Of a stretch of DNA of 64,000 bases, positions 1 through 64,000 are shown piece after piece. The notes under the pieces are model-generated. The model was not told where the DNA came from. It saw only the letters and a list, made by a program, of their open reading frames with translations, and ran no database searches. The number at the start of each line of letters is the position of its first letter. Positions within the stretch are counted from its first letter, which is position 1. Both the position numbers and the translations under genes were made by a program. This stretch comes from Macrostomum lignano (taxonomy: Eukaryota), in the NCBI GenBank assembly GCA_002269645.1, contig NIVC01000978.1, positions 124,001 to 188,000 of the forward strand, given 5' to 3'.

Positions 1-808
1 ACTGTGAGATTCGCCAATAATCGCCCCTAAGCCACTGTGAGATTCGTCAAGAATCGCCCCTAAGCCACTGTGAGATTCGTCAAGAATCGCCCCTAAGCCA
101 CTGTGAGATTCGTCAAGAATCGCCCCTAAGCCACTGTGAGATTCGTCAAGAATTGCCCCTAAGCCACTGTGAGATTCGCCAATAATTGCCCCTAAGCCAC
201 TGTGAGATTCGCCAATAATCGCCCCTAAGCCACTGTGAGATTCGTCAAGAATCGCCCCTAAGCCACTGTAAGATTCGTCAAGAATCGCCCCTAAACCACT
301 GTGAGATTCGTCAAGAATCGCCCCTAAGCCACTGTGAGATTCGTCAAGAATCGCCCCTAAGCCACTGTGAGATTCGTCAAGAATCGCCCCTAAGCCACTG
401 TGAGATTCGTCAAGAATCGCCCCTAAGCCACTGTGAGATTCGTCAAGAATCGCCTCTAAGCCACTGTGAGATTCGTCAAGAATCGCCCCTAAGCCACTGT
501 GAGATTCGTCAAGAATTGCCCCTAAGCCACTGTGAGATTCGCCAATAATTGCCCCTAAGCCACTGTGAGATTCGCCAATAATCGCCCCTAAGCCACTGTG
601 AGATTCGTCAAGAATCGCCCCTAAGCCACTGTGAGATTCGTCAAGAATCGCCCCTAAGCCACTGTGAGATCCGTCAAGAATCGCCCCTAAGCCACTGTGA
701 GATTCGTCAAGAATCGCCCCAAACCACTGTGAGATTCGTCAAGAATCGCCCCTAAGCCACTGTGAGATTCGTCAAGAATCGCCCCTAAGCCACTGTGAGA
801 TTCGTCAA
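1..808. repeat. 33-bp minisatellite in an IMPDH intron (actgtgagattcgtcaagaatcgcccctaagcc), truncated by window start
   Basis: About 24 near-identical tandem units, no unique spacers; ends ~20 bp before the acceptor at 828-829. Confidence 0.97.
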
Positions 809-829
809 TTCGTCGCCCGGCACCCGCAG

Positions 830-8079
<7,250 letters not shown>

Positions 8080-8109
8080 GCAGATTGGCTGTAGTCCCTG
8101 ACCACAGCC

Positions 8110-8280
8110 TGAGTGCCAGCTGCTTCGCTCAGTCCCTGACCAATCGGAGAGCGCCAGCTGCTTCGCTCAGTCCCTGACCAATCAGAGAGCGCCAGCTGCC
8201 TCTCTCCGTCCCTGACCAATCAGAGAGCGCCAGGGACTCCCTCCCAGTCCCTGACCAATTAGAGGGCGCCAGCTGACTTT
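8110..8280. repeat. ~38-bp tandem repeat in the IMPDH 3' UTR region (gccagctgcttcgctcagtccctgaccaatcagagagc)
   Basis: 4-5 copies, progressively diverged. Confidence 0.8.
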
Positions 8281-8879
8281 CAAAAGCTTACTGGCTGACA
8301 ATTTTTCTTTAAACTTTAATTTTAACAATTCAAATCGCTGCCTTCGCAAGTTACTTCATTCGCGCTGCACCTTTTGTAGTTTTGGCTGACAAAAATATTG
8401 CGAAGTTTGAATTTTCATTTACGAGCGTAGCAGCTTCTTAATTGCATTGTTTTATCTGTTGTATTTATGCTTCAGTTTCTGTAGGCTGCACAACCTGCCT
8501 TTTTAGGTTTCTTTTAACCCTACTTATAAGATCTTTTTAGCAGTAGTATATTTAGCACTAATTTTACTTCTTGTAACTGAACTAGTTTTTGTCTTGTTAA
8601 GTTTTAATGTTGGTCTTTTTTAATATCAATTAGTTGGATTTCTGCAACGAAATTTATGTAAAAGCAGTTAATATATTTATACATGTGTGTCAAACCGTTG
8701 AGTTCGATAGAAATAAGCTTTTTATGAATAGCTTAAAACTCTTTACCAAAGCCAATTAAAATAAAAATACGATGCAAACTGTATTTATTTACATATATGA
8801 GCTAGGGTTTAACAAAAAAATACAGGAAAGTTAACGGAGTACTGCACAATATTTTTTGAGACAATCAATATAATCGTTA

Positions 8880-9824
8880 GAGTGTACATTCCCTCTCTCT
8901 GAGCCAATCGATGCAGTCTACATTCCTTCTCTCTGAGCCCATCCACCGGGTGTACATTCCCTCTCTCTGAGCCAATCGATGCAGTCTACATTCCTTCTCT
9001 CTGAGCCCATCCACCGGGTGTACATTCCCTCTCTCTGAGCCAATCGATGCAGTCTACATTCCTTCTCTCTGAGCCCATCCACCGGGTGTACATTCCCTCT
9101 CTCTGAGCCAATGCACCGAGTGTACATTCATTCTCTCTTGAGCCCATCCACCGGGTGTACATTCCCTCTCTCTGATCCCATCCACCGAGTGTACAGTCCC
9201 TCTCTCTGAGCCCATCCACCGGGTGTACATTCCCTCTCTCTGAGCCAATGCACCGAGTGTACATTCATTCTCTCTTGAGCCCATCCACCGGGTGTACATT
9301 CCCTCTCTCTGAGCCAATGCACTAAGTGTACATTCATTCTCTCTGAGCCCATCCACCGGGTGTACATTCCCTCTCTCTGAGCCCACCCACCGGGTGTACA
9401 TTCCCTCTCTCTGAGCCAATGCACTGAGTGTACATTCATTCTCTCTGAGCCCATCCACCGGGTGTACATTCCCTCTCTCTGAGCCCACCCACCGGGTGTA
9501 CATTCCCTCTCTGAGCCCATCCACCGAGTGTACATTCCCTCTCTCTGAGCCAATGCACTGAGTGTACATTCATTCTCTCTGAGCCCATCCACCGGGTGTA
9601 CATTCCCTCTCTCTGAGCCCACCCACCGGGTGTACATTCCCTCTCTCTGATCCCATCCACCGAGTGTACATTCCCTCTCTCTGATCCCATCCACCGAGTG
9701 TACATTCCCTCTCTCTGAGCCCATCCACCGGGTGTACATTCCCTCTCTCTGATCCCATCCACCGGGTGTACATTCCCTCTCTCTTGAGCCCATCCACCGA
9801 GTGTACATTCCCTCTGAGCCAATC
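8880..9824. repeat. ~33-35-bp minisatellite (gtgtacattccctctctctgagcccatccaccgg and variants)
   Basis: Tandem variant units; source of six overlapping repetitive ORFs. Confidence 0.95.
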
Positions 9825-9900
9825 TAGCTTATGTACAATCTCGCTCAGCTCAAAGTCAATCCCGAAGGCTACTGTATGCTAAGTACATGCATTTGCATTT

Positions 9901-10720
9901 TCACAGTACAGTGCATCCAACGTGCTTATTGGCTTTCATCTCTTTGCGCGCCCGCTCTTTGGCGATGCGAATCCGGGCCTCCTGCATGTAGCGGACCCGG
10001 GCGTCCCGCTGGTTCAGCCAGCTCTCTAGCCGGGCCTCCACCGTGTCCTGCACCCGGTCTATCCGCCTGTCCTGCTGGCGCAGCCGGCGTTGAAACTCCG
10101 GCTCGTCCCAGGCGCTCTGGCCGCGCATCAGCGACAGCAGAATCCGATTTTTGCGTAGCGAGCCGAACCGGCGCTTCTTGGCCGCCATGAGCTGCGGGAT
10201 GTCGATTGAAATGGGACCTTTGCAAAACAAGGCCGGTGGGAAACCTCATTTCTTAAAAAAACTGATTTTTCGTGTACAATACTTGTACATGCACTTTTAT
10301 TAGATGCAGGGGGGCTGTGTGTGAGTCAAGTCTCAATTCACTGGACTCTCTCACCTGGGTATTGACTCCGCAGAGGCACATCACAAAGAAGCCGAGCAGA
10401 ATGCCTCCGCAGAACAGAGCAACAATTAGCAGGTGAGTCTCGCTGAATAAAGCCAAAGTTTCCGAGGAATTCACCTGAGCTTCGTTCAGATGGATCTGCT
10501 TCAGGTAATAGCCAGACACTGTTAAACCAACCAGAGCCGCTATCAACAGAACGGCGAAGCTCACACAGCAGCCGTTGTCGTCCCATGTGACGCGCAGGTT
10601 TTGCGGAAAGATTTGCACCTCTACCGTGCGATGAAATCTGTCGTAGGCGTTCTCGTTTAGGCCGCCGCGCAGGGCGATCTCCTCCATGTTGGTCCGGTCG
10701 GCTTTTTTTGAGTCTGGCAT
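9901..10720 (-). CDS. Uncharacterised ~218-aa protein with two TM helices and a charged helical C-terminus. Exons 10720-10355 and 10191-9901
   Basis: Donor CAG|GTGAGA after GVNTQ; phase-0 acceptor cccgcag|CTC ATG. TM segments FAVLLIAALVGLTVSGYYL and LLIVALFCGGILLGFFVMCLCGV. Exon 2 has strong GC3 bias. Acceptor choice is inferred. Confidence 0.7.
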
Positions 10721-11035
10721 GTCCGGCTTCAGCTAGATATGAGGATTTTTAACTTTATTTTTGTTCTGTTAAAACTACATAAACTGCCAAATAAAGTTGA
10801 AGCCAATTTATTCACTCCTAAGCCGATGTCTAAACAATATGTCTGCGGCCAAAACTGCCATTCTGAGTAAATGCAGCATTAGAATTACTACGTACTATAT
10901 ACTATACTGTCTTGTACGAGTAGTCTGCATAGGACAACTTCTTAGGAATTTGTGCAAATGAAAATTGTTCGCTTAATAATACACACCGTGTAGCGTCTGT
11001 GGCGCTATTAAATATAATGTAATTGTAATTAATTG

Positions 11036-11547
11036 ATTACACCTGCCTTAATGGCAGATGTACAACCGACAGCTCAGCCGCAGCTATTGCACGGCGCATC
11101 TGAAGGCTGCGTACGGCTGTTCAGTCCAAGGAGTGCAGGGGGTCGCCACACAGGGGATTCCGGGGGGGGGGCTTCACAAGCGCTAATTTTCATAAGCGCT
11201 AAACTTCACAAGCGCTAAACTTCATAACCGCTAACTCACCTACTTTCACAAGCGCTAAACTTCACAACCACCTACTTTCACAGTTTAGCGCTTGTGAAAG
11301 TAGGTGGTTTCGCTATTCTAAAGTTTAGCGTTTGTGAAGTTTAGCGCTTGTGAAAGCGACCCGCCACACACACCCTCAGTTGCCCCAGCTAATGCTGGCA
11401 CCCATTTTACAGCTGGGTGAACTGAAGCAATGCAGAGTTAAGTGTCTTGCACAAGAACACAAACTGTTCCAGTGGGATCGGGAATCGAACCCCCGACCTT
11501 TCAGTCGTGAGTTCCACGTTCTAACCACTAGGCTAAAACCCCTGTTG
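11036..11547 (-). mobile_element. tRNA-derived SINE, copy 1, interrupted by a 209-bp insert
   Basis: Minus strand reads ..tagcctagtgg (A box)..ggttcgattcc (B box), then a core ..cacccagctgtaaaatgggtgcc; high identity to the copy at 36112-36413. Confidence 0.85.
11153..11361. mobile_element. MITE-like palindromic insert (ttcacaagcgctaaac / gtttagcgcttgtgaa subrepeats)
   Basis: Absent from SINE copy 2; flanked by a 9-bp direct repeat cgccacaca (11144-11152, 11362-11370). Confidence 0.75.
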
Positions 11548-12159
11548 TCAAAGGTAGTTCAAAACGTGATTTGAACGTGATGAAAAATCCCACCTAGACC
11601 CAGCCAATGCATTTTGCAGTTAAAATTGCGTCCTAACTTAATTACACGCACTCGCATTGCTCGCTTATTAGGACAGACAGTTTCTGCCTAGAAACAATCC
11701 GCTTTCCACAGTCTAATCAAAAAAGAATTAAAAAAAATTCAGATGACTTTAATTTCGTGGCATTTGCCCCACTTCACTAAACAATGCTAAGCGCAGGTTG
11801 GTCTAGTCAATTTATTTACGGAAAAATGACACCAAAATAGCCAACATAACGGTACAGCAACCGGACAGGAGCATACCAATTATTTGAAAAAATGTAACAA
11901 TTAATACGAAATATTATAGCTAAATCAGTTAAATGTTTAATTAGCAAATATTATTATTATTAAAGCAAAATATATAAATATTGATTTCCACACATAACTA
12001 ACGATGAATTATGGCTCATAAAATAGTCCTCACCAGTAGCTGTTAGAGATAATAGAATAACCAGATATGTCAGATAGTTCACTTTAGGCCAGCATTGTGT
12101 GTTCGCAATTAAAGGTGTGAAGTGTCTACTCTTTCTCAGCAGCTAGTTTTTTAAAAATC

Positions 12160-12447
12160 TAGCTCAGCCAATTAGAGAGCAGTAAGGAGAGAAGTCAAAG
12201 TCAGACGGACGAACTCAGTCTAGGGGGCAGGCCCAATCTGGCTCAGCCAATGAGAGAGCAGTAAGGAGAGAAGTCAAAGTCAGACGGACGAAACTCAAAC
12301 TAGGGGGCAGGCCCAATCTGGCTCAGCCAATGAGAGAGCATTAAGGAGAGAAGTCAAAGTCAGACGGACGAAACTCAATCTAGGGGGCAGGCCTAATCTA
12401 GCTCAGCCAATGAGAGAGCAGTAAGGAGAGAAATCAAAGTCAGACAC
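12160..12447. repeat. 80-bp tandem repeat, ~3.6 copies
   Basis: ctcagccaat at 12163, 12242, 12322, 12402. Confidence 0.9.
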
Positions 12448-12987
12448 AAGCGGGCAAAAGGAATAAACATCATATATTGAAAAGCAAATAAATATTGTAT
12501 CTATGTATATCAGAGTATCAAACTAATAATTGACTCATAATATACATTAGATACCTGCAATAGAGTATCAGCCTGGCTGGGGCCGGGGTGTCACTCCCTT
12601 TCTCTCATTCTCGCTATGCAGACGCACAGGACCTGCAAATTCTAGCTAATTTTACTACTGAAGGCAATAAAAAGCGCATTTTTAGCAACTGACGCATCTA
12701 GTTATTCTAGCAACTGTGGCAGCTATTCAAAATTAAGAACTTCTTCAGAGTAACAACAATGTAATATTATTCATATCATTTCATTAGCTAATATGTAATA
12801 ATAAAAGTAGTAATCAATCTGAACGGGATAAAGAAGAGAGCAAAAGGACTTGGTGAACATTATAGGTCAGTACCTTTTTCTTACGAAATTTTCATAGCTA
12901 AAAATTATTCTAAAACTCACAAAGTCCACAATTGGGCGCAAACTTACTAACTGAAATAAGAAATATTTTGTTATTCATTTTCATGAC

Positions 12988-14113
12988 TCAGCGCCGCCTG
13001 GTAGCAGCCATGGCGCTCTGCGGGGCCACCCGAAAGAACAGGCTGTCGCCGCGGGACAGGCCGCCAGCCAGTTTTAGCGTCTGCCAGCACTCAACGCTGT
13101 CGGTGTAGGGCACGCACAGGCTGAGCCCGGAGCTGCCACGGATGCAAAGGTTGGTGGACACCACGCCGTAGCGATAGGTCCAGGAGCTCACTAGGAACGA
13201 GGCGATGACTGGGCTCACCTAAAAGTTTGAAGTGGGCGAGGTTTACAAGTCGTGTATGCGCGACTATAGACTTTCTGGACTAGCATTTCAAAGTTATTCA
13301 TAAGTTCACAGGGAGGCTGTGGATGCTGCCGCAAATAAAGGCGACAGTCCACCTGCAGTTAGCGAGATCATAACTGTAACTGTGAGTAACTGTACTCACG
13401 CGAAAGGTAACGCGAAAATTCCTCTCAAGTGATCGCTCTGTCCCAGGCTCTCTCACCTGCTTGACATCCGGGGCGGACCGGTCGGCAATGATGTACTGAT
13501 TAACGGCATAGGCTATGAAACTGGTGGCCCACAGCGCCAGCAGGTCGCCAACAATCGCCACGGTGACGCCGCGGAAGAATCCCGGCATGCCTTCCTCGTT
13601 GAAGATCTCGCGAATGACGCTCAGAATGTTGCCGCGATAGATGGCATCGTGGGAGACGGCGGCAGCCATCTGGCGGACCATGACGGAGTGCAGCGGGTAG
13701 GAGGCGAACACCGCCAGGGAGCGACCGACGCTGGAGTAGCAGCAGCGCTGGGCCATCTGCTTCAGCGAGTTCGCATTGAGCTCCCAGTTCTTCTCGCTGG
13801 CACCGCCGCCGCCGCAGGCTGCCTCAACGCCTCGGAGGGTCAGCTCGCGAATCACCTGGCTGGTCAGCTTGGCCAGCAGGCCGGTGGTCCACAGCGGAAA
13901 CACGCCGCCAACCTCGTCTCGGACCCGGCCGACGTGGCGAAACATGTTCGGATAGAACAGCTTCTGCCGACGGAACAGATTCTTGCCCAGGCTAGGCGGG
14001 TCCGGCTCCCAGCCCAGCTGCACCAGGATGCGGGAGAAGGTTAGTGGATGCACCACCACGGAGCCGGCTAGTTTGGACACATATTCATAGAATGGATCGC
14101 CGCTGGCTGCCAT
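12988..14113 (-). CDS. MTCH2: Mitochondrial carrier homolog (MTCH1/2-like), 295 aa. Exons 14113-13457 and 13218-12988
   Basis: HPLTFSRILVQLGWEP..LGKNLFRRQKLFYPNMFRH, YPLHSVMVRQMA, GMPGFFRG and the C-terminal ECWQTLKLAGGLSRGDSLFFR match MTCH motifs; phase-0 GT-AG intron. Confidence 0.93.
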
Positions 14114-14994
14114 CGTTTAACTTGATTAGCAGTATTTTTTTAACATGCATTAAAGCGCACAGACTGCTAAATATTTCAACCTTTTTAGGATCTTCTACCA
14201 AGGATAATTAATGACAAACTGACATTTAGAAAAATTATATAGGGTTACTATAAAAGTAAAAGTATATATAAGTATACTAAAAAGTATATAACATGTAGGA
14301 TAGAACAAGCTAAGTAAATTTGTCAATAACATGGCTAACTTACCTAAAGGTGTTCCTTAATACAAAAACATAAATTTCTATAACTTAAGGAGCAAAATAG
14401 TGTTAAAGACTTTAGCATAACTTCATGAATATACATGCTAATGCTAAATGTTATTTTGCATATATGAAACTCAACATCTAACAAATTGGGCAATTGATAT
14501 AATATATATAATACCATATATCAGTGGTGAATAGAGAATTTTATTGGAGGGGGGGGCAAACCAAGTTTGGGGCACCAATTTTTAAGCTAGGGGTTACAAA
14601 AAATGTGTGTAGGGGGCAAAAACTCAAGTTTAAAGGTGCAAACTTGGGTTTTGGGGGGGGGTACAATATTTTCTATTGAGAGCTGCCAGCCCCTGCCCCT
14701 GCATATTATATATAGTGCAGTTAAGTATCAAGATACAAAGTATATTGAGTCTGCTAGACTAGGGCATCATGGTTTCCAATCTTTGTATGCTCCATGTTTT
14801 ATTACATTTACACAATTATACCATTGTGCCAGTATTATTGTAGCCACTGAATGTGGTTGATGATAACCTTGGCTAAGGCAGCACCTGTTTTTTACTTTTT
14901 ACCAGTGTTGTCCAAGTACACCTATGTCTTAGCTTCTATTTTATAATTGTTAAAAGTTTTTTCATGCTCTTGTTGTAAAAAAGCCTGTAAACTT

Positions 14995-15080
14995 GTTCTC
15001 TTTGGAGAGAGCATGTGGAACCCAGACAGCAGAAACTTTTAGGTGACAATTCTCAGTTAAAATGTTGTGCACTGTTGTTT
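14995..15080 (-). mobile_element. Degenerate mariner transposase fragment
   Basis: TVHNILTENCHLKVSAVWVPHALSKENK resembles the mariner WVPHEL motif and its upstream helix. Confidence 0.6.
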
Positions 15081-15519
15081 TTCTAACTACTAAAATTTGG
15101 TGAGGCCTTGGATATGAAATTTTGCATCCTCTTTGACAAAAGCTTGATAGGTCTAGATCACTTTTGTTGTCCTTGTTGACCATGGATAGCCAGTCCAAGG
15201 AGCTGAGGCCAGGGGAAATGTTTCACTATGAAGCTTTAAGTACCATCTGTAAACCATTGACTGACCTGGAGCCACAACTCTACAAACTTGAATTTCTCAT
15301 CATGACAACTGATAGCAAAGATTTCAAGACTAAATCTAGCATAGGCATAAATCTAGAAATCTTTCATTTTGAAGAAATCATTGTCAAAATTTGAAATCTT
15401 GATCACTGTGTTGCAATAGTTATTAAGCACTTTGATATGAAGCTTGCCCTGCTCCCAATTTTCCATTCCATCTACTAAAAGTAGTCTGTTGGTATGTGGG
15501 TAAGTAAGTATGCGATCAA

Positions 15520-17705
15520 TTTCAGAAAAAATAGCTTAACCGATTTTCTTCAAACTTGCACCATTCAATTAGAAATTTTCCTGTGATAGTCATGCATTGC
15601 GGCTAAGAAATTGCTTGATGCTAAAGGGATTAAATATTCAAAAAGGTCAAGCAGCTTTTTTGACTTGAAATGCATTGTAAGAATGCTAGAGAAAAAACTG
15701 ACTGGTTGAATTCTGATTCTGAAATAGATTGCCTCACACCAGGCTTTTTATTTATTCAGTCTATGTACTGGCTGAATTTTGACACTGAATTGAATTGCAT
15801 CACAGCATTGAAAATACAGTGTGGAAACATAGCATAAGACTTGATTTATATTGTGTAACCATATTGCTAACTCTAATAGAGACTGGTACTGACTTGCCTA
15901 AGAAATTTATTATCATAACTGACTTGGTGAGTGTTGAATTATAAATTCAATGATAGATAGCCTAGATGTTAACATACTGAACTGCTAATGCAGCAACCTA
16001 GGTTTGAATCTTAGTAATGTACTAGAAATCTAGTGCCCCCCTTTGGGGTAGACAATAAGAAAAGGGCAAAATTTATTTATTTTAATTCTGGTAGCGATTA
16101 GTATGGTGTCATTGGTAACAATAAGCATGATGTCAAAGTATGACTACACTTAAAAAAACTTTCAAACCATTTATAAAATTGCAAATCCACATTGTAGCTA
16201 CCAATAATTCCCCAATCAGGTTTGCAATAATCTCCAGTCAGGTTTGCAATTATTCCAGTCAGGTTTGAAATGATCCTAGTCAGGTTTGCAATTATCCCAG
16301 TTGGGTTTGAAATGATCCCAGTCAGGTTTGCAATTATCCCAGTTGGGTTTGAAATGATCCCAGTCAGGTTTGCAATTATCCCAGTCGGGTTTGAAATGAT
16401 CCCAGTCAGGTTTGCAATTATCCCAGTTGGGTTTGAAATGATCCCAGTCAGGTTTGCAATTATCCCAGTTGGGTTTGAAATGATCCCAGTCAGTTTTGCA
16501 ATTATCCTAGTCAGGTTTAAAATGATCCTAGTCAGGTTTGCAATTATCCCAGTCAGGTTTGCAATTATCCCCCAATCGGGTTTAAAATGATCCTAATCGA
16601 GTTTGCAATTATCCCCCAATCAAGGTTGAAATGATCCCAGTCATGTTTTTAATGATCCCAGTGAGGTTTGCAATTGTCCCCCAATCAGGTTTGAAATGGT
16701 CCTAGTCAGATTTGCAATGATCCCAGTCAGGTTTGAAATGATCCATGTCTGGTTTGCAATAATCCCCTAGTCAGGTTTTCAATGATCTCCCAGTCTGGTT
16801 TGCAATGATTGCCCAGTCAGGTTTGCAATGATCCCTTATTTAGGCTTGCAATAATCCCCTAGTCAAGTTTAAAATGATCCCCCAGTCAGGTTTACAATGT
16901 TCCCATTCAGGTTTGCAATGATCCTAGCAGGTTTGCAAGAATCCTAGTCAGGTTTGCAATGATGCCCGAGTCAGGTTTAAAATGATCCCAGTCAGGTTTG
17001 CAATGATCCCTTAGTCATTTTTATAATGATCCCTCTAATTCAATAACAGTTTTCTCATCTAGTGCAATAATAGTTTTCATATCTTATGCAATAATAGTTT
17101 TGTCATCAAGTGCAATAATTGTTTTTAATCAAATTATTTAAATATTTTATAACTTTTAATAAAAAAGTTTACACTACAAAGATTTGAACCCTGCCCACTG
17201 CATTAGCACTCCAATCTCTTCATATCTAGGCTAGCTCTCATTGAATTTATAAATGAATTGTAGCACTTATATAATTCATCACTCACATGAAGCAGTTATG
17301 ACATAATCAATTTCTCAGCCAGTCAATGTCAGTCTTAGTTATTAAAATGAACAATATATTATGCGATATAAATCAATTATTGTGCTAGATGCTTCCACAC
17401 TGCATTTTCAATACTGTGATACAATTTAATTCAGTGTCAAAATTTAGCCAGTACACAGACTGAATAAATAAAAAGCCTATTGTGATTTAATCTATTTCAA
17501 AATCAGAATTTAACTAGTTGGTTTTTTCTCTAGCATTCTTACAATGTATTTCAAGCAAAAAAGCTGCTTGACCTTTGCAAAAAGCATATTTTTTGAATAT
17601 TTAATCCCTTTAGCATCAAGCAATTTCTTAGCCACAATGCATATACAATCATAGAAAAATTTCTAATTGAATGGTGCAAGTTTGAAGAAAATTGGTCATA
17701 CATGC
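15520..17705. mobile_element. Foldback-like non-autonomous element: ~500-bp imperfect inverted arms (~15520-16020 and ~17175-17705) enclosing a minisatellite
   Basis: 15545 ttcttcaaacttgcaccattcaattagaaatttt is the reverse complement of 17655-17690. Similarity continues inward with increasing divergence. Ends and TSD not defined. Confidence 0.75.
16205..17035. repeat. 21/42-bp minisatellite (cccagtcaggtttgcaatgat)
   Basis: Tandem units; 14-aa periodic ORF 16270..16590. Confidence 0.92.
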
Positions 17706-18099
17706 CCAACCTCAAAATTTCACCTATCCAGTGCGACTTAGTTTTGTCCAGATTTGCAACTTACCTATGCACCACCACACTGAAAGACTGGGGGGGGGGG
17801 TAGCACGCGTTGTGTGCTTATTGAAAAATGGAAGTACCTCATTTCTCTTCCCTTTTCCTACCTTCACTCTCTTTCCCGATTGATTTATCATTCACTTGTT
17901 CACTTATATACAGTACTAAACTGCATTGTAGCCTGTACCCTGTAGGCTATACTCCCTACATACTGTACTGTGTGTCTGGCAAACTAACTTGTATATATAC
18001 ACTCATATGTACTTGTATATATACACCTATATATATATATAGGTGTACATTCTTTGAGCCATTATATACTTCACTTAAAGATAGACCTGTACCTGACTA

Positions 18100-18460
18100 T
18101 GTATTGAATCTTGCACATGAATGGGATGAAAATGGTCATGAAGACTATTCCATCAACTAGTGTCCCCTTTCTGCAGCTGAAGAGCGAAAGCCATTGCTCT
18201 TTACACAATGGAAACTTGGTCATGTAACTCCTGGAGAAGTTAATGATTGTTGTGGTGCGCATTGGATATTAGAAGAAAATTTACCAGCAATCTTAAGTGC
18301 AGTCTGGGGGATCAGGTGATGGTGCAGCTGCAGCACATTCAAGGGAACTAAAAGCACCACCATTCCAATGTTCAGCAAGCTTACACAGAGAAGGACTGTT
18401 AATGGCAGTGCAAAATCCAGAGGTTGTAGCTTTTAACAGAGATCTATATATGCAGAATGC
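18100..18460 (+). mobile_element. Possible degenerate hAT (Buster/Charlie-type) transposase fragment
   Basis: GDGAAAA..ELKAP..CSASLHREGL resembles hAT 'TDGAAAM..LK..AP....HC.IHREAL'; stops and frameshifts present. Confidence 0.4.
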
Positions 18461-18859
18461 AAAAAAATTGAAATTCATGGTGCAGATGCAACGACATTAT
18501 TCTTCTCGAGTAATGTCAGCTGAGAAGCTGTTTTTGAAATAAAGAAGAAACTAGAAGTCTTGAGACAGAATTTGTACAATGGCGCATTGCTCATGCTGAA
18601 TCTATTGCTATAGAATCTTGCCTATCAACTGATGCTGGTACTGAAGTGCGGATCCAACCACAACACAGCCAACACAGCCAATGGACTTAGATTCAGAGAC
18701 TGAGACTGATGGCCGAAGAAGTGAGAGTCCTCCAAGAAAAAGATATATTTTTAGTTTATCAAAAGGGATTTTGATGAAATTCAGCCTCATGAAGAGATTT
18801 TGATGAAGTTCAGTTTTATGGAGAGATTTTGATAGAGTTCATTTTTACAGAGAGGATTT

Positions 18860-19660
18860 CAATGGATTTGGCACATTAAATGAGTCAGAGAAGAGAAAGT
18901 ATAGAGAAAAGTGAACAAAAAAGGAGAGATGATAGAAAAGAGAGTAGATATGAGAGAGGACAGATTAGAGATGACAGATGGGAGAGAAGAGTGGAGTAAG
19001 GTAGGAATGAAGAGGGAGAGAGAAGAGAAGAGGAGAGTGGAGATGAAAGGGGAGTTATGAGATAGCAGAGGAGACAAGAGAGATGAGAGAAGAAAGGAGG
19101 GATAAGAGCATACAGCTGAAATAAAAGAGAGGAGAGAGATGAAATATCAGAGATGATAGAGTTAAGAGAAGAAAGTAGTGAGGAGAAAGAAAGAGGGTAA
19201 AGGTAAGAGTGCAGAGAGGACAGATGAAAGATGCGATGAGAAAAGATATGATTGAGAAAATAAGAGAGAGAAGAGATTAGAGATTAGAGAAGAGAAGAGA
19301 CAAAGGGGAGAAGATAGAATCGAGATGGTAGAAAGGAAGCAAGAAAGATGGGAGATAAGAAAGGAGAGGGTATAGGAGATATGATAAACAAGAGCAGAGA
19401 GGAGAGAGAAAAGAGAAGAGAGAGGGTATAGGAGAGACAATAGATAAGTGAGTAGAGATGAGATATGAGAGAGGAGAGAAGAGGGGAGAAATAAGAGAGA
19501 AGAGAGGAGACAGGAGACAGGAGAGGGTACAGACGAAACACGAGGGAGAAGAGATAAATAAAGAGGGAGAGTAATAATAGAGAGTAACGGCGAGAATGCA
19601 GAGAGGAGACACGAGAGTCTGAGTCTGGACAATGGAAGTCAGTTTTTGCAAACAGGGAAA
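18860..19660. repeat. AG-rich low-complexity tract
   Basis: Nearly all purines on +; Ser/Leu-rich minus-strand ORFs are artefacts. Confidence 0.9.
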
Positions 19661-19734
19661 ACAAAATATGGTATTTGAAAGGCTTTACAGAGGATTTTAA
19701 GATAATTTAGAATATGGGATTCAAGACTACTTAG

Positions 19735-20330
19735 TTTCTCTCAATTGCAACTTAGTTCCTCCCGATTGCGACTTAGTTCCTCCCGATTGCAACTTAGTTC
19801 CTCCCGATTGCGACTTAGTTCCTCCCAATTGCGACTTAGTTCCTCCTGATTGCAACTTAGTTCCTCTCGATTGCGACTTAGTTCCTCCCGATTGCGACTT
19901 AGTTCCTCCCGATTGCGACTTAGTTCTTCCTGATTGCGACTTAGTTCCTCCTGATTGCGACATAGTTTTTCCTGATTGCGACTTAGTTCCTCCTGATTGC
20001 GACTTAGTTTTTCCTGATTGCGACTTAGTTCCTCCTGATTGCGACTTAGTTCCTCTCGATTGCGACTTAGTTCTTCCCGATTGCAACTTAGTTCTTCCTG
20101 ATTGCGACTTAGTTCCTCCTGATTGCGACTTAGTTCTTCTCGATTTAGACTTAGTTCCTCCCAATTGTGAATTAGTTCCTCCCAATTGCGACTTAGTTCC
20201 TCCCAATTGCAACTTCTCTTTTCTTTTCTTTTTCTTTCTTTCTCCCCTTTCCCCCCTCTCTCTTCTCCCTCCTTTCTTTTCCCTTTCTCTTCCTCTCCTT
20301 TCTTTCTTCTCCCAATTTTTTGGTTTTTGC
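19735..20330. repeat. 21-bp minisatellite (gattgcgacttagttcctcct) followed by a CT-rich tract
   Basis: About 22 tandem units 19735-20212; 7-aa periodic ORFs. Confidence 0.93.
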
Positions 20331-21477
20331 GTTTTCGATTTTGCGACTTACCTTGGCCAGCGGCCATTTCACCTGTCCAGTTCGGACAGGTCGGACGGGT
20401 GTTGGGCATGTATGAAATTGGTTGAGCCATTTTTTTAATCGATCGTATAGCTACACAACTGTATATATACATACCCTATTGGAAATGTTAAAAACCCGCA
20501 GACACACACTTTAGAAAAGAGTCAAACTATTTTACCGCGCTTTAGGATTATTAGAGATGTTCCAAAAGATCTGCAGTTTTGTTGAAATAAAAATTCACTA
20601 ACTTTCCAAAATCAAAATTGAAATTTCCCAAAATGATAATTCAGAAAAACAAAGTTTATTTGATCAACACTAACTTTTTTTACTTTCAATTTACTGCTTA
20701 AGCAAAAAGTAATACATATATATGTTGTAAAAAGTAGTTTTATTTTTAGTGACTTTTTAGACACTATTAAAATTTTCACTTCTAAATTTTTTTCAAAATT
20801 GAAATTCACTTTAAAATATTTCAAATTCTGGAAAATTGAAATTGAATTTTCAGAACATCTTTAAGCTTAATAAATTACGAGTATATAAGCCCTTTCAACA
20901 GAGGTATTATACCCATTTCCATGTATATGTATTTGCTAGAGCAGCAGCCAGTAAGAAAGCACAGAGCGCATGCGTATGCGATGCGCCTGTGCGCATGTTG
21001 CATTTTAGAAACATTTCAAAAGTGCGCCAGACACTGTCTGCAGTTTTACAACTTTTTCCTATAGGGTATACATACATACCTGGACAACTCATTTATATAG
21101 TATATACATACATGCGCAACCTCCAAAATTTGGTCGGCTATGCGACTTAGTTTTAACAAAAATGTGACATAGTTTTTGGCCAAAAAATGCGACTACATGT
21201 AAAAAACCCTAGCATAAGTAGCGTAAAGCAAAATTAATGCTACTTTGGGTAAATGGCAGGAGTAACTACGACTTTTCTTATTAAGTCAAAATGCCTCATC
21301 AGCTACTTACTACTACTACTTGGGTATTTTTTGAGTGGGCATTTTTGCAACTTCCTTGTTTGGCTGCTAAATTGGTTGGCCAGATCGGCTGACTCAGCCA
21401 ACTGTTGCACATGTATGAGTATATAGGAAATTCTTTTATTGAAATTGAAAGCTTTTATTAATGGACTACTTGAAAAG

Positions 21478-21690
21478 ACGGATTACTGCACTTGATAAAC
21501 TAAAGATTATTGCACTTGATAAACCAAGGATTATTGCACTTCATAAGCCAAGGATTATTGCACTTGATAAACCAAGGATTATTGCACTTGATAATTCAAG
21601 GAATATTGCACTTGATAAGCCAAGGATTATTGCACTAGCTTAGAAAGGGACTATTGCACTAGCTAAGACATTGATTTTTGCACTTTGACT
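21478..21690. repeat. 24-bp minisatellite (ggattattgcacttgataaaccaa)
   Basis: About 8 units; IIALDKPR periodicity. Confidence 0.85.
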
Positions 21691-22179
21691 TGATGAGTAA
21701 ATGATTAATGCACTAAATAAAAAGGAGATTATTGTGCTAACTGAGACATGGATTATTATACAAGGCCTACTTGAGAAAGCAATTATTGCATTAGTGGACA
21801 AAATATTTACACTAGCTACTTGCTGTCTAGTGAATGTTTGCTATCTGGAGAATGCTTATATTGTACGAGGGTTGTTTGGAAAGTTTGTAGACAAACATTT
21901 TTTTCCAAACAAAAGGCAGTTAAGTCTCCATACTTTAGGCCGTAGACAGCACTTATGTCCCACAACTTTTAATGGTAGGGCCTAGTGCAATCAAATATGC
22001 TTGTTATTTTTTTAGAGCAGTCATTTTAAGTTACCTACTGTTTTGGCACTATGGAAAAAATGAAGAAGCCAAGCAAAGCATAATTTGGTTCTTGTGGAAA
22101 GAAGGGAAGTGACAGGCTGACATTGTTTGCAAGTTGCATGCGACTAAGCTCCTGTGATGTCAGAAGTTTATCTACCTTG

Positions 22180-22425
22180 GCGGTCTGGTTCCAGACGCTG
22201 CGATGCTGTCACAGGCTTGCCTATGCTGCCTTTCATTCTATGAGAGCAGTTCTGCAGTTTGAGGCCCTACGGCTATTGGACCGCCAGAGGGTGGCACTGT
22301 TCCAAGTGGTAAATGAGATTGTCCTGCTCCAGAATGCCAAGACCTAGACGCTAACAGACTTACTCAAACAGCAAGTCAATGTGGCAGACACTGCTGGAGG
22401 TGCAGCCTTTGTTTGCCCCCAAGCC
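22180..22425 (+). mobile_element. Degenerate RTE-type LINE fragment
   Basis: GLAYAAFHSMRAVLQFEAL..DRQRVALFQVVNEIVLLQNAKT is homologous to 28471-28610. Confidence 0.75.
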
Positions 22426-24040
22426 ATGAAGCGTGCCCTGTGATGCTGACTTTTGCCATCCTGACAGTGTATTTTGTTGTTGTTATGTTATTCTTGTTAT
22501 ATGTCATAAGACTCATAACATTCTTATCTTGCCTTATCCCAATAGGGCATAGGCCCCTAGCCTGATAGGGCATGTGCGTTACAAAAGGTCAGAGTAGGCA
22601 ATGAAACCACCTGATACCTCACTAGAAGGCAATCATCTTTACAGCTTAGTTAGAATTAAACTTATAGTAGTAGTAGAATTAATAGTTGTAGTAGGCCTAC
22701 CTGTATAACTTTTGCCAACACATTTTAGACACTTTTTAGGACACTTTAAAATTAAGGATGCTTTTTTAAGCATTAAGGAAATCATAATTATATAATTTAT
22801 GTATTATGTATTATGTATTAAAATGTCGCAAAAAGTGCCTTTCTGAATTCTGTTTGGCCAGTATAAGTCATGTAATTCAAGAGTAGGGTACATTTAGTAT
22901 AAGTACGAGTTTTGTAAAAATTATTTTGTATTTTTTTAAGCGGCTAAAATTTTTCTACGAATCTTCGAACGAACTTTAACGGCTAACAAGTAACGAAACG
23001 AAAAGTATTTAAATAAGGAATATAAAACAAGTACTGTATGAACTTGATGGAGAGCAACAAATTCATCCAGTAGGCTACTGGAGGCAGTAGGTGATTAAAA
23101 TGAGTTCATAGGTAGTAATCATTCAATATCAAATTTCGAATCTAACTAGATTGCTGGCAATGTTAAGCAGTTAAAACGAAGGAAAGATATTCGTAAAAAG
23201 GAAGGAGCTGTAATTAATTAAATCTGCTAATTGCAAATTAAAATAGTGCTATTTCTTAGTTGCGTAAAACAAAAGTTTAAGTATCGTTAAAAATTTAACA
23301 CTATTTTTTACTTTAAATTATTTAAAACTAACGTTAATACGACAATTATGTAAAGATATTAATGTTTTTGTTAAATACTTAATTTGTAAAAGCGAAAATT
23401 TTCGCTTTCGTTGCAATTCAAATACTCTTATGCAATATCAAGAGCGAGGACATTAGCGGAGAAAGAAAGAGCAGTAACTTAGTCACTCGGATCTTCCAAG
23501 TACCATTAGGGCCATGCGCACAGTAAAATAATCTGTGTATTTGATTTATAAAAGTTGCATGAGACACTTGCTTTGTTTGTCTGTATATTTGAGTAATCTT
23601 TGACGATACAAACTATAATTAAAATATTAAAGGTGAAGGACATCTCAATTATTTGCAAATAGAAGTAAGTACCTCTACAATATTCTACCACTACGCTAGC
23701 TTTGGGAGGCCAAGAAATCCAATAGTATTGGTATTTGTGCAACCATAAGTAATCAAATATCTTACTCAAATTAATATTAAATACTTTTAAAAGGTCAGTA
23801 TACTGAGAGTCAGGCTAGTTTCTGACTTCTGCATGGGTAATAAAAACGCATGCATACTTCTACTTGATATAGCCTAATGTCACATAAAATTTTAGAAGAT
23901 ACAATTTTTGTAGGATGCTTTTTGGTCAATCATAGGTGGACGATAGAGAAAAAAGTAATTAAAATTATAGTCTGAAAAGTCCATTTTAAAAGCTGTTTTT
24001 TTACTTAATTTTACTCCCGTTTTTAGATATCAAACAAAAT

Positions 24041-26701
24041 ATGGCTGAAGTTATGGACAATGAAAATCTAATCCAGTTTTTGCAGCAAATGTTTGAACAG
24101 CTCGGAGGTCTGCCACCAGTGGCTCCTAGCTATTCCTATCGTTCAAAGGCCTGACGAGTGGCACCCTGACAGAATTCAATTCAGTATCAGCAGCTACGGA
24201 CCAAGCTGTGTAGCCCGTATTCTGTCAGATCTGCGCAATCTCATGCCAGAGGAGCGGCGCCCTGGTGCCGATGTGTTTCCCAACGAGAACGACACTTCTC
24301 GAATCGACTACCTGATCCGTGGCCAACCCGACACGCCGTACGAAGGCGGATTCTTTCATTTTGCTGTTCGCGCGCCGCCAGAATATCCGGAAAGGTAAAT
24401 ATGATAATTATTCCCATTTTTATCGGGGCATTGTACCGTGCGTTTTTGTAGCTGTTTAACGTATACAGTTCCGCAAAAAACTTTGGCCATAAACTGCAGC
24501 AGCGTCGCAGGTTGCACTCCTCAGATACCTAGATGAAAGGAGGCAAACCATAAGCTCGATGAATTACAGGAGCTCACCTTTTGCCACCTCTTGGATGTAG
24601 AACATCCAGTATTAGCCGAATAGACGGGAACAGGGGCGCTCACCAAGAGAGACAGCAGCGCCAAGCATGAAACAGGGGCGCCAAGCATAAGACAGGGGCG
24701 CCAAGCATAAGACAGGAGCGCCAAGCAGACAGGGGCGCCAAGCATAAGACAGGGGCGCCAAGCATACGACAGGGGCGCCAAGCATACGACAGGGGCGCCA
24801 AGCATACGACAGGGGCGCCAAGCATAAGACAGGGGCGCCAAGCATAAGACAGGGGCGCCAAGCATACGACAGGGGCGCCAAGCATACGACAGGGGCGCCA
24901 AGCATACGACAGGGGCGCCAAGCATAAGACAGGGGCGCTAAGCATGAGCCAAGGGCGCCAAGCATGGGACAGGGGCGCCTGTCAAAAGACAGCGGGGCCC
25001 ACCAAAAGAGACAGAAGCGACAAGCATAAGACAGGGGCGCCCACCAAAATACCAATATTGGCGCCCCTTATAGATTCCAGTCTAGCTGCTAAACTGTACT
25101 ATAAGGAAGTGCACATGTTAAGAAAACATGACCACTGCCGCTACAAGAAAGTTTAACAACTTTGAGAAATCCATTTATAATTCTAAATGGAGGATGCATT
25201 TCCAAGCTTTTTTGACTAATGTACCGATTCAATGTACATGTTTATGTAAACTGTATGTCTAAATGCGCATTTTATTTGTTAGCTAGACATTATCCGGTTA
25301 CTATCAGTGCTCGAACGGTGTCGAGACAGGGCAAGACAGGATCTCAGGACAAGTCTGGATAGGATCTCAGGACAAGTCTGGATAGGATCTCAGGACAAGT
25401 CGGGATAGGATTTCAGGACAAGTCGGGATAGGATCTCAGGACAAGTCTGGATAGGATCTCAGGACAAGTCTGGATAGGATCTCAGGACAAGTCTGGATAG
25501 GATCTCAGGACAAGTCTGGATAGGATCTCAGGACAAGTCTGGATAGGATCTCAGGACAAGTCGGGATAGGATCTCAGGACAAGTCGGGATAGGATCTCAG
25601 GACAAGTCGGGATAGGATTTCAGGACAAGTCGGGATAGGATCTCAGGACAAGTCGGGATAGGATCTCAGGACAAGTCGGGATAGGATCTCAGGACAAGTC
25701 GGGATAGGATTTCAGGACAAGTCTGGATAGGATCTCAGGACAAGTCTGGACGGGGATAGATCTCGAGATACGATATCCTGTCCGAGGACTGCAGCCTGCA
25801 GGCTCCAATATATGTGCAGTCAGCGTACATGCACATCAGGGGTCAGTTTTTACCTCAAGGATCCCATAAAAAATCTAGCTCATGGAGAGGAAAGATCGAT
25901 GAGAGGCGAGAGGAGAGTGAAGAGAGTAGAAAGGAGAGATGAATGAAGAGAGAAGAGAGCTGAGAAGAGGCACAAACTTTGATCGAGTCTGATTGCTATA
26001 GTAAAGTTTCAAAGGACCCGAGGGCCGGATAGAGAGGCTTCCCCGGCGGCCAGAATTTGCTGACCCCCTGAACAGTACATGCACAGTCATGTAGACAGGC
26101 ACAGCCTAAAGTATTCATTTAGTGCATATTATATACAAACTTTTCCAGGCCGCCTCGAGTAGCCCTCATAACCACCGGCCGTGGCACAGTGCGATTCAAT
26201 CCGAACTTCTACGAGAACGGCTGCGTCTGTCTCAGCATCCTGGGCACCTGGCTCGGCAACGCCTGGGAACCCACTCACACCTTGGCTAACGTGCTGCACT
26301 CGCTGCAAGCTCGTTTCAACGAAATGCCGTGGGATAACGAGCCGGCATTCGATCAGAACCAGCTGCTAGAGTGGAAACAACTGTACAGCGACTTTCTCAG
26401 CTACGAGACCCTGCGGGTGGCGGTTTGCGACCAGCTGGATCCGGGACAATCGCCTCTGCCTGATGAGATGCGTCGCAGGGCCGCAAAGCATTTCGTCCGC
26501 GACTTCGAGCGCTACGTTGCTCGGTGCAATGAGCTGAGAAACCGACTGGACGGCAGGCCGATGATGAATCCGTACCAGCTCTGGGTGCGCAATCGGCAGT
26601 TCAACTTTGAGCAGATTGGTCAGCGAATTCACAGCCTGCTAGACAGTGCTCGGAGGGACGCTGAGGCGGATGCTGCTGCAGAGGCTGCTGCTGACGACTG
26701 A
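24041..26701 (+). CDS. UBE2Z: Ubiquitin-conjugating enzyme E2 Z-like. Exons 24041-24394 (with a +1 frame discontinuity near 24128-24154) and 26149-26701
   Basis: SCVARILSDL..GQPDTPYEGGFFHFAVRAPPEYP / [53 protein letters not shown]..MMNPY match UBE2Z; phase-2 GT-AG intron 24395-26148. Confidence 0.88.
24650..24985. repeat. 20-bp minisatellite (gacaggggcgccaagcataa) in the UBE2Z intron
   Basis: About 16 tandem units. Confidence 0.95.
25335..25752. repeat. 23-bp minisatellite (caggacaagtctggataggatct) in the UBE2Z intron
   Basis: About 18 tandem units. Confidence 0.95.
25837..26070. mobile_element. hAT-type MITE with AG-rich interior
   Basis: Ends caggggtcag / gctgaccccctg; right half homologous to 28060-28195. 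Confidence 0.6.
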
Positions 26702-27536
26702 GAAGATTAAACTCAGATAATATGGGATCTCTGGCAGGAGGATCAGACACGGTCATTTACATGTAATTAAGACATTCTGTTCCCCATTATTTCTTACACT
26801 AAGTTAAACAGTTTACGTAGGTAAGACCTTGATGTTAAAAAAAACCTAATTACTCGATTATTCGATATGAAACCATGCACGTACTCGAAAAAATATAGAA
26901 ATATAATTTTAGGGTGAAATTACCCCTCAAGTTACCCATATTCGTCTTAATTCTTCGATTGCTAAGTTAAGATTCAATATTTGAAATTATACAACGATGC
27001 ATCATGCATTGCACCGTGCGTGTACACAAACGATACTGTACTGATGTTGGCACGTCCTGGGCCCCCAAACTATTGCGCAACCTCCCTTCTTTCCCTGTGA
27101 TTCCTGCGATGACTCATGTTACCGCTCACCCCACTCCCCAGCGCACCAACCCAACCTCCTTTCTAGCTTTTCTTGCCTGTTACGTAATCCCCTATCATAA
27201 ATCATTTTTCTCCGCTGCGCCCAACCCCAATTTCTCGCCCAATCACAGCGCGGCTTACGAGTAACATAATTAGGATTGCTTGATAACTGAGGTCAATGAC
27301 AAGTCACAGCCTTCAATATCACGCATTACGCTCACGCTCACCGAGGGATCACAGGACTTTAAAGTAAGAGACTGCATGTTTTGAGCCCTGAGCTGCACTT
27401 TTCTACTTTCCGTTTTTGCTTTGCTTTTCTTTCCACTTTCGGCGTTACCGCTTCCTTCCCCTTCTCATTCCGTTTCCTCACGGACCCTTTGGAGCTGTAA
27501 CAATGTACCGCTCGGCGGAGCCCCTTCTCCTTTTCA

Positions 27537-27712
27537 ATAAATCAGCTGCTGTTGCTGTTTCAACACCGGACGGCCTATCGGACTTCTTTGAGACATCCTC
27601 CGGGGTGCTTCAGGGAGATACGCTTGCGCCAATCCTGTTCGTTCTGGTGCTTGACTGGGTGCTGCGGACCGCTCTTCCTACCAACGACGATGGCTTTCTG
27701 TTGCGGCGACGC
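27537..27712 (+). mobile_element. RTE-type LINE reverse-transcriptase fragment
   Basis: VSTPDGLSDFFETSSGVLQGDTLAPILFVLVLDWVLR, the RT 'GV.QG..L.P.LF' motif. Confidence 0.88.
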
Positions 27713-28195
27713 AGGGGTGTCGGAGAGGCGAAGGAGAGGAGAGGAAAGAGGTGAGATGAGAGGAGAGTAGAGAGGTGAGGAGATGAGAGGAGAGGAGAGG
27801 AGAGAATTGAGGAGAGGTGAGGAGATGAGAGGAAAGGAGAGAATTGAGGAGAGGTGAGGAGATGAGAGGAAAGGAGAGAGGTGAGATGTGAGGAGAGGAG
27901 AGAGGTGAGGAGATGAGAGGAGGGGAGAGAGGTCAGGAGAGGTGAGGAGATGAGAGGAAAGGAGAGAGGATAGGAGAGGAGATAGGTGAAGAGATGAGAC
28001 GAGAGAAGAGGAGAGGAGAGGAGAGAAGAGGAGAATATGAGAAGAGAGAGAGAGGTGAGGGAAGAGAGCTGAGAAGAGACACAAACCCTGAGCGGGCAGG
28101 ATTACTATTGTGAAGATTCAAAGGACCCAAGGGCCGGATAGAGAGGCTTAGCGGGCCACATTTGGCCTTCAGGCCGGAGTTTGCCAACCCCTGTT
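27713..28195. mobile_element. hAT-type MITE with expanded AG-rich tract
   Basis: Right end gggccggata..gtttgccaacccctg is hAT-like; same family as 25837-26070; left end uncertain. Confidence 0.55.
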
Positions 28196-28241
28196 TTAGT
28201 ATTTAGCCCTTTTACTTTGGCATCCCTGATCCAACTTCCGA

Positions 28242-28470
28242 GTCCGCCGCAATCCCAAGACTCAAACTGCTGCTGGCGCTGCAACTAAAAGCACTGAAAT
28301 GCCGTCAGATAAAAGAACAAAGAAACAGCGCCAAGAGGAACTGAAGGAGGCAGCCAAGAGATTCAGAAAACTACTGGTCTTGCCCTGGCAATTTTCATTC
28401 ATTTGAGGTATTTACTAAATAAATTGATAGTGCAGCGCCGTTGCGCAATGTTTGAATTAGTTGAAGATTT
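28242..28470 (+). repeat. ~230-bp direct repeat, copy 1 (copy 2 at 29026-29260)
   Basis: gccgcaatccca..cagcgccaagaggaactgaaggaggc..cactaaataaattgatag is shared by both copies. Confidence 0.8.
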
Positions 28471-29018
28471 GCCTGGGCTGCCTTTCGTTCTGTGAGGGCA
28501 GTCCTGCAGTCCGAGTCCCTGCCTGACCGCCAGAGGGCGGCGCTGTTCCAGGCGGTGATTGAGACCGTCCTGCTGTACAACGCCGAGACCTGGACGCTGA
28601 TGGAGTTGCTCGAGCAACAAGTTTGATGCGGCGCATGCTGGCCTGCTGTGCGCCGCCTTCAAGATCGGCTACGAGCGAGTGACCATACGCGCGGCTTTGT
28701 ATCGCCGCGCCGGCCTGGTCCGTCCAAGCGACCTGTTGCGCCGTCGGCGACTCCAGCTGGCAGGCCACATCATCCGCGCCCGAGTCGTACTGCCCAGACA
28801 AGCTCTGTTTGTGCCCAGAGCCGGTGCAGGAGGTGCTGCTGCTGACCTTGCAGCACCCTACCGGCGGGGGCAGGCGCGCACAAGGCGCTTCGTCGACTGC
28901 CTGCTGGCTGACCTCGGCGCCCCGGATTCGGCCGACGGCGTGGCGTTCATTCGCGACCTGGCCTTGAGGTGCGCCTTGTGACGCTGAACGCGTATTCTGC
29001 TGTTGTTGTTGTTGTTGT
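28471..29018 (+). mobile_element. RTE-type LINE 3' portion with frameshifts and a (TTG)n tail
   Basis: AWAAFRSVRAVLQSESLPDRQRAALFQAVIETVLLYNAETWTL..RRRRLQLAGHIIRA; tail tgttgttgttgttgttg at 29001-29018. Confidence 0.88.
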
Positions 29019-29025
29019 GTTTTCA

Positions 29026-29260
29026 AGTCTGCCGCAATCCCATACTTAAACCGCTGCTAGCGCTGCAACCAAAATGACTAAAATGCCATCAGCTAAAAGA
29101 ATAACGCACAGCGCCAAGAGGAACTGAAGGAGGCAAAAGATTAAAAAAAGTAACTAATTGGTTTTGCCCCTGGAATTTTCATTCATTCGGGATATAATTC
29201 ACTAAATAAATTGATAGCTAGTGCAGTACAGTTGCACAATGTTTAGATCAGTTGAAAATT
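29026..29260 (+). repeat. ~230-bp direct repeat, copy 2
   Basis: Homologous to 28242-28470. Confidence 0.8.
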
Positions 29261-29769
29261 AGAGCATTTTCAGACTAACCAACATAGAATTGAACATTGG
29301 GCCTGGTTGTCAAAATGTTTCAAACTGACATAAAAGCAGGTTTAGGGTAGCCCTTAAATTACAAAAGATGTAATGCAATGTGTTCTCCCACCAAATAGCC
29401 CCCCACTTTGAAAAATGTTCCGAAACCGCTGATTGTACGATCTCCAATCTAAAAGAACACATTTTTTTGTAAATTGAGCTTCAAAAGCTTAATTTAAACA
29501 TAAGTAATTAATTCTTAGGGCGATTTACACATGCATTCTTGAGTGCTTGAGCATATACAGAATTGAGGACAAGCATCCGATTTTGCTGACATGAAAATTG
29601 TTACATAAGTAGGTCCGTTGTATGTTGTACGTGTATCGTTCTGGTAAACCTTTTTGATTAGGATGAAAATATAATGGTTTATTATTTATAAAATATTCAT
29701 TTTTTGGAGTGTTGCCAATAGTGTCCGATAAAAACGGTCTTTCAATGACAATGTCGACATATGTACAAA

Positions 29770-30162
29770 GGAGCCTCTAATTCATATCGCCCGCCGGTTC
29801 GAAAAACGGAACCGGTTCCGAACCGGCTCGACGCTCTTCATATCGATGGTTCGAAAAACAGAATCAGTTCCGGAACATGGTTCTGGTTCTGGAATATGGT
29901 TCGAGAATTTTTCTCAAACCGTTGTCATGTTTACACTTTAACAGTAAAATATTTGAAATTGTCAATTTTTTATTATTGTTATATAATTATTCCGTTTTTT
30001 GTCATATCCAAGAGGAAATAAAGTCAAAGAACGACAAAATTAAATTGTAAAGACTGTCAAACATAAAATTGGTTCGAAGCTCCTCATTTCACACTGGTTC
30101 TGGTTCTAGAGTAGAACTCTAATTTATTCTGGTTCTAGAACCGATTGCCGTGAAGAGGCTCC
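29770..30162. mobile_element. MITE-like element with short inverted ends and internal ggttc/gaacc subrepeats
   Basis: ggagcctct (29770) / agaggctcc (30154-30162); many gaaccgg/ccggttc motifs. Confidence 0.5.
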
Positions 30163-30868
30163 AGGACTCGTTTAGGTGTTTTAAGAAAAACAAATACTTT
30201 GATTTTTTTTCGCATCAAGTCTCTGTATTCTAAAATTTCTCTCCTAATCAAAGTTAAATTTATATATAAGTTAGTATCTTATTCATTTTAAAGTTTATTC
30301 ACAGAAAAGTTTTATTATTTTATGTACATTAAAAATCGTTTTTATTAGAAACTCAAAACTATCATAACGTTTTCTGTACAGTACATGCACAGTTCGCTGA
30401 TTGACAGCTGACGAAAGTGTATAAGTTATTGACTATTAGGCTTAGCTACTGCTGCTGCAAAACTAACTGTCTCTAGTTTTGCTGTATACTGTTGCTATGC
30501 TTGCTTCATGTAAAATTCAAGGAATTCGAACAAGTTTTTAATCACATTGCAAAAATTCGTTCTTGCCAGTACACCAACTGCGAAGACAACTGATGTAGCC
30601 ATTGTAGGGTGGTGCTGCTTGCTTGCGTCCTGTTTCTACAACTGTTTATTAATCAATACAGCTTTTTGCGTGACCTTTGCACTTCTACTTTTAACATCTT
30701 AGCAGTCTGCTTGGCCTAGTAAAGTACAATTGACAATTTGACTGCTTAAACTAGATTACTACAACAGAAGTCTAAAACAACAACAAGTGCTGACAGTCTC
30801 ACAGAAAGCAACATAAGTATTTATTACTATTTTTAACTGTCCCTGGCTTTGAAGATCATAAATATATA

Positions 30869-53596
<22,728 letters not shown>

Positions 53597-54034
53597 GGCC
53601 GGAGATGCCCCCAGCTATTCTAGAGGCGCCTGGAAACTAGTATGGCGCAAAATGCAAATTTACGAAGCACACTTATTCACAATTTTCATATAAGTCTCGT
53701 CCTTTGTATTGTCGCGTTTGCTTTGTAGAATTGGTCTTTTAGAATTTTAAACTCGCGCCAAAAATCTTGTTATTGTTTCTTGGAATTCTTGGCCGATATT
53801 TTCTTAAGAATTTTTTAAAGATTTGTTCATTTTTCATTTTTTTTTCAATTGATCAGATGTTTATACAAGTTTGCTGTTTTTCTTCAACTTTGTTTTGCTG
53901 TGTAGAATTTAACAATTGAATGAAAAAAATGAATGTTTTTATGCTTTGCTTTGGGTTAATATTTTTACAATATGACAAAACTGTTGATTTTACATAATGC
54001 ATGTGTACTTTTCCAAGGCTGTGGCCGGGTCGCC

Positions 54035-54420
54035 TAATAGAATCCTATGGACACCTAATGTAACCCTATTGGCACCTAATGTAACCCTATGGGCACCTAA
54101 TGTAACCCTATGGGCACCTAATGTAACCCTATGGGCACCTAATATAACCCTATGGGCACCTAATGTAACCCTATGGGCACATAATGTAACCCTATGGGCA
54201 CATAATGTAACCCTATGGGCACATAATGTAACCCTATCACCTAATGGAACCCCAATAGCGCCTAATGGAATCCTATGAGCGCCTAATGGAACCCTATTGG
54301 CGCCTAATGTAACCCATATGGGCGCCTGATGGAACCCTATTACGGTAGTGCCTAATGAAACCCTACGAGGGCCTAATGAAACCCTTTGGGCGCCTAATGG
54401 AACCCTATGCACGCGTAATA
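54035..54420. repeat. 21-bp minisatellite (cctaatgtaaccctatgggca)
   Basis: About 18 units, degenerating distally. Confidence 0.9.
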
Positions 54421-55539
54421 AAATTTTGGATGCGCCTAATGCAGCTTGAAGGGCGCCTCTCCCGCCTTGGACACAGCTGGCAATTGTCCAGCTCATGAAT
54501 CGCTTACAGCAGCTGCTTAAGACTTAACTGCTACATCGGGTTGTGTAGCAGTGCCGCTTGTTACTACCTAAGTCGTCACATTGGTCAGTATTAACTGTTG
54601 TATTCTGTCACACGTGTAATCAGGTCAATAAAATCAATACATTAACTATAATGACATTAAAACCTTGTTTTCGTGATGATTTTTACATTAGCTTGCTTTC
54701 TAAAGGCCCCTGGCAACCAGTAGTATAACTGATTCGCTGTTCGATTGTAGTTATTTTCTTTTGGTTTTTTGTAAATTCAGAACAATATGCCCGTTATATG
54801 CTACTGTTGTTTCGAGTGTAATTTAAAGTATAAAGAAATCGCACACTTATAAATAAAGCAGGCCATGGCTCAGAGTGCAATCTGAATTTTTCATGTACAA
54901 AATGGATAAGCAAGAAAGATATTAGAAAATAGAAATTTAAGGCAACTGCTTTTATTTATTCATTTTCTTTGTTTTTGTTAATATCAAATTATGAAATCAA
55001 CTGGCTTACATTTCCTGCTTCGTAAAGTTATTTACGCTACATATCGTTATCTGTCCCGGTTATATATTCTGCTTAACTCAGTAGCATGTGCGGCAAATGA
55101 TTACAGTTTATTGAAATAACGCCAGCTTTTTATCGCCTTGTCAACAGGGCAGTAATGAAACCAGCTGCTGTATCTTGGCAATCGTATTTGGATGAGCCGG
55201 AAACTTTTCTACCTTGTACGCTGGTTCCATCTTGGCATCAACAAAAGCACCAGACGAATCCGAGATTACAGTGCTCTGTCCTAGCGGACCTCAGCTCATT
55301 AGCTTCGCGAGTGATGGCTGGAAACTGGCCCTGTCAGTCAGTCCAGTGCAGTCCATTGTTGCTGCGCTTATTGGGACAAATTATTTGCATGTAAAAGTAC
55401 ATTTTCATCCTAGTGGCTGAACTGCTGGGTAAACTTGCAAGTTTCAATGAGATTTGATGTATCATGCGATCTCAGTATGAGGCCGCGGTGCATGTACATT
55501 GTAGGATTAGATCAGTTAGGTTAGCTTGTGGGTGCAAAG

Positions 55540-57300
55540 TAGATTTGTATCTAATCTCATTGGGATAGGTACATGTAAGATCTAATCTCACTGGGATAGG
55601 TACATTTAGATCTAATCTCTCTGGGATTGGTAGATCTATTCTCACTGAGATTGGTTAGCCCCAATCTCACTAATATTGGTTAGATCTATTCTCACTGGGA
55701 TTGGTTATAGATCTAATTTCACTATGATTGGTAAGATCTAACTTCACTGGGAATGGTTAGATCTAATTTCACTGGGATTGTTTAAATTTAAATCTAATCT
55801 TACTGGGACTGGTTAGATCTTATCTCGCTGGGATTAGTTAGATCTAATCTCACATGCAGGGATTGGTTAGATCTATTCTCAAAAGGATAGGCAGATCTAA
55901 TCTCAATAAGATTGGTAAATCTAATTTTAATGAAATTGATAGATAATCTCAATGGGGTAGGCAAGTTCAATCTCACAAGAAATAAATCTAATCTCAATAA
56001 AATTGGTAGGTCTAATCTCCTTGGACACAGAGTTAGATACGCTGCATTGCCTCTTCCCCCGCATTGGCAAGCGAAGGCTCAAAGTCGAGCAGATCAGCTG
56101 TGCATTCCGCATTTCCATTCGAATATTGTTGCACAAGCAATAAAATAGAATAGGGGAAAAGTGATCAATGAATGATCTCACCAAGGCCCTCCTCGCCACT
56201 CCAGTGCCACTTGGCCGCTGCTCAGCTAATTCCGTATGAGCTGGATTGTAACTAGCGGAGTTGCAGTGACAGCGCGTGTCCCCCGCGGAGCCAGCAAGCT
56301 GCAGATCACGCCAGTTCAGGGTCACGATAACTGGATACACGATTTCGCGAACTACCACACACCTAACAGTGTGATTGACAGCTGGGCAGACGTGTGTGAA
56401 AATATGCGAGTCGTTTATCTCTGTGTAAAGCATTGTATATAGATTGCAACTGGATTACTGTAAACCTAAATACTATAACCATCTAAGTGAGATTAGATCT
56501 GCCTATTTCTTCTCATTGAGTTTAGATCTACCTAAATCATTGAGATTAGATCTACCTAAATCATTGAGATTAGATCTACCTAAATCATTGAGGTTAGATC
56601 TACCTAAATCATTGAGATTAGATCTACCTAAATCATTGAGATTAGATCTACCTAAATCATTGAGATTAGATCTACCTAAATCATTGAGATTAGATCTACC
56701 TAAATCATTGAGATTAGATCTACCTAAATCATTGAGATTGGATCTACCTAAATCATTGAGATTAAATCTACCTAAATCGTTGGGATTAGATCTACCTAAA
56801 TCATTGAGATTAGATCTACCTAAATCATTGAGATTAGATCTACCTAAATCATTGAGATTAGATCTACCTAAATCATTGAGATTAGATCTACCATCTCTTT
56901 CATATTAGATCTACCTATCTTATTAAGATTAGATCTACCTTTCTCATTGGAATATTAGATCTACCTAGCTCATTGAGATTAGATCTATCTTTATTCAGTG
57001 CGATTAGATCTACCCAACTCATTAAAATTAGGCCTAACAATCCCAGTGGAATTAGATTAGATCTACCTAATTCAGTGAGATTGGATCTACTTACCTCATT
57101 GAGATACGAGTATGATCTACTTATCCCATTGAGATTAGATCTACTTATCCCATTGAGATTAGATCTACTTATCTCATTGAGATTAGATCTACTTATCCTA
57201 TTGAGATTAGATTTACCTATCTCAGTTAGATTACATGTAGATCTACCAATCCCAGTGAGACTAGATCTAGCTGTATTCCAGTTGAGATTAGATCCGGAGA
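55540..57300. repeat. 24-bp tagatcta-core minisatellite family (gagattagatctacctaaatcatt); degenerate block 55540-56030 and block 56480-57300 in opposite apparent orientation
   Basis: Pure array 56520-56890; degenerate copies flank a unique ~450-bp segment. Confidence 0.85.
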
Positions 57301-57964
57301 TCCCCAGAGAATCCCCCATGATCCATTAAGCACTCCGTGAGCAGCCCCCCCTTCCCAAGATAAGCCATGAGATCGGGTAACTCATCCGCTCGGAGAGCCG
57401 CGCACTCCCAACTCCAATCTCAGCTCATCAGGTGTCAATTTTCAATCCTGACTTGTCCACTTCGTCAGCATGATGCCCGACTCCTGTATTCCCAGAAATC
57501 CTTGATCTATATATTCTCACTCTGGTGAATATAAGTGCCCATGATCCGCTACAAGCAGTCAGCTTCTCAATCCTCATCCCCACCCCCTGGGCAGATTTTT
57601 GGTCCACTTAACCCATCGACCAGCGGGCAGGCAGGGCGGGAAGTCGGCTGTAAAAAAATGGTTTCCGTTGCCAATAAAATGAGGCCGAGAGGAGGAGCGA
57701 AACGAAGAAATTGATTTGTCCGCTTTCCCTGACACTGCCCTCGCTTGCTTATTCTCCATTTCTCCCAGAATCTTCCCCATCTTTAGTCACGGGCATTTGA
57801 TCAAAGTGGCTATTCTCGATCCCTGTCAAACCCTGGTTCGCGAATCGAATTGTTAATTTTATCCAACATGCAACAGAATGCTTAGTTTGAGCTGCTGAGC
57901 GAAGACAGAAATTTGTTACATCCTGGCCAATTTTTGTTGGCGTGCAGTAAAACCTGGATGTTTC

Positions 57965-59432
57965 AATAATCCTGTTAGACAGCAGCTAATCCTGTTAGAT
58001 AGTAGCTAATCCTGTTAGATGGTAGCTAATCCTGTTAGATGGTAGCTAATCCTGTTAGATAGTAGCTAATCCTGTTAGATGGTAGCTAATCCTGTTAGAC
58101 AGTAGCTAATCCTGTTAGACAGTAGCTAATCCTGTTAGATAGTAGCTAATCCTGTTAGAAGGTAGCTAATCCTGTTAGACAGTAGCTAATCCTGTTAGAT
58201 AGTAGCTAATCCTGTTAGACAGTAGCTAATCCTGTTAGATAGTAGCTAATCCTGTTAGATAGTAGCTAATCCTGTTAGACAGTAGCTAATCCTGTTAGAC
58301 AGTAGCTAATCCTGTTAGATAGTAGCTAATCCTGTTAGATAGTAGCTAATCCTGTTAGATGATAGCTAATCCTGTTAAACAGTAGCTAATCCTGTTAGAC
58401 AGTAGCTAACCCTGTTAGACAGTAGCTAATCCTTTTAGACAGTAGCTAATCCTGTTAGATAGTAGCTTATCCTTTTAGATAGTAGCTAACCCTGTTAGAT
58501 AGTAGCTAATCCTGTTAGACAGTAGCTAATCCTGTTAGACAGTAGCTAATCCTGTTAGACAGTAGCTAATCCTGTTAGACAGTAGCTAATCCTGTTAGAT
58601 AGTAGCTAATCCTGTTAGATAGTAGCTAATCCTGTTAGACAGTAGCTAATCCTGTTAGATAGTAGCTAATCCTGTTAGATAGTAGCTAATCCTGTTAGAC
58701 AGTAGCTAATCCTGTTAGACAGTAGCTAATCCTGTTAGACAGTAGCTAATCCTGTGAGACAGTAGCTAATCCTGTTAGACAGTAGCTAATCCTTTTAGAT
58801 AGTAGCTAATCCTGTTAGACAGTAGCTAATCCTGTTAGACAGTAGCTAATCCTGTTAGATAGTAGCTAATCCTGTTAGACAGTAGCTAATCCTGTTAGAC
58901 AGTAGCTAATCTTGTTAGACAGTAGCTAATCCTGATAGACAGTAGCTAATCCTGTTAGATAGTAGCTAATCCTGTTAGACAGTAGCTAATCCTGTTAGAT
59001 GGTAGCTAATCCTGTTAGACAGTAGCTAATCCTGTTAGACAGTAGCTAATCCTGTTAGACAGTAGCTAATCCTGTTAGATAGTAGCTAATCCTGTTAGAC
59101 AGTAGCTAATCCTGTTAGACAGTAGCTAATCCTGTTAGATAGTAGCTAATCCTGTTAGACAGTAGCTAATCCTGTTAGACAGTAGCTAATCCTGTTAGAC
59201 AGTAGCTAATCCTGTGAGACAGTAGCTAATCCTGTTAGACAGTAGCTAATCCTGTTAGATAGTAGCTAATCCTGTTAGACAGTAGCTAATCCTGTTAGAC
59301 AGTAGCTAATCCTGTTAGATAGTAGCTAATCCTGTTAGACAGTAGCTAATCCTGTTAGATAGTAGCTAATCCTGTTAGATAGTAGCTAATCCTGTTAGAC
59401 AGTAGCTAATCGTGTTAGACAGTAGCTAATCC
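57965..59432. repeat. 20-bp minisatellite (agtagctaatcctgttagac), ~73 units
   Basis: Direct inspection. Confidence 0.98.
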
Positions 59433-59934
59433 GACATAAGAGAGTGAAGAACAAAACAAATAAATAACAAGTAAGAAAACTCTCACTACTAATTTAATTG
59501 CCAACAAAGCTCTTGAGCGAATGTTCAGCTTATTTTATTTGTAAATAAAAATTATTAGGAAATATTTCATCATTGTCCAATAAAAGAAGCGAAAGCAGAA
59601 CCCATGAACTCTTGTACACTTTTCATTTCTTCATAGCTTTGCATTCAAAAGGTTTTGTTACTATAATTTGTACATGGGTTCGTTTGATTGTTAGCTAGCT
59701 GTGCAATCAGCAAACTGAAGCATTTTGAAATGGAAAGAGCAGCAAAGCGTAAGCAAAGAGGAAACGAATATTGACTGGTGGAGACAAACAGAAACTAGGG
59801 AGAGATTGTGGGAGAATCCAGACACTGAGAGGGAGGGGGATGGGGGAGAGTGAGAGAGCAGAGAAAATGGGGGACATGGAGATACCGATTGTAGAGAGAG
59901 AGAAGGAGATTGGGGAGAGGGGGATCAGAAGAGG

Positions 59935-61180
59935 GGGAGAGGGGAGCAGGAGAGGGGAGCAGGAGAGGGGAGCAGGAGAGGGGAGCAGGAGAGAGCAGGA
60001 GAGGGGAGCAGGAGAGGGGAGCAGGAGAGAGCAGGAGAGGGGAGCAGGAGAGGGGAGCAGGAGAGAGTAGGAGAGGGGAGCAGGAGAGGGGAGCAGGAGA
60101 GAGTAGGAGAGGGGAGCAGGAGAGGGGAGCAGGAGAGGGGAGCAGGAGAGGGGAGCAGGAGAGAGCAGGAGAGGGGAGCAGGAGAGGGAGCAGGAGAGAG
60201 CAGGAGAGGGGAGCAGGAGAGGGGAGCAGGAGAGGGGAGCAGGAGACAGTAGGAGAGGGGAGCAGGAGAGGGGAGCAGGAGAGGGAGCAGGAGAGGGGAG
60301 CAGGAGAGGGGAGCAGGAGAGGGGAGCAGGAGAGAGCAGGAGAGGGGAGCAGGAGAGGGGAGCAGGAGAGGGGAGCAGGAGAGGGGAGCAGGAGAGAGTA
60401 GGAGAGGGGAGCAGGAGAGGGGAGCAGGATAGGGGAGCAGGAGAGGGGAGCAGGAGAGGGGAGCAGGAGAGAGCAGGAGAGGGGAGCAGGAGAGGGGAGC
60501 AGGAGAGGGGAGCAGGAGAGAGCAGGAGAGGGGAGCAGGAGAGGGGAGCAGGAGAGGGGAGCAGGAGAGAGCAGGAGAGGGGAGCAGGAGAGGGGAGCAG
60601 GAGAGGGGAGCAGGAGAGAGCAGGAGAGGGGAGCAGGAGAGGGGAGCAGGAGAGAGCAGGAGAGGGGAGCAGGAGAGGGGAGCAGGAGAGAGTAGGAGAG
60701 GGGAGCAGGAGAGGGGAGCAGGAGAGGGGAGCAGGAGAGAGTAGGAGAGGGGAGCAGGAGAGAGGAGCAGGAGAGGGGAGCAGGAGAGGGAGCAGGAGAG
60801 GGAGCAGGAGAGGGGAGCAGGAGAGGGGAGCAGGAGAGAGCAGGAGAGGGGAGCAGGAGAGGGGAGCAGGAGAGAGCAGGAGAGGGGAGCAGGAGAGGGG
60901 AGCAGGAGAGGGGAGCAGGAGAGAGTAGGAGAGGGGAGCAGGAGAGGGGAGCAGGAGAGGGGAGCAGGAGAGAGCAGGAGAGGGGAGCAGGAGAGGGGAG
61001 CAGGAGAGAGTAGGAGAGGGGAGCAGGAGAGAGCAGGAGAGGGGAGCAGGAGAGAGCAGGAGAGGGAGCAGGAGAGGGGAGCAGGAGAGGGAGCAGGAGA
61101 GGGGAGCAGGAGAGGGGAGCAGGAGAGGGGAGCAGGAGAGGGGAGCAGGAGAGAGTAGGAGAGGGGAGCAGGAGAGGGGG
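59935..61180. repeat. Purine-rich compound repeat of 11-13-bp units (gagcaggagaggg)
   Basis: Direct inspection; source of the 427-513 aa SPAPLSC ORFs. Confidence 0.97.
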
Positions 61181-61314
61181 GAGATACCAGGACCTGCGAA
61201 GAAGACACGAAGGCAGAGAATCAGCCGCATGAGGAAGAGATGGAAAGGGTGGAAGAAGAGACGGGAGAGTTACTGCAGGCGGATCCCAGAGCACGCAGGC
61301 CAGGATTGCCGGCA

Positions 61315-64000
61315 TCAGAGTGACGCCTCGCTGCACTCGAGAACCTCCAGGCCTGTTCCTGGCCCCTCAGGCTCCGCCGGAGAAGCCGGTCGCCGCTGCC
61401 GCTGCTGCTGTCGGTGCTCGTAGCCGATGGTCGCCCAAATCGGTCTCTCCGTGGCGGTCAGCTGACTGGCCAACAACAGCTGCTGCTGAGACTGGGCTGA
61501 GCGCAGACTCTGCAGAGTCCGGAGAGAGTTTCTCCTGGGATCTGAGAGCAGCAGCTGCTGCTGATGCTGATGATGGTGAGGCCGCTGGCAGCCACAGCTG
61601 CCGCCGTCCAACCAGCTTGGCGGCACCTGCTCCGGCGTAGAGAAACCGGCGGAGTCGGACTGGCCGCTAGGAGGTCGCCGCCGGAACCGAAATCTGGCCG
61701 CCGCCGACGCCGGCCGCTGAACCGGCATCCGGTAGAACAGCTGGTCCCAGAAGTCGCGCTGTCCAAACCGCAGCACCACCGCGGCGGCGGCGCCCGAACC
61801 GCCTGGCAGGGTCGGCCAGCGGGACAGCATTGACGTGGACAACGATGTCGGTTTGGCGGGCGTCGGCGGCTGCGGCGGCACCGCCACCACGCAGACGAGG
61901 CGTCGGCGGGAGAGCGGCTCTCCTAGGCAGTCGGCGGCCGCGGCGAACAGCCCGCGCATCTCCGCGTCGGCCGCGAAGCTCGGCGTCACCACGGCGACAA
62001 CTCGTCGACTGGTGGCGATGACCTCGGCGACAGTCGGGAAAGCCGGCAGGCCCGGCAAGCGGGCGCGCTGGTGGCAGCACAGCGAGTGCCCGCGGCGCAG
62101 CAGCTCGGAGGCCAGCTCGCCGGACACCCAGTCGCCGTCTGTCGGGTGGAACAGCAGGCAGGCATCGCAGCGCTTGCCCTCGCCCGGACAGTCGTCCCTG
62201 TCCAGCGGGTGGAAGCCCCAGCGGGCGTAGAGGCGCACCCGGACGGAGGCGGCCAGCAGCAGCAGGAGGCCGGCCGCGGCCGCCGCGGCTGCCACCAACA
62301 GGAGCGACGCCCCGACGCCGCAGGCCAGCAGGCGGGCGATGAACAGGCGACGCCGCGAGGCCTCCGAGGCGGACGACATTGACGACGAAGTCGAAGAAGA
62401 AGCGGACTTCGGCGGAGTGTCCGGACAGAGGTCCCGTGGCGACAGGCGCCGCAGCTGCCGGCCAGTCAGGCGACGTGGCGAAGCGCAGCGAGCGTCGGCA
62501 TCGGAGCCGCGGCTGGCGAGCCAGTCCGGCAGCCAGGCCGTGCCGGCGCAGTCACAACGCCACGGGTTGCCATGGAGACGGATGTCGCGAAGCCGCCAGA
62601 GGTGCGTCAGGCTGGCGACCCGGGGATCGAGCCGGGCAAGGCGGTTGTTCTGAAAGCAGACGGGGTTGCTTGCTTTCGATTCAGTGAGGTTCTGATTGCG
62701 ATTGTGTCCGGGTGAAAGTACGAGGGGCATCCCAGAAGTCCGTTCAGTATGTGCCTTTTTTACCATAAACGACGAGTGAAGAGCTCAACCGCTCACGGTT
62801 AAGTTTTTAAACTTTCCTGTTGCACTGTTGCGTTTTTTCGGTGACTGGACGGACTTTTGGGGTGCCCCTCGTATGTGTGCCATGGCCGGGAGACTCTCGT
62901 TCCATGCGGGCTCAAATTTCGGCCATTGTTTAACTTAGCAACATGCTAAACAATATGGCTACACTCTAAGGCTACGAACCCCAGGAGTGACATTGCATAT
63001 GGCTACAAATCCAGGAGTGACATTGCATATGGCTACAAATCCAGGAGTGACATTGCATATGGCTACAAACCCGGGAGTGACATTGCATATGGCTACAAAC
63101 CCGGGAGTGACATTGCATATGGCTACAAACCCGGGAGTGACATTGCATATGGCTACAAACCCGGGAGTGACATTGCATATGGCTACAAACCCGGGAGTGA
63201 CATTGCATATGGCTACAAACCCAGGAGTGACATTGCATATGGCTACAAACCCAGGAGTGACATTGCATATGGCTACAAAGCTCATTTGCTGAAAATGATG
63301 AGCAAATAAAGAAGCTGATTTGGTATTTAAAATCCTTGGACTTTGTCAGCGGGTACGTGGATTTCGGGCCAAAGATCTCAGCCACTCGCCTGCAAGTCCA
63401 GCAGTTCCAGACGCTCCAGGCGGCTCAAAAATTTCACCGGCAGCTCCTCGAGTCCGGTGTCACTCAAGACGAGCGACTCAGCGTTGCGAAACACGTCGGG
63501 CATGCCCGGCAGGCTGGCGGGCAGCTGGCCACCGCTGAAGTTGAACCGGTAGGCGAAGCCATCGCCGAGGCGCGGCAGCTCACGCCGGTGCGGCAGCCGG
63601 TCCAGCCGAGCCCCGAGCAGTCAACGCTCACCGCGCGTCGCCAGGGCTCAACCGAGCAGGCGCACCTGTTGCCGACGCACCGGTCGGTGCAGACCAGATC
63701 CGAGCGCGGGTCCAGCTCGAGCCGGTAGCCGGCCGAGTAGATTATACGTCCAAGTAGATTCGGGGGGCTGTGACACGGTGGCAGCACCGTGTACTTCAAC
63801 AGCAAGCTGCTGATATTGCCCGCTGACGAGTTGTACAGTCGGTAGTCTCTGCAGTCGCAGCTGAGCGGGTTGCCAGCCAGATTTGAGAACACCAGAGCAC
63901 TCCGCTCGCCCAGCTGTCTGATCACCTCGCCATCGATTTCCCAACCGTCCAGGAGGTCCGTCAGGCTGACGATTCGGTTCTGCGACAAGCTGATCTCCAG
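61315..64000 (-). CDS. Toll-like receptor of multiple-cysteine-cluster (protostome) type, 3' part. Exons >64000-63390 (one-base frameshift at ~63600) and 62649-61315
   Basis: LRR (LEISLSQNRI), LRRCT (GNPLSCDC..CHSPPNLLG), LRRNT (CTDRC..CAC..VDCSGLG), LRRs (LELLDLQ/NNRLARL), LRRCT (GNPWRCDC..CASPRRLTG..LC), TM, then TIR (RLYARWGFHPLD..DACLLF..WV..L..G..LCCHQR..LPG..SRRVVAVVTPSF). Confidence 0.88.
62985..63280. repeat. 30-bp minisatellite (ggctacaaacccgggagtgacattgcatat) in the TLR intron
   Basis: About 10 units. Confidence 0.96.

What the first reader, a model, noticed from the sequence alone, without database searches (positions are those of the whole stretch)
61315..64000. Full LRR-TM-TIR Toll receptor of mcc (Drosophila Toll-like) architecture in a putative flatworm genome
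Seen: internal LRRCT+LRRNT cysteine clusters, a membrane-proximal LRRCT, a TM helix and a TIR domain in one spliced gene. Known: this is the multiple-cysteine-cluster TLR layout. From memory (to be verified), comparative surveys reported canonical TLRs as absent from Platyhelminthes. Inference: if the host is Macrostomum, this would revise TLR loss in flatworms. Divergence, a GC-AG intron, repeat-filled introns and a frameshift could explain why annotation missed it.
Basis: partly seen in the sequence, partly recalled or inferred. Interest (0 to 1): 0.7.

Follow-up and report, generated by a model that had tools for sequence, protein, structure and literature searches.

The report
Unannotated Toll receptor gene in Macrostomum
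The end of this window holds most of a real Toll-type immune receptor gene in the free-living flatworm Macrostomum lignano, a phylum that published surveys say has no such receptors; whether this copy still works is open, because the assembly shows a one-base frameshift and no gene model.

Summary
On the minus strand, 64000-61315 encodes, in two exons, LRR - LRRCT - LRRNT - 3-4 LRRs - LRRCT - transmembrane helix - TIR domain - low-complexity tail. The exons are joined by a 740-bp GC-AG intron that holds a 30-bp tandem repeat.

The window is Macrostomum lignano, NIVC01000978.1:124001-188000. The nearest relatives are Toll-like receptors (annelid TLR13/14, tick Toll) that align colinearly from LRRCT to TIR. 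The best structural match of the ectodomain model is Drosophila Toll, and the best matches of the cytoplasmic domain are TLR TIR domains.

No protein in a 5.8-billion-sequence collection, which includes the GenBank M. lignano proteome, covers either exon. Surveys from 2021 and 2023 list zero TLRs for M. lignano and for Platyhelminthes.

Caveats:
- The N-terminal third of the gene lies beyond the window.
- One base is missing at 63605/63606, which could be an assembly error or a real lesion.
- The TIR is the most divergent member of its clade.
- Expression could not be tested.

The absence of any stop in 647 codons means any inactivation is recent. Either way, the inference that TLRs were lost at the base of flatworms needs revision. 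It is a new member of a known kind, of moderately high interest.

The parts
63390..64000 (-). Penultimate coding exon, cut by the window edge. It encodes LRR, internal LRRCT, LRRNT and LRRs. It reads in frame 0 from 64000 to 63606 and in a shifted frame from 63605 to 63390.
   Evidence: Translations. Colinear alignment with TLRs. GC1/2/3 periodicity of 0.57/0.48/0.80 and 0.75/0.42/0.84.
63689..63871 (-). Internal LRRCT cysteine cluster (GNPLSCDC...C76...C104).
   Evidence: C48, C50, C76 and C104 are invariant columns in alignment A2. phmmer matches the amphioxus VLR-like LRRCT and Aedes Toll5A residues 524-620. The Pfam LRRCT model itself gave no hit here.
63591..63679 (-). Internal LRRNT cysteine cluster (C108-x4-C113-x-C115-x12-C128 ... 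LP), which spans the frameshift.
   Evidence: C113, P119, C128 and P137 are invariant in A2. phmmer aligns 'nrCaCsvepwrravsvdCsGlGLdrlP' to a VLR-like LRRNT. AF2 pLDDT is 75-88 across it.
63605..63607 (-). Frameshift site. One base is missing between 63606 and 63605 relative to the conserved reading (CTC GG^C TGG gives ...SGLG LDRLP...).
   Evidence: Three-frame print. There is no room for an intron, because the homologous residues in the two frames abut.
62650..63389 (-). Intron of 740 bp, GC-AG type (donor GCGAGT at 63389-63384, acceptor AG at 62651-62650).
   Evidence: The junction restores the LRR consensus and matches homologs without a gap. An alternative in-frame GT-AG pairing would insert 9 residues that no homolog has.
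62970..63279 (.). Tandem repeat inside the intron: 30-bp unit, 10.3 copies, 97% matches.
61315..62649 (-). Last coding exon, 444 codons plus stop. It encodes LRR, LRRCT, linker, TM, TIR and tail in one open frame.
   Evidence: HMMER gives single-stretch matches from LRRCT through TIR to LRR+TIR proteins.
62425..62571 (-). Membrane-proximal LRRCT (GNPWRCDC ... RCASP ... LCPD).
   Evidence: phmmer matches the Nogo receptor LRRCT at 2.4e-8 and Drosophila Toll 4lxr residues 710-774 at 0.01. Pfam LRRCT scores 18.2 bits, below the cut-off of 20. AF2 pLDDT is 77-90.
62248..62346 (-). Single transmembrane helix (LFIARLLACGVGASLLLVAAAAAAAGLLLLLAA), followed by basic residues (RVRLYARW).
   Evidence: Hydropathy peak of 2.65. 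Long helix at 95-144 in the AF2 model.
61711..62247 (-). Juxtamembrane motif plus TIR domain. Box 1 is CDACLLF, box 2 is RARLPG, box 3 is FW. It carries a 4-residue and an 11-residue insertion in the stretch between box 2 and box 3.
   Evidence: Pfam TIR scores 22.1 against a cut-off of 21.3. PDB TLR TIRs match at 5e-7. Alignment A1. AF2 pLDDT is 76-88 with the beta-alpha order of a TIR. Foldseek top hits are TLR15, TLR1, Hydra TRR-2 and MyD88 TIRs. The clade HMM scores 101 bits.
61318..61710 (-). C-terminal low-complexity tail of about 130 aa, rich in Q, R, S and P, with no detectable homology.
   Evidence: Translation. The GC3 signal is weaker here (0.73).
59912..61184 (.). Array of a 13-nt unit (about 100 copies) directly downstream of the stop codon, in the likely 3' UTR or flank.
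   Evidence: The first AATAAA on the minus strand is only at 59539.

Best explanation
This is the 3' two-thirds of a genuine Toll-type (multiple-cysteine-cluster) Toll-like receptor gene of Macrostomum lignano. It is absent from the GenBank gene set.

The encoded protein is a type I membrane receptor. It has an extracellular LRR solenoid divided by an LRRCT/LRRNT cysteine-cap pair, a short membrane-proximal LRR block closed by a second LRRCT, one transmembrane helix, and a cytoplasmic TIR domain.

By analogy with Toll and TLRs (inferred, not shown here), ligand-induced dimerisation of the ectodomains would bring two TIR domains together. These would recruit a TIR adaptor such as MyD88 and signal to IRAK/Pelle, TRAF6 and NF-kB or MAPK.

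The locus was under coding constraint until very recently at the least. It is either still functional, with the single-base frameshift being a long-read assembly error, or it is one homeolog that was hit after the recent genome duplication. I put about 0.5 on 'this copy is intact in the animal'. I put about 0.85-0.9 on 'Macrostomum has, or very recently had, a working TLR'.
For: **Species and position**
- The carrier ORF is 100% identical to a named M. lignano protein.
- The window equals NIVC01000978.1:124001-188000, inside a 394-kb contig.

**Family**
- 437 HMMER hits have E<=1e-3 and 78 have E<=1e-10.
- Many hits are single alignments running from LRRCT through TM into TIR.
- Those tested carry Pfam LRR plus TIR.
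- Named hits are Arenicola TLR13 and TLR14 and a tick Toll-like protein.
- The juxtamembrane motif RVRLYARWGFHPLDRDDCPGEGKRCD matches the clade consensus.

**Structure**
- The TIR part of the model has pLDDT 76-88, and Foldseek returns only TIR domains at the top.
- The top hit of the ectodomain model is Drosophila Toll-Spatzle 4lxr, E 3.6e-10 over 264 columns; Aedes Toll5A is also listed.

**Coding signal**
- There is no stop in 647 codons, and GC3 is 0.80-0.85, like neighbouring genes.
- The stop-free length limits neutral drift to less than about 4.8% substitutions per site. That is about the divergence between the two homeologous contigs.

**Reasons it was missed**
- The survey searched predicted proteins with a TIR HMM.
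- The GenBank annotation dropped transcripts overlapping repeats.
- REAPR judged only 64% of the assembly's bases error-free.
Against: - As assembled, the reading frame is broken once, at 63605/63606.
- No protein model for either exon exists in the collection, for this contig or its homeolog.
- No relative closer than about 40% identity was found, although transcript-sized contigs (about 1.1-1.2 kb) encoding 74-77% identical relatives of the neighbouring carrier gene are in the collection; their organisms were not identified.
- The TIR is the most divergent of its clade:
  - It keeps 20 of the 35 columns that are at least 70% conserved.
  - It scores lowest against the clade HMM: 104 bits for the extracted domain (101 in the six-frame window scan), against a member minimum of 124 and median of 216.
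  - Box 1 Y/F, the box 2 Asp and the W-x-EF motif are replaced.
- The Pfam LRRCT and LRRNT models do not reach significance on the internal cluster.
- The N-terminus, signal peptide, expression and downstream pathway were not seen.
Confidence: 0.85

Rival explanations
1. It is a recently dead pseudogene. The frameshift is real, the copy is not expressed, and the divergent TIR reflects relaxed constraint. M. lignano would then be functionally TLR-less, as published, but the loss would be recent and lineage-specific rather than ancestral to flatworms.
For: - The frameshift is present in the assembly, which was Pilon-polished.
- There is no gene model and no close relative in the protein collections.
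- The TIR scores lowest in its clade and has lost several consensus residues.
- Redundancy after whole-genome duplication allows one copy to decay (homeolog seen).
Against: - There is no stop in 647 codons. Downstream of the frameshift, 519 codons keep every cap cysteine, the TM helix and a foldable TIR.
- Codon-position GC periodicity is intact.
- 6 of 82 presumably working homologs retain as few consensus residues or fewer.
- Absence from GenBank has a procedural explanation, the repeat filter.
- A single missing base in a G/C run is a typical long-read consensus error.
Confidence: 0.4
2. The gene is functional but is not an immune sensor. Like Drosophila Toll-6, -7 and -8 and 18-wheeler, or the developmental expression described for spiralian TLRs, it would act in development, cell adhesion or neuronal wiring. 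Its divergent TIR might signal weakly or through a different adaptor.
For: - The mcc-type layout is shared with developmental Tolls.
- PMC8609888 reports developmental expression of protostome TLRs.
- The TIR boxes are altered.
- A low or stage-restricted transcript level would fit the missing model.
Against: Nothing in the sequence separates immune from developmental Tolls. No expression data could be reached.
Confidence: 0.25
3. It is an artefact: a mis-assembled or contaminant segment from another animal, joined to a Macrostomum contig.
For: REAPR found many errors in Mlig_3_7. No Macrostomum relative of the gene was found.
Against: - The locus lies 61 kb into a window that matches the contig exactly where checked.
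- It shares the neighbourhood's tandem-repeat load (36.7% of the window) and the GC3 bias of the flanking M. lignano genes.
- The best identity to any known TLR is only about 40%, so it is not a copy of a sequenced organism's gene.
Confidence: 0.03

Closest known systems
Drosophila Toll (Toll-1) and insect mcc-type Tolls (PDB 4lxr; Aedes Toll5A 7b1b)
   Same: The module order is the same: LRR, LRRCT, LRRNT, short LRR block, LRRCT, TM, TIR. It is the top Foldseek hit for the in-window model (E 3.6e-10, 264 columns). phmmer links the LRRCT/LRRNT junction to Toll5A and the last LRRCT to Toll. Box 3 and the following 'FW..L.y.lP..rP' are alike.
   Different: Identity is only about 24%. The N-terminal LRR block was not seen. 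Box 1 and box 2 are altered (CDACLLF, RARLPG). The ligand is unknown: no Spatzle search was possible. The tail after the TIR is unrelated.
Spiralian TLRs, e.g. Arenicola marina TLR13 and TLR14 (UCK81512.1, UCK81513.1)
   Same: These are among the best named sequence relatives. They align colinearly from the internal LRRCT to the end of the TIR with all cap cysteines conserved, and they share the juxtamembrane motif 'RV.LYA..WHPF..DEC.GE.K.YD'.
   Different: Identity is 26-27%. The annelid proteins score 45-77 bits on the Pfam TIR models, against 22 here. The flatworm TIR has a 4-residue and an 11-residue insertion in the stretch between box 2 and box 3.
The single TLR (clade alpha) of the rotifer Epiphanes senta (PMC8609888)
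   Same: It is a lone TLR surviving in a non-trochozoan spiralian group otherwise reported as TLR-free.
   Different: The sequences were not compared: the supplement holds only truncated sequences. Clade membership of the flatworm gene is untested.
TIR-only and LRR-only 'TLR-like' proteins of flatworms and Hydra (Smed-TIR set; Hydra TRR-2, PDB 4w8g)
   Same: The TIR fold is shared: TRR-2 is Foldseek hit 5. These proteins are what flatworms were thought to have instead of TLRs.
   Different: Here an LRR, an LRRCT, a TM helix and a TIR sit in one uninterrupted exon (61315-62649). It therefore meets the TLR definition that those proteins fail.

Membership tests
Toll-like receptor (criteria of PMC8609888: TIR + TM + at least one LRR in one sequence) | Intracellular TIR domain | tested here: met
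   Pfam PF01582 scores 22.1 bits against a cut-off of 21.3; TIR_2 scores 22.9, below its cut-off of 28. PDB TLR15/TLR2 TIR matches at 5e-7. The clade HMM gives 101 bits, E 1e-30. The AF2 fold plus Foldseek return TIR-only top hits.
Toll-like receptor | Single transmembrane segment between ectodomain and TIR | tested here: met
   A hydrophobic stretch of about 33 residues with a Kyte-Doolittle peak of 2.65. It is modelled as one long helix and aligns with the TM of the homologs.
Toll-like receptor | At least one extracellular LRR in the same polypeptide | tested here: met
   LRR_8 scores 31.5 bits against a cut-off of 27; LRR_4 scores 29.8. The last exon alone holds an LRR, LRRCT, TM and TIR in one ORF.
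Toll-like receptor | Complete open reading frame with signal peptide and N-terminal LRR block | not testable with these tools
   The frame is still open at base 64000. The contig continues to 394 kb, but no tool could fetch it. Homologs have about 300-350 more residues.
Toll-like receptor | Unbroken reading frame across the part seen | tested here: not met
   One base is missing at 63605/63606 in the assembly. Whether it is an assembly error or a real mutation could not be decided.
Toll-like receptor | Expression, and signalling through TIR adaptors | not testable with these tools
   No RNA data were reachable. There is no gene model in the collection. MyD88 is reported for planarians only.
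mcc / P-type (Toll-type) TLR | Two or more LRRCT modules, with an LRRNT after the internal one | tested here: met
   Two CxC...C...C clusters and one C-x4-C-x-C-x12-C cluster fall on invariant columns of a 9-sequence TLR alignment. phmmer supports them. Drosophila Toll is the top structural match. Caveat: the Pfam LRRCT and LRRNT models give no significant hit on the internal pair.
TLR clade alpha / beta / gamma (PMC8609888) | Placement in a TIR-based phylogeny with labelled clade members | not tested
   Reference sequences in the paper's supplement are truncated before the TIR, and no tree-building program was at hand.

The most novel reading that the evidence does not exclude
Macrostomum lignano carries an intact, expressed Toll receptor in this copy or its homeolog. 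In that case Toll signalling was present in the last common ancestor of flatworms and was lost later, within the phylum, rather than at its base. M. lignano has transgenesis and RNAi, so it would become the one flatworm in which Toll function in immunity and regeneration can be tested.
Probability: 0.45. Interest if true: 0.75.

Novelty: new member of a known kind. Interest (0 to 1): 0.62.

Why it matters
Two broad surveys treat Platyhelminthes as a phylum without TLRs: PMC8609888 (2021) and PMC10279657 (2023). The first names M. lignano specifically and uses its early-branching position to argue that the loss happened at the base of the phylum.

A recognisable Toll gene in M. lignano, alive or only just dead, contradicts that timing. 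A gene lost at the root of the phylum (an old loss, by general knowledge of animal divergence times) would not keep 647 stop-free codons, every cap cysteine and a foldable TIR.

The finding also shows how such surveys can miss a gene: they search predicted proteins, and this gene was never predicted.

If the gene works, it opens Toll biology (infection, regeneration, stem cells) in a flatworm with genetic tools.

Tried and rejected
- **Word-index protein searches.** Searches with the last exon and with the ectodomain part found no Macrostomum protein. The only hit was a fish LRR protein. So there is no gene model and no handle for fetching more DNA.
- **Extending past base 64000 or reaching the homeologous copy (expected near 312-315 kb of NIVC01000906.1).**
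  - The collections that can be searched by DNA hold no eukaryote genomes.
  - The look-up of encoding contigs needs an exact annotated protein.
  - The 507-aa repeat ORF just downstream of the stop (59707-61230) is not on record.
  - No coding-like segment lies between 53 and 61 kb on either strand.
  - Rebuilding the many-exon LAP/Scribble protein exactly was judged unworkable.
- **Clade assignment.** The sequences in the supplement of PMC8609888 are truncated to about 400 residues, before the TIR.
- **Short intron instead of a frameshift.** Rejected, because the homologous residues in the two frames abut.
- **A GT-AG alternative to the GC-AG intron.** It is in frame but inserts 9 residues into an LRR that no homolog has. 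Rejected.
- **Taxon of the nearest metagenomic relatives.** One look-up returned only an ENA metagenome accession.
- **Literature.** Six searches found no report of a Macrostomum or flatworm TLR.
- **A second TIR in the window.** None was found.
Full report
**What is there**

The finding lies on the minus strand. From base 64000 down to 63606, one frame reads an LRR followed by 'GNPLSCDC...C...C' (an LRRCT) and 'C-x4-C-x-C-x12-C SGLG' (an LRRNT). From 63605, a frame shifted by one base continues with 'LDRLPHRRELPRL...' and three LRRs, ending '...LERLELLDLQ' at 63390.

A donor CAG|GCGAGT at 63389 and an acceptor TTTCAG| at 62650 join this to the last exon, 62649-61315. The last exon opens with 'NNRLARLDPRV...', so the junction forms a textbook LRR. 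An in-frame GT-AG alternative exists, but it would insert nine residues that no homolog has.

The 740-bp intron carries 10.3 copies of a 30-bp repeat. A 13-nt array of about 100 copies begins 130 bp after the stop codon.

The last exon is a single 444-codon open frame. It encodes an LRR, an LRRCT, a Ser-rich linker, a 33-residue hydrophobic helix followed by basic residues, a TIR domain and a 130-residue low-complexity tail.

**Is it more than chance?**

- Only 9 of 5000 shuffles of the last exon give an open frame as long, even though the exon is 71% G+C.
- GC content by codon position is 0.70/0.60/0.83. This pattern matches the neighbouring mitochondrial-carrier gene at 0.63/0.44/0.81.
- Pfam gives TIR at 22.1 bits, just above the 21.3 cut-off, and LRR_8 at 31.5 bits.
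- phmmer against PDB sequences matches the cytoplasmic part to the TLR15/TLR2, TLR1 and TLR6 TIR domains (5e-7 to 1e-3). It matches the membrane-proximal cap to the Nogo-receptor LRRCT (2e-8) and to Drosophila Toll.

**Relatives**

A full HMMER scan of 1.84 billion representative proteins gave 437 hits at E<=1e-3 and 78 at E<=1e-10. Many are single alignments running from the LRRCT through the membrane helix into the TIR. Ten of them were scanned with Pfam, and all carry a TIR; nine also carry LRR repeats and the tenth LRR cap modules.

The named hits are Arenicola marina TLR13 and TLR14, a tick 'protein toll-like' and an amphioxus protein. In a nine-sequence alignment, the in-window protein is colinear with these TLRs from the internal LRRCT to the end of the TIR. 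Every cap cysteine falls in an invariant column, and the reading patched across the frameshift ('CSGLGLDRLP') sits on the family's 'CS...L.SLP'. The juxtamembrane stretch 'RVRLYARWGFHPLDRDDCPGEGKRCD' matches the clade consensus closely.

**Structure**

With these small alignments, AlphaFold2 models the TIR part at pLDDT 76-88, with the beta-alpha order of a TIR domain. Foldseek returns TIR domains as the top 48 PDB matches.

The model of the whole in-window protein has pLDDT 75-92 over the LRRNT, LRR and LRRCT module, including the patched site. Its best PDB match is the Drosophila Toll-Spatzle complex (4lxr, E 3.6e-10, 264 columns), and Aedes Toll5A is also listed. This is the multiple-cysteine-cluster Toll layout.

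**Whose genome**

The carrier ORF at 13298-14113 is 100% identical to 'BOX15_Mlig013139g1 [Macrostomum lignano]'. The locus fetched from NIVC01000978.1 (assembly GCA_002269645.1) is 100% identical to the window over 21 kb. That places the window at 124001-188000 of a 394-kb contig.

A second contig, NIVC01000906.1, carries a 91-96% identical copy of the neighbourhood. This is the known duplication in this neopolyploid genome.

**What is known**

PMC8609888 lists M. lignano with zero TLRs and argues from this for loss early in flatworm evolution. Its method was an HMM search of predicted proteins. PMC10279657 (85 metazoans) again finds none in Platyhelminthes. A planarian review reports TIR-only proteins and MyD88, but no LRR-TIR protein. 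Six literature searches found no report of a flatworm TLR.

Neither exon matches any protein in a 5.8-billion-cluster collection that does contain GenBank M. lignano proteins.

The genome paper says the GenBank annotation was transcript-based and dropped transcripts overlapping repeat annotations. It also reports that REAPR judged only 64% of bases error-free. So there are ordinary reasons for the gene to be missing from the gene set, and for a one-base error to be present.

**Alive or dead?**

Against function:
- There is a frameshift and no gene model.
- No relative closer than about 40% identity was found.
- The TIR keeps only 20 of the 35 columns that are at least 70% conserved.
- The TIR scores lowest against a clade HMM (104 bits for the extracted domain, against a member minimum of 124 and a median of 216). 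The members were in the training set, which inflates their scores.
- Box 1 is CDACLLF rather than YDAFLSY. Box 2 is RARLPG rather than RDFxPG, although the Pro-Gly is kept. The W-x-EF motif is gone, and box 3 FW is kept.

For function:
- There is no stop in 647 codons, and all structural cysteines are retained.
- The TIR folds in the model.
- 6 of 82 homologs are as poor or poorer in consensus residues.

A simple count shows 62.7 stop-creating changes per unit of substitutions per site in this frame. Neutral drift of more than about 4.8% would therefore be expected (at 95%) to have produced a stop (assuming equal rates). That is about the divergence between the two homeologous contigs. Any inactivation is thus no older than roughly the recent genome duplication.

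**Conclusion**

The N-terminal third of the gene is outside the window, and the functional state of this copy is undecided.

The mechanism (ligand-driven dimerisation, TIR-TIR recruitment of MyD88-type adaptors) is inferred from the family and was not shown here. The finding is a new member of a known kind, in a phylum where that kind was reported absent. It bears on when flatworms lost TLRs, whichever way the pseudogene question falls.

Noticed in passing
window 1-64000: 36.7% of the window is tandem repeat by TRF (about 50 arrays). Many sit inside introns, which gives long spurious ORFs in several frames.
   Followed up: partly
window ~35800-52600, + strand: A many-exon LAP/Scribble-like gene. 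Its LRR exons (37143-37478, 43127-43561) and PDZ exons (48953-49273, 51057-51830) are separated by repeat-filled introns.
   Followed up: partly
window 2988-27724 versus L001 (NIVC01000906.1:348272-369401): A homeologous contig is 91-96% identical and has the same gene order (IMPDH, 218-aa gene, mitochondrial carrier, UQ_con E2). The carrier protein is identical in both copies. A second copy of the TLR locus is therefore likely, but could not be fetched.
   Followed up: partly
L001 15749-21130 versus L002 16035-21126: The IMPDH gene model is 276 aa on one homeolog and 554 aa on the other. One copy is either truncated or mis-annotated, which hints that broken models are common in this assembly.
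   Followed up: no
window 27416-29000: ORF pieces that look like a reverse transcriptase of a non-LTR element ('...LQGDTLAPILFVLVLDWVLR...', '...AETWTL...'). Pfam gave no hit at E<=0.01.
   Followed up: partly
proteins P0005, P0007-P0013: Many of the closest relatives are metagenome-derived LRR-TIR proteins that end about three residues after query position 225, which is position 69 of the Pfam TIR model. This suggests a conserved intron there in unidentified eukaryotes. The Macrostomum gene has no intron at that point.
   Followed up: no
window 59912-61184: An array of about 100 copies of a 13-nt unit (GGAGAGGGGAGCA) starts 130 bp after the TLR stop codon. The first AATAAA on the gene's strand is only at 59539, so the 3' UTR may run through the array.
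   Followed up: no
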